In this document: positions 1 through 64,000 of the stretch, in pieces
Layout: each line of letters starts with the position of its first letter
How positions within the stretch are numbered: position 1 is the stretch's first letter
Sequence record: MN850621.1
Strand: one strand, 5' to 3'
DNA length: 64,000 nt
Origin: Escherichia phage dhabil
Position numbers and translations under genes: made by a program
The notes under the pieces: model-generated
The model's database searches: none
Told to the model about the DNA's origin: nothing
Seen by the model: the letters and a program-made list of their open reading frames with translations, nothing else

Positions 1-76
1 CTTTAGACCGGCAATATGAATCATACTTTTTATAATAGGCCATCTCAGTATTATAACGTGGGTGTCTATCAGCCAT
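1..76 (-). CDS. hypothetical protein, N-terminal fragment (ATG at 74-76, continues past window start)
   Basis: Minus-strand ATG at 74-76 opens a frame (MADRHPRYNTEMAYYKKYDSYCRSK...) that runs off the window; no clear RBS. Confidence 0.25.
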   Translation of the reverse strand, partial: MADRHPRYNTEMAYYKKYDSYCRSK

Positions 77-150
77 AATAATACTTAACGGCCAACCTTT
101 GGCATAATCGCGAAGACCGTTTATTTTATGAATGTATCTTTTCTTTAATT

Positions 151-375
151 TTAGCATGAGCTTGGGTACCAGATTTTACCATCGGAGCGAGCAACGAAGG
201 TACGACCAGCTTCTTCACCATAACAAGAGCTATTCAGCCAATCTTCAAGACGAACTTCACCATCATAATCATCAAGCTCAACACCAAAATCCTGAGCAGA
301 AGCCATATCTTTTACTTTCTTATACAGCGCAGCCAGTTCAAGAGCTGCTTTTTCTAATTCATTAATATTAGACAT
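151..375 (-). CDS. small acidic protein, member E of 5-gene paralogous array (74 aa, ends ...KIWYPSSC)
   Basis: ORF track; tight tandem spacing with upstream paralog (stop TAA inside the TAAGGTGATAAA-ATG RBS); C-terminal W-x-x-S-S-C tail shared with four neighbours. Confidence 0.6.
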   Translation of the reverse strand: MSNINELEKAALELAALYKKVKDMASAQDFGVELDDYDGEVRLEDWLNSSCYGEEAGRTFVARSDGKIWYPSSC

Positions 376-384
376 TTTATCACC

Positions 385-597
385 TTAGCAAGACATAGAG
401 GATGTAAACCAGAAACCTTCACCATCTGGGATACCGTAATCATCACGGACCCATTCGTAATCATCATATTCCGGATTCTTTGGGGAAATGTATTGTCCAC
501 GGCCGGAAACATGGAACTCTTCACCTGTTTCGTCAGCCACGGACTGACCTTTACGTACTAATTCACGGATTTGTTTTTCAATTTCATCAATAGTCAT
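385..597 (-). CDS. small acidic protein, member D of paralogous array (70 aa, ends ...FWFTSSMSC)
   Basis: ORF track; 9-10 nt gaps to neighbours; upstream gene stop sits in TGC-TAA-GGT-AAT-AAA-ATG; conserved C-terminal tail. Confidence 0.6.
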   Translation of the reverse strand: MTIDEIEKQIRELVRKGQSVADETGEEFHVSGRGQYISPKNPEYDDYEWVRDDYGIPDGEGFWFTSSMSC

Positions 598-606
598 TTT
601 ATTACC

Positions 607-804
607 TTAGCATTCGTAAGAGGAGGACACCCAAGAGGTACCACTAATAGTAATACAACCGTTATAAAGCGTTATATGTCGTTCTAAGTCACGAGCACCA
701 TCAATATAGATATCAGCTTCTTCGCGTTCTTCTTTACAAATTTGAATAACGTTTTCAATTGCCGCAGCGGCAGTTCGGATTGCACAATCTAATTCACGAG
801 ACAT
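607..804 (-). CDS. small acidic protein, member C of paralogous array (65 aa, ends ...SWVSSSYEC)
   Basis: ORF track; RBS GGA overlapping upstream stop (TGT-TAA-GGA-AAT-ATT-ATG); conserved WVSSS-x-E-C tail. Confidence 0.6.
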   Translation of the reverse strand: MSRELDCAIRTAAAAIENVIQICKEEREEADIYIDGARDLERHITLYNGCITISGTSWVSSSYEC

Positions 805-813
805 AATATTTCC

Positions 814-1095
814 TTAACATTCAGAAGAAGAGGACACCCAACCGCCAGTTGCGAGGTCAGTTGTATAGTCATGAGTATTAACAATAGCCCATTCAGGATG
901 ACCATCTTCTTCCCAATGGGCAAGGTCAGCTTTCAAGGCGCCAGGAGAATAATAGTCACCGCCCATACCGCGAGCAGGGTATATATTAAAATGAGTCTCA
1001 TATTTGTCTGCAATTTCCTCGGCACGACGAATAGCTTCATGAATTTCTTTTACTGCGGCCAGAAGCTCTGGATGGTTATGATTATCATTCATCAT
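814..1095 (-). CDS. small acidic protein, member B of paralogous array (93 aa, ends ...GGWVSSSSEC)
   Basis: ORF track; shares internal EEIADKY...G.DYY.PG block with member A and the C-terminal tail. Confidence 0.65.
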   Translation of the reverse strand: MMNDNHNHPELLAAVKEIHEAIRRAEEIADKYETHFNIYPARGMGGDYYSPGALKADLAHWEEDGHPEWAIVNTHDYTTDLATGGWVSSSSEC

Positions 1096-1104
1096 AGCTT
1101 TTCC

Positions 1105-1395
1105 TTAGCACATTGCCGAAGAGGAGACCCAGGCACCAACTGTAACGACGCCATTTTCAACTTCACCGCCATTGTTTTCAATTTCATCTTTAAACCACTG
1201 GGAGCATTCATAACCAACAGGGTAGTAGGTACGTCCTGAGCCATAATCACCTGTTCCGAATTGAATACCGTACTTATCGGCAATAGCTTCACATTTGGAT
1301 TCGATGATATCTACTTTACCGAGCAGGGCATAGATAGCTTTTTCTGCAGATTTCTCGTCGTTGTATTCAGGGATTTCAATTTCAATTTTATTCAT
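1105..1395 (-). CDS. small acidic protein, member A of paralogous array (96 aa, ends ...GAWVSSSAMC)
   Basis: ORF track; EAIADKYGIQFGTGDYGSGRTYYPVGYEC block paralogous to member B; conserved C-terminal tail. Confidence 0.65.
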   Translation of the reverse strand: MNKIEIEIPEYNDEKSAEKAIYALLGKVDIIESKCEAIADKYGIQFGTGDYGSGRTYYPVGYECSQWFKDEIENNGGEVENGVVTVGAWVSSSAMC

Positions 1396-1745
1396 GATTT
1401 ACATTCCTTAATAAAGGTTTCAAGGTCATTACGTTTGGTTTGTTTTACATACTCATTATAATTAGCCATCTCTAAAGCATATCTCTTACGGATGGGAGCA
1501 TTCAAAGCATTTGTATGGCAAATATCATACACGAGAGGGATAAAATAAGCCACGACAGCCGGAGCAATTATCATATAGAAACCCATCTCAATAGGCATGA
1601 CTCCTTCGATTGCAGCCATAACTGTGGTCATTACCAGACCAACCAGACCGCCGAGCATACCTGTGACAATTCCCGTGAATAAGGAAATAGCAATATCATA
1701 TTCAGCCAATTGATAAACATGCGATGAAAGACTAGGCCGTTCCAT
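1392..1745 (-). CDS. small integral membrane protein (about 117 aa from Met at 1745)
   Basis: ORF track; RBS AAGAGG 7 nt before ATG at 1743-1745; hydrophobic stretches (GIVTGMLGGLVGLVMTTVMAAI, YMIIAPAVVAYFIPLV) look like TM helices. Confidence 0.55.
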   Translation of the reverse strand: MERPSLSSHVYQLAEYDIAISLFTGIVTGMLGGLVGLVMTTVMAAIEGVMPIEMGFYMIIAPAVVAYFIPLVYDICHTNALNAPIRKRYALEMANYNEYVKQTKRNDLETFIKECKS

Positions 1746-2274
1746 TTTGGACCTCTTTAGCGTATTCACGGCATTCAGCAATAAAGCGATTAAGCTTCCG
1801 TTGTTGTTTACGACTTTCTAATGTGTACTCAGCAGTTAAGATACCAAGCTCGGCTTTATCATAATTTTTAATATCAGTGTAAGATGGTCGACGGTCGACC
1901 ATTCCAAATACATCACCATTTTCTAAAGCCACATAGCATACTAAATGGTAATCATCGTCTGCCATATTAAGAAGCACGCAATCATTGCTCTCATTTAAAG
2001 AATATACTGAATAACGTAGTCCAGCGAATTCCACTCGTTGAATAGCCAGATTTACGTCAATAATTTCCAAAGCATCTTCAAAAGAAAGGTCTTCAGCTAA
2101 AGCAAAAATAAAAGGTAATTTGGTAGTATCGCCACGGCTAGATGTTCTGCTTAAGAAATCGTTTGAATAGCCTAGGTCTTGGCGAATTCTATAAAGAACT
2201 GAATTGGTTTCATGGGAAAGACCACTATTTTTAAACCAATCAATATTTGATATAAGGTTATCATATAAACTCAT
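1732..2274 (-). CDS. hypothetical protein (180 aa)
   Basis: ORF track; strong RBS GGAGGAGAGGAG upstream; no family recognised. Confidence 0.55.
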   Translation of the reverse strand: MSLYDNLISNIDWFKNSGLSHETNSVLYRIRQDLGYSNDFLSRTSSRGDTTKLPFIFALAEDLSFEDALEIIDVNLAIQRVEFAGLRYSVYSLNESNDCVLLNMADDDYHLVCYVALENGDVFGMVDRRPSYTDIKNYDKAELGILTAEYTLESRKQQRKLNRFIAECREYAKEVQNGTA

Positions 2275-2295
2275 AATATTCTCCTCTCCTCCAAA

Positions 2296-2315
2296 TAGGG
2301 AGACCGAAGTCTCCC
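2296..2315 (-). terminator. GC hairpin GGGAGAC-TTCG-GTCTCCC (minus-strand sense); weak terminator or RNA-stability element
   Basis: Perfect 7-bp stem with tetraloop directly after the 2323-2916 gene, followed by TATTT. Confidence 0.4.
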
Positions 2316-2322
2316 GGTAATA

Positions 2323-2916
2323 TTACTTAAGTGAATTAATGTAGTCTTCGATATCGGCTGAAGTCGTATCCATTCCAACTTGTGGGCCTTTAAACGTTTC
2401 TACACGCAGCAGGGTATCTTCAATATCAATCTTAGTCAATGCAGCGATTTCAACCACATCATCGGCAGTAGCAATACCAAGGGCAGCCATATTACGAGTT
2501 TCACGAATGTACTCAAGCTTAACCGCTAGTTCCTGGCGAGAGTCATCAAGTTCCTTGACCTTCAGTTTAATTTCATTACGCATTTCGATATAATCGTCTG
2601 CTTTCTTACGAAGTTGATTAGCTGTACGACGATAAAGGAGGCCAAGTTTAGCATGCACCTGGACATCGGCGCCTTCTTTAATCAGTTTACGAATTTCACG
2701 CTCTTTTGAAGCGGCGAGTTGGTCTTTTTCATTCGCTAACTCGCGAATACGTTTTTCTTCATTCACAGACTTAACATGAGCAGTCTGGAGTTCAGTAATT
2801 TTATCAATCAGGGTAGAAGCAGCTTTAGTATACTGGTCTTCGATTGACAGGTTCTGAGTCATTGCGGTACCCAGTTTAGAACGGATGAATTCAACGATTT
2901 TCTTTAAAGTGTTCAT
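2323..2916 (-). CDS. alpha-helical coiled-coil protein (about 197 aa from MNTLKK)
   Basis: ORF track; start moved to ATG at 2916 with RBS GAAGGA, because 2917-2991 carries a promoter; K/E/R/L-rich heptad-like sequence. Confidence 0.55.
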
Positions 2917-2959
2917 AGTATTTCCTTCAGTCGGTTGATATTTTGTAATCCATGAGGAC

Positions 2960-2989
2960 ATTATACCCTGTCCTCTGAGGGTTGTAAAC
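2960..2989 (-). promoter_or_regulatory. early sigma70-type promoter (GTTTAC-N18-TATAAT, minus sense) with hairpin GAGGACA/TGTCCTC around the -10
   Basis: Read on minus strand: GTTTAC AACCCTCAGAGGACAGGG TATAAT; resembles T4 early promoters. Confidence 0.45.
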
Positions 2990-2992
2990 ATT

Positions 2993-3391
2993 TTATTTCA
3001 TTTTTGCTAGGCAAATTTCATTGGCTTCCCATTGAGCTTGCTTAATAATAGCTTTGGATACAGGAACCCTTTGACCATAAGTTTTTGACGTTGAGAGAAC
3101 AATATATTTGTTTGCCTCATTATGCCAACCTAGTGATTTTTCACCATGAGTACCTTTAACCACAGCTGACACCTCAACAGAGCAACCACCATCAGAAATC
3201 TTGGTTTCTACAATCCATTCATTTCTCTCGACAGCTTCAATTTCCGATCTCCTTTTTTCTTCATACATGGCGGCCCAATCAGTTTTTGCCAAGCTGAAAG
3301 TAAGAGCTTTCTCTAATTCTTTGGCAGCTTTTTGTTGTTCAGGCGTTAATGAATTATACAACTCTTGCATTTCTTTATCTTCGATATTCAT
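2993..3391 (-). CDS. hypothetical protein (132 aa)
   Basis: ORF track; RBS GAGGAGA before ATG at 3389-3391. Confidence 0.55.
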
Positions 3392-3416
3392 TATGCTCTC
3401 CTCAAATTACGGGCTC

Positions 3417-3446
3417 ATAATATCTCAATCATGAGCCCGTGTAAAC
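3417..3446 (-). promoter_or_regulatory. early promoter (GTTTAC-N18-TATTAT) inside hairpin ACGGGCTCAT...ATGAGCCCGT
   Basis: Minus sense: GTTTAC ACGGGCTCATGATTGAGA TATTAT; 10-bp inverted repeat encloses the -10. Confidence 0.4.
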
Positions 3447-3448
3447 AA

Positions 3449-3712
3449 TTATTTCATATTATTGAAATAATCTTCCGCATCAAAATCGTTATCGTGATAA
3501 ACTTTGGTAGACAATTTGACGTACCCTTCGGCAGCAAACATATTAACCACAACCTTTACGGTATACCACTGTCCATCGTCATTACCCATTACTGCGTAGG
3601 TTTCAAATATGGGATGGTCATCACCTATAACCTTAATATCGTTAACAGTAGCACCAAATTCTTCAGGAACGCATTTCATAAAGAAATTAAACAATTCACC
3701 ATAATTATCCAT
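3449..3712 (-). CDS. small acidic hypothetical protein (about 87 aa from MDNYGELF)
   Basis: ORF track uses a GTG start at 3727; ATG at 3710-3712 has RBS GAAGGAGAG and is preferred. Confidence 0.5.
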   Translation of the reverse strand: MDNYGELFNFFMKCVPEEFGATVNDIKVIGDDHPIFETYAVMGNDDGQWYTVKVVVNMFAAEGYVKLSTKVYHDNDFDAEDYFNNMK

Positions 3713-3747
3713 TTTACTCTCCTTCACTCTGTTGTTTTGATAGGTCT

Positions 3748-3776
3748 ATAGTATCACGTTTAAAGGAGGTGTAAAC
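3748..3776 (-). promoter_or_regulatory. early promoter (GTTTAC/TTTACA -35, TACTAT -10)
   Basis: One of three near-identical copies of ...TTTACA-N16/17-TACTATAG(G/A)CCTATCAAAA (also at 5902 and 6253). Confidence 0.5.
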
Positions 3777-3807
3777 AACTTTGTGAAATTATTTTTAGTT
3801 TAAACCC

Positions 3808-3829
3808 CCTAAAAGGAGACCGAAGTCTC
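3808..3829 (-). terminator. intrinsic terminator GGAGAC-TTCG-GTCTCC + TTTT (minus sense)
   Basis: Hairpin followed by TTTTAGGGGG, directly after the 3836-4459 gene. Confidence 0.5.
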
Positions 3830-3835
3830 CTTTCA

Positions 3836-4459
3836 TTATTTACGAGTCTTTTCGAACTGAGCTGCGTCACCGGCCAGTCGGCGTGCTTGACGAAGTTTGT
3901 TGTCAATTTCTTCGCGCATAGGCTGGGTGTACTTAAGGCCTTCAACCGTCAGATAGAGACGATAAAGGTCTGGTGTGTCCAGGTTGTTAATGTGTTGACC
4001 GTTACGAAGAACATTGAATTCACGAACAAGGTGTTTAGTTTCGGATTCTATTTCAGAAACCAAAGAAGCCAGTTGGTTATATTTTTTAACAATAGTGCTG
4101 GTGTCGAACTTGATTTTAGGTTTAGGAGCTTCTTTTACAGGCTCTGCTTTAGGTGCTGCCGCAGGTTTAGGTGGTGCAACTTTGGTTGGGGCTGCAGGTT
4201 TAGCAACAGGAGCTTTAGCTGGTTTAGCAGGTTTAGTAGCGCCACCGGCTACGATATCTTTAAAAGCTTTGGAAGCTTTGTAATATTCTTTCTGGTTACT
4301 AGTATCAAAACCATACATATCATAAACGTTTTTAAAGAACTCGGTAGTGGTTTTAGTCCCGGAAATTTTATCATAAGCAGCTTGCCACATATCTTTAGTC
4401 ATGCGCACGCTGGCTTCAGTCAGAACGCTTTCGTTCAAAAATTCATTGTAAGTTTTCAT
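3836..4459 (-). CDS. internal head protein, IPIII-like (207 aa) with N-terminal capsid-targeting sequence MKTYNEFLNE
   Basis: N-terminus matches the T4 internal-protein CTS (MKTYQEF-type, L-x-E gp21 cleavage context); Lys/Ala/Pro-rich basic core; T4 IPIII is similar in size. Confidence 0.7.
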   Translation of the reverse strand: MKTYNEFLNESVLTEASVRMTKDMWQAAYDKISGTKTTTEFFKNVYDMYGFDTSNQKEYYKASKAFKDIVAGGATKPAKPAKAPVAKPAAPTKVAPPKPAAAPKAEPVKEAPKPKIKFDTSTIVKKYNQLASLVSEIESETKHLVREFNVLRNGQHINNLDTPDLYRLYLTVEGLKYTQPMREEIDNKLRQARRLAGDAAQFEKTRK

Positions 4460-4499
4460 TATTGTTTCCTGTGTTAATTAACTTATCTATTTATACAAA

Positions 4500-4528
4500 A
4501 AAGGCCCAACCTTTCGGAAGGGCCTTTA
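4500..4528 (-). terminator. intrinsic terminator (GGCCC...GGGCC hairpin + T6, minus sense)
   Basis: Minus sense AAAGGCCCTTCCGAAAGGTTGGGCCTTTTTTG; core identical to the hairpin at 50656-50679. Confidence 0.6.
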
Positions 4529-4529
4529 A

Positions 4530-4694
4530 CCTAGGGTAACCTTGTCGGGGTTCCACCTGCTAGGCAAGTGTTCGGTGCGCCGTTTCAGCTGTGAGATAAG
4601 GGACTTTAAGAGGAACTCATGTACGCCTTAAAGTCGGGTCTTATTCAGGGAACTTCAGTCCGACGACTTACCGGTAGCGACCCGGTTTCTTGTT
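4530..4694 (-). ncRNA. candidate small stable RNA just 3' of tRNA-Arg (position analogous to T4 species 1/2 RNAs)
   Basis: 165-nt non-coding stretch between tRNA-Arg and the terminator, with nested inverted repeats (AAGTCG...CGACTT, CCTAG...CTAGG); no cloverleaf. Confidence 0.3.
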
Positions 4695-4770
4695 TGGTCG
4701 AGACAGTAGGGATCGAACCTACGACCCAGGACTTAGAAGGTCCTTGCTCTTCCTTCTGAGCTATGCCTCG
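4695..4770 (-). tRNA. tRNA-Arg (anticodon UCU), CCA encoded
   Basis: Manual fold: acceptor CGAGGCA/TGTCTCG, D-arm GCTC/GAGC, anticodon stem AGGAC/GTCCT with loop CTTCTAA, T-arm GTAGG-TTCGATC-CCTAC. Confidence 0.8.
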
Positions 4771-4774
4771 TATT

Positions 4775-4849
4775 TGGCGGACATGCATGGATTCGAACCA
4801 TGGACCAATTGATTAACAGTCAACTGCTCTACCACTGAGCTACACATCC
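4775..4849 (-). tRNA. tRNA-Asn (anticodon GUU), CCA encoded
   Basis: Manual fold: acceptor GGATGTG/CATGTCC, D-arm GCTC-AGTGGTA-GAGC, anticodon loop CTGTTAA, T-arm CATGG-TTCGAAT-CCATG. Confidence 0.75.
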
Positions 4850-4853
4850 AAAT

Positions 4854-4927
4854 TGGTGGCCCTGGGTGGAATCGAACCACCATCCAGCGATTATGAGTCG
4901 CTCGCTTGACCGTCCAGCTACAGGGCC
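4854..4927 (-). tRNA. tRNA with CAU anticodon (Met, or Ile if lysidine-modified), CCA encoded
   Basis: Manual fold: acceptor GGCCCTG/CAGGGCC, anticodon stem AGCGA/TCGCT with loop CTCATAA, T-arm GGTGG-TTCGATT-CCACC. Confidence 0.75.
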
Positions 4928-5012
4928 TTAATTCTATTATGAAAGGCTCTTTGAGGGAAGAACCTTTGGTAATAGAGGGTATTAATGATAGAGTAATAAT
5001 ATCACATAATTC

Positions 5013-5297
5013 TTAAAGCATATTAATATAGTCAAGTTTAATAGAAGCAATCTTCAAAGGGTTTTTAAAGATGTCGTATTCGACCAATCCATTTTCAGTT
5101 GCGGTATAAAAAGTAAAGTTAACAGAATTATAGCGATGGCTGTTAACTTTGAGTTTAACATCGCTTGAACTACGGCCAATATTAACCTGTTGAACATCAA
5201 GCACGGCATCTTTGCCGTAATTTCGAATCAACAACTCGGCTGCAACCTGATCGGATTTATAGCCATTCTCTGGATTAGTAACCTTAACGTATAACAT
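5013..5297 (-). CDS. hypothetical protein (94 aa)
   Basis: ORF track; abuts the upstream gene end. Confidence 0.5.
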   Translation of the reverse strand: MLYVKVTNPENGYKSDQVAAELLIRNYGKDAVLDVQQVNIGRSSSDVKLKVNSHRYNSVNFTFYTATENGLVEYDIFKNPLKIASIKLDYINML

Positions 5298-5678
5298 TTA
5301 ACCCTCGTCTACAATAGTGTGGGTATTGGCATTGACAATCTGCCACCAGTCAAAACGATTGGAACCGTAACAAGGCTTATTCTCGTTTTCTTTAATGATA
5401 TCGCGCAGTTCATCTTCAGTCGCGGCCTTTGCGATTAAGTCAGCATAACCGCCACGAGGATAATAGTTATCACCGGCAAAGAGCAAAAAGTTTGTTTTGA
5501 TATTCTTGAATTCTTCAAGAGTAATAACTGTTCCACCCGGTTGAACAATATCTACATAACTATATCCTAATTTCTGTGCTTCATTTACCGCTTCAAGCAG
5601 GGTGTCATGCGCCCACCCAATTTGGCAATCTGGTTTTTCAGATGGATTTGCTTGATAATCCGCATACACTTTATACAT
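5298..5678 (-). CDS. hypothetical protein (about 126 aa from MYKVYADY)
   Basis: Start moved to ATG at 5676-5678, which follows RBS AAAGGTGAG and overlaps the upstream stop (TAAAATG). Confidence 0.5.
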   Translation of the reverse strand: MYKVYADYQANPSEKPDCQIGWAHDTLLEAVNEAQKLGYSYVDIVQPGGTVITLEEFKNIKTNFLLFAGDNYYPRGGYADLIAKAATEDELRDIIKENENKPCYGSNRFDWWQIVNANTHTIVDEG

Positions 5679-5679
5679 T

Positions 5680-5877
5680 TTACTCACCTTTAGAGATTTT
5701 ATCCATAACGAAAGAGATTGAACCAATTAAGAATGCCACTACTAAAGAGATTATATTCTCGGAAGTTGTAAGCAAATCCAACATGAATCCTGCAAACATA
5801 CTAAAGCCAAAAGCAGTAACGGCGGCCAGTGCAGTAACATTTCTAATTAATTCACAACGTTTCATTTTATTCTCCAA
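5680..5877 (-). CDS. small membrane protein (65 aa, two hydrophobic helices)
   Basis: ORF track; ALAAVTAFGFSMFAGFML and [17 protein letters not shown] are TM-like. Confidence 0.5.
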   Translation of the reverse strand: MENKMKRCELIRNVTALAAVTAFGFSMFAGFMLDLLTTSENIISLVVAFLIGSISFVMDKISKGE

Positions 5878-5901
5878 TCACTCATTTGTTTTGATAGGGC
5901 T

Positions 5902-5930
5902 ATAGTATCATCACTAGAGCCCGTTGTAAA
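5902..5930 (-). promoter_or_regulatory. early promoter (TTTACA-N17-TACTAT, minus sense)
   Basis: Copy of the conserved promoter motif; inverted repeat GGGCT...AGCCC surrounds the -10. Confidence 0.5.
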
Positions 5931-5935
5931 TAACT

Positions 5936-6214
5936 TTAAAGTGCTTTTTTCAAAATATCAAAGTGCTTGGTGGCGATGTAAACGGTTTTCATTACAGAAG
6001 ATTCTTGAGCCGGGGAAATAACAATGCTCCCACCGTCTTTTTTAGCATGGTAACCGTCGCCCAGATAAACAGTACCTTTAAGTTCATCACCATTAAGACC
6101 GATAACCGGTTTACCTTCACGGCCTTTGTTTAGGGCTATAACTTCACTCATAACACTGGCTTCAGTGATAGGAGCCACTTTTTGAGATTTACTAAATTCT
6201 TGATAAGTTTTCAT
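5936..6214 (-). CDS. internal head protein (IPI/IPII-like, about 92 aa) with CTS MKTYQEF
   Basis: MKTYQEFSKSQKVAPITE N-terminus is a capsid-targeting sequence with an I-T-E cleavage context; the track's upstream MEIK start is less likely. Confidence 0.65.
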   Translation of the reverse strand: MKTYQEFSKSQKVAPITEASVMSEVIALNKGREGKPVIGLNGDELKGTVYLGDGYHAKKDGGSIVISPAQESSVMKTVYIATKHFDILKKAL

Positions 6215-6252
6215 TTTGATTTCCATTTGGTTAGTTTGTTTTTGATAGGCCT

Positions 6253-6281
6253 ATAGTATCATCACTAAAGCCCTTTGTAAA
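6253..6281 (-). promoter_or_regulatory. early promoter (TTTACA-N17-TACTAT, minus sense)
   Basis: Third copy of the conserved motif ...TGTAAAA(C/T)A...AGTGATGATACTATAG.... Confidence 0.5.
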
Positions 6282-6292
6282 ACATTTTTAAA

Positions 6293-7176
<884 letters not shown>

Positions 7177-7184
<8 letters not shown>

Positions 7185-7938
7185 TTTTATTTCCTAATAA
7201 TTTATCAATAGTAGTGTATAGTTCAGAAAGAGTGCCGTTATTTTCAATAACAACGTCACCAGGTAAAATTGGTAGACCCGCTTCAGTGATGTGCGAGTCT
7301 TGTACTTGACCGGTTTCAGCGCGAACTACATGAATAATCGTAGCACCCATCGCTCTGAGCGAATCAATTTCGTGTGTTTGACGAACATCAGGTACGACAT
7401 AGTATTTCGCATCAGAGTATATTTTATCAAAATAGTCTAAAGCGAACAACTTAACCCAATACATCTTATCAAATTGGTTAACAATAATATCAGTCCCAAG
7501 GGTCTGCATGAGACGACGTACTGACCAATTGTTATTTTTATTTATTACTTCAAATAGCTGGTCTTTTGTTTCTTCAGACAGATACTGGGCCGGGGTAAGA
7601 CCATAATGATATGCGATACGAACATCAATTCCTGGAATAGGAAGGATATTATTCAGCTTAACAATAGCATGTTCAAAAATATCAACCACATCATACGGTT
7701 TTAAAGGAATTATTTCTTCACGGTCATAACCGATACCTTCAAAACAATTAAAATCTAATTTAGGCATATAGCTACGGTCGAATACAGGGTCATCAGATAT
7801 GTATTCATAAGCTTCAGCCAGATACTTTTTAATAGGACCAGCGAGTTGGAATTTTACGGAATCCATATTCTCAATTACATAGTTAGCAACGGTATCCTTA
7901 CCGCTACGTTTGATTCCTACAATTGATATTAGTTTCAT
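7177..7938 (-). CDS. 1: deoxynucleoside monophosphate kinase
   Basis: P-loop GIKRSGKDT near N-terminus; size and position between 57A and 3 as in T4. Confidence 0.8.
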
Positions 7939-8528
7939 TATTTTCTCATAGATGGATGCATAGACATACGAGCCACACGTTGTTCGGCATACGAATCAAT
8001 TTGTGGACGACCTGTAACTATTGTACCATCTATTTCTACAGCAAACGACTTGAAGTTGAATGTTGCCGTAGCGATTATAGCAGGGTCAGAATCTTCTTTA
8101 TACGAGTATTGGATTTCCGATAAGTCGGATGGCCAACCGCCGTAGTAATGAATGCTCATTACGATTTTCTGTTTGTTGTTATCAAGGATATGGAGGGTAA
8201 TCGCTTCAGGCAAGCCTTTAGGATGCCAGGCTTCGGATTCATGTGTTACATAGTTGTTTAATGATAGCATCCATTTATAAACGTCCATCCATGATTTCAG
8301 CTCACGGTCTACAAGAAAGTTTACAATCAAGGGGTCGAATTCTACTGTAGAACCTGGCAGCTTAGCACGATGTATGCCCTGGGTCGATCCGGGGACGTCT
8401 GAGATAGGAATATGGATACCCGGTAGTGTTACATCTTGTACGTTCAATTTGAATGACTGCGTCATTCCTGAGTCACTAACCTCTAAGATAAAGTTGGTAG
8501 TGTTAGTTTGGTTAAATAAACCGTTCAT
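7938..8528 (-). CDS. 3: gp3 tail completion / sheath stabiliser protein
   Basis: Synteny (1-3-2-4) and size; start could instead be the internal Met at 8465. Confidence 0.65.
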   Translation of the reverse strand: MNGLFNQTNTTNFILEVSDSGMTQSFKLNVQDVTLPGIHIPISDVPGSTQGIHRAKLPGSTVEFDPLIVNFLVDRELKSWMDVYKWMLSLNNYVTHESEAWHPKGLPEAITLHILDNNKQKIVMSIHYYGGWPSDLSEIQYSYKEDSDPAIIATATFNFKSFAVEIDGTIVTGRPQIDSYAEQRVARMSMHPSMRK

Positions 8529-8610
8529 AGGATTCCTATATTGCTTAAGTCCCAGACAGTGTATAATGGTCCTAGGTCTATTCCATTCAATAACTGGCTG
8601 GGATAATAGA

Positions 8611-9261
8611 TTATTTTATAAATTCACGTAATCTTACAGGTGTCATAAAAGGCCATTTGGCTATAGTTGGTTTTATCCAGTATCTTTCATGACATGTAGC
8701 TTTAAACGCCCGAACCATATCCTTGGCCTCTTCTATAGTATCCACACCAAATTGTTCACAAGTTTTCTTTCTGGCTTTATCCCATCTCCGTTTAGCAAGC
8801 TCTGCTTGGAGGTCTTTATTGGCAAAATGGCCATTATTCCTGTTATGTGTGGTTCCTTTAGTAGGGCTCCATCCTCGTCCCTTTACAAATCCTTTAGGGA
8901 CAGGTTCGTCTGGGAATAATTTAATACACTTATCACCGTTATTATAATAAACCTTTCCGGTTTGGGTAGCTGTAATATTCTCAGAATGTTTACGTTTAAG
9001 CCACCCATAAAGCTTATTAGAACGACGAGGACCTTGAGTCATTGTCATAGCTGCAAAAGTTAGTCCAGGATGGCCCGGATGTATTTTAACTAATAGTTGA
9101 TGTGCCAAATAATGTTCTTCAGGGGTTAAATCAACTAGGTTTGTAGATTCATCACCTCCACCCATACATCTAGGTAAGATATGATGAGACTCTGTATAGC
9201 AGGATAGTGCTCGTCCTTGAGCACGTTTAATTAATGAAGAATATATTTTCTGGTAATCCAT
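8611..9261 (-). CDS. HNH-family homing endonuclease (free-standing, about 216 aa)
   Basis: HNH motif ESHHILPRCMGGGDESTNLVDLTPEEHYLAH; ATG at 9259-9261 overlaps the gene 2 stop (TAATG); sits between genes 3 and 2, which I recall as adjacent in T4. Confidence 0.7.
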   Translation of the reverse strand: MDYQKIYSSLIKRAQGRALSCYTESHHILPRCMGGGDESTNLVDLTPEEHYLAHQLLVKIHPGHPGLTFAAMTMTQGPRRSNKLYGWLKRKHSENITATQTGKVYYNNGDKCIKLFPDEPVPKGFVKGRGWSPTKGTTHNRNNGHFANKDLQAELAKRRWDKARKKTCEQFGVDTIEEAKDMVRAFKATCHERYWIKPTIAKWPFMTPVRLREFIK

Positions 9262-10097
9262 TATGCGTTCTTCCAAACTTTCTGAGCACTGTAACGCTTA
9301 CCTTTAGACATAAACTGCTGAAGAGGAAGTAGGGTTACGTTAGCCCAATCAGAAGGTTTTATCTCTACTAAAGGTCCCTTGATATTTCCAGGGATATAAG
9401 CCTTAATCATCGCGTCAGCACCAGCAAATCCTTTTACCTTACTCCAATCAATTTTTAATTTGGTCGAGTTCGTAATGGTAGGCGTACTCGCGTATTGCTT
9501 CAGCAATTCTTCTAGAAATTGTTGGCGTGCTTTAGGCGGAATATAGTGTAAGTTCAACCCATACATCAGATTATGCTTACCGAGCCCAAGATAAATGATT
9601 AAAGGATATTTGTCCCAGTAGGGTAATGTGTCCTTGTGTTTAGCATCATAGATATAAGCATAAAGCTTACCAGGAGATGGTTTAGATACCTGGTGTCCAC
9701 GAATTCCTTTCTTTAATGTTTCTGTAAACCATTTAGCTGATTTATTGTTTACAGCAGCGCCTTCGTTAGCAATCTTATCACGAATACTCTTTCTAAAACT
9801 ATTCACCAAAATTAATTGACGTTCGGCTTTGGTCAATTTATTGCCAGGTTTCTTCTGAAGTTTTTCGACCTGTACGGCAGTTTTAATTCGACTCGAGTAT
9901 CGAGACATCGCAGATGTAAAGCTAGAATACTTAATGCCTTTATCTTCAGCGAATTTCTTAGACGAGACACCTTTGGCCTTAGCTTTGGCATATTCAACAC
10001 CTAAAGCTATCCATTGTTGCTCTGAACGAGTAGGCTTAGAACCTTTTGTGGTTTCAGTGGCCTCATTGATGTAGGAAAATATACTCATCCTTTCCAT
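9261..10097 (-). CDS. 2: gp2 DNA end protector protein
   Basis: Synteny and size (278 aa) consistent with T4 gp2. Confidence 0.7.
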
Positions 10098-10534
10098 CCT
10101 AATTTTTTCAGTGAATGTTCGGTAATCAATCTAAAGTTGATACCCATTTTATCTGCGGTAGCTTTAGCGGCTTTCCACTTGTCACTATTCACAGACCAAG
10201 TATAATGTTCGTTAATATATCTCTTTTTAGCGGCAGTGGTCATTTTTACCGGAATCGCTGGAGGGTGGGTCTCTTTAAAAGGTTTGACTTCAAAAAAGAA
10301 TTGTTGACCATTATCAAACTTAACCCAGAAGTCCATATAATATCGACGTTTCTTTCCTTCAGCATTACAAAAATATGGAATCACAACCTCTTCTGAATTC
10401 CATTGGACTACATTAGGATGATTATCAAGCCATCTCATTAGCCATGCTTCCCAAGAGGAACGATATTGGATTTTCTTCCAGTCACCTTTATATTTTTGTA
10501 AGTTTGTAGGTTTAAATTTCCCTGAGTAAGCCAT
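10085..10534 (-). CDS. 4: gp4 head completion protein
   Basis: Synteny next to gene 53 and size (149 aa) consistent with T4 gp4. Confidence 0.7.
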
Positions 10535-10545
10535 AGTTGCCTCCT

Positions 10546-10553
10546 TATAAATA
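10546..10553 (+). promoter_or_regulatory. T4-type late promoter TATAAATA
   Basis: Exact TATAAATA 28 nt upstream of the gene 53 ATG. Confidence 0.6.
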
Positions 10554-10580
10554 TTAATATTATTTATACTCGGAGGCCCT

Positions 10581-11183
10581 ATGCTCTTCTCATTTTTCGA
10601 TCCTATCGATTACGAATCAAAAACAGTCAAGCCGGATTCGGGCTCATTAACAAATGCCGATGTATTGAGCGTGCCGATGACTGATATATTTAGAAATTAT
10701 AAAGAATATTTTGATAAAGTGGCTAAAAATTATACACTAAAGACTTATTATATCAATGGGGCCCCTCGTCCAGAAGAATTGGCCCATCTTCTTTATGGCA
10801 ATGTCCAATTATATTGGGTTCTACTTATGTGCAACAATATATATGACCCTTATTATGGATGGATTACCGGGCAAGAAGCAGCATATCAAGCGGCAATCCA
10901 AAGATATTCTACCGACGGCGGAAACCAGGTCCTTTACCATGTAAACGAAAAAGGTGAGAAATTCTGGAATCTTGTCAACACACCGGAAAATCCGTATACT
11001 TGGTATGATAAAGGCGATACAGAAAAACGTTATCCTCAATACGAAGGTCCATTAGCCGCAGTAGATATTTACGAGGATGCCATTCGTAAAAATGAATATA
11101 AGCGCGAAATAAAGATTATTGACCCTAATGATATTGAGTCTTTTATTTCTGCCCTTATTCGTGAAATGGAGAAAGCCCTCTAA
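10581..11183 (+). CDS. 53: gp53 baseplate wedge protein
   Basis: Synteny directly upstream of gene 5 (TAATG coupling) and size (200 aa). Confidence 0.75.
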   Translation: MLFSFFDPIDYESKTVKPDSGSLTNADVLSVPMTDIFRNYKEYFDKVAKNYTLKTYYINGAPRPEELAHLLYGNVQLYWVLLMCNNIYDPYYGWITGQEAAYQAAIQRYSTDGGNQVLYHVNEKGEKFWNLVNTPENPYTWYDKGDTEKRYPQYEGPLAAVDIYEDAIRKNEYKREIKIIDPNDIESFISALIREMEKAL

Positions 11184-12925
11184 TGATTAACATGTCTGAT
11201 AACGTAAGTTGGTTCGTCGGTGTAGTTGAAGACCGAATGGACCCACTCCAACAAGGTCGTGTACGCGTACGCGTATGGGGTATGCACCCGTATGAAAAAG
11301 TACAGGGCCCTGTAAAAGGCCTTCGTACGGAAGATTTACCATGGATGTCGGTATTAATGCCTACATCTTCTGCCTCTGTTTCCGGTATCCAAACCGCTAT
11401 GACTGGTATGGTCCCTGGTACACAAGTTTATGGCCATTTTCTTGATAAGTGGAAATTAAACGGGCTTGTCCTTGGTACGTACGGTTCAGCATCAAAACAA
11501 AAGGCAAATCCAAACGAAGGTTTTAGTGACCCTACAGGGCAGTATCCGCTTTATTTAGGTAATGATGCCGCTGCACTAAACCGAGGTGGTGAAGTTGGAT
11601 ATGATGCCACTTCTAACGTAATACAAGATGCAAACACTGATGTAGGTATTAATCCTGACGGTTTGGATTTAAGCCAAGTTAAGCCTGATGATAATCCTAA
11701 TTTCACAATAGAAAACATGCTTCATCGTGATGAAGGGCTTAGACTGAAGGTATATTGGGACACCGAAGGATACCCTACTATTGGTATAGGCCACCTTATT
11801 ACTCCACAACCTATTAGAGATATGACCCAGATAAACAAAATATTATCTAATCAAATAGGTCGAGAAGTTAAAGGTAATCCAGGTGCAATATCAATGGACG
11901 AGGCTTCTAAGTTATTCCAGGAAGACCTTAAAAAAGTTCAAAACGATATAGGTAGGCATAGTGTTGTAGGTCCGGTTTACAATAAAGAAAACCGTTCAAG
12001 ACAAATGGCTCTTGAAAACATGGCTTTCCAAATGGGTTTAGGTGGACTTGCTAAATTCCGTGGTATGCTCAGTGCTATGTTAATAGGCGATTATAAAAAG
12101 GCATTTGAGGAAGCTCGTAATTCAGTATGGTTTAACCAAACTAAGGGACGTGCCTCAAGGGTATCAATGATTATCCTTACCGGTAATATGGAATCATACG
12201 GTATTATGGCCCCTAAAGAAAGAGAATTTAATGGCCGTTCTTATAGGATGATTCAAACCTTTGCAGCCCCTACAAATTCAGACCCAGCCGACCCATGGAC
12301 TCCAGAAGATACAAGGATTCTTTTTAAAGAGCCGGATTCCAGTTATAAAGGCGAATATCCATATGTCCAAACCATGCAAACTGAAGGTGGGCATATCCAA
12401 GAATTCGATAACACACCAGGGCAAGAACGTTACCGATTAATTCACCCTACAGGTAGTTATGAAGAAGTTGCTCCTGATGGACGTAAAACTTCTAAGACCG
12501 TAGCCGACGGATATTATATGACCCAAGGCGATTCTAATACTTATGTTGGCGGTAATAATAAAGTCAATATAGGTGGTGATGAAACCTATTATAATATGGC
12601 AAACGTTCGACGTCAAACTGACGGTTCTGAAAGCATCCATATTCGTGGTAACGAAACCAAAACGGTAGAAGGCGACGGAACCCTTATTGTTAAAGGAAAT
12701 GTTACGGTTATTGTTGAAGGCAATGCTGATATAACTGTTAAAGGTGATGCAAAAACATTAGTTGAAGGCAACCATGATTATACAGTAAATGGAAACGTTA
12801 AATGGTCGGTAAACGGAAACGTTGATATGACCGTTGCTGGTAATTGGTCTGAAACTATGTCGACTATGAGTTCTATTGCATCCGGTCAATATACTATTGA
12901 TGGTTCGAGGATTGACATTGGCTAA
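11183..12925 (+). CDS. 5: gp5 baseplate hub / cell-puncturing protein with lysozyme domain
   Basis: Lysozyme block DEGLRLKVYWDTEGYPTIGIGHLI; C-terminal VxGxxxV beta-helix repeats; 580 aa. Confidence 0.9.
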   Translation: MINMSDNVSWFVGVVEDRMDPLQQGRVRVRVWGMHPYEKVQGPVKGLRTEDLPWMSVLMPTSSASVSGIQTAMTGMVPGTQVYGHFLDKWKLNGLVLGTYGSASKQKANPNEGFSDPTGQYPLYLGNDAAALNRGGEVGYDATSNVIQDANTDVGINPDGLDLSQVKPDDNPNFTIENMLHRDEGLRLKVYWDTEGYPTIGIGHLITPQPIRDMTQINKILSNQIGREVKGNPGAISMDEASKLFQEDLKKVQNDIGRHSVVGPVYNKENRSRQMALENMAFQMGLGGLAKFRGMLSAMLIGDYKKAFEEARNSVWFNQTKGRASRVSMIILTGNMESYGIMAPKEREFNGRSYRMIQTFAAPTNSDPADPWTPEDTRILFKEPDSSYKGEYPYVQTMQTEGGHIQEFDNTPGQERYRLIHPTGSYEEVAPDGRKTSKTVADGYYMTQGDSNTYVGGNNKVNIGGDETYYNMANVRRQTDGSESIHIRGNETKTVEGDGTLIVKGNVTVIVEGNADITVKGDAKTLVEGNHDYTVNGNVKWSVNGNVDMTVAGNWSETMSTMSSIASGQYTIDGSRIDIG

Positions 12926-12935
12926 TATTTTACCT

Positions 12936-13457
12936 ATGAGCACTGATTTAGGAGACTCCATGGAAGGAGCCTCAATCGATGTTACGTTTACCGCTCAATT
13001 AGAAACAAACGAAACATTAGTTGAAATAAATATAACAGAATATGAGCCAACAGAAGGCATTATTGTCGATGGGGCTCGTTTATACGGAACCTATGAATCG
13101 GTATTTGGATTCTCTGAAGATGCGTTAAAATATCGATTAGGTGATGAATTTAAAACAGCAGGTTCATGGAAAGATTTACCAGAGGACAAGAGCACTCAAT
13201 TATACCTCTGGAAAGCCCCTGGTAATCTTCAGAAGACTTTTTCCTATACTGTCACATTAATCTATGACTTTCAGGAAGAGTCATCAGGAGGTGATACAGG
13301 GAGCTCAGGAGGAAGTAATTCTAGAGCCGGTAGCGAAACCGACCCTCCTCCAGCACCAGTAAGAAAAACCCTTACTAAGGTTTATACCAAGGTTATAGTG
13401 GGTAATTGGAGCAAATGGGCTAATCAACTCAGAGAATATGTATATGCGAGGCCATAA
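12936..13457 (+). CDS. 5.1: gp5.1-like protein
   Basis: ORF between 5 and 5.4; start set at first ATG after the gene 5 stop (alternative ATG at 12960 has RBS AGGAGA). Confidence 0.55.
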
Positions 13458-13750
13458 TGTCGGGCTTAAGTTATAACCAATGCGTAACCGCAGGTCATGA
13501 AGCATGGCCTCCTACAGTAATAAATGCCACCCAGGGTAAAGTATTTACAGGCGGCATTCCTGTATTAGTCGATGGGGACCCAATAACTCCTCATACAGAA
13601 ATTAAAAAACCATATGAAACCCACGGTGGGGTAACCCAACCTAGAACATCAAAGGTATATGTTACAGGCAAAAAGGCTGTCCAGATGGCAGACCCTATTT
13701 CGTGCGGTGATACAGTCGCACAAGCCTCATCTAAAGTATTCATAAAATAG
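13457..13750 (+). CDS. 5.4: gp5.4 PAAR-type spike-tip protein
   Basis: 97-aa protein between 5.1 and 6, matching size and position of T4 gp5.4. Confidence 0.7.
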
Positions 13751-13758
13751 GAATTAAA

Positions 13759-15717
13759 ATGGCTACTCCTACGAATTACCAATTAACAAGAACCGTTAAC
13801 GCTATCCCAAAAGTATTTGTGGGAGCTACGTTTGAAGAAATTAAAAAGAATATTATAGACTGGCTTTCCAGCCAGGACGAATTTAAGGATTATGATTTCG
13901 TTGGTTCTCGAATGAATATCCTTATTGATATGCTTGCTTATAATACCCTTTATATGCAGCAATTTGCTAACACAGCTTTATACGAATCTTTTATAGGAAC
14001 AGCAAACCTTCGTTCTTCTGTTGTCCAAGCTGCACAAGACAATGGATATCTCCCTAGTTCTAAGTCTGCAGCTAAAACTACGGTAATGCTCACATGCACG
14101 CAAGCCCTTAATGAAAAGAATATTCGTATCCCTAGAGGTACCAAATTCTTGGCTTATGCACGTGATACATCAGCAGACCCATATTCTTTTGTGACAACTG
14201 ATAACGTTATCGCAGTGCGAGACGTTAATAATCAGTATTGGCCTATTGTTTCTTTGGCCCAGGGACGTATTATTCGTACTGAACTTAAATATGACCCTAA
14301 AACTCCTATTCTTATTCGTGACCCTGATATTGATAGACAAGAAGTTAGACTTTACGTTGATGGCGCAGAATGGATTAACTGGACCAATAAATCAATGGTC
14401 CACGCTGGCAGTACTTCAACAATTTATTATATGCGTGAAACCGTAGATGGTAATACAGAATTCTTCTTTGGTGAGGGTGAAGCCGAGAAATCTGTTGCGG
14501 GTGGAGTATTGGAAGCTAATTATATCGGCGGCCTAAAACCTGTTAAAGATTCTACTATCGTCATCGAATATCTTCGTACAGATGGTGAAGTTGCTAACGG
14601 TGCGGTGGACTTCAGTTATGCTGACTCCTTGGCTTATATTACTGTAGAAAAAATTACTGAAAACTATAACGACGACCCTGATTATGTGGGTGCTGATGGT
14701 GGTGGCGACCCTGAAGATATTGAACGAATCCGTGAATTGGCTGTAGTTAAGCGTGAAGCCCAGATGCGTGCTGTAACAGGAACCGACTACGATACATTCG
14801 TATCCGAACGTTTTGGTTCTATCGTGCAAGCAGTACAAACCTTTACAGACCCAAATAAACCCGGTTATGCTTTTGTCACCATTAAACCTAAATCAGGGCT
14901 ATATTTGACCGCGGTCCAACGTGAAGATATCCAAGACTATCTAAAAGAATTTAACTTAGCCCCTATTACCGCTTCTGTTATTTCTCCCGATTATTTGTTC
15001 TTAAAGCATAAAATTAAGGTATCGTATGCCTTGAATAAATTACAGGAATCTGAACAGTGGTTATCGGCCCAAATTCTTTCTCAGATAGACCGTTATTATA
15101 TTAACGAAGTAGAAATTTTTAACCACGGATTCGCTAAGTCAAAAATGCTGACTTATATTGATAATGCTGACCATAGTATTTTAGGCTCCTCTGCTACCAT
15201 AACAATGGTTCGTGAGGTATTGAACTTTTTCAAAACTCCTGAGTCAGGTATTAAATACTATAATCAATACACTAACCGTTCTGTGGTTTCTAGTGAATTT
15301 GAGTTTGTCCCTACTAACGTTTCTGAAGACCACCCGGCATATAATGTACGAATTGCCGCTACAGATAAAGACGAACGTGGTGATGGTAAAATGGTTATTG
15401 GGCCTTTCCGTCCAGGAGATGTAATTGAAAACCAATATATTAAACCATATACAGGAAATGACTTTGATAAAATGCCTGCTCCTGCAGACCAATCCGTTTA
15501 TTACGTTATAGGTGAAATCGATTATTATTCAGATTTCATTTTCTGGGACATCGCGGCTATTGGTTTAACGTCCGACCGTTTTGAAGTTCAATCTATAGAA
15601 CTTTATGCGGGACCTGACCAAGATAACATCTTTACAAAAGATGGTTCATTAATCGTATTTGAAGATGACCTCCGCCCTCAATACACGACCATTGAATTAG
15701 AACCTATTACAATATAA
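13759..15717 (+). CDS. 6: gp6 baseplate wedge protein
   Basis: Synteny and size (652 aa). Confidence 0.8.
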   Translation: MATPTNYQLTRTVNAIPKVFVGATFEEIKKNIIDWLSSQDEFKDYDFVGSRMNILIDMLAYNTLYMQQFANTALYESFIGTANLRSSVVQAAQDNGYLPSSKSAAKTTVMLTCTQALNEKNIRIPRGTKFLAYARDTSADPYSFVTTDNVIAVRDVNNQYWPIVSLAQGRIIRTELKYDPKTPILIRDPDIDRQEVRLYVDGAEWINWTNKSMVHAGSTSTIYYMRETVDGNTEFFFGEGEAEKSVAGGVLEANYIGGLKPVKDSTIVIEYLRTDGEVANGAVDFSYADSLAYITVEKITENYNDDPDYVGADGGGDPEDIERIRELAVVKREAQMRAVTGTDYDTFVSERFGSIVQAVQTFTDPNKPGYAFVTIKPKSGLYLTAVQREDIQDYLKEFNLAPITASVISPDYLFLKHKIKVSYALNKLQESEQWLSAQILSQIDRYYINEVEIFNHGFAKSKMLTYIDNADHSILGSSATITMVREVLNFFKTPESGIKYYNQYTNRSVVSSEFEFVPTNVSEDHPAYNVRIAATDKDERGDGKMVIGPFRPGDVIENQYIKPYTGNDFDKMPAPADQSVYYVIGEIDYYSDFIFWDIAAIGLTSDRFEVQSIELYAGPDQDNIFTKDGSLIVFEDDLRPQYTTIELEPITI

Positions 15718-15745
15718 GCCTCTTAGGAGGCTTTGAGGAGATTTA

Positions 15746-18700
15746 ATGTCTGTGCAAGCGCCTTCCGTTACTAGTTTGAGAATTGATAAACTCTCGGCTA
15801 ACCATGTAAGTATTCTTTGGGATGACGTAGGCGCCAATTTCTATTATTTCGTAGAACTGGCCCAAACCAAGGATGCGGGTGAATCTATACCCGATGATAA
15901 GTTATTTTGGAGAAATTTAGGTTACACCCCGAACAATAACTGGTTCGAAGAAAGATTTATTTCTCCTAATTCGTTTTATAAAATGCGTGTCGCTGTAGCT
16001 GCTCAAGGATTTGAACAATCTGAATGGGTTTATACAGAAGAATTCGAGACATTTTCTACCAACGCATATACCTTCGAGCATATGCGAGAATTCACTTTAT
16101 CCAATAAATTCATTGAAGAAAAATTTACCAAAAATAACCAGAATTACGTGGATTTTAATAGTGATGCCATTATGGCTTCTATGATGACAGAGGATTTTAC
16201 TTGGACTCCATCGTATTCTCACCTTTCTTCAATTTCTAATTATGTATTAAAGGCTGACCGCTTTCATGAGATTCAAGGAAGTATTCAAGCCGTATGTAAG
16301 GACCCTAATCGTTCCATTTTAATGGAGCTTGGTGGTGTACTTTATCTTTTAGAAAGATTTCAGAACACTGCTAAGGTATCTAATGACAAAGCTCAAAACT
16401 GGCACTATATTCGTTTGTTTAATGACCGAGTAGGTAACCCGGTTTCACGTACGGCCCATTACCAAACGGACACCACAACTTATGTTTTAGGTTATGACCG
16501 TATATTTTACGGACGTAAATCGAGCGATATCAGATGGTCTGCTGACGATGTACGTTTTAGCTCACAAGACGTGACATTTGCTAAAATTGGTAGTGATATC
16601 GACCTTGATTTTGAAATTGAAATTTTTGGTTCTTATGCCCGTTTACCATTAGCTATTTCTACTATAGCAGAGGCAATGTGTGCTTCGGATGATTTTATTT
16701 ACGTGGCTGCTAGAGACAGAGTTTATAAAGCAAAAACCACCGATGCGCCTATTGATACCGACCCAGGTTCTCCTACTTATGGTGAAAAAATATTTGAAAG
16801 TGGATATTCGACCATAACCGGCAACCCTAAAGCAGTTTGTTATAAATTGGACTCTATTCAAGGAAATACTTTTGCCTTAATTACGGGTGAAGTTAAAGAA
16901 GAAAGAATGGACCCTACTAAAGAAGAAAACGTGGTTGATTCTGAATCTAAAGGCGTTTATTGGTTGGATGCTGAAACTGATACATGGACCAGAGTATTTG
17001 GTAATACTGAAGAAGAGAGACGTCGTATTGAGCATGGTTATACCAGCATGTCTACAGACGGTGAAGAAATATTCTTTAGCTCAAGTAACTTCAAATACGA
17101 GGTGGAAGTTGACAACGAATTGCCTTTAGAATACCCTATCGTGGCTTCTGCCGTAAAATACGTTAAGGATGAGCAGTGGATTCATGATAAACATTATCTG
17201 ATGATGAGCTTTAGAGCCAACAGTAAATCAGATTTTAAAGAATTCAAACCTGGCCGAATGGCTTATTACGCCGAACCATTCTTTAGTTGGTCTAGACGCG
17301 ATGGAACCCGCTCTTGGATTACCACAAGTAATCATGCGATGGTAGTTTATAACGATGCATTATATCAGAAAATTATTGATTTAAACAGTGGTTCTTCTCC
17401 AGAGCGTATTATCCGTGAAATTTGGGATAAAGGCTTTTGTACCGTAACATGCCCTAACATTGAATTCAGCGGATTTAAAAAATATTCTTCAGGTATTATG
17501 ATTCACAAATCATCAGGTGAATTGGTAGGATATTTCGAGTTCGATTATCGAGTTCGAGATGAAGTTAGAATAATTTGGAAGCCTAAAGAAATAATGTTTA
17601 CCGCAGAGCTCCAAAACCAAGAGCATGAAATCCCATGGACCCCTAAAGAAGAAACAGGTGAACAAGACCCTGATTTGCGTCCTTTATTGGTTAAAATGGT
17701 CCCTGATAGTTATTTGCTTCAAGATTCTAACTTTGAAAAATTCTGCGAATATTATCTTCAGTTTATTAGTGATGGCTCTGGCACTCATTATAATAACCTA
17801 TTAAATCTTATTCGTAACCAATATCCTCGTGAAGAAGACTCGTGGGAATATTTGTGGTCCGAAATCTATAAACGTAATATCTACCTGTCTAAAGAAAAGC
17901 GCGACGAAGTGGTTCGTTTCTTCCAGGCTCGTCAATCGGATTTCTGGTCTACAAAAGGTACCGAGGCTTCTTATAAGTTCCTGTTTAAATTGCTTTATAA
18001 CGAAGATGTCGAAATTGATATAGAGTCTAAGAACTCTATTGAATATGATATCATTGTAGAATCCGATAACATCAGTGAAGATATTGTCGGCCAAACAATT
18101 TATACCCCTACAGGAAGAAGTAATGTTACTTATATAGAACGAAATTATAAAGATGGTAAATTGCAATGGCGTTTAACCATTCATAATCTTTTAGGTCGTT
18201 TTATAGTGGGTCAAGAGATTAAATCTGAACGCACATCATTTAAAGGTATGATAGTGCAGGGTGTACGCGGTAAAGAATTGTTAAGTAACAATATCGATTA
18301 TATTAACCGCAACCGTTCTTATTATGTTATGACTATTAAATCCAACCTCCCTACTTCTCGATATCGTAATGATGTATTGAGATTTGTCCACCCTGTAGGA
18401 TTTGGTTTTATAGGGATTACGTTGCTTTCTATGTTTGTTAACGTCGGTTTGACATTAAAGCACACGGAAACCATTATTAATATACTTAAGAACTATAAGT
18501 GGGACTCAGGTCTTCCATCTGAATGGTATGATAGAGTTGCTGTAATCGGATTTGATGGTAATATAGAACGAGACCCTAGAACAGGGCTCCCGGTTTATAA
18601 CGTTGGACCTAAAGCAGGTGAACCGTTTGATATTCCTGCTGATTATGACGCAGAAAATGATTTCTCTGTATTCCAAGGCCAATTACCTCATGAACGTATT

Positions 18701-18838
18701 AAAAAGCATAGTCCTTTATTTGACCAAAGTGCAGTAACATTTTCAAAATGGCGTGCTTTAGTTGATGACAGACTTAAAGCTGATATAGGAAACCCTAGAG
18801 ACCCGCAAGACCCAACTCAGGTAAAAATTGATGATTAA
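15746..18838 (+). CDS. 7: gp7 baseplate wedge protein
   Basis: Synteny and size (1030 aa). Confidence 0.8.
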   Translation: MSVQAPSVTSLRIDKLSANHVSILWDDVGANFYYFVELAQTKDAGESIPDDKLFWRNLGYTPNNNWFEERFISPNSFYKMRVAVAAQGFEQSEWVYTEEFETFSTNAYTFEHMREFTLSNKFIEEKFTKNNQNYVDFNSDAIMASMMTEDFTWTPSYSHLSSISNYVLKADRFHEIQGSIQAVCKDPNRSILMELGGVLYLLERFQNTAKVSNDKAQNWHYIRLFNDRVGNPVSRTAHYQTDTTTYVLGYDRIFYGRKSSDIRWSADDVRFSSQDVTFAKIGSDIDLDFEIEIFGSYARLPLAISTIAEAMCASDDFIYVAARDRVYKAKTTDAPIDTDPGSPTYGEKIFESGYSTITGNPKAVCYKLDSIQGNTFALITGEVKEERMDPTKEENVVDSESKGVYWLDAETDTWTRVFGNTEEERRRIEHGYTSMSTDGEEIFFSSSNFKYEVEVDNELPLEYPIVASAVKYVKDEQWIHDKHYLMMSFRANSKSDFKEFKPGRMAYYAEPFFSWSRRDGTRSWITTSNHAMVVYNDALYQKIIDLNSGSSPERIIREIWDKGFCTVTCPNIEFSGFKKYSSGIMIHKSSGELVGYFEFDYRVRDEVRIIWKPKEIMFTAELQNQEHEIPWTPKEETGEQDPDLRPLLVKMVPDSYLLQDSNFEKFCEYYLQFISDGSGTHYNNLLNLIRNQYPREEDSWEYLWSEIYKRNIYLSKEKRDEVVRFFQARQSDFWSTKGTEASYKFLFKLLYNEDVEIDIESKNSIEYDIIVESDNISEDIVGQTIYTPTGRSNVTYIERNYKDGKLQWRLTIHNLLGRFIVGQEIKSERTSFKGMIVQGVRGKELLSNNIDYINRNRSYYVMTIKSNLPTSRYRNDVLRFVHPVGFGFIGITLLSMFVNVGLTLKHTETIINILKNYKWDSGLPSEWYDRVAVIGFDGNIERDPRTGLPVYNVGPKAGEPFDIPADYDAENDFSVFQGQLPHERIKKHSPLFDQSAVTFSKWRALVDDRLKADIGNPRDPQDPTQVKIDD

Positions 18839-19835
18839 TTCAACAGTAATATATCGTTCTATTGTTACTTCTAAATTTAGAACGGAAAAGATGTACAACT
18901 TTTACAGAACAATCGGTGATGGTGAAGACCAGAACACGATGTATGTATCTTTCGGGAGAGCCCAACCATGGGCTCCTAACGAAAACGACCCAGGCTTTGC
19001 TCCACCGTATCCTGTAGATGATTCTGAGGGCGTAGAGGACGTCTGGACAAACATGATGGGTTGTGTTAAGGTTTATAAGAGTATGTTGGATTGTGTTGTT
19101 CCTCGCAAAGACTGGGGCGATACCTCTTATCCTAATCCTTTCACATTCCAGATTGGTGAAATTGTAGTGGCGAATAGCCAGCCGCAAAACCGTACTGATG
19201 TTGGTGCAGGTTGGATGGTTTATCGTTGTGTGGATGTTCCTGAATCCGGAGCATGCTCTATTTTATCTCTTGATAATAAAACCGAGTGTATTAAACTTGG
19301 CGGTAAATGGACCGCAAACGTCCCTTCAGTTAAAGCTCCAGCAGGACAAGGCGATACCGAAGGTATGGTTGATACCGGCGATGGGTATCTTTGGGAATAT
19401 CTTTATGAGATTCCACCTGATGTAAGTATCAACCGTTGTACCAATGAATATATTGTAGTTCCATGGCCGGAAGAAATTGCTGAAGACCCTGAACGTTGGG
19501 GATACGAGAATAACCTCACTTGGCAACAAGACGATTACGGATTGATTTATCGTATTAAAGGCAATACTATTCGTTTTAAAGCATTCTTAGATTCAGTTTA
19601 TTTCCCTGAATTTAGTTTGCCAGGGAATAAAGGATTTAGACAACTTTCAATAATTTCCAACCCATTGGAAGCTAAAGCCCACCCATCAGACCCGATCATT
19701 AAAGCCGAAAAAGAGTACTATGACGTTATAGACCTCTCCCGCCACTCCGGTGAAATGATTTATATGGAAAACCGTCCTCCGGTTATTCGTTCCATGGACC
19801 AAACCGAAGAAATTAACATTATCTTCGAATTCTAA
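18828..19835 (+). CDS. 8: gp8 baseplate wedge protein
   Basis: Synteny and size (335 aa). Confidence 0.8.
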   Translation: MMINSTVIYRSIVTSKFRTEKMYNFYRTIGDGEDQNTMYVSFGRAQPWAPNENDPGFAPPYPVDDSEGVEDVWTNMMGCVKVYKSMLDCVVPRKDWGDTSYPNPFTFQIGEIVVANSQPQNRTDVGAGWMVYRCVDVPESGACSILSLDNKTECIKLGGKWTANVPSVKAPAGQGDTEGMVDTGDGYLWEYLYEIPPDVSINRCTNEYIVVPWPEEIAEDPERWGYENNLTWQQDDYGLIYRIKGNTIRFKAFLDSVYFPEFSLPGNKGFRQLSIISNPLEAKAHPSDPIIKAEKEYYDVIDLSRHSGEMIYMENRPPVIRSMDQTEEINIIFEF

Positions 19836-19837
19836 TA

Positions 19838-19858
19838 AAGGGCCGCAAGGCCCTTTCG
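19838..19858 (+). terminator. hairpin GGGCC-GCAA-GGCCC + TTTC after gene 8
   Basis: Perfect 5-bp GC stem with tetraloop; T-tract is weak. Confidence 0.4.
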
Positions 19859-19862
19859 GGGG

Positions 19863-19870
19863 TATAAATA
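19863..19870 (+). promoter_or_regulatory. T4-type late promoter TATAAATA
   Basis: Exact TATAAATA 27 nt upstream of the gene 9 ATG. Confidence 0.6.
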
Positions 19871-19896
19871 CATTATATCAATAATGAGGCATACCT

Positions 19897-20757
19897 ATGA
19901 TTAAGCAAACTGGTAAATTACTAATTGACGTTGGTGAAATTGGTAATGCTAGCACCGGCGACATTCTTTATGACGGTGGTGTTAAACTAAACACCGACTT
20001 AAACAACATCTATAATACCTTTGGTGACCAACGTAAAACCGCTCTTACAGGCGAAACTACCGGTCAGAAATTACATGCCACTGGATACTATCAAAAATTT
20101 GGCGATACCGACCAAGCAAGTTCTGTTGACCTTGGTTCTTTGGTTGATATTGATGCTTCTACAGGTTCTATAGTGTTAACCACGGTAAAAGGAGCCGTAG
20201 GTGAAGGTATTGAAATAATTAACTCTAATGGAAGTATTTCAGCTACCAACTATCTTGAAATCCGTATATTGGATTCGTTTTTAAACCATCCTACATCAAC
20301 CCTAAGAATAGTAACTCCTTATACTAGAGTTCTATTATGGTGTGTAAGTGACATCAACGGTATAGCTGTATGGGATTATTCTATTGAGAGCATGTTTGGT
20401 GATAAACGAGTGCCGTTAAATAGAACATATAACATTTCTAACGTACCTAGAGATATACCGGTGGTTTTTTCAGGTCAATATTCTTTGGTCAAGCTTTTAG
20501 TTACCGCAGTAAATGCTAATGAAACCATTTATAAAGCTTCTGAATATCTTTTGTTTATGGATAACCAAGCTAAAAAAATATATTCCACCGAATATGCTGT
20601 TATCCGTCGTGGACAGACCACTGATGAAGACGAAATTTACAAACTCGATTTTAAATTTGATACCTCTAACTATATAGTGGCTACGGCATCATCTGAAACC
20701 CCTATGAGATTAGCAATTAAAGTCGTAGATACCCAAACTATTGGAGTTCCATTATAA
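19897..20757 (+). CDS. 9: gp9 baseplate protein (long tail fibre socket)
   Basis: Synteny and size (286 aa). Confidence 0.8.
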   Translation: MIKQTGKLLIDVGEIGNASTGDILYDGGVKLNTDLNNIYNTFGDQRKTALTGETTGQKLHATGYYQKFGDTDQASSVDLGSLVDIDASTGSIVLTTVKGAVGEGIEIINSNGSISATNYLEIRILDSFLNHPTSTLRIVTPYTRVLLWCVSDINGIAVWDYSIESMFGDKRVPLNRTYNISNVPRDIPVVFSGQYSLVKLLVTAVNANETIYKASEYLLFMDNQAKKIYSTEYAVIRRGQTTDEDEIYKLDFKFDTSNYIVATASSETPMRLAIKVVDTQTIGVPL

Positions 20758-22568
20758 TGAAACAAGAATTAAAAATAGGCCAGGCCGTTGATGATGGCTC
20801 CGGAGATTACCTGCGCGCAGGTGGTCTAAAAATCAATAATAACTTTAACGAGTTATACTATCAATTAGGTGATGGAGATAATCCTCACGCTGCTGGTGCC
20901 TGGAAACAATATTCTACTGCAGATGGTCCTTTACTTAATGCTGTTATGGGTCATAGCTATACGTTGAATACCCAGGGTGGAAGGATTAACGTTCAACTTC
21001 CTAAAGGTACCCCTTCAGAATATAACTTTGTAATTCGTTTGCGTGACGTTTATTCTTCTTGGCAAGCTAACCCTGTAACAATTATACCTGCTCCAGGTGA
21101 TACGATTAAAGGCTCTGCTGTACAGGTTGAAATAGCCCGTAACTTTGCTGACCTTGAACTTGTCTATTGTGCTCCGGGTCGCTGGGAATATGTTGAGAAC
21201 AAGCAAGTTAACCGTATTCCAAATAACGACCTCGCTACTGTAGCAACCAAACAGTTTATTGCTACTGAAGGCCAAACCGATTTCTTGGATATTTTCCCAG
21301 GATTAACCTATAATATTTCTAGTCTTAGCGTAATTCAACGTGGTAACACCTTGTTTTATGGTGTAGATGATATATTTGATGAAGCCACTTCAGAGTTCGG
21401 TAGCCCAGGCGCTAACCCAGGCGAATTGGTTGAATTGAACGGTAAAGATATCCGTTTGAAATATCCATGTGAAGCCGGTGATACAGTAATCATTAAATCC
21501 TATAACGATGGATTGGCCCAATGGCGTAGTTCTTATAATCGTCGTGATATTACTATTTTAGATAAAACCCTTACCCATGAAACCACAGTTAACGGTTCTA
21601 AAGTAGTATTAGACCTTTCTACCATACAGACTATTACCGCGGTGGAATTAAATGTTTCTCCTACAAGCCCTATTAACCCTAATGCTTGCCAGGTAATGCT
21701 TAACAGTACTTTATTGCACCAAGCTGGTACTGCAGGGTTCCCTGCTTTCTATTGTGAAGGTGTTGATACTGATGATGCAGCTCTTTGTGCTGATTCGGGT
21801 GGTGTATGGACACAATCTAAATCTGATTATATTTTGAATATTGCAGATGACGATAAAATCGAATCATTCGAATTTGGACGTAAATTAGAACATGGTGATA
21901 TCCTTACCGTAATTTGGTATAATAATGATATTGGTACTACCATGACTATTGATGAGATTTTGGATACTACAAATGATATCTACATTTCTCAAGGTCCTTC
22001 GGTGTCTTTAACCGGCCAGGTTCGTATTACTGATGTGGATAATCCATTTTCTCCTAACTTTGAACCTGTTGCAGAATCCGAAGTTTCTATTAATACGGCT
22101 GCAGTGATGTTCGATTTGTTCCATCCAATAGGGACAATTTACGAGAACACGGTGAACCCTAATAACCCTGCAACTTATATGGGTATGGGTAGTTGGAAAC
22201 GTTTATCTGATAGTTTCCTTGTAGGTTGGTCGCCGGATGCAGATTCATTGTTCAATGCGAACAATAACGATTTGGATTCTTCTGGTATTCCTAAATCTAC
22301 CGCAGGTGGAACAGGTGGTTCTCATAATATTTCGATTAAATATGAAAATGTTCCTGAACTTAATACAGATGACAAGGTATTAGTTGCTGATGATAATGGC
22401 CCTATTGTTATCGGTGGATGTTTGGTAGACCCGGATGCACAAGGTCCTGCTTATACCAAATATCGTGAAGATAAAGCTACAATAAACAAGCAGCAATCTA
22501 CAACGCCTATTCCAATTAATACATTGCCTCCATATACAACCGTTTATCGCTGGGTGAGGATTGCGTAA
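20757..22568 (+). CDS. 10: gp10 baseplate wedge protein
   Basis: Synteny and size (603 aa). Confidence 0.8.
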   Translation: MKQELKIGQAVDDGSGDYLRAGGLKINNNFNELYYQLGDGDNPHAAGAWKQYSTADGPLLNAVMGHSYTLNTQGGRINVQLPKGTPSEYNFVIRLRDVYSSWQANPVTIIPAPGDTIKGSAVQVEIARNFADLELVYCAPGRWEYVENKQVNRIPNNDLATVATKQFIATEGQTDFLDIFPGLTYNISSLSVIQRGNTLFYGVDDIFDEATSEFGSPGANPGELVELNGKDIRLKYPCEAGDTVIIKSYNDGLAQWRSSYNRRDITILDKTLTHETTVNGSKVVLDLSTIQTITAVELNVSPTSPINPNACQVMLNSTLLHQAGTAGFPAFYCEGVDTDDAALCADSGGVWTQSKSDYILNIADDDKIESFEFGRKLEHGDILTVIWYNNDIGTTMTIDEILDTTNDIYISQGPSVSLTGQVRITDVDNPFSPNFEPVAESEVSINTAAVMFDLFHPIGTIYENTVNPNNPATYMGMGSWKRLSDSFLVGWSPDADSLFNANNNDLDSSGIPKSTAGGTGGSHNISIKYENVPELNTDDKVLVADDNGPIVIGGCLVDPDAQGPAYTKYREDKATINKQQSTTPIPINTLPPYTTVYRWVRIA

Positions 22569-23233
22569 TGACTTTAACAGAAATGAAAAGCGGGTTAAAA
22601 TCCCGCCTTGCCGACTTTTTAGAATTTTCTTTTACAACTAATCAACCTGCCGCAGTGGCAGGTCAACGCCCTATTGGTGGTCCATCGGCAAACCAAACCC
22701 GAAAAGGCGTTTATTACCCTACAGTCCAAAGTGCTATTGATGATATTGCTTTCCGCGCAGAACTTCCTGTTAATGCGGTGGTAACTACTACCGAAAACAG
22801 AGCGCCTGGCTTTATCCAACAATCTGATAAATTAACTTTCTCTGGCTCCATTTCTTCTGGTGGCGAATTAGGCGATACGGTTATAATTAAGGTATTTGGT
22901 TTGCCTGTTGAAGTTATTGTGGGTGATTCTTCGGTTCTGGTTGCTTCTAAAGTTAACGATGTTTTTATAAGCGCTATTGCTAATAGTTATATTTTAGCAG
23001 AAACCTCTATCGACCCTCTGGACCAATCTACTTTAAACATTAAATATAACGACTACCAAAACCATATTTTTGAGCCATTTAAACAGGCTGGATGTACCAT
23101 TTCCCAAACTATAGTCCAAGAGCCTCGTGCAGGTTATGGATACTGGGAATATTTAGGTTCTACTACAGAATCTATGACCGGTGGAACTATAAATGGAACT
23201 ACAACTTTATATCACTATAAGCGAGTAAGTTAA
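22568..23233 (+). CDS. 11: gp11 baseplate wedge / short-fibre attachment protein
   Basis: Synteny and size (221 aa). Confidence 0.8.
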   Translation: MTLTEMKSGLKSRLADFLEFSFTTNQPAAVAGQRPIGGPSANQTRKGVYYPTVQSAIDDIAFRAELPVNAVVTTTENRAPGFIQQSDKLTFSGSISSGGELGDTVIIKVFGLPVEVIVGDSSVLVASKVNDVFISAIANSYILAETSIDPLDQSTLNIKYNDYQNHIFEPFKQAGCTISQTIVQEPRAGYGYWEYLGSTTESMTGGTINGTTTLYHYKRVS

Positions 23234-24765
23234 TGTCTACAAATACACTAAAACATATAAGTGATAAATCGGAATTTAAAACATTCGACCCTACCGGGTC
23301 GAATTTTGACCCTAGTATTACCAACGTCCAAGACGCCTTATCATCCATTTCTGCTATAGGTGTTACAGGTAATATTCCGGCCGCATCCGAAACAGAACAG
23401 GGTATTATTAGATTAGCCACCCAACAAGAAGTTATTGATGGCACTGATACTTTCTCTGCTGTGACCCCGGCTACTTTAAAAGGCCGCTTGGACATTCCTA
23501 CTCAAGCAACTGAAACCTATGTAGGTATCACACGTTATGCTACTAATGATGAGGCCATCGCTGGGACAGAGACCCAGGCTGCAATCGTAGCATCATCTTT
23601 GAAGGCTACTATAGATTATACATTCACCAATCGTTTAGCCACAGAGAACACTACAGGTGTACTCAAGATTTCAACCTTGCCAGCGGCTTTAGCGGGTACA
23701 GATGATACTACGGCTATGACGCCTCTTAAAACCGCACAGGCAATTGGAGCCGCTACATCGGCCTTACCAACTTATGCAAGTGCAACACAAACTACTGAAG
23801 GTATTGTTAGAATCGCGACAAATGCCGAAGTGGCAAATGGCACATTGACTAATGGCGTCGCAATTTCTCCATCAGGGCTTATTTCTTTAACTTCTAATAC
23901 TTCTCGACGTGGACTGGTTCAATTAGCCACTGGAGCTGAAGTTTCGGCCGGAATTGATGCAAATAAAGCTATTACGCCTCAAACCCTTTTGTCAAGAACG
24001 GGTAATACCGGTAGAATAGGCCTTCTTAAAACCACAACTACCGTGGGTTCTGGCGATGGAAGTACAGCATTGGCATATAATGCTAACGTTATTTCTACCA
24101 CCGGTGGTACTATTAATGGTACTTTAAACGTTAATGGTACTTTACGTCGTAATGGGCGTGATGTTGTTACTGTCGACCAATTAAAAGATTCTGTTCCTAT
24201 TGGTACTATCGTTATGTGGGGAGGCCAAATTAACAATATCCCTGCAGGTTGGGCCGTTTGTGATGGTGGTAACTCTGGTGAGCAAGGATTCCGAAACGTA
24301 GTTGGTAGTAAATGGGGCTCAACTGGTGCTCGTCCTGACTTCCGTGGATTATATCCTAGAGGTGCAAACCAAACTAATGACGGTGGATTAAAAGAATGGG
24401 ACGCCAACGTTAGAATTAGAGACGCCAAAGGTAACGACGCCAAAGGCAAACCAAAATTAGGTGTAGGTTGTGGTTCATATGGACACGGTACAGTACAAGC
24501 TCAACAACTTCGGTTCCATAAACATGCAGGTGGTTTTGGTGAACATGATAACGCAGGTGCTTTTGGTAACACTGTTCGTTCCAACTTTGCCGGTACTCGT
24601 AAAGGATTAGACTGGGATAACCGTTCTTACTTTACAAACGAAGGATACGAAATTGACGGTTCCGGTTCACGAGATTCAAGAACTACCCTAAACAGTGAAG
24701 GGTTAATTGGTAACGAAAACCGTCCTTGGACTATGTCCATCCTATTCATTATTAAAGTTGCTTAA
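23233..24765 (+). CDS. 12: gp12 short tail fibre
   Basis: Synteny and size (510 aa); repeated G-(I/V)-x-R-(L/I/Y)-AT-x-x-E blocks in the N-terminal half. Confidence 0.85.
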   Translation: MSTNTLKHISDKSEFKTFDPTGSNFDPSITNVQDALSSISAIGVTGNIPAASETEQGIIRLATQQEVIDGTDTFSAVTPATLKGRLDIPTQATETYVGITRYATNDEAIAGTETQAAIVASSLKATIDYTFTNRLATENTTGVLKISTLPAALAGTDDTTAMTPLKTAQAIGAATSALPTYASATQTTEGIVRIATNAEVANGTLTNGVAISPSGLISLTSNTSRRGLVQLATGAEVSAGIDANKAITPQTLLSRTGNTGRIGLLKTTTTVGSGDGSTALAYNANVISTTGGTINGTLNVNGTLRRNGRDVVTVDQLKDSVPIGTIVMWGGQINNIPAGWAVCDGGNSGEQGFRNVVGSKWGSTGARPDFRGLYPRGANQTNDGGLKEWDANVRIRDAKGNDAKGKPKLGVGCGSYGHGTVQAQQLRFHKHAGGFGEHDNAGAFGNTVRSNFAGTRKGLDWDNRSYFTNEGYEIDGSGSRDSRTTLNSEGLIGNENRPWTMSILFIIKVA

Positions 24766-24774
24766 GGAAATAAA

Positions 24775-26937
24775 ATGATTGACAAACTGAGTATTAAAGA
24801 ACTTCCGTTTGTCGATGGTGTACCTGATGCATCCCAAGAGCGTATCCGTTGGATACGCAATGGCGAATGTATTGAAGGAGCCACGACTAAATACGGTCAC
24901 GACGGTAATTTGAATGCCCCTGCTTTAGGAGTACAAACTAACGTAGTTAGATTAGAAGAAAACAGCATAGCTTCTAAAGACAAAATTAACGAGCTTGTGG
25001 ATAACGTTAATTTGATTAATGAAGCCCTTGATATTTCTACTGATACGGCTGTTATTCAGCAAATTGAAAAGAACCGTGTCGATATATTGGCTGTAGATGA
25101 AAAGGCTTCCGAGACTAAAAAGGACTTAGGCGACTTAACAGTTAATTTTAATTTTTTAGAAGAAGATGTCGGTTATTATGACCCGTCTTTAGATGGCCCG
25201 TATCTCACTGTTAGAGAAAATATAAATCTTCTTAAATCAGAAATTGGCCATTATGCAAACCAAGATATAAACAGCCAGCCGCTTCCTCCCGGTGAAACTT
25301 CTGAAGCCACCGGTATGAAACGTCGTATTATGGATAATACCAGTGCTATTGTCGACCATTCGCAACGTATAGATACCCTTGAAAAGAATTATGAAGATTC
25401 TGATGTAGGTCAACTTGGGCTTAAACTTAACGAAATTCGTGAAGAACTTGGTCCACATATTGATACGGTAGGTAAACAACCTGCTTATACTAGAATTTCA
25501 GCTCTCGAAACGGCAGCCGTAAACTTTAATGAATCGATAGATTCTATCAAAACCAGTATAGGCTTTAATAAGGGCTCTATTGATACCAGAGTAACTACAT
25601 TAGAAACTAAAACGTCTACTTTAGAAAACACTGTTAATAATGGATTGGTCCCTAGGGTTACTGCAGTAGAAACTGCCATCGGTACTGCCGATACCCCTAC
25701 GTCTATTAACGGCAGATTGGGCGGCTTGCGTACTGATGTTAATGAGTTAAAAACCATAGTTGGTGCTAGTTCATCTGAAGGGCTTCGTTTCCAGGTTTCT
25801 GATATAGACCGTAAAATCGGTGCGGATGTGAGTCCGGCAGCAGGAACAATCAATAAACGTTTGAACGACCTTACAACTCAAGGCAATACTTCAGCCTCTA
25901 CTATTCAGGATTTGCAGGCCGAAATTGGTAATAACCAAACAGGCATCAAAGGTTCTATTCTTAAAATCACCAACCAAATTGAAGGAACCAACCCTAACGG
26001 TAGTACCGTAGAAGAACGAGGATTAATAAACTCGGTTAAAGGCCTTGAAGCTCAGATGCCTACTAAATTGGGTGAAGCACCTACTGATGGTAAATTGTAT
26101 GGACGTAAGGATTCGGCATGGACGGAAATCCTTGATGGTACTACAGAAATCGATGCAGTAAAAGCTTCTTTATTGGTTACTGATGGTAAGGTATCAGCCT
26201 TAACGGCTAGAGTCGATACTAATGACGCCTCCATTTCTTCTCTTGATACCAGAACTGGTGCTTTAAACACTTCAGTAGGAGAAATTAAAGCCGATGTTGT
26301 TTTGTTAAAATCCAAAGACACTGAGCAAGATAATCGTATTACTGCTTTGGAAGAAAGTGACGTAACTATTAATGGCAAAATAACCGCATTGGAAACCAAG
26401 ACGGATACAACCGATTCTGATGTTACGGCTTTGGCTTTAGATGTGAGTTCTATAGAATCACAATTAACCCCTATTAAAGCCGATATAACCAAGAATAAAG
26501 GTGATATCGTTACTTTAACCGGGCGAGTAGCAGCTAATGAAGGCGAAATTACTGATATTAAATTAGATACCGCTAAAATAGCTCCTTTAACAACTCGTGT
26601 AACAACAGCTGAAGGTAAAATAACTACACTTCAGTCCGATTTAGCCGCAGTTAAGGTTGAATCGGATAAAGTAGAAGGAATTGATACTCGATTAGGTACA
26701 TCTGAAGGTAAAATAACTACCCTTGAAACAGGTTTGGCTGCCGTTAAAGTTGAATCTGATAAAGTTGCCGATTTAGGAACCCGTTTAACCGCCGCCGAAG
26801 GTAAAATTACAGCCTTAGAAACAGAATTAGCTAAACGTCCGCCGGTGGCTCCTGCTGCAGACGGACTCCCGTACGTTCTGGTTGATAACGCATGGGTATT
26901 ATTGTCTGATTTTGTGACTTTAAACTCAGCACCATAA
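24775..26937 (+). CDS. wac: fibritin (whisker), extended 720-aa form with C-terminal foldon-like segment
   Basis: Long heptad coiled-coil; C-terminus DGLPYVLVDNAWVLLSDFV resembles the T4 foldon; position between 12 and 13. Confidence 0.85.
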   Translation: MIDKLSIKELPFVDGVPDASQERIRWIRNGECIEGATTKYGHDGNLNAPALGVQTNVVRLEENSIASKDKINELVDNVNLINEALDISTDTAVIQQIEKNRVDILAVDEKASETKKDLGDLTVNFNFLEEDVGYYDPSLDGPYLTVRENINLLKSEIGHYANQDINSQPLPPGETSEATGMKRRIMDNTSAIVDHSQRIDTLEKNYEDSDVGQLGLKLNEIREELGPHIDTVGKQPAYTRISALETAAVNFNESIDSIKTSIGFNKGSIDTRVTTLETKTSTLENTVNNGLVPRVTAVETAIGTADTPTSINGRLGGLRTDVNELKTIVGASSSEGLRFQVSDIDRKIGADVSPAAGTINKRLNDLTTQGNTSASTIQDLQAEIGNNQTGIKGSILKITNQIEGTNPNGSTVEERGLINSVKGLEAQMPTKLGEAPTDGKLYGRKDSAWTEILDGTTEIDAVKASLLVTDGKVSALTARVDTNDASISSLDTRTGALNTSVGEIKADVVLLKSKDTEQDNRITALEESDVTINGKITALETKTDTTDSDVTALALDVSSIESQLTPIKADITKNKGDIVTLTGRVAANEGEITDIKLDTAKIAPLTTRVTTAEGKITTLQSDLAAVKVESDKVEGIDTRLGTSEGKITTLETGLAAVKVESDKVADLGTRLTAAEGKITALETELAKRPPVAPAADGLPYVLVDNAWVLLSDFVTLNSAP
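26590..26850 (+). repeat. about 2.5 tandem copies of a 93-bp (31-aa) repeat inside wac
   Basis: GAAGGTAAAAT recurs at 26611, 26704 and 26797; protein repeat ...EGKITTLE..LAAVKVESDKV...TRL.... Confidence 0.7.
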
Positions 26938-26940
26938 TAA

Positions 26941-26962
26941 AAAGGGCTTCGGCCCTTTTTTG
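26941..26962 (+). terminator. intrinsic terminator GGGC-TTCG-GCCC + T6 after wac
   Basis: AAAGGGCTTCGGCCCTTTTTTG. Confidence 0.6.
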
Positions 26963-26963
26963 C

Positions 26964-26971
26964 TATAAATA
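26964..26971 (+). promoter_or_regulatory. T4-type late promoter TATAAATA
   Basis: Exact TATAAATA 22 nt upstream of the gene 13 ATG. Confidence 0.6.
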
Positions 26972-26992
26972 CGGTTATTAGAGGAATAAAAT

Positions 26993-27925
26993 ATGGCAAG
27001 CGAATCATTCAACCCTAAGCAACTCAAGGACGCTATTCTGCGCCGCCTGGGTGCACCGATTACAAATATTGAAGTAACTACAGACCAAGTATATGATTGC
27101 ATCCAGCGTGCTCTAGAGCTCTACGGTGAATACCATTATAACGGGTATAACAAAGGATATCAGGCTTTTTATATCGGCCACGACGATGAAGAAAAATTCC
27201 GTAATGGTGTATTCGACCTTAAAGGACGTAATATATTTGCAGTAACACAAATTTTGAGAACTAACGTTGGTTCTTTAACATCTATGGATGGGCAAGCAAC
27301 TTATCCCTGGTTTACAGATTTTGTATTAGGCTTAGCTGGTATTAATGGTGGGCTTGGGTCTTCATGTAACAGTTTCGGACCTAATGCCTTCGGCGCCGAC
27401 CTTGGTTATTTTACGCAGCTAATGCAATATCGTTCTATGATGCAGGACCTTTTGGTTCCACTACCAGATTATTGGTATAACGATGCCACTGAACAATTGA
27501 AGGTAATGGGTAACTTTGTTAAAGGCGATTTTATTGTAATCGAAGTTTATACTCGTTCTTTTAATGGGGTTGATTCTATGGTTGGAAATACCGTAGGCTA
27601 TGGTTATGCTTCGGCCTGTGGTGAAAACGAATGGAGCCCAGGTGCTATTTGGGATAACCCATCTCGTCGTATTTCCGGTATGCGCGTAGGCGAGGACCTC
27701 GGCCTTCAGGACGGTGCATATAATAACCGTTGGGTTAAAGATTATGCCACTGCATTGGTTAAAGAAGTCAATGGCAATATTCTAGCCAAACACCAAGGCA
27801 TGCAACTTGCAGGTGGAACCACTGTAGATGGTATTCGATTGATTGAAGAGGCTCGTTTAGAAAAAGAACGTCTTCGTGAAGAATTAGATTTGCTCGACCC
27901 ACCAACACCTATTTTAATTGGATAA
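26993..27925 (+). CDS. 13: gp13 neck protein
   Basis: Synteny and size (310 aa). Confidence 0.8.
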
Positions 27926-27927
27926 TT

Positions 27928-28701
27928 ATGGCTACTTTCGATTCGAGTTTATTCGCTAAGCTAGAAGATAATACTGGCTATGCTAACACGAACGAAACTG
28001 AAATAATGAACCCATTCGTCAACTTTTATCGCCATGAGAACACCCAAACATTGGCTGATGCTTTAGTTGCTGAGTCTATTCAAATGCGTGGTATCGAGCT
28101 TTATTATATACCACGTGAATATGTTAAACCAGACCAGCTATTTGGCGAAGACCTTCAGAACAAATTTACTAAAGCCTGGAAGTTTGCAGGTTATTTAGAT
28201 TCCTTTGAAGGTTATTCCGGTGACAATACTTATTTCAGTAAGTTCGGTATGATGGTTAATGATGAAGTAACAATCACAATTAACCCTAACCTTTTTAAAC
28301 ATCAATGCAATGGTACTGAACCTGTTTCAGGTGACTTGATTTATTTCCCTATGGACAACAGTCTATTTGAAATTAATTGGGTTCAACCTTACGACCCGTT
28401 CTATCAAGTTGGTACAAACGTCCAGCGTCGTATTACTGCTACCAAGTTCATTTATAATGGTGAAGAACTTCGTCCTGAATTACAGAGAAATGAAGGTATT
28501 AATATTCCTGAATTCAGTGAGCTTGATTTAATGCCTGTTAAAAATATCGACGGGTTGGCTGATATCTCTGATATCCAATATGAAGAGGTTAATGAGATTA
28601 ATGCTGAAGCAGCGGAATTCGTACATCCTTATGTGGTGATTAATGGTAGAGGAGAAGATGCTCCTCCTACAGCATTTGATGATGCTTTTTTAGATGATTA
28701 A
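27928..28701 (+). CDS. 14: gp14 neck protein
   Basis: Synteny and size (257 aa). Confidence 0.8.
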
Positions 28702-28708
28702 ATAATAC

Positions 28709-28730
28709 ATGGCGCATAGTGCGCCATTTT
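28709..28730 (+). terminator. hairpin ATGGCGCA-TAGT-GCGCCAT + TTT after gene 14
   Basis: 8-bp inverted repeat followed by TTTTAGG; overlaps the gene 15 RBS region. Confidence 0.35.
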
Positions 28731-28737
28731 AGGAGGT

Positions 28738-29603
28738 TTGATGTTTGGACATTGGTATAATAGTTCGCTACGTCGCTATATTGTTTTGATGGGTGATTTA
28801 TTTTCCCATGTTCAAGTAGCACGTCAAAGAGAAGATACAGGGCTTAAATTTATTAAGGTTCCTATTACGTATGCTTCTAAAGAAAGATTTATGGCTAATT
28901 TAGGTAAGTGGACCGCAGTTCAAAATATCCCAAATCCTAATATGTCCCCAAAAGAAAGGGCTGAACAAAAAGCTAAAGTGGAAACTGTTCTTCCACGTAT
29001 GAACCTCCAAATGGTTGACATGCTTTATAACTCACAATACAAAACGGCTCTTCAAAATAGAACACAAATTCAATTTGAGAATGGAGACCCTCGGAAACGA
29101 GTCAGCCAATATTCTCCTACTCCAGTAAAAATGATTTTTGAACTGGGTATTTACACTAGAACTCAAGATGATATGTTCCAGATTGTGGAACAAATTATGC
29201 CGTATTTCCAACCTCACTTTAATACAACAATTACCGAACTCTATACAAACGAAATTAAATTTGACCGTGATATTCGTATTGTGTTCCAATCTATAGCAAT
29301 GGACGAACAATTAGAAGGTGATACCACTTCACGTCGTCGCTTAGAATGGTCTATGATGTTTGAGGTTAACGGATGGCTATATCCTCCTGTTAAAGAAATG
29401 GAAGGCGAAATCAAAACCATTTATCTTGATTTCTTTGCCAACTCTAAAGAACTCGCTCCTGAAGGTAATTTTGAATCGGTTGATAGCGAAGTAGTTCCTA
29501 GAGGCGTAGAAGAAAAAGAATGGGATGGTAAGTCCATTCAAACGTATTCACAAGATATTCCGGTGCCTGTTGAACCAGAGCCTCCAGCACCAAGGAGAAA
29601 CCC

Positions 29604-29607
<4 letters not shown>
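28738..29607 (+). CDS. 15: gp15 tail sheath stabiliser / tail completion protein
   Basis: Synteny and size (289 aa). Confidence 0.8.
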
Positions 29608-31917
<2,310 letters not shown>

Positions 31918-31946
31918 ACAATAAAGCATAACCAAGAGGATTCAAA

Positions 31947-33929
31947 ATGGCTTTATTATCACCGGGCATTGAGCTCAAAGAAACGTCCGTACAGAGTACT
32001 GTCGTTCGTAACGCAACGGGTCGTGCAGCGCTGGTAGGTAAATTCCAGTGGGGCCCTGCTTTCCAGGTAACTCAGATTACTAATGAAGTTGAACTGGTTG
32101 ATTTATTTGGAGGTCCTAATAACGAAGTAGCAGATTACTTTATGTCTGGTATGAACTTCCTCCAGTATGGTAATGACCTTCGCACAGTTCGTGTTGTTAG
32201 TCGCGAATTTGCTAAAAACGCATCTCCTATCGCTGGTAACATTGAGACCACTATTACTACGGCCGGTTCCAACTATGCAGTAGGCGATAAAATCAATATT
32301 AAATATAACCAAACTGTAGTCGAATCTGAAGGTCGTGTGACTTCTGTAGATACAGACGGTAAAATTCTTTCCGTGTTTATTCCGTCAGCAAAAATTATTG
32401 CTTATGCACGTTCTTTAAACCAGTATCCTACCCTTGGCCCAGCTTGGACCGCTGAAGTTACTTCTGCATCTTCCGGTGTTTCTGGTACTATTACCGTAGG
32501 TAAAATTGTTACGGATTCCGGTATTCTTTTGACTGAAGCAGAGAATAGTGAAGAAGCTATTACTTCTCTTGAATTCCAAGCTTCTCTTAAGAAATTTGCT
32601 ATGCCAGGCGTAGTGGCTCTTTATCCTGGTGAAATTGGTTCTACTCTGGAAGTAGAAATCGTTTCCAAAGCCGCTTATGATGCTGGTTCTTCTAAAATGC
32701 TGGATATTTATCCTGGCGGCGGTACCCGTGCTTCTATTGCCAAGGCAGTATTTAATTACGGACCACAAACAGATGACCAATACGCAATTATTGTTCGTCG
32801 CGATGGCGCTATCGTAGAATCTGTCGTACTTTCTACCAAAGAAGGTGAAAAAGACGTTTACGGTAATAACATTTATCTTGACGACTATTTCGCTAAAGGT
32901 ACTTCCAACTATATTTTTGCTACCTCTTTGAACTGGCCTAAAGGCTTCAGCGGTATCATTAATCTGATGGGCGGTGTTTCTGCTAACGATAAAGTTACTG
33001 CAGGCGATTTGATGCAAGGTTGGGATTTGTTTGCCGATCGTGAAGCACTCCATATTAACCTGCTTATTGCCGGTGCTGTTGCTGGTGAAGGCGACGAAGT
33101 GGCTTCTACTGTTCAGAAACACGTTGTGAGTATTGCTGATGAACGTCAGGATTGCTTAGCATTTATTTCTCCTCCTAAAGGACTGTTGGTTAACGTTCCA
33201 CTGACTCGTGCAGTAGATAACCTTATTGACTGGCGTACCGGTGCTGGTAATTTCGATGCCAACAACATGAACATCAGTACCACTTATGCTGCTATTGATG
33301 GTAACTATAAATATCAGTATGACAAATATAATGACGTAAACCGTTGGGTACCACTGGCTGCTGATATGGCTGGTTTGTGTGCACGTACTGATGATGTGTC
33401 TCAGCCTTGGATGTCTCCTGCTGGTTATAACCGTGGTCAGATTCTTAACGTTCTGAAATTGGCAATTGAACCACGCCAAGCACAACGCGACCGCATGTAC
33501 CAGGAAGCTATTAACCCAGTTGTTGGTTTTGCTGGTGGTGATGGTTTCGTATTGTTTGGTGATAAGACTGCAACTAAAGTTCCATCTCCGATGGACCACA
33601 TTAACGTTCGCCGTCTGTTCAACATGCTTAAGAAAAATATCGGTGATGCCTCTAAATATAAACTGTTTGAATTGAACGATAACTTCACTCGTTCAAGCTT
33701 CCGTATGGAAGTTTCTCAGTACTTAGATGGTATTAAGGCACTTGGTGGGATTTATGAAGGACGTGTGGTTTGTGATACTACAGTGAACACCCCTGCGGTT
33801 ATCGACCGTAACGAGTTTATTGCTAATATATACGTAAAACCTTCTCGTTCTATTAACTACATCACGTTGAACTTCGTTGCAACGAGCACTGGTGCTGATT
33901 TTGATGAATTGATTGGACCTTTAGTATAA
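31947..33929 (+). CDS. 18: tail sheath protein
   Basis: N-terminus MALLSPGIELKETSVQSTVV...GKFQWGPAFQ matches recalled T4 gp18; 660 aa. Confidence 0.95.
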   Translation: MALLSPGIELKETSVQSTVVRNATGRAALVGKFQWGPAFQVTQITNEVELVDLFGGPNNEVADYFMSGMNFLQYGNDLRTVRVVSREFAKNASPIAGNIETTITTAGSNYAVGDKINIKYNQTVVESEGRVTSVDTDGKILSVFIPSAKIIAYARSLNQYPTLGPAWTAEVTSASSGVSGTITVGKIVTDSGILLTEAENSEEAITSLEFQASLKKFAMPGVVALYPGEIGSTLEVEIVSKAAYDAGSSKMLDIYPGGGTRASIAKAVFNYGPQTDDQYAIIVRRDGAIVESVVLSTKEGEKDVYGNNIYLDDYFAKGTSNYIFATSLNWPKGFSGIINLMGGVSANDKVTAGDLMQGWDLFADREALHINLLIAGAVAGEGDEVASTVQKHVVSIADERQDCLAFISPPKGLLVNVPLTRAVDNLIDWRTGAGNFDANNMNISTTYAAIDGNYKYQYDKYNDVNRWVPLAADMAGLCARTDDVSQPWMSPAGYNRGQILNVLKLAIEPRQAQRDRMYQEAINPVVGFAGGDGFVLFGDKTATKVPSPMDHINVRRLFNMLKKNIGDASKYKLFELNDNFTRSSFRMEVSQYLDGIKALGGIYEGRVVCDTTVNTPAVIDRNEFIANIYVKPSRSINYITLNFVATSTGADFDELIGPLV

Positions 33930-34054
33930 TCTATTATCCCAGGCTGTAATATAAAGAACCTAAAACCATTATACCATGGGTTTGGTTACAGCGTACATCA
34001 CGTAGAATTGCGCCTGGGATTGATTAACTATCAGGAATATGATTTATCAACTGT

Positions 34055-34062
34055 TATAAATA
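34055..34062 (+). promoter_or_regulatory. T4-type late promoter TATAAATA
   Basis: Exact TATAAATA 41 nt upstream of gene 19. Confidence 0.6.
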
Positions 34063-34102
34063 AATTAATCAGAACGTTCCTGGTGTGGCCAGGAACTGAC
34101 TT

Positions 34103-34606
34103 ATGAGGCATCCCATGGAGTTGACAGATATCACTCGTGCGTTTGAGTCAGGTGACTTTGCACGCCCTAACCTTTTCGAAGTGGAAATTCCATTTCTTGG
34201 TAAAAACTTTAGCTTTAAATGTAAAGCAGCACCTATGCCGGCAGGCATTGTAGAAAAAGTACCGGTTGGCTACATGAACCGTAAAATTAACGTAGCTGGC
34301 GACCGTACGTTTGATGATTGGACTATTACCATTTATAACGATGATGCCCATGACACCCGTCAGGCAATTGTCGATTGGCAAAACCTCTGCCACGGTATGA
34401 CCAATGAAATTACCGGTGCTGCACCTGCAGAATATAAGAAACAAGCAATTGTTCGACAGTTCCACCGTGATGGTAAGACTGTGACTAAAGAAGTTACAAT
34501 TTATGGCTTATGGCCTACTAACGTTGGTGAAGTCCAGATGGATTGGGATTCAAACAACGAGGTAGAAACTTTCGAATCTACGTTCGCTATCGATTGGTGG
34601 GAATGA
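34103..34606 (+). CDS. 19: tail tube protein
   Basis: TRAFESGDFARPNLF...IVEK.PVG.MNRKINVAGDRTFDDWT matches recalled T4 gp19; 167 aa. Confidence 0.95.
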   Translation: MRHPMELTDITRAFESGDFARPNLFEVEIPFLGKNFSFKCKAAPMPAGIVEKVPVGYMNRKINVAGDRTFDDWTITIYNDDAHDTRQAIVDWQNLCHGMTNEITGAAPAEYKKQAIVRQFHRDGKTVTKEVTIYGLWPTNVGEVQMDWDSNNEVETFESTFAIDWWE

Positions 34607-34607
34607 G

Positions 34608-34615
34608 TATAAATA
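34608..34615 (+). promoter_or_regulatory. T4-type late promoter TATAAATA
   Basis: Exact TATAAATA 49 nt upstream of gene 20. Confidence 0.6.
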
Positions 34616-34623
34616 GAATTATA

Positions 34624-34645
34624 AAGGAGCTTCGGCTCCTTATCC
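34624..34645 (+). terminator. hairpin GGAGC-TTCG-GCTCC + TT after gene 19
   Basis: AAAGGAGCTTCGGCTCCTTATCC; lies between late promoter and gene 20 start, likely a partial terminator or RNA structure. Confidence 0.35.
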
Positions 34646-34663
34646 CATTCATCGGAGACTCTA

Positions 34664-36238
34664 ATGGCAAACTTTAATACAATATTAAGTTTTCTTAAGC
34701 CATGGGCTAATGAAGACGAAAAAGAATATAAACAACAATTAAATAACAATTTAGAGTCTGTCACTGCACCTAAGCTTGATGATGGCGCTCGCGAAATTGA
34801 AACCCAAGAGCAAAATATTCCTTATAATGCTCTTATGCAACAAATGTTTGGTAGTAATGAGCCTGAAGTTAAAAACACCAGGGAACTCATTGATACCTAC
34901 CGTAATTTGATGAACAACTATGAAGTCGACAATGCCGTTCAAGAAATTGTGTCTGACGCTATTGTCTACGAGGATGATAAAGAAGTAGTTGCATTGAATT
35001 TAGACGGCACGGAATTTAGTCAATCAATTAAAGATAAAATTTTGGCTGAATTTAGTGAAGTTTTAAACCTTTTAAATTTCCAACGTAAAGGCACTGACCA
35101 TTTCCAACGTTGGTATGTAGACTCGAGAATATTCTTTCATAAAATTATAAACCCTAAAAAAATGAAAGATGGCGTACAAGAGCTTCGACGCTTAGACCCG
35201 CGCCAAGTCCAATATATTCGTGAAATCGTTACACGTATGGAAGACGGCGTTAAAATTGTAGACGGGTATCGCGAGTTTTTCGTTTACGACACAGGCCATG
35301 AAAGTTATTGCGCTGATGGACGCATTTATTCAGCCGGGACTAAAGTTAAAATTCCTCGTGCTGCCGTAGTTTATGCACATTCCGGATTATTAGATTGTTG
35401 CGGTAAAAACATCATTGGCTATTTGCAACGTGCTATTAAGCCTGCAAACCAGCTTAAATTGATGGAAGACGCAATGGTCATCTACCGTATTACACGTGCT
35501 CCTGACCGTCGTGTGTTTTATATCGATACAGGTAATATGCCTTCACGTAAGGCTGCAGCACAAATGCAACATATCATGAACACGATGAAAAACCGTGTGG
35601 TGTATGATGCTTCGACAGGTAAAATTAAAAACCAACAACATAATATGTCTATGACTGAAGACTATTGGTTGCAACGTCGTGACGGTAAAGCGGTAACAGA
35701 AGTTGATACAATGCCAGGTGCTACTGGTATGAGTGATATGGATGATGTTCTTTATTTCCGCACAGCACTTTATCGTGCACTGCGTATTCCAGAGTCACGT
35801 ATCCCTAGTGAATCTAATTCAGGCGTTATGTTTGATGCCGGTACAGCAATCACTCGTGATGAGTTGAAATTTGCTAAATGGATTCGCCAGCTACAAAACA
35901 AATTTGAAGAAATTTTCCTAGACCCGTTAAAAACAAACCTCATTCTTAAAAAGATTATTACAGAAGATGAGTGGGAAAAGGAAATAAATAATATTAAAGT
36001 TACGTTCAATCGTGATAGCTATTTCAGTGAAATGAAAGATGCGGAAATCATGGAACGCAGAATCAATATGCTAACGATGGCTGAACCATTTATTGGTAAG
36101 TATATTTCACATCAAACGGCTATGAAAGATTTCCTTCAGATGACTGACGAAGAAATTAATCAAGAAGCTAAGCAAATTGAAGAAGAGTCTAAAGAGGCTC
36201 GTTTCCAAAACCCAGATGAAGAAGAAGAGGATTTCTAA
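34664..36238 (+). CDS. 20: portal vertex protein
   Basis: 524 aa, same length as T4 gp20; position between 19 and 67. Confidence 0.9.
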
Positions 36239-36516
36239 TGGAAGATTTAATCGAAGCTATTAAATCAAACGACCTCGTAGCAGTTCGTAAAGCAGCAGCC
36301 CCGCTTATCGAATCTCGAGTAGCCGCTTTGATTGAAGCCCGTAAAGCAGAAATTGCTCGCTCCGTTATGATTGAAGGCGAAGAAGCCGACGAAGATGACG
36401 AAGACGAAGATAAAGACGAAAAATCCGATAAAGCAGATAAGAAAGACAAAAAAGAATCTGACGATGCGGATGAAGGTGATGACGGCGATGATGATGAAGA
36501 CGAGGACGACGAATAA
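36238..36516 (+). CDS. 67: prohead core protein with poly-acidic C-terminus
   Basis: 92 aa ending in a long D/E run; position as T4 gp67. Confidence 0.8.
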
Positions 36517-36944
36517 TGTTCCTTATCCCTGATGATTACGAATTAACTCTAGAAAGCGTAGAGGCCAAAATTCCAGAAGCACAGGGACGTTTTGCTACTC
36601 TTTCTGAAGCCCTCGAGAAAAGCGATATAAATAATCTTGTAGAGAACATGATTGCTGATGGTGATATCGATACAGCTATCGCCATTGCCTCTTTGAATGA
36701 AAATATGGCTCTTAACGAATTTATCGTTAAGCACGTCTCTTCTAAAGGTGAGCTTACTCGTACTAAAGATATTAAAACCCGTCAACGCAACGCTTATCAA
36801 ACGACTGGGTTGTCTAAAGCAAAACGCCGTCAGATTGCTCGCAAAGCGTCTAAAACCAAACGTGCTAACCCGTCTACTCAAGTACGTGCTGAACGTAAGC
36901 GTAAGAAAGCTCGTTCTAAACGTAAAGCCTTTGGACTTAACTAA
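36516..36944 (+). CDS. 68: prohead core protein
   Basis: 142 aa with basic C-terminus; position as T4 gp68. Confidence 0.8.
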
Positions 36945-37579
36945 TGAAACCTGAATTGCTCATCGAACATTGGGGACAACCAGGTGAAATTATCGATGGG
37001 GTTCCGATGTTGGAATCTCATGATGGAAAAGATTCTGGACTTGCCCCGGGCCTTTATATAGAAGGCATATTCATGCAAGCCGAAGTGGTTAACCGTAATA
37101 AACGCCTTTATCCAAAACCTATTTTGGAAAAAGCTGTTGCTGATTATATGGCAGAACAGGTTGCTACTAAACAAGCTTTAGGAGAATTAAATCATCCGCC
37201 TCGTGCTAACGTCGACCCTATGCAAGCCGCTATTATTATTGAAGATATGTGGTGGAAAGGTAATGACGTTTATGGACGTGCTCGTATTATTGAAGGCGAC
37301 CATGGTCCTGGTGATAAACTAGCTGCTAATATTAGAGCCGGTTGGGTGCCTGGTGTTAGTTCTCGTGGTCTAGGTTCTTTAACTGAAACCAATAAAGGAT
37401 ATAAGCGTGTAAACGAAGGTTATAAATTAACCGTCGGTGTTGATGCAGTATGGGGTCCATCTGCTCCTGATGCTTATGTAACTCCTAAACAAATTACAGA
37501 ATCACAAACGGTAGATACCGATACCAGTGCCGATGACGCCTTTATGGCTCTCGCAGAGGCCATGAAAAAAGCGTTATAA
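36944..37579 (+). CDS. 21: prohead core protease
   Basis: LIE.WGQPGEIIDGVPMLESHDGKD...GLYIEGIFMQAEVVNRNKRLYP matches recalled T4 gp21; 211 aa. Confidence 0.95.
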   Translation: MKPELLIEHWGQPGEIIDGVPMLESHDGKDSGLAPGLYIEGIFMQAEVVNRNKRLYPKPILEKAVADYMAEQVATKQALGELNHPPRANVDPMQAAIIIEDMWWKGNDVYGRARIIEGDHGPGDKLAANIRAGWVPGVSSRGLGSLTETNKGYKRVNEGYKLTVGVDAVWGPSAPDAYVTPKQITESQTVDTDTSADDAFMALAEAMKKAL

Positions 37580-37582
37580 ATA
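37575..37582 (+). promoter_or_regulatory. T4-type late promoter TATAAATA
   Basis: Exact TATAAATA overlapping the gene 21 stop, 28 nt upstream of gene 22. Confidence 0.6.
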
Positions 37583-37609
37583 TTATTATCTAAACAACAG
37601 GACTACAAA

Positions 37610-38425
37610 ATGCTTAAAGAACAACTGATCGCCGAAGCACAGAATATTGATGCTTCCGTTGCTCTTGACAGTATTTTCGAATCAGTTAATATTTCTCCGG
37701 AAGCAAAAGAAACTTTCGGCACTGTATTCGAAGCTACCGTCAAGCAACACGCCGTTAAACTGGCTGAATCTCATATCGCTAAAATCGCTGAAAAAGCGGA
37801 AGAAGAAGTTGAGAAAAATAAAGAAGAAGCTGAAGAAAAAGCTGATAAGAAAATCCAAGAAGCTGCCGGTCGTTTCCTTGACCACGTCGCTAAAGAATGG
37901 ATGGCTGAAAACCAGCTGGCTGTTGATAAAGGTATTAAAGCCGAACTGTTCGAATCCATGTTGATGGGTATGAAAGAACTGTTTGTTGAACATAACGTGG
38001 TTGTTCCAGAAGAAGCAGTAGACGTTGTCGCTGAAATGGAAGAAGAATTGGCTGAACAGAAAGCTGAAACCGCTCGTTTGTTCGAAGAAGTTGGCAAGCG
38101 TGACGCATATATTAATTACGTACAGCGTGAACAAGCTGTTATGGAAGCAACCAAAGACCTGACTGAATCTCAGAAAGAAAAAGTTAGTTCTCTGGTAGAA
38201 GGCATGGATTATTCCGATGCATTTGGTAAAAAAATTGGCGCTATCGTTGAAATGGTTAAGGGTCAGACCGACGTTGAAAAACCAATCACTGAAGCCGCTA
38301 TAAATAAAACTGAAGACGATGCTGCAGCACTGAATTATATTTCGGAAGCAGTTGAAGAAAAAGGCGCTAAGCCTACCCTGTCCTTCGCGGACCTGTCTGC
38401 AATCGCAGCATCTCGAATTTCTTAA
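37610..38425 (+). CDS. 22: prohead core scaffold protein
   Basis: 271-aa E/K/A-rich helical protein between 21 and 23. Confidence 0.9.
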   Translation: MLKEQLIAEAQNIDASVALDSIFESVNISPEAKETFGTVFEATVKQHAVKLAESHIAKIAEKAEEEVEKNKEEAEEKADKKIQEAAGRFLDHVAKEWMAENQLAVDKGIKAELFESMLMGMKELFVEHNVVVPEEAVDVVAEMEEELAEQKAETARLFEEVGKRDAYINYVQREQAVMEATKDLTESQKEKVSSLVEGMDYSDAFGKKIGAIVEMVKGQTDVEKPITEAAINKTEDDAAALNYISEAVEEKGAKPTLSFADLSAIAASRIS

Positions 38426-38446
38426 TTTAATAAGGTTATACAACAC

Positions 38447-40006
38447 ATGAAAAAGAATGCATTAGTACAAAAATGGTCCGCTCTGCTGGAAAACGAAGCT
38501 CTTCCTGAAATCGTTGGTGCTTCTAAACAAGCTATCATCGCTAAAATCTTTGAAAACCAGGAACAAGATATTCTGACCGCTCCTGAATATCGTGACGAAA
38601 AAATCTCCGAAGCATTTGGTTCTTTCCTGACTGAAGCTGAAATCGGTGGTGACCACGGTTATGATGCTACCAATATCGCAGCTGGCCAGACCTCTGGTGC
38701 TGTAACTCAGATTGGGCCGGCAGTAATGGGTATGGTTCGTCGTGCTATTCCTCATCTGATTGCTTTTGATATTTGTGGTGTTCAGCCTCTGAATAACCCT
38801 ACCGGCCAGGTATTTGCACTGCGCGCAGTATACGGTAAAGACCCTATCGCTGCTGGCGCTAAAGAAGCTTTCCACCCGATGTATGCTCCGAATGCTATGT
38901 TCTCTGGTCAGGGTGCTGCTCAGACTTTTGAAGCACTGGCTGCAGGTAAAGTTCTGGAAGTTGGTAAAATTTATTCTCACTTCTTCGAAGCTACCGGTTC
39001 TGCACACTTCCAGGCTGTTGAAGCCGTAACCGTTGATGCTGCTGCTACCGATGCTGCTAAACTGGATGTTGCCGTAACCGCTCTGTTGGAAGCTGGTCAG
39101 CTGGCTGAATTGGCTGAAGGTATGGCTACTTCTATCGCTGAACTTCAGGAAGGCTTTAACGGTTCTCAGGACAACCCGTGGAACGAAATGGGCTTCCGTA
39201 TCGATAAACAAGTTATCGAAGCTAAATCCCGTCAGCTGAAAGCAAGTTACTCCATCGAACTGGCACAGGACCTTCGTGCAGTACACGGTATGGATGCAGA
39301 TGCTGAACTGTCCGGTATCCTTGCTACCGAAATTATGCTCGAAATCAACCGTGAAGTTATTGATTGGATTAACTACTCTGCACAGGTTGGTAAATCTGGT
39401 ATGACCAACACCGTTGGCGCTAAAGCTGGTGTGTTTGACTTCCAGGACCCGATCGATATCCGTGGTGCTCGTTGGGCCGGTGAGAGCTTTAAAGCCCTTC
39501 TGTTCCAGATTGATAAAGAAGCAGCCGAAATCGCTCGTCAGACCGGTCGTGGTGCTGGTAACTTCATCATCGCTTCCCGTAACGTAGTTAACGTACTGGC
39601 TGCAGTTGATACTTCTGTAAGTTATGCAGCTCAAGGTCTGGGTCAAGGTTTCAACGTTGACACCACTAAAGCAGTATTTGCCGGTGTTCTTGGTGGTAAA
39701 TATCGCGTTTACATCGACCAGTATGCCCGTGCTGATTACTTCACCATCGGTTATAAAGGTTCCAACGAAATGGACGCAGGTATCTACTACGCCCCTTACG
39801 TTGCACTGACCCCGCTGCGCGGTTCCGATCCGAAGAACTTCCAGCCGGTAATGGGCTTCAAAACTCGTTACGGTATCGGTATTAACCCGTTCGCTGACCC
39901 AGCTGCTCAGGCACCTACCAAACGTATTCAGAATGGTATGCCGGACATCGTTAACAGCCTCGGTCTGAATGGTTACTTCCGTCGCGTTTATGTTAAAGGT
40001 ATCTAA
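38447..40006 (+). CDS. 23: major capsid protein
   Basis: Long blocks (QAIIAKIFENQE, AFGSFLTEAEIGGDHGY, ATNIAAGQTSGAVTQIGPAVMGMVRRAIP, C-terminal FRRVYVKGI) match recalled T4 gp23. Confidence 0.97.
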   Translation: MKKNALVQKWSALLENEALPEIVGASKQAIIAKIFENQEQDILTAPEYRDEKISEAFGSFLTEAEIGGDHGYDATNIAAGQTSGAVTQIGPAVMGMVRRAIPHLIAFDICGVQPLNNPTGQVFALRAVYGKDPIAAGAKEAFHPMYAPNAMFSGQGAAQTFEALAAGKVLEVGKIYSHFFEATGSAHFQAVEAVTVDAAATDAAKLDVAVTALLEAGQLAELAEGMATSIAELQEGFNGSQDNPWNEMGFRIDKQVIEAKSRQLKASYSIELAQDLRAVHGMDADAELSGILATEIMLEINREVIDWINYSAQVGKSGMTNTVGAKAGVFDFQDPIDIRGARWAGESFKALLFQIDKEAAEIARQTGRGAGNFIIASRNVVNVLAAVDTSVSYAAQGLGQGFNVDTTKAVFAGVLGGKYRVYIDQYARADYFTIGYKGSNEMDAGIYYAPYVALTPLRGSDPKNFQPVMGFKTRYGIGINPFADPAAQAPTKRIQNGMPDIVNSLGLNGYFRRVYVKGI

Positions 40007-40021
40007 GACCTAACCTTATTA

Positions 40022-40044
40022 TGGGAGACTTCGGTCTCCCATTC
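40022..40044 (+). terminator. intrinsic terminator GGGAGAC-TTCG-GTCTCCC + CATTCTTGTTTCT after gene 23
   Basis: Perfect 7-bp stem with UUCG loop followed by a T-rich tract. Confidence 0.6.
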
Positions 40045-40093
40045 TTGTTTCTGTACTATAGTAACACGTGGGAACCTTGCTGTAAACAACTTT

Positions 40094-40101
40094 TATAAAT
40101 A
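40094..40101 (+). promoter_or_regulatory. T4-type late promoter TATAAATA
   Basis: Exact TATAAATA 28 nt upstream of the first gene 24 copy. Confidence 0.6.
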
Positions 40102-40129
40102 AACATATACCCTCAATAAGGAAAGCGCA

Positions 40130-41413
40130 ATGGCAAAGATTAACGAATTACTGCGCGAGTCAACAACTACTACCAGCAACTCATTGGGTCGCCCTAATCT
40201 TGTTGCTTTGACCCGTGCTACCACTAAACTAATTTATCGCGATATCATCGCTGAACAACGTACAAACCAACCTATCGCTGCGTTGTATGGTGTCAAATAT
40301 CTTACCCCTGATAATGAATTCAGTTTCCAAACCGGTGCAGTTTATGGTGGTGAAGTTGGTTCTAAAGACCGTGAAACTATCCCGGAACTCACAGATAAAG
40401 CCCAGGCGATTGCCAAGGGTGACTACTTTAAGTATCAGAATGTGGTTTATAAGGCTCTTCAAGCAAGCCCACTCGCATCCACTAGCGCTACAGAATTGGC
40501 CGATGCTCTTCAAGAAGGTTTGGTGTCATTAACGTGTCGTTTGGTTCCTGATGCAGCCCATACCACTAAATTTGAAGAGAGTGATGTAGAAATCTCTGAT
40601 GCTGTATTCCAGGTTAATAAATGGAATGCCCCTGTTAAGACCCGTAAATTGAAGACTGCTTTGACCGTAGAATTAGCACAGGATATGGAATCAAATGGCT
40701 TCGACGCCCCTGCATTCTTAGAAGACCTCCTGGCTACAGTAATGGCAGATGAAATTAATAAAGATGTTCTGCAATCCCTAATAACCGTATCCAAACGCTA
40801 TAAAGTTACGGGTGTATCTGATAATGGCATCATCGATTTGACTTATGATAGTGCTCCAGAATCTGCACGTAAACTTTATGAAATTGTTTGTGAGATGAAT
40901 TCTGAAATCCAGAAAACTACTTCTTATTCGGGTACGTTTGTTGTGGCTTCAAGTCGTGTGGCTGCAATGCTTGCAGGTTCTGGCTGGTTAAAACATAGAC
41001 CTGAAGATAATAATTGGCTCCCAGAAACGGCCTATGGTTATTTGTTGAATGGATTACCTCTGTTCTGTGACGTTAACAGCCCATTGGATTATGTTATCGT
41101 AGGTGTTAAAGAGAACTATGGTGGTAATGAAGTTGTCGGTTCTATTTTCTATGCCCCATATACAGAAGGCCTGGATTTAGACGACCAAGAACACGTTGGT
41201 GCTTATAAGGTTATTGTCGACCCGGATTCATTACAGCCTTCTATTTCTCTGATGGTTCGTTATGCACTGTCCGCTAACCCGTACACCGTAGCTAAAGACG
41301 ATAAAGAAGCTCGTGTTATCGATGCAACCAATATGGATTTAATGGCTGGTCAGAGTAATATGTCTTATCTGCTTGGTGTTAAACTTCCAGCAATTATTTA
41401 CGAGGCTGATTAA
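40130..41413 (+). CDS. 24: capsid vertex protein gp24, copy 1
   Basis: 427 aa (T4 gp24 length); gp23-like blocks (FRIDKW..EVK.RKLKT.LTVELAQD, YAPYTEGLD, LSANPYTVAKDDKEARVID). Confidence 0.85.
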   Translation: MAKINELLRESTTTTSNSLGRPNLVALTRATTKLIYRDIIAEQRTNQPIAALYGVKYLTPDNEFSFQTGAVYGGEVGSKDRETIPELTDKAQAIAKGDYFKYQNVVYKALQASPLASTSATELADALQEGLVSLTCRLVPDAAHTTKFEESDVEISDAVFQVNKWNAPVKTRKLKTALTVELAQDMESNGFDAPAFLEDLLATVMADEINKDVLQSLITVSKRYKVTGVSDNGIIDLTYDSAPESARKLYEIVCEMNSEIQKTTSYSGTFVVASSRVAAMLAGSGWLKHRPEDNNWLPETAYGYLLNGLPLFCDVNSPLDYVIVGVKENYGGNEVVGSIFYAPYTEGLDLDDQEHVGAYKVIVDPDSLQPSISLMVRYALSANPYTVAKDDKEARVIDATNMDLMAGQSNMSYLLGVKLPAIIYEAD

Positions 41414-42693
41414 TGTCTAAGATTATAGACCTAATTAAAGAATCCACATTGACGGCTGCCAACTCGGTTGGCCGTCCTGCTCTTCTTTCATACACCCAAG
41501 CAACTAATAAACGAATCTTTAAAGCCCTAGTTGCTGAACAAAAAACAAGCCAACCTGTTGCTGCTCTGTACGGGGTTCGTGTACTTAACCCTGACGACAA
41601 AATGACTTATCTTGGTGGCGCTACATTTGCAGGCCAGATTGGTATGTCGGAACGTGAAAATATTCCTGAATTTACCGATTCGTCTACAGCTTATGCAGCC
41701 GGCGATATGTTCCAGTTTGAAAGTGTAGTGTTTAAAGTTCTAGAAGCATCTCCTTTCGCCGGAACCACGGAAACCGACCTCGGTGAAGTTATTTCTGAAG
41801 CAGTGGCCGCTGGGCATATTCGTATGGTATCAGATGCTGCTATTACTTCTAAATTCGAACAAGGCCATCCTGAAATTGCTGAAGCAGGCTTCCGTATTGA
41901 CAAATGGCAATCTGAAGTTAAATCACGTAAACTGAAAACTTCATTGACAGTCGAATTGGCCCAAGACCTAGAATCAAACGGGTTTAATGCTCCTAATTTC
42001 ATTGAAAATCTGCTAGGCATTCAAATGGCAGAAGAAATTAATAAGGACGTATTACAGTCATTAATTACAGTGAGTTCTCGTTTTAAAGTCCAGGGTGTTT
42101 CTGAAAAGGGCGTATTGGACCTTACTAACCCACGTTATGATAATGCCCAGGACCGTGCTCGTACATTATATTATTACATGTGTGAGATGAACTCTGCCGT
42201 CCAACGTCAAACTTCTTTCGCTGGGACTTATGCCGTAGCTAGTTCTCGTTGTGCTGCTATTCTCGCTGCATCCGGTTGGGTTGAGAAAAAGGAAGACCAA
42301 GATGAATTGGCTTATGGTGTATTAAAGAATGGTCTACCTCTTTATGCCGATATGAATAGTCCATGTGATTATGTTATTGTTGGTGTAAATGCTCAGATGG
42401 GTGAAGGACAGACGGTCGCATCTTTATATTATGCGCCTTATACGGAAGGTTTGGATGTGGTTGATGAAGAAGGTGATACTTCAGTAGGTGAATTTAAGGT
42501 TATTGTTGACCCAGAAAGCTTACAACCTACAGTAGCATTGCTTGCTCGTTATGCATTGACTGCAAACCCTTATACCGTCGCTAAGGACGATAAAGAAGCC
42601 CGCATTATTGATGGTTCTGATATGGACAAAATGGCTAACCAAAGCCAGTTGAGTTCTTATCTCGGTGTTAAACTTCCACCACTAGAAAAATAA
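41413..42693 (+). CDS. 24: capsid vertex protein gp24, copy 2 (tandem paralog)
   Basis: 426 aa, alignable with copy 1 over full length; translationally coupled (TAATG). Confidence 0.85.
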   Translation: MSKIIDLIKESTLTAANSVGRPALLSYTQATNKRIFKALVAEQKTSQPVAALYGVRVLNPDDKMTYLGGATFAGQIGMSERENIPEFTDSSTAYAAGDMFQFESVVFKVLEASPFAGTTETDLGEVISEAVAAGHIRMVSDAAITSKFEQGHPEIAEAGFRIDKWQSEVKSRKLKTSLTVELAQDLESNGFNAPNFIENLLGIQMAEEINKDVLQSLITVSSRFKVQGVSEKGVLDLTNPRYDNAQDRARTLYYYMCEMNSAVQRQTSFAGTYAVASSRCAAILAASGWVEKKEDQDELAYGVLKNGLPLYADMNSPCDYVIVGVNAQMGEGQTVASLYYAPYTEGLDVVDEEGDTSVGEFKVIVDPESLQPTVALLARYALTANPYTVAKDDKEARIIDGSDMDKMANQSQLSSYLGVKLPPLEK

Positions 42694-42718
42694 AAGGGAC
42701 CGTAAGGTCCCTTTATTG
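42693..42718 (+). terminator. intrinsic terminator GGGACC-GTAA-GGTCCC + TTTATTGTTTATT
   Basis: Hairpin plus T-rich tract directly after gp24 copy 2. Confidence 0.6.
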
Positions 42719-42719
42719 T

Positions 42720-43727
42720 TTATTTGGATACTAATTCAATCCATACAGCTCGTAGCGTATCTTTAACGCACTCAATAAGCTGCTTTTTAACTTCAACAGG
42801 GTTTTCTGCATCGGTTAATTCTAATTCTTCGCGGGCTGCCTCTTCCAAAATATCTTGGACCGTCAGTCCCATTACCTTTCCAAAATCTTTAGGTGATACT
42901 TCACCAATCTTACTGATAACGTTGTTAATACGGTTAACAGTCACATAATCTGTGAATTGTTGTAATAAATCTAAATCGTCTTGGGATAATACTACTGCAA
43001 CTTTAATAGGCTTATCAGATTTTTTCTTCTCGCTGAATTTAGAGTTCTTGCATTTAATTGCTACACGATTTCCATTAGGCAGCCAAAGCGGATAACAAGG
43101 TTTTAATACGTACCCTTCAGCGGTAAATACTTCGCCTTTTGCTTCGGCATTCCACACATGAGCATTAGCTTCGGCTAGCCCGACATTATCTACTGTAAAA
43201 TTATAATCAGGAAGGACGGAATCTAAATCATTTGGCAATTTAATAAGGTCTTCAAATTTACCACGACCTAAAAGTGGTGCCATTTTAAATTTGAACGTCT
43301 TACAAAATGATTCCATCATATAATCGTCGACATAAGTCACATCGCCGCTTTCGGTGGTAACAATAATGTCAAATACATAAAAATCTTTATCACCGTAATC
43401 AACGTTCTTCTGAATGCCTGTTCCAGCGAATTCACCGAAAACTTGATAAGATACGGCTGCTGAAGTTTCCATAATATCTTGTATAGATTTAATAGAATCA
43501 GCGTAGTTCTTAAGTACAATTTCATAACCATAGAAATCTTCAGCAGGGAGAATTGGGCCAGTGCGCTTGGCGCATGTGACTGCGTCACGTTCTATGATTA
43601 AACTAAAGTTGGTTCCATGAATCTTCTCACGTGCTACCCATTCACCACCAGTCAAACCATTGGTACGGAGTTTTTCGATAAACTTACTGTTGTAGTGGTT
43701 TTCCAGACTGCTATATTTCTTGAACAT
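42720..43727 (-). CDS. rnlB: RNA ligase 2
   Basis: [20 protein letters not shown]...[10 protein letters not shown] (ligase KxHG lysine motif); 335 aa; position after gene 24 as in T4. Confidence 0.9.
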
Positions 43728-43841
43728 AAATCACCATAATAAATATAATTAAATAGAAGAGCTAGTAATCTTCTGTCACCAAGCCAAATGGTTTAACGGA
43801 AGGACCTAGACCCATTATAACACACCTAAATTTAAAGCATA

Positions 43842-44054
43842 TTACTTTAGACCAAAAACGCGCTTTGCGCTGACCTTTTTGTTGTTTAATCTTTTACGAT
43901 ACACAACTTTCTCTTTTGCTTTAAACTTGGCCTTAGCATTCTCAACTTCGGCCCAGGCTTTAGCCATATCTCTGGCAGTTCCGCCAATCTTTTTAGCAAT
44001 ATCAATAAAATTCATACCCGATTCATGTAAAAAATGTACTTTAATCTTATCCAT
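43842..44054 (-). CDS. small helix-turn-helix-like protein (about 70 aa from MDKIKV)
   Basis: Start at 44052-44054 is downstream of the predicted promoter; GMNFIDIAKKIGGTARDMAKAW resembles an HTH. Confidence 0.45.
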   Translation of the reverse strand: MDKIKVHFLHESGMNFIDIAKKIGGTARDMAKAWAEVENAKAKFKAKEKVVYRKRLNNKKVSAKRVFGLK

Positions 44055-44083
44055 AACAGTTCTCTTGTGATTTGAACTATTCA

Positions 44084-44113
44084 ATAGTAACATGAGAATT
44101 TTAACTTGTAAAC
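44084..44113 (-). promoter_or_regulatory. early promoter (GTTTAC-N18-TACTAT, minus sense)
   Basis: Same architecture as the early promoters at 3748, 5902 and 6253. Confidence 0.45.
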
Positions 44114-44123
44114 AGGAGATTTT

Positions 44124-45629
44124 ATGTCAGACAATCCATTATACGGGCATGATGGTAGAGGCCACTTTAGAGGCGTATCATTAGTAGAAGTTCCACAGAA
44201 CAAATCATTGGAATTTGTGGACATACTCACTAGTGAAAGCACCTTAGACCCTACTATGCTAGATTCTTCTCAAAGCTATGGACTTGAATTTATAAAACAA
44301 GCTTCTAGGGAAGGCGCGTTGGCCCATTTAGGTATAACTAATGAGATGCTAACACCTGGTACTGAAGGTCCACAAGGCCCTAAAGGAGACCCAGGGCCGC
44401 AAGGTATTCAAGGTAACCCCGGTCCTAAAGGAGAAAAGGGCGAACCAGGACCAGTAGGTCCAGAAGGTCCTAAAGGAGACCCGGGTTCACCAGGAAAAGA
44501 AGGCCCTCAGGGTTTACAAGGGGCCCAAGGAGAAGTAGGACCGCAAGGACCACAAGGTCCTATAGGCCCGGCAGGTTTGGTGTGGAAGGGAGCCTGGGAT
44601 GAATCTACCCAATACTCTAAAGACGATGCAGTTGGATACCAGGGAGCTTCTTATTTTTGCATCAGTTCTAATACAGGAACAATACCTCCTAGCGAAGGAG
44701 TTTGGGCACTATTGGCTAATATCGGTGCACCAGGTCCTCAAGGACCAACAGGCCCAACCGGCCCTCAAGGTCCACAAGGCGCGCCAGGCCAAGATGGTAA
44801 TGGGTTTATCTGGGCCGGAAACTGGGCCCTTGGTTCGTCTTATTATATAAACGATTTGGTCCAGTGCGAAGGGTCTTCTTGGATTTGTATCCAGGATAAT
44901 ATAGCAAATAATGATAGTTATCCTGGGAGTGGAGACCTGTGGGCCGATTATTGGAATTTATTTGTAAAAGAAGGGCGTCCAGGAAATCCCGGAGAAGATG
45001 GTGCACCTGGAGAGCAAGGTGCCCAAGGACCGCAAGGCGACCCAGGTCCTAAAGGTGAAAAGGGTGAACCCGGGCCACAAGGTATTCAAGGTCCTATAGG
45101 TCCTGCAGGTGCGCCAGGCAAAGATGCAGTATTTGATGTCGATTCTTTAACCCAGTCTCAATTAAAATCTTTATATGATAAACTTTTCCCATTCTATCCA
45201 CCTAGATATTGGAAAGGCTCTTTAAGATTTGATAAGCCTCTGAACACTTCAGAGTGGAAGGAAATACGTTTGTGGGACCTTAATATGGTTCTTCATGTTC
45301 GCATGTACTCATCTGTAGGCATCCATATAAGGGCTACTAATGCAGGTCTTACTAATAGGCTTGATATTAAAAGATTTACCAACTATGAAAACGGAATAGA
45401 ATGTGCCAACTGGAGTAATGTGTTGTGGTCATCATCTCCTGAATTATTCGACGATTTGGCTTATTCTAGTGCAAGACAATTTAACCGTTACGAAATATTT
45501 GACCGTGATACTAGAAAATACTACACTGTATCTGTGTTTATTGTAGGCGGCCCTCTTAATACGACTACAGATATCCCTGTTGAAGTTTTATTTTCTGTCG
45601 AAGACCATACCAATATGAGCACGTTTTAA
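44124..45629 (+). CDS. collagen-like triple-helix repeat protein with two carbohydrate-binding-like (CBM5/12-type) inserts and a C-terminal globular domain (501 aa)
   Basis: Three Gly-X-Y runs (aa about 81-152, 203-229, 286-336) separated by two W....Y..(D)D.V.Y.G.SY.C...N.G..P....W motifs; RBS AGGAGA. Confidence 0.75.
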
Positions 45630-45638
45630 GGAGGTTAA

Positions 45639-46505
45639 ATGATTGTACTTAAAATAAATGGTCCTAGATATGAATTGGTTGGCAGGACAGTAACCTTTTA
45701 TACCGGGTTTGTATTACCACCCGGTTCTACTCTAGATGACGTAGAAATTAATTGGTATAAAAACGATGTCCATATTCCACAACTTCCTACCGAAGACCCT
45801 TTTGAATTAAATTTATGGGAAGTAGGATTCCCGGCGGCAGGAACATTTTATGCGACCATAACAAATAAGAAAAGTGGTGAAATAACAAAGAGTAACGAAA
45901 TAGAACTTGAAATAGGTACCCTTCCAAGAAGAATAGTCCTAGATATAAACTCTAGGGAATTAATATATGCCAATATAGGAGAAACAGTTTCACTTCGCCC
46001 GTCGTGTAGAGTGGAACCCACTTATGCCGAAAGAATTTGTAGATGGTATAGAGATGGAGTAGAATTATCTAAAGACGAAGATATTGATATATTAATAGAC
46101 GACCCTGATAAATTTGGAGATTATACATTAAAATCTATAGCGACCTGCGAAGGAGCATATATCCCTGCTTCTGAAGAACTTTTAGTTGAAATAAAACCTA
46201 GGGATGATGTATTGCAGTGCCCTTTCATATATGATAACGACCTTAATGCTTATTTACCATATGGCGGTGGAAGAAATGAATCGTATATGTGGATAGGTTG
46301 GTGGGTATGGGACGAAATAAGAGAAGCCGTTAGATTGGGAGAAGATTGGACTTTGGATATAAACAACAGCCCATACAAGTATAAATGTGAGTTACAAAAA
46401 GTAGCCGACCTTTTGTCTAAGTATCCTGAAGTAGAGATACAAGAGTCGAGAAATGGCTACATCTTAGAAAGGAAAGACTTAGTTTACGTCCCTCCTGAAA
46501 AATAA
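45639..46505 (+). CDS. Hoc-like capsid decoration protein paralog (288 aa)
   Basis: C-terminal about 90 aa (YMWIGWWVWDEI...EDW...LQKVADL...YPEVEIQESRNG) parallels the Hoc C-terminus at 46779-47066; RBS AGGAGG. Confidence 0.7.
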   Translation: MIVLKINGPRYELVGRTVTFYTGFVLPPGSTLDDVEINWYKNDVHIPQLPTEDPFELNLWEVGFPAAGTFYATITNKKSGEITKSNEIELEIGTLPRRIVLDINSRELIYANIGETVSLRPSCRVEPTYAERICRWYRDGVELSKDEDIDILIDDPDKFGDYTLKSIATCEGAYIPASEELLVEIKPRDDVLQCPFIYDNDLNAYLPYGGGRNESYMWIGWWVWDEIREAVRLGEDWTLDINNSPYKYKCELQKVADLLSKYPEVEIQESRNGYILERKDLVYVPPEK

Positions 46506-46507
46506 TA

Positions 46508-46529
46508 AAGGGCCTACGGGCCCTTTTTG
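46508..46529 (+). terminator. intrinsic terminator GGGCC-TAC-GGGCCC + T5
   Basis: AAAGGGCCTACGGGCCCTTTTTGG directly after the Hoc-like gene. Confidence 0.6.
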
Positions 46530-46693
46530 GTATGTAAAATTTTATCTATAGTAGCTATTATCCCAAAAAAGGAACTAATGCATGTGAAAAGAGCCAATAT
46601 AGAAGCAAACAACCCACTAGTTAATGAAATTAACGAAAACAAAAACAGCACTATAAAGAAAACCAACAACCCTATATCTTTGTTAAATTTCAT
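46514..46693 (-). CDS. small hydrophobic membrane protein (59 aa)
   Basis: Hand-translated: MKFNKDIGLLVFFIVLFLFSLISLTSGLFASILALFTCISSFFGIIATIDKILHTKKGP; RBS AGGTGG 4 nt before ATG. Confidence 0.4.
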   Translation of the reverse strand: MKFNKDIGLLVFFIVLFLFSLISLTSGLFASILALFTCISSFFGIIATIDKILHTKKGP

Positions 46694-46754
46694 ATATCCA
46701 CCTATTAAAAATTATTCGTCAATAACTTAATCTCCCGAAACATTATCATAAACT

Positions 46755-46780
46755 AAATAAGGGCCTTGCGGCCCTTTATT
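46755..46780 (-). terminator. hairpin GGGCC-TTGC-GGCCC flanked by T-rich tracts (possibly bidirectional)
   Basis: AAATAAGGGCCTTGCGGCCCTTTATT directly 3' of hoc. Confidence 0.45.
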
Positions 46781-48191
46781 AATAAACGTAATCGTAAATA
46801 ATTCCAGCATCCAAAGCGGTTCTGTGAATAATTCTACCATTACGAGATTCCTGTACATCAACCTCAGGATAATCGGCTACCATTTTTTGAAGGGTATAAC
46901 GATGGAGATAATATTCACTATCAGGTTCGTCAGTTTTCCAGTCTTTGCCTTCAAGGGTCATTTTCTGAATTTCGTCCATAACCCACCAACCACACCAAAT
47001 ATAAGCTGAATTACGAACTGGTAGCGGATGAACGTAAGGTAGTTCGCCCTCTGGTTCAGGAGCGACTTTAGCCGTAATTGTTACATTACCGGATTTTGTG
47101 ACGGTCACAGAATTATAGTCGGTAGCCGAAACCACAACAGAAACTTCAATAACCTGTGAACCTTCAGCGCTTGTGTCAATTACTAATGTATCCGTAGCAC
47201 CCACAACAGGTGAACCATCTTTCTTCCAAGAATAAGCAAAAGTAGCACCACTAGGCGCACCGACTACCGTGGCTTTAAAAGAAGCCGGGATTCCTTCAGA
47301 GACAGTAATAGAAGCAGGCGTTAAATTAACAGAAACACCTGCCATAGTCTTTTTAGTAATTGTTACACTTCCTGTTTTGGTAACGGTTAAATCATTATAA
47401 TCCGTACCTTTTAGGAGTACCGAAACTTCAATAGAGTAAGAACCTATTGTAGACGTATCAACAGCAAGAGTATTACTGCTTTCGCCCGGAATAATAGAAC
47501 CGTTTTTCTTCCAAGAATAAGTTGCATTTACGCCGGAAGGAGCGCCGACTACATCCGCTTTAAACTGTGCAGATGAGTCTTTCTCTGTACTAATTGAGGC
47601 CGGTGTTAAAGTAACAGAAACACCTGATATAGTTTTCTTAACAAAAGTTACCGCAGCACCTTTAGTAGCGGTACCCGGGTTATATTCAGGGGCGGTAACA
47701 GTAACTTCACAGTTCAACGTGTAATTTGCTTCCGCGGCTTCGGTTACAGTAATAGTTTTACCAGTTTGGCCAGAGATTACGCTGGTGTTACGTTTCCAAA
47801 CATAAGCAATTGTTGCACCTGCAGGTGCACCCGTCACGTTAGCAGTAACAACTTGAGATTGGCCAACTTCTTTAGAAACAGAAATAGGGTCCAAAGCCAA
47901 AGAAATAGACATGGTCTTATTAGCTACGGTAACTTCAAAAGTATCTTCAGCTACCTCAGGTTCGCCTTCAGCCGGAGTAGAAGTTGCTACTACTTTTAAA
48001 ACTTTCTTACCTACAGGTGCAGCACCTGTATATTTCAAAACATTGGTTGCTTCTGGATTAGAAGCACCATCAATAGACCATACATATGTAATGGTTCCTT
48101 CTACAGCTGCACCTGTTGCGGTAGCAGTGTAGTTAGCACTTTCGCCTATTTTAATAGACGCTGTGCCGGCTATACTTACAGTAAAAGCCAT
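46779..48191 (-). CDS. hoc: Hoc outer capsid protein with four Ig-like repeats plus C-terminal capsid-binding domain (470 aa)
   Basis: Four about 95-aa Ig-like repeats each containing Y-x-W-K/S-x-(D/N)G; position next to inh as in T4. Confidence 0.85.
   Translation of the reverse strand: MAFTVSIAGTASIKIGESANYTATATGAAVEGTITYVWSIDGASNPEATNVLKYTGAAPVGKKVLKVVATSTPAEGEPEVAEDTFEVTVANKTMSISLALDPISVSKEVGQSQVVTANVTGAPAGATIAYVWKRNTSVISGQTGKTITVTEAAEANYTLNCEVTVTAPEYNPGTATKGAAVTFVKKTISGVSVTLTPASISTEKDSSAQFKADVVGAPSGVNATYSWKKNGSIIPGESSNTLAVDTSTIGSYSIEVSVLLKGTDYNDLTVTKTGSVTITKKTMAGVSVNLTPASITVSEGIPASFKATVVGAPSGATFAYSWKKDGSPVVGATDTLVIDTSAEGSQVIEVSVVVSATDYNSVTVTKSGNVTITAKVAPEPEGELPYVHPLPVRNSAYIWCGWWVMDEIQKMTLEGKDWKTDEPDSEYYLHRYTLQKMVADYPEVDVQESRNGRIIHRTALDAGIIYDYVY
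47067..47621 (-). repeat. internal tandem duplication of Ig-like domains 3 and 4 within hoc
   Basis: ATYSWKKNGSIIPGESSNTLAVDTSTIGSYSIEVSV... versus FAYSWKKDGSPVVGATDTLVIDTSAEGSQVIEVSV... are closely similar. Confidence 0.6.
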
Positions 48192-48200
48192 ATTTTACCC

Positions 48201-48872
48201 TTATTTTAAAGTTACGAAAGATGAATTACGCGTTTCACGTACTAATACTGAACCATTACGATTGATGTAATAAATCAGACTGAATAGTGTTTGGTGGGCA
48301 GATGGGTGTTGGAAATCTTTAGGGCGTTCTTTCCAATCAGGGGTTTCGGTAATCCATTGATAAATCCACCAAGGCACAGTACAATACCCTGGGTTTTTAC
48401 CAATGAGTAAAAGATTAGGGCTAAAGTTTTCAGGTAAAGAGAATACAGGTTTTTCAGATTCAATAACCTCGGCCACAGCCTCTTTGAATTTCTCTTCGAC
48501 AAACGGGACGTCTTCTTCAATAATCTCTACCTTAGGAAGTTCGGCTACCTCAATAACTTCAACTACCGCTTCAGGGGCATCAAATAATAGGGTAGCCTCT
48601 TCTTTGGCGGGTTCGGCACCATCAACAAATTCGTTAGCGCCTGTGAGTTCGTCGGCGGCATCAATCAAATCAGAAATAGACAAACCTTCGGTTTCTGGAA
48701 GTGGTTCATCAGCCAGGGCTTTAAGGCCTTCAGAGATATCGATAATCAAATTATCAAACGAACGGGTTTTCTTAAGTTTCAAACCGAATTGTTCGCCGTA
48801 TTCGATTAACTTAGCTTTAGCTTCTTTTTTATCTTCGAGTGCACGAAGCTCTTCAATATATTGAGTATCCAT
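48201..48872 (-). CDS. inh: Inh, inhibitor of prohead protease
   Basis: 223 aa (T4 Inh is similar), acidic N-terminal half; position between hoc and uvsW. Confidence 0.7.
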   Translation of the reverse strand: MDTQYIEELRALEDKKEAKAKLIEYGEQFGLKLKKTRSFDNLIIDISEGLKALADEPLPETEGLSISDLIDAADELTGANEFVDGAEPAKEEATLLFDAPEAVVEVIEVAELPKVEIIEEDVPFVEEKFKEAVAEVIESEKPVFSLPENFSPNLLLIGKNPGYCTVPWWIYQWITETPDWKERPKDFQHPSAHQTLFSLIYYINRNGSVLVRETRNSSFVTLK

Positions 48873-48892
48873 AATTAGTCTCTTGTTGGTGT

Positions 48893-48913
48893 ATAAATAT
48901 AATTATATTTATA
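48893..48913. promoter_or_regulatory. divergent pair of late promoters (TATAAATA on plus 48893-48900; TATAAATA on minus 48906-48913)
   Basis: Plus copy 27 nt upstream of uvsW; minus copy upstream of inh and hoc. Confidence 0.55.
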
Positions 48914-48927
48914 ACTGAGAATTAGAC

Positions 48928-50424
48928 ATGCAAATTCAAGTACATTTTGATAATTTTAGTCATGTTCGTGTTGAGTGTGATGAATCCACCTTCTACGAAC
49001 TCAGAGACTATTTCAGCTTTGAAGCTGATGGATATAAATTTAACCCTAAATACCGTTACGGGCAATGGGACGGGAGAATTCGTCTTCTAGATTATAACCG
49101 TAAACTTCCGTATGGTCTAGTCCCACAAATTAAAAAATTCGCTGACCAGTTTGAATACTCTCTTTGGATAGACCCACGTATTCTTGAACAGGAAGATATT
49201 TCTCGCGAAGATTTTGACTCATGGGTGGCTTCACAAGAGATTTATTCAGGTTCTACCAAGATTGAGCCACATTGGTACCAGAATGAAGCCGTATACAACG
49301 GTCTGACAAAACGTCGTGCAATTCTGAATTTACCTACATCCGCAGGTAAATCATTGATTCAGGCGCTCCTGAGTCGATATTACGTTGAGAACTATGAAGG
49401 TAAAATTCTTATCTTAGTTCCTACTACTGCACTTGTCGACCAGATGATTAATGACTTCATCGATTATCGTTTGTTCCCTAAAGCCGCTATGCTTGGTATT
49501 CGTTCAGGTACTGCTCGTGATTCTGATGCAATGATTTATGTTTCAACTTATCAAACGGCTATTAAACAACCTAAAGAATGGTTTGCTCAGTTTGGTATGT
49601 TTATGAATGACGAATGCCATTTGGCAACAGGTAAATCAATTTCTACCATCATCGAAGGCCTTACCAATTGTATGTTTAAATTCGGTTTGTCCGGTTCTTT
49701 AAAAGACGGTAAAGCCAATTTAATGCAATATATGGGTTTGTTTGGTGATGTGTTTAAGCCAGTATCCACTTCACAGTTAATGGAAGAAGGACAGGTAACT
49801 GATTTAAAAATAAACAGTATTTTCCTTCGTTATCCGGATGAATTCACTGTTAAGATGAAAGGTAAAGATTACCAATCAGAAATTAAAGTCATTACTAAGG
49901 CTACTCGTCGTAATAAATGGGTTGCTAATTTAGCTGTTAAACTCGCTAAGAAAGAAGAGAACGTATTCCTGATGTTTAAAAACATCGAGCACGGTAAAAC
50001 TCTTTTTGAAATGGTTAAAGAGCAACATAAAGAAGTTTATTACGTATCAGGTGAAGTTAATACAGAAACTCGTAATGCTCTTAAAGTAATGGCGGAAAAT
50101 GGTAAGGGTATTATTGTTGTGGCAAGTTATGGTGTGTTCTCTACTGGTATTTCCGTTAAGAACCTCCACCATGTAATATTTGCACATCCGGTAAAATCCA
50201 AAATCATTGTACTCCAGACAATAGGTCGTGTGCTCCGTAAACATGCTTCTAAATCAACAGCACAAGTTTGGGACATTATAGACGACATGGGCGTTAAGCC
50301 TAAATCAGCAAATGCTAAAAAGAAATATGTTCATTTGAATTATGCATTAAAACATGCCTTAGAACGTATTCAACGTTATGCTGACGAGAAATTTAATTAC
50401 GTAATGAAACAGGTGGATTTATGA
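48928..50424 (+). CDS. uvsW: UvsW RNA-DNA / DNA helicase
   Basis: HFDNFSHVRVECDESTF.ELRD.FSFEADGY.FNP..RYG.WDGRIRLLDYNR, NLPTSAGKS (Walker A), MNDECH (Walker B) match recalled T4 UvsW. Confidence 0.95.
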   Translation: MQIQVHFDNFSHVRVECDESTFYELRDYFSFEADGYKFNPKYRYGQWDGRIRLLDYNRKLPYGLVPQIKKFADQFEYSLWIDPRILEQEDISREDFDSWVASQEIYSGSTKIEPHWYQNEAVYNGLTKRRAILNLPTSAGKSLIQALLSRYYVENYEGKILILVPTTALVDQMINDFIDYRLFPKAAMLGIRSGTARDSDAMIYVSTYQTAIKQPKEWFAQFGMFMNDECHLATGKSISTIIEGLTNCMFKFGLSGSLKDGKANLMQYMGLFGDVFKPVSTSQLMEEGQVTDLKINSIFLRYPDEFTVKMKGKDYQSEIKVITKATRRNKWVANLAVKLAKKEENVFLMFKNIEHGKTLFEMVKEQHKEVYYVSGEVNTETRNALKVMAENGKGIIVVASYGVFSTGISVKNLHHVIFAHPVKSKIIVLQTIGRVLRKHASKSTAQVWDIIDDMGVKPKSANAKKKYVHLNYALKHALERIQRYADEKFNYVMKQVDL

Positions 50425-50648
50425 AGTCCTTTAAAGAAGTTATCTATGAAGCCTCTATCGAGAGCTTCATGTCTAAAATTAGTTCTTGTCAAACCATGGA
50501 CGGTTTGAAGGAATTGGAGAAGTATTACAAAACTCGTAGTAAAGAAGCTGAACTTCGAGATTCGGATGATATCAGTGTTCGTGATGCCCTGGCAGGTAAA
50601 CGGGCTGAATTAGAATCCATGGATGACGAAGAGCAAGAAGAGTTCTAA
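50421..50648 (+). CDS. uvsW.1: UvsW.1 small acidic protein
   Basis: 75-aa ORF overlapping the uvsW stop (ATGA). Confidence 0.7.
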   Translation: MKSFKEVIYEASIESFMSKISSCQTMDGLKELEKYYKTRSKEAELRDSDDISVRDALAGKRAELESMDDEEQEEF

Positions 50649-50652
50649 AAAC

Positions 50653-50680
50653 AAAAAGGGCCCAACCTTTCGGAAGGGCC
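50653..50680 (-). terminator. intrinsic terminator (GGCCC...GGGCC hairpin + TTTTTGTTTTT, minus sense)
   Basis: Core GGGCCCAACCTTTCGGAAGGGCC identical to the 4503-4524 terminator. Confidence 0.6.
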
Positions 50681-50710
50681 AATAACCATAAAATGGCTAT
50701 ACACACTAGA

Positions 50711-50878
50711 CTAAAGTAATAATTGGGTTTCGTTCAGCTGTTCTTCAGTGTTTTCCGTAACAGGCATGCTTTGAACGTAATTATAACATGGACCCGGATG
50801 AACCGGACCTTTTTCTGTTTCAACAACCAATGCAGCATCGATTGGAGTTTTACAGACAACGCAAATCTTATCTGACAT
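50711..50878 (-). CDS. small Cys-containing protein (55 aa), uvsY.-2 position
   Basis: Hand-translated: MSDKICVVCKTPIDAALVVETEKGPVHPGPCYNYVQSMPVTENTEEQLNETQLLL; below the ORF-track length cutoff. Confidence 0.45.
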   Translation of the reverse strand: MSDKICVVCKTPIDAALVVETEKGPVHPGPCYNYVQSMPVTENTEEQLNETQLLL

Positions 50879-51004
50879 GATTGTCTCCTTAGTTTATCTT
50901 ACATATCTATTTATTACTTGCTAAAGCGGCATTAATGAATTCTTGGAGAAGTTTCATCTTATCGGCATCTACTTTAATGGGTTTGGTATTTTTAGTACGT
51001 CTCA

Positions 51005-51439
51005 TTATTTACCTGCCTCAAATTGCCTCATCTCATGCATGGTCTTAAGGTTAAAACCTCGCGCTTTAATAGCATCAAGGGCTGAACTACAAAAGTCCTG
51101 TAATAAAGCCCAATATTGAATTGATGTATCTATTTTAATCACGCTAGAATCTGCGGCCATTACAGTCTTTAATTCTGACTTCTCATACTGGTCCATACAA
51201 ACCTCATCACCGGGCTCTCCACGTCCCGTGTAGAAATCTAATCGCTTCTTAAGAGAGGTCTTTTTCTGGATTTCTAATCGCATTATCTCTTTCTTACAAT
51301 TCGTATACAGCCTTAGCCATTTGCTGTGCAGCAAAACGTTGTTCTGTACTTCATACTGTAAACGGGTCCCATCAATCTTTAAATCTTCATCTAATGCATC
51401 TTGGAATGATTCCAATTTATATTCAATCTCTTTACTCAT
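51005..51439 (-). CDS. uvsY: UvsY recombination mediator protein
   Basis: GTRLQYEVQNNVLLHSKWL, MRLEIQKKTSLKKRLDFYTGRG, C-terminal KARGFNLKTMHEMRQFEAGK match recalled T4 UvsY; start moved to Met at 51439. Confidence 0.9.
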   Translation of the reverse strand: MSKEIEYKLESFQDALDEDLKIDGTRLQYEVQNNVLLHSKWLRLYTNCKKEIMRLEIQKKTSLKKRLDFYTGRGEPGDEVCMDQYEKSELKTVMAADSSVIKIDTSIQYWALLQDFCSSALDAIKARGFNLKTMHEMRQFEAGK

Positions 51440-51444
51440 CGCAT

Positions 51445-51480
51445 GTTTCCTGTGTAATAACCATAGGACCATTATACACT
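51445..51480 (-). promoter_or_regulatory. possible MotA-dependent middle promoter for uvsY
   Basis: Minus sense ATTGCTGTTCA (MotA-box-like) followed 11 nt later by TATAAT. Confidence 0.35.
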
Positions 51481-51497
51481 ATTCATTTGAACAGCAA

Positions 51498-51887
51498 TTA
51501 ACCACTCTGTGAGAGCTGGATTCTAATTTGCTCTAATGTATCCGGGTCATCAACAATACTAAACTGGACAGTTACTATAATAGAGTTGTCATCATAAACA
51601 GGGGTAACGCCTACGGCAAGAGCAGAAATTCTGGGTTCGAAGTTCCGCACAGCGGAAACTATATTACGCTTAATGGTATCTGTGATTAATGGAGTAATAT
51701 TCTCAAATAGTTGATTACTGATATCACAACCAAATTCAGGCATAAAAGGGCGAGAACCCTTACGGGTGGTAATAATGCCTAGCAAACTGTTTTTTACTGC
51801 ACGGGCCCCTGTAGCTTTAGCGACGTCTCTATTCCAAGACGTCCTCATTTCAGGGTCTAAATCTGAATACATTTTATTGATATTCAT
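51498..51887 (-). CDS. 25: gp25 baseplate wedge protein
   Basis: INK.YSD.DPEM...WN.DV, GIITTRKGSRPF.PEFGCD.S.QLFEN matches recalled T4 gp25; 129 aa. Confidence 0.9.
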   Translation of the reverse strand: MNINKMYSDLDPEMRTSWNRDVAKATGARAVKNSLLGIITTRKGSRPFMPEFGCDISNQLFENITPLITDTIKRNIVSAVRNFEPRISALAVGVTPVYDDNSIIVTVQFSIVDDPDTLEQIRIQLSQSG

Positions 51888-52510
51888 TACATCACCTTAA
51901 AGAACTCTTTAAGTCCCTCAATAACATGGACGGTATGTTCACCACATTCACAAGAAATAGGTATGGCCAAAATAGGCTTAGGGGCAACTAGAGCATCATA
52001 AACTTCTTTTATATCTTTTTCTGTTATCACAGAATAAAGGTCATCAAGTTCCGCATCACTTAAATCGGAAAGAAAAAGCTTTTCGCCTGCAGAAGTTAAA
52101 ATATAATCGATACACCCTGCGACCATCATAGCTCTATTTTTATCTTCAAAGAGTTTAGGATATCTGAACACGATTTTAAAGTTGCCAAAGTCTTTAATAA
52201 CATCTGGCTCTTTACCTAATGTTGCGCGAGTTAGTGTCATAGGAACAACCTGTGAGCGACCACAACTACAAACCCACTCACGTTCTATATTAACTTCAGC
52301 TAATGAATGGGCCCACAGGTTTATCACCAGGAGCTCAGATTCTTGCTTGTTTAAATCACGAGCATCTGTGCAATTCGAAATGAGTTCATTGATAAAGGAC
52401 TCTATTCTGCCTTCTAATTTAGCTTGGAGCAAGTCCTTATACTCTCTGAGGGTAAATGCTCTGCATTTTATGGTTTTGTTTTTAATTTTTACGTCAAAAG
52501 TATAATTCAT
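51887..52510 (-). CDS. 26: gp26 baseplate hub protein
   Basis: Synteny (25-26 then divergent 51) and size (207 aa). Confidence 0.75.
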   Translation of the reverse strand: MNYTFDVKIKNKTIKCRAFTLREYKDLLQAKLEGRIESFINELISNCTDARDLNKQESELLVINLWAHSLAEVNIEREWVCSCGRSQVVPMTLTRATLGKEPDVIKDFGNFKIVFRYPKLFEDKNRAMMVAGCIDYILTSAGEKLFLSDLSDAELDDLYSVITEKDIKEVYDALVAPKPILAIPISCECGEHTVHVIEGLKEFFKVM

Positions 52511-52528
52511 TGTCTTCTCCTTTAAGCT

Positions 52529-52540
52529 TATTTATAAATA
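52529..52540. promoter_or_regulatory. bidirectional palindromic late promoter TATTTATAAATA
   Basis: Palindrome gives TATAAATA on both strands between divergent genes 26 and 51. Confidence 0.65.
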
Positions 52541-52560
52541 CATCAATAAGAGGACACCCT

Positions 52561-53313
52561 ATGGCTAATATAGTACGTTGTGAAATGCCCGATGGAGTCC
52601 ACCGATTTAAACCTTTTACAGTAGCTGATTATCGTGATTTTATTTTGATTCGAAATGACATGAATAATAAATCACCTGAAGAGCAAAAACAAATTTTAGA
52701 TGAGTTACTGGAAGAATACTTCGGTGAATATCCTATGTCATGGCGCCCGTATATGTTCATTGAACTTTACACGTCATCACTCGGCAAGACCAAAATTCCT
52801 ATCCGATACACTTGCAGTAAGTGTGAAAAGGATAAACAAGTCTTATTCAATTTGAAACAGGCCAAGTTAGATAACCCTACAATTGAAGTGGCTGGCTTGA
52901 AACTAACATTCAAATTTCCGGAAATAGAATATCACGACAAATCTGAATTGATTTTGAACACCCTCCAAACCGTCGAAGATGAAAATGGGACATATAATTG
53001 GACTGACCTTTCTGAAGAAGACCAGTTGGCCGTAATAGATGCTATAGACTTATCCACTTTAGAGGATATAGTCAAACAAACAAGCCCTATTCATTTCGAA
53101 CTCAAATATGGATGCTGTAATCGTAGAACAATTACGTATACCGATATTTTAGAGGTGTTTAAGCTTATAGTCAATCCGGATGAGATATTTTTATTTTACC
53201 AAATAAACCATTTATTGGTAAAGAACAATTATTCATTAGAAAGCATTATGCAGATGATTCCAATCGAACGCGGTATTGCTTTGTCTTTGGTTGAAAAGGA
53301 CCTTAAGAAATGA
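52561..53313 (+). CDS. 51: gp51 baseplate hub assembly protein
   Basis: Start at ATG 52561 (RBS AAGAGGA, downstream of the late promoter); about 250 aa; synteny. Confidence 0.75.
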
Positions 53314-54479
53314 GTTCAAAAACTATGCAGCGTGAAGGCTTTCCTAATATTAGTATACGCCTTTACGAAGATTATGACGCCTGGTTAGAGCATCGTTTTG
53401 TTGAACTAGGCGCGACATTTACTACCCTAACAATGCGTGATGGCCTTTACGGTAGTAATGAAGGATTGCTCCAGTTTTATGATGCAAAAAACCTTCATAC
53501 TAAAATGGATGGTGAACAAATTATCCAAGTTTCTGTTAAGAATGCCAACTCTGAACGTACCCAATCAAGAATTTACGGAAGTAAACACTTTGCAGTAGGG
53601 GTGGATTCTAAGGGCGACAATATCATAACAATACAACTCGCCCCTATCCACTTTTTAGAAAATCTTAAATTCGGACGTATGTTCTTCCCTAGCGTTCAAG
53701 AAACATTAACAGAAATGATTGGTGTTATTTACCAAGACCGTCCGTTACTTGCTCCTCCTTTGAACGGAATAAACGTTTACGTTCCTAATGTTCCGTGGTG
53801 TGATTCTATGGACAGATATATGGAATTTGTGCGAGAAGTAGGTATGGCTGTTGAATCCGATAAATTTGTATTTGTCTGGGAAGATATAGATGGTATTTCT
53901 ATCATGGACTACGAATTTATGGTTAATCAGGAGCCTATCAATTTTGTGGTTGGTGAGCCTCGTTTAATAGGCCAATACGTCCAAGATATGGATACCCCTA
54001 TTGCATTTGATTTTGAGTGGCTAACTAAAGCTAACCAACATACCAGAAAGCCATACGAAAATGCTACAGTATATGCCCATTCGTTCCTAGATAAAAACGC
54101 TACACGAATTACTTTTGGTGATGGACAAAACAGTATATTGGTTTCTCGTTCAGGTGGATATTCTGATTATACCTACCGAAACGGATTTGAAGAAGCTGAT
54201 AGATTAGTTACAATGGCCCAGTATGATGGCTATGCTCATTGTAAGGTATACGGTAACTTTGAATTAACTCCAGGTGATAAGATTAATTTCTATGACCCTA
54301 AAAACCAATTCCAGTACGATTTTTATGTAGACGAAGTTATTCATGAAGTGAGTAACAATACATCAATTACAAACCTTTATATGTTTACTAATGGTAAGCC
54401 TATTAAGATTGAAGAACCACCGAAGGTTAAAAATGAACTTAAAACTGATACTCCCGATCAAGAAAATAACGCTGGGTGA
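53310..54479 (+). CDS. 27: gp27 baseplate hub protein
   Basis: Synteny and size (389 aa). Confidence 0.8.
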
Positions 54480-54954
54480 TAAAGAGATTTCCATTCCTAA
54501 ATTAGGTCTTAAACACCAAAAATTGGTTAAAGATGAAAAAGACCCATATAAAGCTCTTCATATATTAATGAATTCCATTTATAAGGGTTTAACTGCGGCC
54601 GAAACCGATTTCGCTGCTCTTCATCTTTTAGAATTCAACGGACGGTTGAAAGAAAAGGTAACTAAGGACGGGTTTACGTATAACCTAAATGACCTTTATA
54701 TCTGCCAGCGACTTGAATTCCAATTCCAAGGTAAAACATTTAAATTCAAATCGCACGAACCATTCCAAACCTTTGGTCCGGTTGATAGTGTATTACAATC
54801 TCTTTACCTTGGTAACGATGTACCAGATTTTCTGGATATGCCTGCCTTTGTTGCTACATGGGCCGACGATATAACTTCTACTGTAGCTATCCCTGGTCCT
54901 AATGGTCCTATCAAAGGATTGCTTAAAATCATGGATATCTTAAATGAAGAATGA
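54433..54954 (+). CDS. 28: gp28 baseplate hub distal protein
   Basis: Start moved to internal Met at 54433 (RBS GAAGGT); about 173 aa; synteny. Confidence 0.7.
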
Positions 54955-56680
54955 ATCTAATCAGAATAGTTTTCGTCGCAATAAACTGATTGAAGAAATG
55001 GCTCCTCAGCGTCGTGCTGAGGCGCTAGCCCAAACTCAGAACGATGAATTAGGAAATATATCAGATGTTTTATCTGATTCCCAGGCGGCGTCTGAATTGC
55101 TCTCTGAAGTGGTTGAGACAAAGTCCAATCAGATTATTAATTCTGTAGATAGAGTAGATAAAAGCGTCCAAGACGTTGTCGCTGGAACAGAATTAACAGC
55201 TGAAGCTATATCAGAACAAACCCAACAGTCTAAAGCTCTTTCGGATGCATTAAACGAAAAGATTAATAAGCTTTCTAATATGTTGGAGGCTAAATTTTCC
55301 GGTATTTCTATTCCACCGGACGGGAGCTCATTAAAGGTTATTGAAGACTCTATTCCGGAAGAACCCAAGGCCGAAACTCCTAAAGTCCCTGCTGTTGTTG
55401 AAGATATTCTTCCGCCTGAAGATAATAAACCTGACGCCGAATTTATGCCAGAGCCTCCTAAAAATTCGGATGAAGGTAAAGAAGGTGATAAGTCTTCTCT
55501 TTCTGATAAAATCGAAGCCCTTACAAAAATAACCGAAAAAGGATTTAAAGCTTCTATAGGCGTCGCTGATAGAATTTCAGGCATGCTTTTTAAGTATACT
55601 ATTACTGCTGCTGCAGAAGCCGCTAAACTTGCCGCAGGTTTAGCCCTTTTAATATTTGGTATAGATGCTATTCGTGTATACTTCCAATATTTCATGGACC
55701 AATTTAATGAAGGATGGAAAAAATTTAACGATAAGTTTAAAGAATGGGGACCTGTACTTGAAGGCTTAATGACCTGGGCCAAGAATGCTGAAGCTATGTT
55801 TAGCGAAAGAAATTGGCTAGGTCTGGCAGAAGCTATTATTCGCGGTATGGTTAATCTTACCAAAAATATGGCACAACTGTTAATGCTCGGTATTTCTAAA
55901 TTGATTTCTGCCATTTTAAGTAAAATACCAGGTATGGGCGAGTTGGCTGAAAACGTAGAGGCATCCGCTTTAATGTCATATCAACAAAATACCGGAGCCA
56001 CTTTAGATGACGAAGACCAAACTAAAGTAGCCAAGTATCATGATAGACGTTCTGCCGAGGCTTTAGAAGCAGCCGAGAAAATGAATAAGAAGTATAAGGA
56101 TAAACCCGAGCTTATAAACCAGGCAGAGAAATACGGTAACCTTACTAAAGAACAAGCTGACCAATTACGCGCAGGTGGAATTGACACAAGCTTCCGTGAC
56201 CTCCCTGAAGAAGAACGTTTAGAGTATTTCAAGAAACGTGATAAAGCACAGGCCGATATTATTCGTTTAACTCAAACCGCCGATAATATAATGAAGCCTG
56301 ATTCTAAAGATATCGAAAATGCCAAGGCATTTAAAGCGGATATCGAGAAACAATTGGCTGACCCTATTATGGCTAAAGGTGGAGCACCTAAGGACCTTAA
56401 TATCCAGCAATTACTTGATAAGATGAATAAATCTTTAGAGAAATTTAACGAAGCTGAAAAGCCTAAACCTGCTTCTGTAGCGGAATCTCCTGAAAACACC
56501 CAGGTTAAAAAGGTTGACGAGCAAATGAGAGCAAAGGAAAATGCTAAATATAGTCAGCAAGCTCCAACTCAAATAAATCAGCAAACGAATATCAAGAAAA
56601 CGAGTAAGACCAGTTATAATTTACCACCACAGTCTTCTACTCCTGCTCCTGGTATGCGTCAAGCTACTAAAGTTAATTAG
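54944..56680 (+). CDS. 29: gp29 tail tube length / tape-measure protein
   Basis: Synteny and size (578 aa); extended helical low-complexity protein. Confidence 0.8.
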   Translation: MKNESNQNSFRRNKLIEEMAPQRRAEALAQTQNDELGNISDVLSDSQAASELLSEVVETKSNQIINSVDRVDKSVQDVVAGTELTAEAISEQTQQSKALSDALNEKINKLSNMLEAKFSGISIPPDGSSLKVIEDSIPEEPKAETPKVPAVVEDILPPEDNKPDAEFMPEPPKNSDEGKEGDKSSLSDKIEALTKITEKGFKASIGVADRISGMLFKYTITAAAEAAKLAAGLALLIFGIDAIRVYFQYFMDQFNEGWKKFNDKFKEWGPVLEGLMTWAKNAEAMFSERNWLGLAEAIIRGMVNLTKNMAQLLMLGISKLISAILSKIPGMGELAENVEASALMSYQQNTGATLDDEDQTKVAKYHDRRSAEALEAAEKMNKKYKDKPELINQAEKYGNLTKEQADQLRAGGIDTSFRDLPEEERLEYFKKRDKAQADIIRLTQTADNIMKPDSKDIENAKAFKADIEKQLADPIMAKGGAPKDLNIQQLLDKMNKSLEKFNEAEKPKPASVAESPENTQVKKVDEQMRAKENAKYSQQAPTQINQQTNIKKTSKTSYNLPPQSSTPAPGMRQATKVN

Positions 56681-56682
56681 GA

Positions 56683-57777
56683 TTGATAATGAAAGTAAAA
56701 GAAATTGACATTGACGTAGCCTCCTTGTTTAAAGGAGGTTCAAAGACCTCCGCCGGCCAGTCTAAAGCTAAACCGGTCCAAACTACAGTAACGGCCCAAT
56801 ACCCAGCAGAAAGGGCCTCTGGTAATGACACCTCTACGGATATGGTGTTAAGCGATTTATATAAAAACGGGCTACTTTTTACAGCATATAATTTTAGCTC
56901 TCGTGTATCACCCGATTTGCGTAATGACCGTTCAAGCCAAATGACTAAAAAGTTTTCAAAAGCCGCTAGTAAACTTACCGGTAATACCGGAGGATTCAGT
57001 GCGGTTAAAAACTTGTTTAGTAACAACTCTAAAGGAGTTAAATTTGATAGCCAGGCTTTAGCCAATATTTTGCTCCCACGTTCTAAATCTGATGTTGATT
57101 CGGTTACCCATAAATTTAATGATGTAGGCGAATCATTAATTACTAAAGGTGGTGGTACTGCTACCGGTATTTTGAGTAACGTTGCCAGTACTGCTGTATT
57201 TGGAGCATTGGAATCCGTAACTAACGGCGTAATGGCCGATTCAGGTGAGCAAATATACACAACCGCCCGTAGTATGTATGCAGGGCCAGATAACCGTACT
57301 AAGGTATTTACTTGGGAAATGACCCCTAGAAACGCCCAAGACCTTATTCAGATTATTAAAATATACGAAATCTTTAATTACTATTCTTATGGTGAAACCG
57401 GTAACTCTGCCTTCGCCGGTGAATTAAAAGAGAAGATTGATACTTGGTACCGTTCCACATTTAAAAAAGAAGCTATTGATAACTTTGACGGCAAACTATT
57501 AGGCGAAGGTATTACGAGCTTCCTTTCTAATGTTATTGTGGTAAGTAACCCAACTATTTGGTATATTCGAAACTTTGGTGATAGTAGTTCATACGATGGC
57601 CGTGAAGATATTTTCGGACCCTGCCAAATCCAAAGTATACGATTTGATAAAACTCCTGATGGACATTTTAACGGTTTGGCTATTGCTCCTAACTTACCAT
57701 CTACGTTTAGTTTAGAAGTTACTTTCCGTGAAATCATTACTTTGAACCGTGGCTCACTTTATACGGAAGGATTCTAA
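56683..57777 (+). CDS. 48: gp48 baseplate-tail tube junction protein
   Basis: 364 aa (T4 gp48 length); synteny. Confidence 0.8.
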   Translation: MIMKVKEIDIDVASLFKGGSKTSAGQSKAKPVQTTVTAQYPAERASGNDTSTDMVLSDLYKNGLLFTAYNFSSRVSPDLRNDRSSQMTKKFSKAASKLTGNTGGFSAVKNLFSNNSKGVKFDSQALANILLPRSKSDVDSVTHKFNDVGESLITKGGGTATGILSNVASTAVFGALESVTNGVMADSGEQIYTTARSMYAGPDNRTKVFTWEMTPRNAQDLIQIIKIYEIFNYYSYGETGNSAFAGELKEKIDTWYRSTFKKEAIDNFDGKLLGEGITSFLSNVIVVSNPTIWYIRNFGDSSSYDGREDIFGPCQIQSIRFDKTPDGHFNGLAIAPNLPSTFSLEVTFREIITLNRGSLYTEGF

Positions 57778-58730
57778 TGTATACTTTACAAGAATTTCAA
57801 AACCAGGCAATTAATATTGACCTACAGAGGAATAACCTGTTTAGTGTAGTATTTGCTACAGTTCCTTCTTCTAAATCCCAAGCGCTCCTCGACCAGTTCG
57901 GTGGAGCTTTATTTAACAATATCCCATTGAACACTGATTTGTTTGGAATTACTCAAGGAGAGTTGACTCAAGGTGTTACGACATTAGTGACCGCGGGCAC
58001 TCAGAAGTTGATTCGTAAGTCAGGCATAAGTAAATATCTGATTGGTGCTATGTCATCCAGGGTTGTGCAGAGCTTACTAGGTGAGTTTGAAGTCGGGACT
58101 TATCTGATGGATTTTTTCAATATGGCTTATCCTACGGCAGGTCTTTTAGTCCATGCTGTTAAAATCCCAGATAATACTTTGAACTATGAAATGGATTTGA
58201 ATCACAACTCGCCTAATATCAAAATTACCGGAAGAGAATATTCTCCATTGGTATTAAGCTTCCGTATGGATTCTGAAGCTGCTAACTACCGTGCTTTTAA
58301 TGATTGGGTCAACAGTGTCCAAGACCCTATTACACAATTAAGAGCATTGCCAGAGGATGTTGAAGCCGATATCCAAGTCAACCTTCATTCTCGTAATGGA
58401 TTGCCACATACGGTAGTAATGCTTAATGGATGTGTTCCTGTAAGTGTTTCATCGCCGGAATTATCTTATGATGGCGATAACCAGATTGCTTCGTTTGATG
58501 TTACATTTGCTTATAGAAGTGTACAGACGGGTGCAGTCGGTAAACAAGCTGCTTATGAATGGCTGGAAGATAAAGTCCTTAAAGGCGTAGCAGGTATAAG
58601 TGAGAGTAACTCATTAAGTTCTTCTGTAGCTAAATTAAGTAGACTTTCAGGAGCTTCTAGTGGATTGACCGGGTTGGTTAATACATTTGGTGGGCGTGCT
58701 ATTAATAATGGAGTATCCAGGTTGTTATAA
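57777..58730 (+). CDS. 54: gp54 baseplate-tail tube initiator
   Basis: Synteny and size (317 aa). Confidence 0.8.
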   Translation: MYTLQEFQNQAINIDLQRNNLFSVVFATVPSSKSQALLDQFGGALFNNIPLNTDLFGITQGELTQGVTTLVTAGTQKLIRKSGISKYLIGAMSSRVVQSLLGEFEVGTYLMDFFNMAYPTAGLLVHAVKIPDNTLNYEMDLNHNSPNIKITGREYSPLVLSFRMDSEAANYRAFNDWVNSVQDPITQLRALPEDVEADIQVNLHSRNGLPHTVVMLNGCVPVSVSSPELSYDGDNQIASFDVTFAYRSVQTGAVGKQAAYEWLEDKVLKGVAGISESNSLSSSVAKLSRLSGASSGLTGLVNTFGGRAINNGVSRLL

Positions 58731-58735
58731 CAAAA

Positions 58736-58760
58736 AAGGAGAGCTTACGCTCTCCTTTAG
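58736..58760. terminator. bidirectional terminator GGAGAGC-TTAC-GCTCTCC flanked by A6 / T-rich tracts
   Basis: CAAAAAAGGAGAGCTTACGCTCTCCTTTAGGGGTTTATTT between convergent genes 54 and 58765-59055. Confidence 0.6.
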
Positions 58761-58764
58761 GGGT

Positions 58765-59055
58765 TTATTTACGGAACGAGATAAAACCTGCAGCGGTCAT
58801 TAATGGCTGCTTTTTAACAAAGACCGTGATAGAAATAGGAGCTTCAGATTCAAACTGACCGGTTACTACACCATTAAAAATATTTTCGGTTTGCTCAGGT
58901 TGTGAAAAATTTTCAACCGGGCGTAAGTCGAACTGTTTGTCTTCGCCGAAAACTCGACGTAATTCATTACCTACTGCACTGTCGAACTCTTCAGAAGCAG
59001 GGATAACGTTTTCAACTACCAGTTCTTGACCATTAAAACGGAATGCAGATTTCAT
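58765..59055 (-). CDS. hypothetical acidic protein (96 aa)
   Basis: ORF track; RBS GAGGAG before ATG; own early-type promoter upstream. Confidence 0.5.
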   Translation of the reverse strand: MKSAFRFNGQELVVENVIPASEEFDSAVGNELRRVFGEDKQFDLRPVENFSQPEQTENIFNGVVTGQFESEAPISITVFVKKQPLMTAAGFISFRK

Positions 59056-59083
59056 AATGTTCTCCTCATGTTTGTGTAAGGTA

Positions 59084-59113
59084 ATAGTACCACATCCTTG
59101 TGGTGTTGTAAAC
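59084..59113 (-). promoter_or_regulatory. early promoter (GTTTAC-N18-TACTAT, minus sense)
   Basis: Minus sense GTTTAC AACACCACAAGGATGTGG TACTAT; spacer contains hairpin CCACA/TGTGG. Confidence 0.45.
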
Positions 59114-61236
59114 TACATTTTGAATTTATTTGGTAAAGAAGAGATGTCCAAAGATGCAGCAAGGATTTCCATAGCCTCGTTACTTTCTGAAACAGATTCT
59201 GAAACTAGGAATTCTTTAAACCCATTCATCAATTTAACTTCGCCGGTTTCCATCAGATGGTCACCATCGTAAACGGACTCACTGAGTTCTGAAGGAGATG
59301 TCACTGTAGCTTCCATAAGGTATTTGTGAGATACCCTATCATTCATAGCAAAAGCTGCTACTTTATCAACCTTCAACAATAATCCGCGCGGAAGGATAAT
59401 TTCCGCTTCTTCGGCATATTCTGTAAGGTCACCAGGAGCGATAACTTTAACTGCTTCAGCACCTCGAATAACCATACCAATTTCAGCAATCCTGTCTGCA
59501 GGGCCTTCAGGTGCAATTGGATTACCAAACTCGTCTTCTTCCCATTCTACCTCTTCATCATCAACTTCACCTACGTCAGATGAACTACCACTGGCCAATT
59601 TAAACAACTCATCGGCGGAGGATAAAGAACCTTCATCACCAACAAAAACTGCTTGGTTGTCGAGGGCCATATAATTTTTACCAAATTCACCAAAGATATT
59701 AGGCTTTAATGAAGCGGATACAAAGTTCTTAAAGTAAAAGGTTTTGTTATCAATATTATGGCGCAGAATTTTGTATGGTAAATCCTGACCACGATACAAA
59801 ATAGTACCCTTAGGAAGTTTAATACCCTTGGTAAATGCTGAGTCTAAATCCTTAATCAATTTAATAGCTGTTGTATTGTTTTCGGATTCAGGTTTACCTA
59901 AAAGGAATAAGTTCATAGGAGCATATTCAGCCGCACAATATTCAATAATGGCATTACTTTCGTCTTTGGTCAAGCCCTTAGGTTTAATGAGCTCGCCTGA
60001 ATAAGCATATGCATCGCTAATAGAATCGTTAATCAGTTTATAAACGGCTTCCATAGCGAAAGCAATTCGGGATGCTTTCTCTGAAGGAGACCCCTGAAAA
60101 CGGGCACTCAGGTTATTAACAATTCTCTTAATAATATCCAGACTATTGGTAGTATTGATTTGAGAAAGGCCGCTTAAAAGTCTATCGACTTCCGTATTAA
60201 AAAATGCCATATTATTAGAGTAAATTTCAAACCCTTGTTTATCTCTATTAGCATAATTTAGTTTAAATTTACTATCAGTCATTAAAGCGTGTGTGAGAGC
60301 AATGGTGTATCTAAAGTTGGCAAGGTCCTCACTCTTAGATTTAAACTGAGAGGCCTGACGCATTTTAGTAATAGCACCTTTTTTAAAGTTCTGGCTAATT
60401 TGTTCAATACCTTCGTTCTCAGGGCCTTCGGCCGAGTGAACAGGGACGGAAGCTTCAAACTCGTTATAAACCTGCAATTCTTTAGGTGATAAAGTTTCAG
60501 GTTCGGCAGTAGAATACTGCGCTGCTGCAGCCATACGACGGGAAATTTTAGTACGAGAGATAACAGCCTTATCGGTACGTTTCTCTTCAACCTGTGCAAT
60601 AGATGCTGCTACGGCTTCGACCTTACTTACGGCCTGGCCGGTTTTCTTAGAAACATAAACTTCACCGACTTTAGACTCAACCTTGGTATAAAGGTCCGCA
60701 TCAATTTCAGGCATACCCTTGATATCTTCGATATTAGTGCCACGACGTGCTAAAAGAACGTATGTATGTTTACCACTAAACTGGAACATGCTATCGACAA
60801 CTTTAAACTTACCACCGGTACGTGCCATCGCCAAACGAGCTAATACACGCTGAACAGTAGGGCCCTTACCTTTCATTTTCTTGGTAGGGAAACGGAACAA
60901 AACCGCATCCATTTTAAGTTTATTTACCTGTTCGTATATCGTATCAAAAATAGTATTCAATGTACCAAGTGGGTCGGAACCAAGGCCACCTTTGAGTTCA
61001 GCTGGAGCACCCTTGCTCGACAAACTCATTAAAATAACATGAATGTATTTGTCACCAGGCTTAACCATTTTAATAGCGTCTCCTTGAGACGCATAAGATA
61101 CCATACGAGCAACCAGGTTATCGTTACCTGGTGCTTGAATAGAGAAAATCTGTGGGATACCGGAGCCTGGTTTAAGATTTGTTACTGGATAGTTTTTAGC
61201 GGAATCACTATCAAAAACTTCGTTTAAATTTTCCAT
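59113..61236 (-). CDS. alt: Alt-like ADP-ribosyltransferase, paralog 1 (707 aa)
   Basis: Size and position beside gene 54 and ligase as T4 alt; C-terminal candidate ART motifs (Arg in YRGQ, FVSASL, EEAEIILPRG). Confidence 0.75.
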   Translation of the reverse strand: MENLNEVFDSDSAKNYPVTNLKPGSGIPQIFSIQAPGNDNLVARMVSYASQGDAIKMVKPGDKYIHVILMSLSSKGAPAELKGGLGSDPLGTLNTIFDTIYEQVNKLKMDAVLFRFPTKKMKGKGPTVQRVLARLAMARTGGKFKVVDSMFQFSGKHTYVLLARRGTNIEDIKGMPEIDADLYTKVESKVGEVYVSKKTGQAVSKVEAVAASIAQVEEKRTDKAVISRTKISRRMAAAAQYSTAEPETLSPKELQVYNEFEASVPVHSAEGPENEGIEQISQNFKKGAITKMRQASQFKSKSEDLANFRYTIALTHALMTDSKFKLNYANRDKQGFEIYSNNMAFFNTEVDRLLSGLSQINTTNSLDIIKRIVNNLSARFQGSPSEKASRIAFAMEAVYKLINDSISDAYAYSGELIKPKGLTKDESNAIIEYCAAEYAPMNLFLLGKPESENNTTAIKLIKDLDSAFTKGIKLPKGTILYRGQDLPYKILRHNIDNKTFYFKNFVSASLKPNIFGEFGKNYMALDNQAVFVGDEGSLSSADELFKLASGSSSDVGEVDDEEVEWEEDEFGNPIAPEGPADRIAEIGMVIRGAEAVKVIAPGDLTEYAEEAEIILPRGLLLKVDKVAAFAMNDRVSHKYLMEATVTSPSELSESVYDGDHLMETGEVKLMNGFKEFLVSESVSESNEAMEILAASLDISSLPNKFKM

Positions 61237-61239
61237 TAT

Positions 61240-63300
61240 TTACCCTTGGATGAATTTTTCTGGGATGTCATAGAGGTCTATGCATGAAGCCAAAAGAGGC
61301 AGTACGTCAAACCGTGTAGATTTAACAAATGAATCAAAAGATACAGGGCTTTCGGAAGTATCGAAGTCATCTTGGTATACAACCAATTCACCAGTTTCCA
61401 TTAGTACATCACCATCATATACCACTGACTCTTGAAGCTCATCTGTTGTCATAACTTCAGCTTGAATGAGTTTTGTATTGTTGGATATTATACCGTCATT
61501 ATTGGATGCATCTGTTATTTTATTAATTTTTACCATTAGTCCACGCGGGAGAATGATTTCAGCTTCAGTAGCAATGCCAAGTTGCCCAGGGAATACTACG
61601 TTAACCTTAGAAGCCCCATCAATAGCCCAACCAACTTTAACCAACTTGTCGCCGGAACCTTGGACCTTAGTATAACCTTCATCATTTTTATCTACGGTAA
61701 GTTCGGCTCTAACTTCAGGCTCTAAAAGACCCACACCCGCATGAGTAACACCAAAACGGCCGAAAATAATAGGAGTCAGTGAAGTGGATACAAAGTTTCT
61801 AAAATAGAATACTTTATTTTTGACTAAAGCATTATATATGGCCCACGTCATACTCTGTGCACGATAAACAGTAATGCCTTCAGGTAATCTATCACCGTTT
61901 TCAAAAGCAGAATCCAAATTATTAACTGCAGATTCGATATCTTTTTCGCTCATAACCTCATAGTTCTGAGGATTATATCGTCCTAAAAGAAGGTTATTGA
62001 TATCGCCATATCCGGAGCCACAATATTCACGAATACCACGTTTTTGAGAAGGGGTGTATTTATCTGCACTATGACCTAAAGTAATATCAACCATAATACC
62101 ACCACCTACACCAGCAAAACTATACACACGTTTTTTAATGAACTTGGTCTTGGCTGCTTTCCACTTGGACTCGGTTAATTCATTCCAGACGTCATCAGGC
62201 TGACCTTTACGAGTTTTGTTATGCTTAGCCAGCCATTCACCTTTGTATTCTTCGAAAACGGTATTAATAACAGAGGCATATTTTTCTAGAGCTTTAACAG
62301 ATGTCAAAGGTTCGTTTTTGATGGCCGTAAGGATTCTCTCTTTAATTTTCTCTTGGATTTCACCTATACCGTGAAGAGGAAACATTTTATAATCGTAATG
62401 CAACTCTTCAGCAGTGCCTTCAGCTACTATATTAGCAACCTTATTTTTAGCCGCAGGAGAATTGTTATTAGTAACCATTTCTTGGGCATCAGGGATTAAT
62501 GGAGCTGTTGCCGGTTTATTAAAATCAGCGGCAGTGGCTTCATATTTCTTAAACAGTTCACTTTCATTACGATAGGATTCTAAAGACTGGCTTGCTGCAA
62601 TAGCGCGACGAGAAATCTTAGTCTTGGTTATAACCATTTTATCAGTGCGACGTTCTTCAACTTTAGCAATACTGCCGGTAATAGCAGTTTCTTTAGTAAC
62701 CTGCAGGCCTTCTTTTTTAGAAATATAAACTTCACCAACATCAGAATCTACCTTAGTATACAATTCGGCATTAATTCCAGGCATACCTTTGATATCTTCG
62801 ATATCAGCTTGTTTACGAACTACTAGGATATAAGTATGTTTACCGGTAAATTGGTACATAGCCGGAACTACTTTAAAACGTCCACCGGTTTTCTGTGCTA
62901 CCAAACGTTGGATAATCCGTTGGACAATAGGTCCTTGCCCTTTCATTTTCTTGGTTGGAAAACGGAACATCACAGCATCCATACGAAGCTTTTTAACTTG
63001 TTCGAATACTACGTCGAAAATGGTATTAATAGCATCAATAGGAGTAGGGCCTAAGCCACCTTTAAGTTCGGCCGGAGAACCTTTAGCTGAAAGGCTCATA
63101 AGGATAACATGGGCGTATTTATCACCTAATTTAACCTGTTTAATAGCATCGCCTTCAGAGGCATAAGATACCATACGGGCCACTAATTGGGATTCGGCGT
63201 CGCCAATCTTCCAAATCTGCGGTACTTTAAGTTTTGGGTTTAAGTTTACAGTAGGCAGGGTGCCTTCGGACTCAAACACCTCATTCAATTGTTCGGTCAT
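61240..63300 (-). CDS. alt: Alt-like ADP-ribosyltransferase, paralog 2 (686 aa)
   Basis: N-terminal 230 aa closely parallel paralog 1 (LVARMVSYAS.GDAIK.VK.GDKY.HVILMSLS.KG.PAELKGGLG); motifs YRAQ, FVSTSL, TEAEIILPRG. Confidence 0.75.
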   Translation of the reverse strand: MTEQLNEVFESEGTLPTVNLNPKLKVPQIWKIGDAESQLVARMVSYASEGDAIKQVKLGDKYAHVILMSLSAKGSPAELKGGLGPTPIDAINTIFDVVFEQVKKLRMDAVMFRFPTKKMKGQGPIVQRIIQRLVAQKTGGRFKVVPAMYQFTGKHTYILVVRKQADIEDIKGMPGINAELYTKVDSDVGEVYISKKEGLQVTKETAITGSIAKVEERRTDKMVITKTKISRRAIAASQSLESYRNESELFKKYEATAADFNKPATAPLIPDAQEMVTNNNSPAAKNKVANIVAEGTAEELHYDYKMFPLHGIGEIQEKIKERILTAIKNEPLTSVKALEKYASVINTVFEEYKGEWLAKHNKTRKGQPDDVWNELTESKWKAAKTKFIKKRVYSFAGVGGGIMVDITLGHSADKYTPSQKRGIREYCGSGYGDINNLLLGRYNPQNYEVMSEKDIESAVNNLDSAFENGDRLPEGITVYRAQSMTWAIYNALVKNKVFYFRNFVSTSLTPIIFGRFGVTHAGVGLLEPEVRAELTVDKNDEGYTKVQGSGDKLVKVGWAIDGASKVNVVFPGQLGIATEAEIILPRGLMVKINKITDASNNDGIISNNTKLIQAEVMTTDELQESVVYDGDVLMETGELVVYQDDFDTSESPVSFDSFVKSTRFDVLPLLASCIDLYDIPEKFIQG

Positions 63301-63319
63301 AATAATTCCTCTTTAATAA

Positions 63320-63350
63320 CCGTATTTATGCCATAAAAGGCCCGAAGGCC
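63320..63350 (-). promoter_or_regulatory. terminator hairpin (AAGGCC-TTCG-GGCCTT + TTTAT) followed by near-consensus late promoter CATAAATA
   Basis: Minus sense AAGGCCTTCGGGCCTTTTATGGCATAAATAC directly upstream of alt paralog 2. Confidence 0.4.
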
Positions 63351-63521
63351 TTAAAGTGGTAGCAACGTACGATATACTTCGAATGTCGGGCCTTTTTCAT
63401 AGCCATCAAACACGTCTTTAAAATCGGCAAAAGCTATTTCATCCTCAAACTCTAGGATGATTTGAGAGGCCGCGGTGGTATTTGTATTTGTTACAACAAT
63501 TGTTTCTAAATAAGCTTTCAT
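63351..63521 (-). CDS. small hypothetical protein (about 56 aa from MKAYLET)
   Basis: ATG at 63519-63521 lies 1 nt after the ligase stop codon; the longer track ORF would overlap the ligase 3' end. Confidence 0.4.
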   Translation of the reverse strand: MKAYLETIVVTNTNTTAASQIILEFEDEIAFADFKDVFDGYEKGPTFEVYRTLLPL

Positions 63522-63522
63522 A

Positions 63523-64000
63523 TTATAGTCCAGTTTGAGACCAATCACCAAATACATCTTCAAATGTATCAGCTTCTGTTTTATCGAAACGCCAACCTTT
63601 AATAATTGGAAGGAAAATACCTACAGTATCTGTACGTCCTTTAGAATGAACCCAACCATTACATTCACAGTCAGCAATACGTCCAATCAACTTACCTTCA
63701 CGAGCTTGTTTCATAAGAAGTTCACGGTCTAAATCAGGACGGTCTTCCAATGGAATCAATACCTTTTTACCTGATTTATCTTTCTTATGGGTAGTATCTT
63801 TAAAGCCTGAACCACAGTCGGATGTAATTCGACGACACCGCGATACTAGCTCGACACCACCAAGTTTGTTAGGGTCCTTCGAGTGTTCATAATAACCCAC
63901 CACTTCTAAAGCGATATCAATTACTTCTTTGAACTTGATAAGATTCTTAGAACGGCGGTTTTCCCAGTAGGAGTCCATGTTCTTAAGGATAATACCTTCC
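63523..64000 (-). CDS. 30: DNA ligase, C-terminal portion (gene continues beyond window end)
   Basis: EGIILKN.D..WEN.RSKNL.KFKEVID...ECNGW..S.GRTD...FLPI...R.DKT.A.TFEDVFGD matches recalled T4 DNA ligase C-terminus; frame stays open to position 64000. Confidence 0.9.
   Translation of the reverse strand, partial: EGIILKNMDSYWENRRSKNLIKFKEVIDIALEVVGYYEHSKDPNKLGGVELVSRCRRITSDCGSGFKDTTHKKDKSGKKVLIPLEDRPDLDRELLMKQAREGKLIGRIADCECNGWVHSKGRTDTVGIFLPIIKGWRFDKTEADTFEDVFGDWSQTGL

Follow-up and report, generated by a model that had tools for sequence, protein, structure and literature searches.

Domain architecture and module history of a four-Ig Hoc from an Escherichia Dhakavirus

Hoc, the highly immunogenic outer capsid protein of T4-like phages, is a head decoration protein that is dispensable for growth. 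Fokine et al. 2023 describe Hoc as a conserved capsid-binding domain with a variable string of Ig-like domains (PMC10385173). T4 Hoc (5vf3, 8t1x) has three of these domains in 376 aa (PMC10385173), the Hoc of PNJ-9 has two and binds MUC2 (Fu et al. 2024; PMC11853027), and Klebsiella phage PMBT63 encodes a 468-aa Hoc with four, mucin retention having been shown experimentally for the phage (Ewertz et al. 2026; PMC13435897). At the far end lies Serratia phage Muldoon, with a Hoc of 1174 aa and ten Ig-like domains, the highest number described; Muldoon and PG7 are also examples of phages with two Hoc-like proteins (PMC10385173). Adhesion to mucin glycans or cell surfaces through the Ig-like domains of Hoc has been published for T4, PNJ-6, PNJ-9 and PMBT63 (PMC10385173, PMC11853027, PMC13435897). 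Variable Ig number, modular or mosaic hoc genes, four-Ig Hocs and two-Hoc phages are all, then, already in the literature. The paper reporting the genome of phage dhaeg does not discuss hoc (PMC7552041), and our literature search found no paper naming JS10, JS98 and hoc together.

We analyzed a stretch of 64,000 nucleotides (the window) from Escherichia phage dhabil (MN850621.1). Its positions 46000-49000 are 100% identical to dhaeg (MN850609.1; Straboviridae, Tevenvirinae, Dhakavirus), and the labels "dhaeg Hoc" and "hoc2" below denote genes of the present window by way of that identical record. The hoc gene found here is very probably a normal, annotated Dhakavirus hoc that encodes a four-Ig protein of the type A-B-C'-C, in which the split between the third and fourth Ig-like domains (D3 and D4) is old and the number of modules varies among relatives by recombination. 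This Hoc is an ordinary and already known one, an annotated member of a well-described family with a common architecture, and has little importance beyond annotation. Its domain-level history, with three module types, independent B- and C-type duplications and module-exact indels, is a tidy illustration rather than a new principle.

The hoc gene and its surroundings

The gene lies on the minus strand at 46779..48191, an open reading frame of 470 aa with an ATG start (dhaeg_79, QHR70623.1) whose boundaries coincide exactly with those of the original prediction. Its naming as hoc holds as well: GenBank annotates the product as "head outer capsid protein", and the protein matches the Hoc-like head decoration family phrog_1149 (E 2e-123) and, in the PDB, T4 Hoc (5vf3_Z, E 1.9e-115). 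An NCBIfam scan returned no model matching Hoc or hoc2. The genes run gp24, rnlB, hoc, inh, uvsW as in T4, with gp24 and rnlB upstream and inh-hoc between rnlB and uvsW in both phages. A Hoc gene of a Tevenvirinae phage is expected to follow inh and to lie between gp24/rnlB and uvsW, as this one does. The prohead protease inhibitor gene inh (48201..48872, minus), identified by annotation and phrog_1051 (E 5e-91), ends 9 nt before hoc, and an intact uvsW (48928-50424, plus) diverges from the pair.

A motif search located a T4-type late promoter motif, TATAAATA, at 48906..48913 (minus), 34 nt upstream of the inh ATG, which by analogy with the established T4 late promoters would be functional. 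Directly after the hoc stop codon, a consensus scan found a terminator-like hairpin by pattern match only (AAGGGCCGCAAGGCCCTT at 46759..46776, minus; GC-rich, then a T-rich tail). With these promoter and terminator motifs on its flanks, inh-hoc appears to form a late transcription unit like that of T4, and the two genes are probably co-transcribed.

Several minor features of this neighbourhood deserve mention. A second TATAAATA motif at 48892-48899 (plus) forms a back-to-back pair with the first in the 55-nt inh/uvsW intergenic region, one per gene. Homing-endonuclease genes interrupt or follow uvsW, next to inh-hoc, in some relatives: the uvsW region of Bp7 (L004 5604-7886) contains a split uvsW and an HNH endonuclease, UP19 has a homing endonuclease after uvsW (L006 6376-7071), and in T4 segE sits between inh and uvsW. 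The C-terminal part of Inh (residues ~156-216) weakly matches phrog_1149 (E 1.2e-4) over the equivalent of the Hoc capsid-binding domain, including a WW motif and an RNG-like motif, and pairwise BLASTP of Hoc against Inh gives E 0.2; resting on one PHROG match, the neighbours inh and hoc may be distant homologs.

Ig-like domains and the capsid-binding domain

The protein consists of four repeats of ~91-95 aa each (residues 1-91, 92-186, 187-281 and 282-376), followed by a C-terminal domain of 94 aa; all are encoded on the minus strand. D1 (type A, 47919..48191, aa 1-91) aligns to residues 1-107 of T4 Hoc, and D2 (type B, 47634..47918, aa 92-186) scores 151 bits with a domain HMM that we built from D2-D4 of Hoc. 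D3 (47349..47633, aa 187-281) is a diverged C-type module, designated C', and is extra relative to UP19 and IME08. D4 (type C, 47064..47348, aa 282-376) is the ortholog of the last Ig domain of other Hocs. The linker and C-terminal capsid-binding domain occupy 46782..47063 (aa 377-470).

The domain HMM counts four Ig-like domains in dhaeg and JS10, three in T4 (376 aa), IME08 and UP19, two in Bp7, and five in the homologs P0006 and P0010. An AlphaFold2 model of Hoc (33-sequence alignment input, mean pLDDT 90) resolves four all-beta blocks with strands spanning 4-90 (D1), 97-184, 192-279 and 287-373, after which come a linker of lower confidence and, at 386-461, an alpha/beta domain. Structural neighbours of the model in Foldseek include Dscam Ig1-4, cadherin ectodomains, RB49 Hoc (3shs) and NCAM Ig1-3. 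Pfam alone clearly detects D3 and D4 only: I-set reaches 30.5 bits, over its cut-off, with Ig_3 and Ig_2 under theirs, and the I-set and Ig_3 matches fall at residues 288-374 (D4). By AlphaFold2, Foldseek, Pfam I-set and the HMM, the N-terminal part is the linear string of Ig-like beta-sandwich domains that characterizes Hoc. The prediction of four Ig-like domains ahead of the capsid-binding domain is thereby borne out by the HMM, even though Pfam alone is clear for two, and by the four AlphaFold2 blocks; the three stated for T4 Hoc agree with both our HMM count and the literature (PMC10385173).

The C-terminal domain is about 86-87% identical to that of T4 Hoc (5vf3, 8t1x; PMC10385173), with a Foldseek match to 8t1x_X at TM 0.71 and 87% identity, and it matches phrog_21694 (E 1e-40). 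The aromatic cluster YIWCGWWVMDEIQKMT of the T4-type capsid-binding domain (T4 residues ~281-376) is present with an identical motif, and phmmer aligns residues 208-468 of dhaeg Hoc to residues 115-375 of T4 Hoc. Both proteins are linear strings of Ig-like domains with the same N-terminal domain type (45% identical), and their last Ig domains are 55-58% identical, but dhaeg Hoc has four Ig-like domains in 470 aa against three in 376 aa. Scored with the type-specific HMMs, the T4 middle domain gives 31.6, 35.1 and 37.5 bits and is too diverged for B or C typing, so D3 is called the extra domain on comparison with UP19 and IME08, not with T4.

Homology to T4 Hoc predicts that the alpha/beta domain binds at the centre of major-capsid-protein hexamers, and the level of binding-domain identity to T4 suggests one Hoc monomer per gp23 hexamer centre on the mature capsid. 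From there the A-B-C'-C string would extend away from the capsid, forming a monomeric fibre that exceeds the T4 fibre by one domain. With four Ig-like domains against three, the fibre should accordingly exceed T4's in length, as had been proposed; per-domain extrapolation from the 180 Å of T4 suggests roughly 22 nm. By analogy with the published systems, the protein is likely to adhere reversibly to mucin glycans or cell surfaces and to serve in virion dispersal. Fibre length and Ig content probably affect how therapeutic or gut phages stick to mucus, and a four-Ig A-B-C'-C Hoc accompanied by a second paralog is a useful descriptive detail for phage therapy and phage display.

The same architecture recurs among relatives. 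JS10 (ACL78404, 469 aa), IME341 (472 aa) and CLB_P2 are A-B-C'-C as in dhaeg, with D3 95-97% identical, and JS10 Hoc is 90% identical to dhaeg Hoc overall. The Hoc-like protein of PMBT63 (468 aa, hit P0045; PMC13435897) likewise has four Ig-like domains and a capsid-binding domain and is 68% identical. By length and HMM count, 89 of the best 120 homologs have four domains, 27 have three and four have five, a distribution biased by the four-domain query. Muldoon obeys the same principle of a variable Ig string on a conserved anchor with a far longer array, and Muldoon and PG7 each carry a second, shorter Hoc paralog in the same genome, as dhaeg does with hoc2; we draw these two likenesses from published descriptions.

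Age of the split between D3 and D4

Repeats 3 and 4 had been singled out as much more alike than the others and attributed to a recent internal duplication that lengthened the fibre. The similarity itself is clear. In pairwise global alignments with shuffled-sequence z scores, D3 and D4 share 59.6% aa identity (z = 31.8), against 20-39% for the other domain pairs (37-39% for D2/D3 and D2/D4, about 24-29% for pairs with D1); BLASTP of Hoc against itself returned the identity match only. Type-specific HMMs applied to D3 give 125 bits for C and 71 bits for B, making it C-type. D3 and D4 are adjacent paralogs of one domain type.

A recent duplication is not supported. The codon alignment of D3 and D4 has 63% nucleotide identity (48% at third positions), with dN 0.37 and a dS of about 1.17 that is near saturation and gives a lower bound on age only. 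For scale, dhaeg D4 and the last Ig domain of T4 differ by dN 0.39 and dS 1.3, and D3 differs from the D3 of JS10 or IME341 by a dS of 0.09-0.12. Comparison with hoc of related phages points the same way, since D4 shares 84-90% identity with the last Ig domain in Bp7, IME08, UP19 and P0099, two- and three-Ig Hocs among them, and only 60% with D3. The two copies are not each other's closest relatives and their synonymous divergence is not low, as would be the case after a recent tandem duplication.

We built a neighbor-joining tree (Kimura distances, 200 bootstraps, 95 columns) of all non-N-terminal domains. It contains a type-B clade that includes D2 (bootstrap 100) and a type-C group. D3 of dhaeg, JS10, P0002 and P0005 forms its own long-stemmed clade (bootstrap 98), and dhaeg D4 groups with the terminal Ig domains of two- and three-Ig Hocs (bootstrap 87). 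D3 is 57-65% identical to Dhakavirus C-type domains and 62-65% identical to the C domains of Klebsiella-phage-type Hocs. A tblastn search with D3 over 50,697 phage records gave 15 records at 90-100% identity, which represent about a dozen Dhakaviruses; the next best match is at 65%, and no intermediates fall between 90% and 65%.

That a single Ig domain was recently duplicated in tandem in this phage's own lineage, yielding D3, D4 and a longer fibre, therefore strikes us as highly improbable: the pair is the most similar in the protein, adjacent and of one type, but the nucleotide and synonymous divergence, the closer orthologs of D4 in other phages and the missing intermediates all contradict it. 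So does the 90-97% conservation of D3 across roughly a dozen phages, in which D1 falls as low as 48% (IME341). Recency could be rescued if D3 evolved more than tenfold faster than D4 at synonymous sites, but no module is better conserved than D3 among dhaeg, JS10 and IME341, which makes this implausible. On these sequence comparisons, D3 (C') and the last Ig domain (C) are paralogs that split long ago, and their separation appears at least as deep as the divergence between Dhakavirus and Klebsiella-phage-type C domains. Deep branches of the domain tree have bootstraps of 29-47, so D3 could instead be a fast-evolving Dhakavirus C copy rather than a truly older split. In three Klebsiella-phage-type Hocs of our set (P0017, P0021 and P0069; 468-470 aa, 68-70% identical; PMBT63 is outside this set), domains 3 and 4 form two clades that pair weakly with each other (bootstrap 42) and not with dhaeg D3, which suggests an independent C-type duplication.

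Module turnover and a second Hoc-family gene

Among close relatives, Bp7 (282 aa) has two Ig modules, UP19 (375 aa) and IME08 (377 aa) have three, and dhaeg, JS10 and IME341 have four. More distant homologs add the architectures A-B-B-C (P0023), A-B-B-C-C (P0006 and P0010) and A-B-C-C (Klebsiella-phage type). When Dhakavirus Hocs are aligned, the gap in UP19 and IME08 is exactly the 95 aa of D3, that in Bp7 is D2 and D3 (190 aa), and the indel junctions fall in a repeated inter-domain segment, KKT-x-x-GVSV-x-L-x-P. The modules that these phages do carry are orthologous to those of dhaeg: D2, where carried, is 85-96% identical and the last Ig domain 84-88%. In other non-T4 Hocs that have three to five Ig domains, the second domain shares 72-96% identity with dhaeg D2. 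D1 is less uniform. It is 77-98% identical in UP19 and IME08 (98% in UP19), 48% in IME341, and in Bp7 it is an alternative type, 47% identical to dhaeg D1, like that of IME341.

Nucleotide comparison in 60-nt windows reveals where the ancestry changes. Against UP19, identity is 86-100% (mostly 93-100%) over inh, D1 and D2, D3 is absent, and identity drops to mostly 83-91% over D4 and the C-terminal domain. Against IME341, it is 50-63% in D1 and mostly 93-100% from D3 to the end. These profiles show dhaeg hoc to be a mosaic that resembles UP19 and JS10 in the 5' half and IME341 in the 3' half, which includes D3. JS10 differs in turn at the C-terminal domain, with a dS of 1.25 from dhaeg.

The varying Ig number of these relatives is explained by gain, loss and exchange of whole 95-aa modules through homologous or unequal recombination, and the best reading of the sequences is a Hoc assembled from three Ig module types that were repeatedly duplicated, deleted and exchanged at conserved borders. 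Exchange would take place at the conserved junction KKT-x-x-GVSV-x-L-x-P. We infer unequal crossing-over at this junction as the mechanism, but exact matches there are short: only 15 nt where D3 and D4 begin, and 17 nt at most anywhere between these two modules.

How D3 came to be in dhaeg can be read in more than one way. In one account it arrived ready-made: recombination at the inter-domain junction brought in a C-type module from a Hoc lineage outside those sampled. Its equal closeness to Klebsiella-phage-type and Dhakavirus C domains, its long isolated stem in the domain tree, the demonstrable mosaicism of hoc with breakpoints at domain borders, and the presence or absence of the module among near-identical 5' halves (dhaeg and UP19) all fit. 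However, no donor lineage turned up among the 905 phage records that match the module, an early duplication in place with later losses also accounts for these data, and the resolution of the tree is too weak to decide; we regard an import as somewhat unlikely.

Alternatively, four Ig-like domains could be the ancestral Dhakavirus state, with the three-Ig genes of UP19 and IME08 and the two-Ig gene of Bp7 as deletion derivatives and no addition in dhaeg. What these genes lack corresponds precisely to whole modules, the junctions lie within the repeated KKT..GVSV segment, D3 is old, and UP19 matches dhaeg closely up to the junction. Against this, a genome phylogeny is needed to polarize the direction of change, and the 83-91% identity of UP19 3' of the junction points to recombinational replacement rather than simple deletion. 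Ancestral four-Ig genes are thus a real possibility that we nonetheless rate a little short of even.

A second Hoc-family gene, hoc2 (dhaeg_80; 45639..46505, plus; 288 aa), is convergent with hoc and matches phrog_1149 at E 6e-43. The only region common to both proteins is the C-terminal 71 aa of hoc2, which match the capsid-binding domain of Hoc at 46% identity (E 6e-18). A single-sequence AlphaFold2 model of hoc2 has a pLDDT of 40.8, too low for domain counting. Of the 50,697 phage records, those of dhaeg, CLB_P2, Ec2-ASingh, IME08 and JS10 are the only ones with a full-length relative at more than 60% identity, which makes hoc2, as a side observation, rarer than a four-Ig Hoc. Hoc and hoc2 would presumably compete for the same hexamer-centre sites. 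More speculatively, and in our judgment unlikely, the junction KKT-x-x-GVSV-x-L-x-P with its 15-17-nt exact runs might act as the boundary of a recombination cassette, by which co-infecting Dhakaviruses could quickly swap Ig number and type (2, 3 or 4); in the few hoc2 carriers, two different fibres with the same anchor might then compete for hexamer sites and give a mixed, tunable decoration.

The 273-nt gap between hoc2 and hoc has a terminator-like hairpin at each border and contains two overlapping reading frames. One, at 46514-46693 (minus), is an unannotated 59-aa ORF that has two hydrophobic segments and the Shine-Dalgarno sequence AGGTGG; the other, at 46527-46730 (plus), is a 67-aa ORF with a TTG start that is annotated as hypothetical in CLB_P2. 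Both are intact in CLB_P2 and IME341, and each is a candidate coding frame. On the other side, 9 nt upstream of hoc2, 44124-45629 (plus) encodes a protein of 501 aa that combines four stretches of collagen triple helix with two carbohydrate-binding modules (CBM_5_12) and is annotated as "hypothetical" in dhaeg and "tail fiber-like" in JS10 and lies at a different locus in IME08.

What the first reader, a model, noticed from the sequence alone, without database searches (positions are those of the whole stretch)
48201..48400. Inh C-terminus appears to carry the same module as the Hoc and Hoc-like C-termini
The last about 65 aa of Inh (PGYCTVPWWIYQWITETPDWKERPKD...LIYYINRNGSVLVRETRNSS) share a W-W-x-x-[DQ]-x-I...DWK...(E-[ST]-RN-[GS]) pattern with the Hoc (WWVMDEI...KDWKTD...QESRNG) and Hoc-like (WWVWDEI...EDWTLD...QESRNG) C-termini. 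If real, Inh would use a Hoc-type capsid-binding module, which bears on how it is targeted to the prohead. The similarity is weaker than that between Hoc and its paralog.
Basis: seen in the sequence. Interest (0 to 1): 0.45.

Follow-up and report, generated by a model that had tools for sequence, protein, structure and literature searches.

The report
Inh carries a Hoc-type capsid anchor
The last ~80 residues of the little-studied T4-family protein Inh ("inhibitor of prohead protease") are a true but distant relative of the domain that fixes the Hoc fibre to the centre of each capsid hexamer, so Inh is probably anchored to the head shell in the same way.

Summary
The window is Escherichia phage dhaeg (Dhakavirus). 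inh (48201-48872, -) lies 9 nt upstream of hoc, and a second Hoc-like gene is nearby.

The shared pattern WW..[DQ].I / DW[KT] / E[ST]RN[GS] is present as described. Evidence that it reflects homology:
- Single-sequence alignments beat shuffles (z=5.0).
- Profile-profile alignment of 96 diverse Inh C-termini against 41 Hoc C-termini gives HHalign probability 97.8%, E 9.5e-13. This is about 20 SD above 500 column-shuffles.
- Reciprocal HMM searches of 1298 neighbouring ORFs cross-hit only the other family.
- Some Inh-family members are intermediates (GYWVVDEI...DDWK...RESRNS).
- An AlphaFold model built from Inh sequences only (C-domain pLDDT 94-97) has the solved T4 Hoc C-terminal domain (8t1x_X) as its only credible PDB neighbour: Foldseek probability 0.97, TM 0.54.

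The shared near-invariant residues are those that contact the gp23* hexamer in T4 Hoc, namely the WW pair and the E-S/T-R-N loop.

Homology is shown; capsid docking is inferred. Hoc's site forms only after head expansion, so "targeting to the prohead" is not supported as stated. I found no paper, Pfam or PHROG grouping that links the two. Verdict: a new member of a known domain family, of moderate interest.

The parts
48201..48872 (-). inh gene, 223 aa plus stop. A full-length member of the Inh family ('inhibitor of prohead protease').
   Evidence: ORF. phrog_1051 E 5.4e-91 over residues 1-223. 100% identical to Escherichia phage dhaeg dhaeg_78. Homologs carry the precomputed Pfam entries PF26098 and PF26097.
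48204..48452 (-). Inh C-terminal domain, about aa 141-223: the Hoc-type module. Predicted elements are strand 163-166, helix 168-176 starting at W168-W169, a short 3-residue helical turn at 184-186, helix 190-206, strand 209-213, the E213-T-R-N-S217 loop, and strand 219-222.
   Evidence: HHalign against Hoc-C 97.8%, E 9.5e-13; shuffles z about 20. AF2 pLDDT 94-97. Foldseek top PDB hit 8t1x_X, probability 0.97, TMt 0.54, rmsd 3.6 A over 83 columns. Hoc proteins follow the Inh family in BFVD. PHROG 1149 'Hoc-like head decoration' matches Inh 156-216, E 1.2e-4.
48453..48581 (-). Acidic, length-variable linker, about aa 98-140 (pI about 4).
   Evidence: Variable and gapped columns in alignment A1. 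pLDDT 59-70. pI 4.06 for residues 101-145.
48582..48872 (-). Inh N-terminal helical domain, about aa 1-97. The first ~50 aa form a separate module that also occurs at the C-terminus of phrog_3259 proteins.
   Evidence: Helices 3-10, 15-28, 39-55 and 66-77, pLDDT 82-95. phrog_3259 matches Inh 2-51. P0237, P0242, P0244 and P0235 carry it C-terminally. UniProt names 'Inh N-terminal domain-containing protein' appear.
46779..48191 (-). [quoted passage not shown] It starts 9 nt downstream of inh on the same strand.
   Evidence: phrog_1149 E 2e-123; Pfam I-set, Ig_3 and Ig_2. PDB 5vf3_Z/8t1x T4 Hoc E 1.9e-115. Gap of 9 nt.
46782..47072 (-). Hoc C-terminal capsid-binding domain, about aa 374-470, equivalent to T4 Hoc 281-376.
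   Evidence: Collinear alignment to T4 Hoc 281-376. Offset of +93 residues relative to T4.
45639..46505 (+). Hoc-like paralog, 288 aa. Its Hoc-type capsid-binding domain is at about aa 189-288 (nt 46203-46502).
   Evidence: phrog_1149 E 6e-43 and phrog_21694 E 8.6e-12. Hoc-C HMM 110 bits. Annotated 'head outer capsid protein' in dhaeg.
38447..40006 (+). gp23 major capsid protein. Its capsomer-centre loop (T4 G326-R344), which Hoc docks on, is conserved here.
   Evidence: 84% identical to T4 gp23. The loop is 18/19 identical, with D336, P337 and R344 kept. The role of the loop is from PMC10385173.

Best explanation
Inh is a three-part protein: an N-terminal helical domain, an acidic variable linker, and a C-terminal domain of about 80 residues.

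The C-terminal domain is an ancient paralog of the capsid-binding domain of Hoc, which is encoded by the gene immediately downstream. This much is shown: common ancestry and a common predicted fold.

The rest is inferred. The residues kept in both families are the tryptophan pair at the start of helix 1 and the E-S/T-R-N loop between the last two strands. These are the ones that touch the centre of the gp23* hexamer in T4 Hoc, and the gp23 docking loop is conserved in this phage. Inh therefore most likely docks by this domain on the outside of the head shell, at or near the capsomer centre, where it would display or tether its acidic N-terminal part. That would account for its old label 'minor head protein'.

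The family-specific replacements at other contact positions, and the basic charge of Inh-C, suggest that its exact site, shell state or affinity differs from Hoc's. How this relates to inhibition of the gp21 protease is not resolved by the sequence.
For: Sequence:
- Pairwise z=5.0.
- HHalign 88.5% with the shallow profile and 97.8%, E 9.5e-13 with the deep profile. None of 1100 column-shuffles reaches the observed score.
- The Inh-C HMM finds 44 non-Inh ORFs among 1298, all of them Hoc or Hoc-like. The Hoc-C HMM's only foreign hits are Inh proteins.
- Full-length Inh-family members bridge the two families. P0213 scores 44.5 bits on the Hoc-C HMM and hits phrog_1149 at 4.9e-13; P0227 and P0239 behave similarly.

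Structure:
- Two AF2 models were built from Inh-only alignments.
- Both have 8t1x_X (T4 Hoc C-domain on the gp23* capsomer) as top PDB hit, with probability 0.99 and 0.97 and TMt 0.53 and 0.54. The next hits have probability 0.08 or less.
- In BFVD, more than 15 Hoc proteins follow the Inh family at probability about 1.0.

Residues:
- Y163/Y304, W168-W169/W309-W310, I174/I315, D179-W180-K181/D324-W325-K326, and E213-T-R215-N216/E355-S-R357-N358 are near-invariant in both families.
- The roles of these Hoc residues are from PMC10385173.

Context:
- hoc starts within 400 nt downstream of inh in 35 of 42 loci, and 9 nt downstream in 17 of them, the commonest spacing.
- The gp23 docking loop is 18/19 identical to T4.
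Against: - No experiment here or in the searched literature shows Inh on the capsid surface. A KEGG-based description lists inh among 'head internal' proteins.
- Foldseek E-values against the PDB are only 0.03-0.13.
- Hoc contact residues W306, Q354 and G359 are replaced by T/N, R and S in Inh. R300 is only partly kept. The Hoc beta-1 residues Y293 and H295 are not aligned.
- In this particular Inh, the partner of the loop arginine is Q172 rather than Asp.
- Inh-C is basic (pI 8.9) and Hoc-C acidic (pI 4.8).
- An exterior anchor does not explain inhibition of a protease that works inside the prohead.
- The T4 Inh against T4 Hoc pairwise score is weak (z=2.4).
Confidence: 0.7

Rival explanations
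1. The fold is homologous but the job is different. Inh-C descends from the Hoc anchor but now recognises something other than the mature capsomer centre. Candidates are the unexpanded prohead lattice, unassembled gp23, or gp21 itself. On this reading the module serves protease control rather than decoration.
For: Contact positions are fixed differently in the two families (W306 to T/N, Q354 to R, G359 to S), and 3 aligned-region residues are added before strand 2. The charge is reversed: pI 8.9 against 4.8. Hoc itself cannot fit the unexpanded hexamer (PMC10385173), which leaves room for a variant that can. Inh is traditionally named a gp21 inhibitor (annotations).
Against: The residues most conserved between the families are the capsomer-contacting WW pair and ESRN loop. 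The gp23 loop is conserved. Nothing in the data points to gp21 binding.
Confidence: 0.25
2. The resemblance is chance or a compositional artefact of short Trp-rich motifs.
For: Single-pair BLAST E-values are modest: 0.013 and 8e-4. T4 Inh against T4 Hoc gives z=2.4.
Against: Profile-profile score is 65.8 against a shuffle maximum of 31.4. HMM cross-hits are reciprocal and exclusive. Bridging sequences exist. An independent fold prediction hits the Hoc C-domain alone among 350,542 PDB chains.
Confidence: 0.02
3. The similarity comes from recent gene conversion or recombination between the adjacent inh and hoc genes in this lineage, not from ancient shared ancestry.
For: The genes are adjacent and co-oriented, 9 nt apart. 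This region is known to be plastic (PMC2839356).
Against: Identity is only 18-28%. The relationship holds across 109 Inh clusters at 50% identity and across 1421 phage records. Each family has its own invariant residues. No DNA-level similarity is needed to explain the data.
Confidence: 0.03

Closest known systems
Hoc C-terminal capsid-binding domain (T4 Hoc residues 281-376; PDB 8T1X/8T9R; Fokine et al. 2023, PMC10385173)
   Same: The order of elements matches: strand, helix beginning with WW, helices, strand, E-S/T-R-N loop, strand. TM is 0.54 to the solved domain. Y304, W309, W310, I315, D324-W-K326, E355, R357 and N358 are conserved. The gene sits next to hoc.
   Different: The domain is attached to a helical acidic N-terminal part instead of a string of Ig-like domains. 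W306, Q354 and G359 are replaced. The domain is basic rather than acidic. Capsid binding has not been demonstrated.
Non-canonical Hoc-anchor fusions noted by Fokine et al. (second short Hoc of phage Muldoon; PG7 protein with the capsid-binding domain plus a GDSL lipase)
   Same: The same idea: one anchoring domain is reused to place different cargo on the capsid. The window itself has a second Hoc-like gene (45639-46505).
   Different: Those proteins are found by BLAST with Hoc-C, so they are close relatives. Inh-C is far more divergent and forms its own large, separately named family (phrog_1051; Pfam PF26098/PF26097).
T4 head internal proteins with a capsid targeting sequence (IPI, IPII, IPIII, Alt)
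   Same: Inh is grouped with them in a KEGG-based scheme. They are small, non-essential head-associated proteins.
   Different: Inh lacks the MK[ST]Y.EF[IL].E targeting sequence that two other ORFs of this window carry. Its conserved module is of the exterior-anchor type.

Membership tests
Hoc-type capsid-binding domain | Significant sequence-profile similarity to Hoc C-terminal domains | tested here: met
   HHalign 97.8%, E 9.5e-13, 62 columns. Shuffle z about 20. PHROG 1149 E 1.2e-4 on Inh 156-216.
Hoc-type capsid-binding domain | Fold: a small beta-sheet base carrying a helical bundle, unique in the PDB (PMC10385173) | tested here: met
   This rests on a predicted model only. C-domain pLDDT is 94-97. 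The top and only credible PDB hit is 8t1x_X: probability 0.97, TMt 0.54, rmsd 3.6 A. The model shows three clear strands plus one bridge residue, where Hoc has four strands.
Hoc-type capsid-binding domain | Conserved E-S-R-N-G loop between the last two strands | tested here: met
   Inh has E213-T-R-N-S217. Across 96 Inh sequences: E 93, T/S 90, R 86, N 86. The last position is S (86) instead of G.
Hoc-type capsid-binding domain | [quoted passage not shown] | tested here: met
   W168-W169 sit at the start of predicted helix 168-176. Across the family, Y/W at the first position in 81 of 96 and W at the second in 88 of 96.
Hoc-type capsid-binding domain | Asp313-Arg357 pair that holds the loop | tested here: inconclusive
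   Arg is kept (R215). The partner is Q172 in this protein, but Asp in 68 of 96 Inh sequences.
Hoc-type capsid-binding domain | Other capsomer-contact residues (Y293, H295, R300, W306, Q354, Y360) | tested here: not met
   W306 becomes T/N and Q354 becomes R. R300 corresponds to K159 here and is variable (P/R/K) in the family. Y293 and H295 lie outside the aligned region.
Hoc-type capsid-binding domain | Binds the centre of the expanded gp23* hexamer | not testable with these tools
   Only the target loop could be checked. It is 18/19 identical to T4.
Hoc protein proper (head outer capsid fibre) | String of N-terminal Ig-like domains | tested here: not met
   No Ig hit in Pfam for Inh. The N-terminal part is helical. 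All 109 Inh representatives are 60-435 aa, with no Ig-bearing architecture among the full-length matches.
Inh family (phrog_1051; Pfam PF26098 + PF26097) | Full-length similarity to T4 Inh | tested here: met
   phrog_1051 E 5.4e-91. 66% identical to T4 Inh over all 223 residues.
Inh family (phrog_1051; Pfam PF26098 + PF26097) | Inhibits the gp21 prohead protease | not testable with these tools
   This rests on old T4 biochemistry and genetics, recalled from memory and not found in the searchable library.
CTS-targeted head internal proteins | N-terminal MK[ST]Y.EF[IL].E targeting and cleavage sequence | tested here: not met
   Inh starts MDTQYIEELRALE. True CTS-type N-termini are on ORFs 6293-6502 and 3836-4459. 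The Y-I-x-E-L motif is kept in only 25 of 65 Inh sequences.

The most novel reading that the evidence does not exclude
Inh is not an internal protease inhibitor in the usual sense. It is an exterior ligand of the capsomer centre that uses a diverged Hoc anchor tuned to a different shell state, for example the unexpanded prohead that Hoc cannot fit. On this reading it occupies the Hoc site before expansion, or competes for it afterwards, and affects maturation or protease access only indirectly.
Probability: 0.15. Interest if true: 0.7.

Novelty: new member of a known kind. Interest (0 to 1): 0.5.

Why it matters
Inh occurs in more than 1400 sequenced T4-type phages, yet a recent comprehensive T4 head review does not mention it. 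How it acts and where it sits are essentially unknown.

A Hoc-type anchor on Inh gives a concrete, cheap hypothesis: Inh binds gp23 hexamer centres, possibly in competition with Hoc. This can be tested with existing hoc- soc- heads and cryo-EM maps.

It also bears on T4 display and vaccine platforms that load cargo onto the Hoc site. And it extends the known repertoire of proteins that reuse this otherwise unique fold to functionalise the capsid.

Tried and rejected
- The Hoc C-terminus alone as a query to the 5.8-billion-protein search returned only 15 short fragments with no Pfam annotation. It was of little use, so Hoc diversity was taken from 41 viral loci instead.
- The local Pfam copy has no model for Inh, although homologs carry precomputed PF26098/PF26097. 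The names of those entries could not be read. Full-length Hoc-like proteins carry no Pfam entry over the C-domain, so Pfam does not link the two families.
- A profile search of 1.84 billion representatives with full-length Inh found 109 Inh clusters and no Ig-type Hoc. HMMER alone does not bridge the families at that database size.
- Several literature searches for Inh function or virion location, or for any statement linking Inh and Hoc, found nothing relevant. Three of these were poorly targeted. Miller 2003 and Black & Rao 2012 are not held.
- I considered an N-terminal capsid-targeting or gp21-cleavage sequence on Inh. It is not supported.
This probably explains why the link was missed.
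- The first AF2 model, from a shallow alignment, was low-confidence (pLDDT 65). It was superseded by the 65-sequence model.

Full report
**What is there**

The window matches Escherichia phage dhaeg (Dhakavirus, Tevenvirinae); Inh is 100% identical. The local gene order is as follows:
- gp23, 38447-40006 (+)
- two gp24-like ORFs
- rnlB
- a collagen/CBM5_12 ORF, 44124-45629 (+)
- a Hoc-like paralog, 45639-46505 (+)
- hoc, 46779-48191 (-)
- inh, 48201-48872 (-)
- uvsW

The finding's coordinates, 48201-48400 (-), encode the stop codon and Inh residues about 158-223.

**Is the similarity more than chance?**

Yes, at every level tested.

Pairwise:
- BLASTP of Inh-C against Hoc-C gives E 0.013, and against Hoc-like-C E 8e-4.
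- The Smith-Waterman score is 52 in both cases, against 5000 shuffles with mean 26.5-26.8 and SD 5. That is z=5.0, reached by 5 and 1 shuffles respectively.

Profiles:
- I collected 41 viral loci with an Inh homolog. From them I extracted 34 distinct Inh C-termini and 41 Hoc or Hoc-like C-termini.
- HHalign gave probability 88.5%, E 2.7e-6 and score 35.9. Six hundred column-shuffled controls averaged 11.5 (SD 2.5-2.7, maximum 26.2), and reversed profiles scored about 10-12.
- A search of 1.84 billion cluster representatives with the Inh alignment returned 109 Inh clusters.
- With 96 of their C-domains, HHalign rose to 97.8%, E 9.5e-13, score 65.8 over 62 columns. Five hundred shuffles gave mean 11, SD 2.6, maximum 31.4, so z is about 20-22.

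Reciprocal HMM searches of all 1298 ORFs in these loci:
- The Inh-C HMM's 44 non-Inh hits are all Hoc or Hoc-like.
- The Hoc-C HMM's only foreign hits are Inh proteins.

Intermediate sequences:
- Full-length Inh-family proteins such as P0213 (…GYWVVDEIDKLGDDWK…EVTIRESRNSQY…) score 44.5 bits on the Hoc-C HMM.
- P0213 matches both phrog_1051 (Inh) and phrog_1149 (Hoc-like, E 4.9e-13).
- The window's own Inh hits phrog_1149 at E 1.2e-4, on exactly the C-terminal part of that profile.

**Structure**

No Inh structure is solved.
- An AF2 model from a shallow Inh-only alignment was weak: pLDDT 65.
- A 65-sequence Inh-only alignment (A2) gave mean pLDDT 86.6, with the C-domain at 94-97.
- Its elements are strand 163-166, helix 168-176 beginning at W168-W169, a 3-residue helical turn at 184-186, helix 190-206, strand 209-213, the E-T-R-N-S loop, and strand 219-222.

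Foldseek comparisons:
- The values are probability 0.99 and 0.97, TM normalised to the target 0.53 and 0.54, and rmsd 4.8 and 3.6 A over 83-84 columns.
- All other hits have probability 0.08 or less. The E-values themselves are modest, 0.03-0.13.
- Against BFVD, the Inh family comes first. More than 15 Hoc proteins from diverse phages follow, at probability about 1.0 over 78-87 columns.

**Which residues are shared**

I mapped the HHalign columns to T4 Hoc numbering and to the contacts described for T4 Hoc (PMC10385173).

Positions near-invariant in both families:

| Inh (this window) | T4 Hoc | Note |
|---|---|---|
| Y163 | Y304 | sheet contact |
| P167 | G308 | |
| W168-W169 | W309-W310 | helix 1 contacts |
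| I174 | I315 | |
| D179-W180-K181 | D324-W325-K326 | |
| V209, V211 | V351, V353 | |
| E213-T-R215-N216 | E355-S-R357-N358 | the loop that sits at the capsomer centre; mutations here impair Hoc binding |

The Asp partner of the loop arginine (D313) is Asp in 68 of 96 Inh sequences, but Gln in this one.

Systematic differences:
- Hoc W306 becomes T/N.
- Hoc Q354 becomes R.
- Hoc G359 becomes S.
- Hoc R300 corresponds to a variable P/R/K position.
- The beta-1 contacts Y293 and H295 fall outside the aligned block.
- Inh-C is basic (pI 8.9), whereas Hoc-C is acidic (pI 4.8).

The gp23 loop that Hoc docks on (G326-R344) is 18/19 identical to T4 in this phage.

**Context and origin**

In 35 of 42 loci, a gene with a Hoc-type C-domain begins within 400 nt downstream of inh on the same strand. 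The commonest spacing is 9 nt, seen in 17 loci. Seven loci have more than one such gene. Adjacent paralogous modules at low identity, each family with its own invariant residues, point to an old local duplication followed by fusion to different N-terminal parts. They do not point to recent gene conversion.

**How it most likely works**

Shown: Inh has a helical N-domain, an acidic variable linker, and a Hoc-type C-domain.

Inferred: the C-domain docks on the outer face of the gp23 shell at or near the hexamer centre. This would make Inh a minor head protein that carries an acidic N-terminal part, analogous to the alternative Hoc-anchor fusions noted by Fokine et al..

The link to protease inhibition is unresolved:
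- Hoc's site exists only after expansion and lies outside the shell.
- gp21 works inside the unexpanded prohead.
- A KEGG-based description lists inh among head-internal proteins.
- Inh lacks the capsid-targeting sequence that two other ORFs of this window carry.

The main rival is that the domain has been retuned to another target or shell state. Chance and gene conversion are effectively excluded.

**T4 reference**

T4 Inh and Hoc were taken from AF158101. The single-pair score is weak: z=2.4, 136/5000 shuffles. The Inh-C profile nevertheless aligns to T4 Hoc 300-359 at 21.8 bits, with the same register. This explains why the relationship is invisible to BLAST in T4 itself.

**Is it known?**

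I found no statement of it.
- The Hoc structure paper does not mention Inh, nor does the 2023 T4 head review.
- PHROGs keeps the two families apart.
- Inh homologs carry PF26098/PF26097, while full-length Hoc-like proteins carry no Pfam entry on the C-domain.
- Full-text searches found nothing.

The library does not hold most subscription papers, so prior mention cannot be excluded. I rate it a new member of a known domain family, of moderate interest.

Noticed in passing
window 40130-41413 (+) and 41413-42693 (+): Two tandem gp24-like vertex-protein ORFs (427 and 426 aa) lie directly after gp23. T4 has one gene 24 here.
   Followed up: no
window 44124-45629 (+): A 501-aa ORF with collagen triple-helix repeats and CBM_5_12 modules sits immediately upstream of, and co-oriented with, the Hoc-like paralog. 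It is annotated 'hypothetical' in phage dhaeg. It has no Hoc-type C-domain by HMM search, and its PHROG hits are tail-fibre families.
   Followed up: partly
window 6293-6502 (-) and 3836-4459 (-): Two ORFs begin with a T4-style capsid targeting sequence ([20 protein letters not shown]). They are probably internal head proteins.
   Followed up: no
window 48723-48872 (-), Inh residues 1-50; proteins P0237, P0242, P0244, P0235: The first ~50 residues of Inh form a separate helical module. It recurs at the C-terminus of otherwise unrelated phage proteins of phrog_3259 (function unknown). It looks Rho_N/HeH-like by eye, but no significant match was obtained.
   Followed up: partly
loci L008, L012, L014: These loci have inh but no Hoc-type ORF within about 5 kb downstream. 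L012 spans contig range 1-10628 of a 174,924-bp contig. The Enterobacter phage vB_EclM_CIP9 record (NC_048849.1) has the same length, and its Inh hit at 4879-5628 (-) maps onto that position. Whether hoc lies elsewhere in those genomes was not checked.
   Followed up: no
loci L024 (5766-7099), L031 (5703-10295), L040 (5742-7586): The Hoc-anchor genes vary in arrangement. L024 has three short tandem ORFs. L031 has three genes, including a 944-aa Hoc. L040 has two ORFs on the opposite strand, one of which has the ESRNG-like motif near its N-terminus.
   Followed up: no
window 48204-48452 (-) versus 46782-47072 (-): The Inh C-domain is basic (pI 8.9), while the homologous Hoc C-domain is acidic (pI 4.8). 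The rest of Inh is strongly acidic (pI about 4.1-4.2).
   Followed up: partly

Follow-up and report, generated by a model that had tools for sequence, protein, structure and literature searches.

Results

Within the window, that is, the whole stretch of 64,000 nucleotides from Escherichia phage dhabil (MN850621.1) that was analysed, two alt-type genes stand in tandem on the minus strand.

61240..63300, minus strand: altA, encoding A, an A-type Alt ADP-ribosyltransferase of 686 aa (ORF list, profile matches, ART tree)
59113..61236, minus strand: altB, encoding B, a B-type Alt paralog of 707 aa (ORF list, profile matches, ART tree)

A preliminary description of this DNA had reported two adjoining minus-strand ORFs of 707 and 686 aa, with N-termini nearly alike over some 230 aa and with diverged central and C-terminal parts. 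Coordinates and lengths were exactly as given there, and BLASTP bore out the pattern: A and B were 64% identical over 239 N-terminal residues (E 3e-102) and 34% identical over ~299 C-terminal residues (E 2e-41; ~34-36% in the ART domain), and the middle ~180 residues were unalignable (11% identity). Judged from these alignments, the resemblance is far above chance level. The profile phrog_802 matched both proteins over their full length (B residues 1-707, E 1.8e-250; A residues 1-685, E 5.1e-257), and Pfam PF03496 (ADPrib_exo_Tox; gathering cutoff 23.4 bits) matched A with 111.7 bits (E 3.7e-32) and B with 65.3 bits (E 5.9e-18). On these matches A and B are full-length members of the T4 Alt family with the C3/VIP2-type ART fold. 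They have a common layout of a short acidic N-terminal propeptide, an N-terminal module with linker helices, a helical centre, the ART domain and an acidic C-terminal propeptide.

The pair occupies a conserved slot between gene 30 (ligase)/alt.1 and alt.-3/gp54 (gene 54), and the order of this slot is identical in T4, T6, JS98, JoYop and Merlin. The record of phage dhaeg is 99.8% identical to the window at the nucleotide level and annotates both genes as ADP-ribosyltransferases; identity figures versus relatives are given for dhaeg A and dhaeg B. The tandem A-then-B layout was found in T2, T6, JS98, JS10, JoYop, Merlin and 44RR, and the MX01 group carries three Alt copies. Orthologs of A are T6/T2 alt and JS10 alta, and those of B are T6 'alt.-2' (685 aa), JS10 altb and the downstream Merlin copy; the T6/T2 genes and the pair named alta/altb in the JS10 and IME08 records have the same order and the same 3-nt gap. 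In the ART domain, dhaeg A is 82% identical to T6 alt, and dhaeg B is 57% identical to T6 alt.-2 (44% in the central region). The T6/T2 N-modules differ from those of dhaeg in a genus-specific manner (46% identity between genera). JS10 altb and dhaeg B share 99% identity. JS10 alta differs from dhaeg A in the variable loop between STS and ExE (83% ART identity, 694 vs 686 aa). B-type genes were present in 464 of the 1221 Alt-bearing phage records, counted as records covering at least 80% of B residues 241-707.

T4 Alt (gpAlt, 682 aa), a packaged and injected mono-ADP-ribosyltransferase, is like A and B in family, domain order, R-S-ExE core and gp21 motifs, and its locus shares with the window the genomic slot, the upstream hairpin, the late-promoter box and the Shine-Dalgarno sequence. 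It differs in its central cassette (34% identity to dhaeg A there, 62% in the ART domain) and in having no intact second copy. Of the second copy, T4 retains only a stub: alt.-1 and alt.-2 cover ~350 nt from the 5' end of a B-type gene, beyond which ~1.7 kb are deleted. These two short genes (PHROGs 23015 and 15247, both of which match A and B) are homologs of B-type proteins over residues 1-56 and 62-116 of the latter and share 96-98% protein identity with T6 alt.-2 (96.6% over 351 nt). The T4 second gene is frameshifted and lacks ~1.7 kb, while altB of the window is intact. Both the T4 annotation and Nolan et al. 2006 have recorded this stub. The B type is deleted in ~20% of the sampled Tequatrovirus-type records, T4 among them, so that phages can do without it, at least under laboratory conditions. 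It had been left uncertain in the preliminary description whether T4 itself carries two such genes: T4 does not have two intact ones, but the pair is found in T2, T6 and ~460 other records. The tandem alt pair is the ordinary, previously annotated layout in most T-even phages and T4 is the exception; the arrangement was already known and is neither new nor unusual. We found no known function for the second Alt copy in the literature.

The catalytic domains contain the following features.

61429..62070, minus strand: ART catalytic domain of A, residues 411-624, with R480, S505-T-S507 and E579-A-E581
59278..59976, minus strand: ART catalytic domain of B, residues 421-653, with R482, S507-A-S509 and E610-A-E612
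59491..59685, minus strand: B-specific acidic insert, residues 518-582, between S-x-S and ExE (from charge, AF2 confidence and absence from the A type)

The motifs quoted earlier as candidate catalytic residues were all present: YRAQ at 479 and FVSTSL at 503 in A, YRGQ at 481 and FVSASL at 505 in B, and EAEIILPRG in both. When aligned to T4 Alt, ModA and ModB, both paralogs kept R-S-ExE in register, neither copy lacked the catalytic residues, and these residues fell on the ExE of T4 Alt and on E163/E165 of ModA. R-S-ExE was invariant in 53 of 53 B-type homologs and in 47 of 47 A-type homologs, except that R was kept in 46 of the latter. Within the R-S-E clade, ExE rather than QxE in the ARTT loop goes with arginine specificity, and A and B both have this arginine-type ExE signature. 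Mutation of the second Glu abolished activity in T4 Alt and ModA (PMC11404850). The acidic insert of B (net charge -15, 28% Asp+Glu; AF2 pLDDT <50 at 518-565 and 573-578) is shorter in the B proteins of T6 and JoYop (net charge -7 to -8), and none was seen in A-type proteins in the multiple alignment. The C3/VIP2/iota-Ia/CDTa/Vis/Certhrax toxins of PF03496 are just 12-25% identical to the window proteins; instead of a phage-head module, these toxins rely on other means of delivery, for example binary-toxin B components or secretion systems.

T4 ModA and ModB have the R-S-ExE core in common with A and B and align to the ART core alone. They are ~200 aa long, without N-terminal module, helical region, propeptides or gp21 sites, and are not packaged (PMC5512222). 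Membership of A and B in the ModA/ModB subgroup was ruled out, as they are 686 and 707 aa long with an N-module, a helical region and propeptides.

Upstream of the ART domain, both proteins consist of an N-terminal module and a central region.

62581..63279, minus strand: N-terminal module of A, residues 8-240
60511..61218, minus strand: N-terminal module of B, residues 7-242, homologous to that of A
62071..62580, minus strand: central all-helical region of A, residues 241-410, a variable cassette (AF2 helices 248-408, pLDDT ~90)
59977..60510, minus strand: central all-helical region of B, residues 243-420, B-type specific (AF2 helices 251-417)

The central region of A has 65% identity to its counterpart in T6 alt, only 34% to those in JS98 A and T4 alt, and 11% to that of B; the central region of B is 44% identical to T6 alt.-2 and 97-100% conserved inside Dhakavirus. 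The N-terminal module is common to all Alt paralogs and comprises a basic alpha/beta domain of ~190 aa and then linker helices. Its fold is putatively GNAT-like. GNAT motif A, Q/R-x-x-G-x-G/A at beta4-alpha3, forms the acetyl-CoA pyrophosphate loop, and K-M-K-G-Q-G in A and K-M-K-G-K-G in B sit between a strand and a helix. Among 100 homologs, the Gly of the K-M-K-G loop was kept in all, and the final position was G in 60, E in 35 and A in 4. A search of five Alt N-modules against Pfam returned no family at E <= 10, GNAT models included, and a PDB profile search gave ART entries only and no GNAT.

Mass spectrometry has mapped gp21 cleavage of T4 Alt to ITE-6 and LTE-619, the latter shedding 63 C-terminal residues (PMC5694885). 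The corresponding propeptides in the window are predicted as follows.

63280..63300, minus strand: N-terminal propeptide of A, MTEQLNE, with the gp21 motif L-N-E at its end (aligns with T4 Alt I4-T5-E6)
61219..61236, minus strand: N-terminal propeptide of B, MENLNE, with the gp21 motif L-N-E at its end (T4 ITE-6 column)
61243..61428, minus strand: C-terminal propeptide of A, residues 625-686, released at L622-Q-E624 (aligns with T4 L617-T-E619)
59116..59277, minus strand: C-terminal propeptide of B, residues 654-707, released at L651-S-E653 (T4 LTE-619 column)

A gp21 site near the N-termini, which the preliminary description had thought worth looking for, was located as a motif only, LNE-7 in A and LNE-6 in B, in the T4 ITE-6 column. 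The N-terminal motif was [L/I]-x-E in 43 of 47 A-type homologs (Glu in 46 of 47), and in the B type L/I was found in 52 of 53 and Glu in 53 of 53. At the C-terminal motif, L/I and Glu were kept in 45 and 46 of 47 A-type homologs and in 50 and 53 of 53 B-type homologs, respectively. The C-terminal propeptide of A has a net charge of -10 and contains a conserved YDGDxLMETGE; in B, AF2 confidence was low at 653-684. Both proteins are probably cleaved at these motifs, by analogy with T4 Alt. Predicted mature A (residues 8-624) is basic with a mass of 68.3 kDa, and predicted mature B (residues 7-653), with its acidic insert, is 71.1 kDa with a pI of ~6; mature T4 Alt was measured at 68.2 kDa (PMC5694885).

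The regulatory elements around the pair and the last gene of the unit are listed from 5' to 3'.

63335..63350, minus strand: terminator-like hairpin GGCCTTCGGGCC followed by TTTT, upstream of altA (from sequence and cross-phage alignment)
63323..63330, minus strand: late-promoter-like box CATAAATA upstream of altA (aligned with TATAAATA of T4, T6 and Merlin)
63307-63314, minus strand: Shine-Dalgarno sequence AAAGAGGA, 3' of the late-promoter-like box
61234..61245, minus strand: A/B junction GGG TAA ATA ATG, with a gap of 3 nt
58765..59055, minus strand: alt.-3 homolog of 96 aa, last gene of the altA-altB-alt.-3 unit (ORF; alt.-3 in JS10, IME08 and dhaeg annotation)
58735..58758, minus strand: intrinsic terminator closing the altA-altB-alt.-3 unit (10-bp stem with 5 GC pairs, then a T-run)

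T4, T6, JS98 and dhaeg all have exactly this hairpin, and Merlin has a nearly identical one; a conserved terminator upstream of alt was described by Nolan 2006. A simple terminator scan of the window did not list this hairpin because its T-run is short. The promoter-like box has one mismatch to the T4 late consensus, at the first position, and is a putative promoter. A Shine-Dalgarno-like AAGGG lies inside the 3' end of altA at the junction; this and the 3-nt gap therefore suggest co-transcription and possibly translational coupling of the two genes.

The two genes also carry traces of their history. Values of dN/dS were 0.10-0.11 for A against JS10 and MX01 and 0.03-0.05 for B, from which strong purifying selection on both genes is evident. 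In the ART-domain tree, the A clade, with the A proteins of T6, T4, JS98 and MX01, had 97% bootstrap and the B clade 97-99%. As read from this tree, the A and B types are ancient, each with orthologs in more than one genus, and neither is a recent duplicate. The N-modules are 65-68% identical within a genome vs 42-46% across genera, while the ART domains of Dhakavirus A and T6 A are 82-94% identical. Grouping of N-modules by genus had moderate bootstrap (59% for Dhakavirus, 78% for Tequatrovirus). By these comparisons the genes are mosaic, with N-modules sorting by phage genus and central and ART cassettes by type, and the latter cassettes have probably been exchanged between genera. An identity shift versus the MX01 copies marks one further feature.

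60936..61086, minus strand: approximate crossover zone in the 5' part of altB

Over nucleotides 0-150, dhaeg B shares 93-98% identity with the middle (C) copy of MX01 and only 70-82% with MX01 B, whereas from about nt 300 on its identity to MX01 B is 85-97%. This shift is the pattern expected of unequal crossing-over between tandem N-module repeats, and such events in the repeated N-module probably change the copy number of the array.

Discussion

Only T4 Alt is known to ADP-ribosylate E. coli RNA polymerase, at its alpha subunit, and other host proteins (PMC9503650, PMC5512222). Our results make it quite probable that altA and altB are two ancient and intact Alt paralogs in a conserved slot, mosaic in structure, which are co-expressed late, packaged, trimmed by gp21 and injected, most likely to act on different substrates. 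By homology to T4 Alt, the two genes would be co-transcribed from the late promoter, and both proteins would enter the prohead core, be trimmed at both ends by the gp21 protease and be injected with the DNA. As members of the T4 Alt family they would be expected in the head at about 40 copies. Once injected, A and B would mono-ADP-ribosylate arginines of host proteins in an NAD+-dependent manner, as T4 Alt does, and A probably corresponds to the Alt of T2/T6 that modifies RNA polymerase. The two proteins most likely differ in host substrates because their central regions are unalignable, their ART loops differ and the insert of B has a charge of -15. Different targets, which the preliminary description had also suggested, are plausible from the sequences, and the substrates could overlap.

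A and B might instead be functionally redundant and modify the same targets, for example RNA polymerase alpha, with the second copy adding dose or robustness. Their shared catalytic motifs and arginine-type ExE signature would suit such a role, and T4 and ~20% of the sampled relatives thrive without B. However, identity is as low as 11% in the central region and 36% in the ART domain, B has its type-specific acidic insert, and the two types have stayed distinct in at least three genera under purifying selection, where redundant copies are expected to homogenise or decay; we consider redundancy unlikely. Loss of the second copy in T4 by a frameshift and a 1.7 kb deletion raises the thought that B (or A) is a decaying duplicate heading to the same state. 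Both frames are intact, as are all catalytic and processing motifs, and the dN/dS of B (0.03-0.05) is below that of A, so that the selection analysis effectively refutes decay, which we regard as hardly credible.

It is conceivable that one of the two proteins, most likely B, is absent from the virion and acts in the infected cell like ModA/ModB. Virion proteomics of a B-type protein was not found in the accessible literature, and the acidic insert brings mature B to a pI of ~6 when mature A is basic. Against this, B retains a complete N-terminal module as well as the two gp21 motifs, whose Glu is present in 53 of 53 homologs, its gene follows altA at a distance of 3 nt in a unit headed by a late-type promoter, and ModA/ModB have neither an N-terminal module nor gp21 motifs; a non-virion B is very improbable. 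An origin of the pair by recent duplication within the Dhakavirus lineage seems next to impossible. The A and B N-modules are 65% alike, vs 42-46% to cross-genus orthologs, as such an origin would predict. Nevertheless, their synonymous sites are saturated (dS ~1.6), the central and ART regions have type-specific orthologs in Tequatrovirus and Moonvirus (97-99% bootstrap), and the two-type layout also occurs in T6, JoYop and Merlin, B-type genes being found outside Dhakavirus.

Two intact, injected paralogs of ancient origin remain the reading that we prefer. A more speculative idea, which we hold to be quite unlikely, is that the N-module of A, B and T4 Alt may be an acyl-CoA-binding or acyl-transferring GNAT domain and not merely a packaging handle. 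Alt proteins would then be injected effectors with two enzymes, and B a second such effector with its own host targets. The final position of the K-M-K-G loop, E in 35 of 100 homologs, is atypical for a functional CoA loop. Iyer et al. 2017 placed Alt outside the true polyvalent proteins and described no GNAT domain in it. If the idea holds, a two-enzyme Alt would be comparable to the GNAT-ART pairs of phage polyvalent proteins, and the B type, absent from T4, would be an unstudied effector.

Tandem Alt genes and their distribution

The preliminary description placed two adjacent minus-strand ORFs at this locus, and its coordinates proved exact:

61240..63300 (-), altA, 686 aa (protein A)
59113..61236 (-), altB, 707 aa (protein B)

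The two genes are separated by 3 nt. In BLASTP, the claimed similarity of the N-termini was recovered as 64% identity over the first 239 residues (E 3e-102), and the claimed divergence as 34% identity over the last ~299 residues (E 2e-41), with no A/B alignment in the central region between these matches. All of the quoted motifs (YRAQ/YRGQ, FVSTSL/FVSASL and EAEIILPRG) were found. The Alt family phrog_802 spans A and B over their full length (E 5e-257 and 2e-250, respectively), and both exceed the cutoff of PF03496 in Pfam. The observation is real, and the interpretation of both proteins as Alt-type ADP-ribosyltransferases is supported. A second Pfam family, PF26846, is present in the precomputed annotations of every Alt homolog but was not returned by the local Pfam search.

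This two-gene arrangement is the usual one in T-even phages, and both annotations and a publication already cover it. Escherichia phage dhaeg (MN850609, Dhakavirus) matches the 4.9 kb region at 99.8% identity, and its record labels both genes "ADP ribosyltransferase"; the genes are named alta and altb in JS10 (EU863409) and IME08. The source phage and related phages thus already have the pair annotated, and a duplicated alt was published in 2006. As it stands, the finding adds little. We examined about a dozen alt loci in the Straboviridae. The gene order is ligase (30)-alt.1-altA-altB-alt.-3, followed by gp54 on the opposite strand.

Content of the alt slot in other phages
T6 (Tequatrovirus): alt and a 685-aa "alt.-2", annotated "also similar to alt"
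JoYop (Tequatrovirus): T4-type alt and an intact B
JS98 (Dhakavirus): two full genes
Merlin (Moonvirus): two full genes
44RR (Biquartavirus): two full genes and one partial gene
MX01 (Dhakavirus), QL01, AnYang and C6: three copies

In a tblastn search, the B-specific part (residues 241-707) was matched at a coverage of at least 80% in 464 of the 1221 Alt-bearing phage records. The Klebsiella phage vB_Kpn_AM_K5 (Jiaodavirus) has four Alt-like places by tblastn, and several ORFs of 310-816 aa without annotation lie in its slot upstream of the baseplate genes; this phage possibly carries a larger or rearranged Alt array.

The remnant of a second gene in T4

The preliminary description was uncertain whether T4 itself carries a second alt-like gene at this position. 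A remnant is present, but an intact second gene is not. After T4 alt come alt.-1 (61 aa) and alt.-2 (67 aa), which match residues 1-56 and 62-116 of T6 alt.-2 with 96-98% identity. At the DNA level (5053-5480 of the T4 locus, L003, against 6098-8225 of the T6 locus, L004), the T4 stub is 96.6% identical to the first 351 nt of T6 alt.-2, ~1.69 kb of the T6 gene is then skipped, and the match resumes for its last 87 nt. T4 thus carries a B-type gene that has been frameshifted and internally deleted. Nolan et al. 2006 (PMC1524935) already called alt.-1 and alt.-2 a duplication of alt, and the T4 RefSeq note describes them likewise. With the T4 stub as query, 502 matching records were obtained and an evenly spaced sample of them was inspected. 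The deletion was found in about 20% of the sampled Tequatrovirus-type rows; in the remaining rows the match ends at nt 350 and an intact gene runs on. The T4 deletion is therefore a minority state.

The model phage T4 is atypical in this respect, since most of its genus and several sister genera encode, and would inject, a second, conserved Alt type. Work on T4 only, on the role of ADP-ribosylation in T-even host takeover or in conflicts with phage defence, would miss the B effector. In the searchable literature, a search for work on a second Alt copy, virion proteomics included, gave only the 2006 comparative note and no experiments on the B type. This gap presumably reflects the lack of B in T4.

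Catalytic residues and gp21 processing

In an alignment with T4 Alt, ModA and ModB, the ART (ADP-ribosyltransferase) domains of A and B stay in register. The alignment bears out the proposal that both copies keep the catalytic residues R-S-ExE, which are R480, S505-T-S507 and E579-A-E581 in A and R482, S507-A-S509 and E610-A-E612 in B. They are kept in essentially all of about 100 homologs. ADP-ribosylation is abolished by ModA E165A and by "Alt E577A" (PMC11404850). E165 corresponds to the second ExE glutamate of ModA. "E577" is probably an off-by-one label for the same Glu of Alt, because ExE in the T4 reference alt is E574-M-E576 and residue 577 is Val.

T4 Alt is cut by the prohead protease gp21 at ITE-6 and LTE-619, giving a mature protein of 68.2 kDa (PMC5694885, Ali et al. 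2017). The search for a gp21 site near the N-termini, suggested in the preliminary description, located the candidate sites LNE-7 in A and LNE-6 in B at the ITE-6 column. The column of LTE-619 holds LQE-624 in A and LSE-653 in B, and at least 91% of about 100 homologs retain the motif [L/I]-x-E at both sites. The predicted mature proteins are 68.3 kDa with a pI of 9.0 (A) and 71.1 kDa with a pI of 6.0 (B). The invariant L-M-E within the motif YDGDxLMETGE was considered as the C-terminal site and rejected, since LTE-619 of T4 (Ali et al. 2017) aligns 9-10 residues upstream. Across about 100 homologs this motif is highly conserved, its D-G-D core and second Gly being present in 85-98%. It lies in the predicted C-terminal propeptides:

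61243-61428, C-terminal propeptide of A
59116-59277, C-terminal propeptide of B

Despite its conservation, the motif falls inside the tail that T4 sheds at LTE-619. A conserved function of the removed tail is therefore probable, for example in core targeting or in holding the enzyme inactive.

Selection and mosaicism

Both genes are under purifying selection, as dN/dS against Dhakavirus relatives was 0.10-0.11 for A and 0.03-0.05 for B. Identities were computed domain by domain.

Identity by domain (in order: dhaeg A/B; T6 alt/alt.-2; dhaeg A/T6 alt; dhaeg B/T6 alt.-2)
N-module: 65%; 68%; 46%; 46%
Central region: 11%; 13%; 65%; 44%
ART: 36%; 34%; 82%; 57%

The trees agree with these values. 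In the ART tree, A and B form separate clades with 97-99% bootstrap each, and in the N-module tree the paralogs cluster by genus (bootstrap 78% for Tequatrovirus and 59% for Dhakavirus). Recent gene conversion was considered as the source of the similar N-modules within a phage. It was rejected because dS between the A and B N-modules is saturated (about 1.6), so any homogenisation would be old.

The A gene is a cassette mosaic, with cassette variants within a genus; the mosaic part of altA lies at:

61429-62580, central and ART regions of altA

The ART domains of JS10 A and T6 A are 94% identical with a dS of 0.71, whereas their N-modules are 46% identical with a dS of 1.75. Between dhaeg A and JS10 A, the N-module and C-tail are 98% and 100% identical, but the ART only 83%. 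When JS98 A and T4 alt were compared with their own relatives, identity was 94-100% in the N-module and C-tail and only 24-35% in the central region. In altB, a crossover-like pattern is located at the 5' end:

60936-61236, 5' end of altB

Over their first ~150 nt, the B genes of dhaeg, JS10 and JS98 are 93-98% identical to the middle (C) copy of MX01 but only 70-82% to MX01 B; beyond this stretch they match MX01 B. This pattern suggests either unequal crossing-over between N-module repeats, which would convert a three-copy array into a two-copy array, or replacement of the 5' end of MX01 B.

Predicted structure and the N-module

AF2 models of A and B had pLDDT values of 83.2 and 76.5, respectively, and a common layout: a disordered N-propeptide, an alpha/beta N-module to about residue 195, linker helices, an all-helical central region, the ART core and a low-confidence C-tail. 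In a set of 1.84 billion proteins, a profile built from the two N-modules matched only 72 cluster representatives, in each case N-terminally. Nearly all of the carriers were Alt-sized and ended in ART. We considered whether the N-module might serve to deliver effectors of many kinds and mostly rejected this reading, because nearly all of these few representatives end in ART or a degenerate ART. In the metagenomic protein P0173 (541 aa), the Alt N-module spans residues 8-161, and the C-terminal half has neither a Pfam match nor visible ART motifs; P0173 may be a different effector on the Alt N-module.

The N-module had no match in Pfam by sequence at E <= 10, and none in full-length searches of NCBIfam and the PDB. 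Its conserved loop K-M-K-G-Q/K-G sits between a strand and a helix. At the corresponding strand-helix place, GNAT proteins have the motif Q/R-x-x-G-x-G/A. About 35% of homologs have Glu at the last position of the loop, which counts against conservation of a CoA site. The accessible literature does not describe a GNAT domain in Alt. Iyer et al. 2017 reported GNAT-ART neighbours in polyvalent proteins and placed Alt outside the polyvalent class. The GNAT resemblance is a lead rather than a finding. Together with the mosaicism of the genes, a possible GNAT-like N-module offers modest leads on the diversification of injected phage enzymes.

Putative expression signals

Upstream of altA, the order is a hairpin GGCCTTCGGGCC with a T-run, the box CATAAATA, AAAGAGGA and the ATG. 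The hairpin is invariant, and the hairpin-box-ATG architecture recurs in T4, T6, Merlin and JS98. The box is the consensus TATAAATA in T4, T6 and Merlin and CATAAATA at the same aligned position in dhaeg and JS98. An exact scan of the locus for TATAAATA gave no site, and only the one-mismatch box is present. The box and the terminator lie at:

63323-63330 (-), late-promoter-like box CATAAATA, one mismatch to TATAAATA, at a conserved position upstream of altA
58735-58758, strong terminator after alt.-3

From these signals, altA, altB and alt.-3 would be co-transcribed from a late promoter. The alt.-3 homolog, the last gene of the putative altA-altB-alt.-3 unit, is:

58765-59055 (-), alt.-3 homolog, 96 aa

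In T4, mutants with C-terminal extensions of Alt.-3 escape the CmdTAC defence system (PMC11618068).
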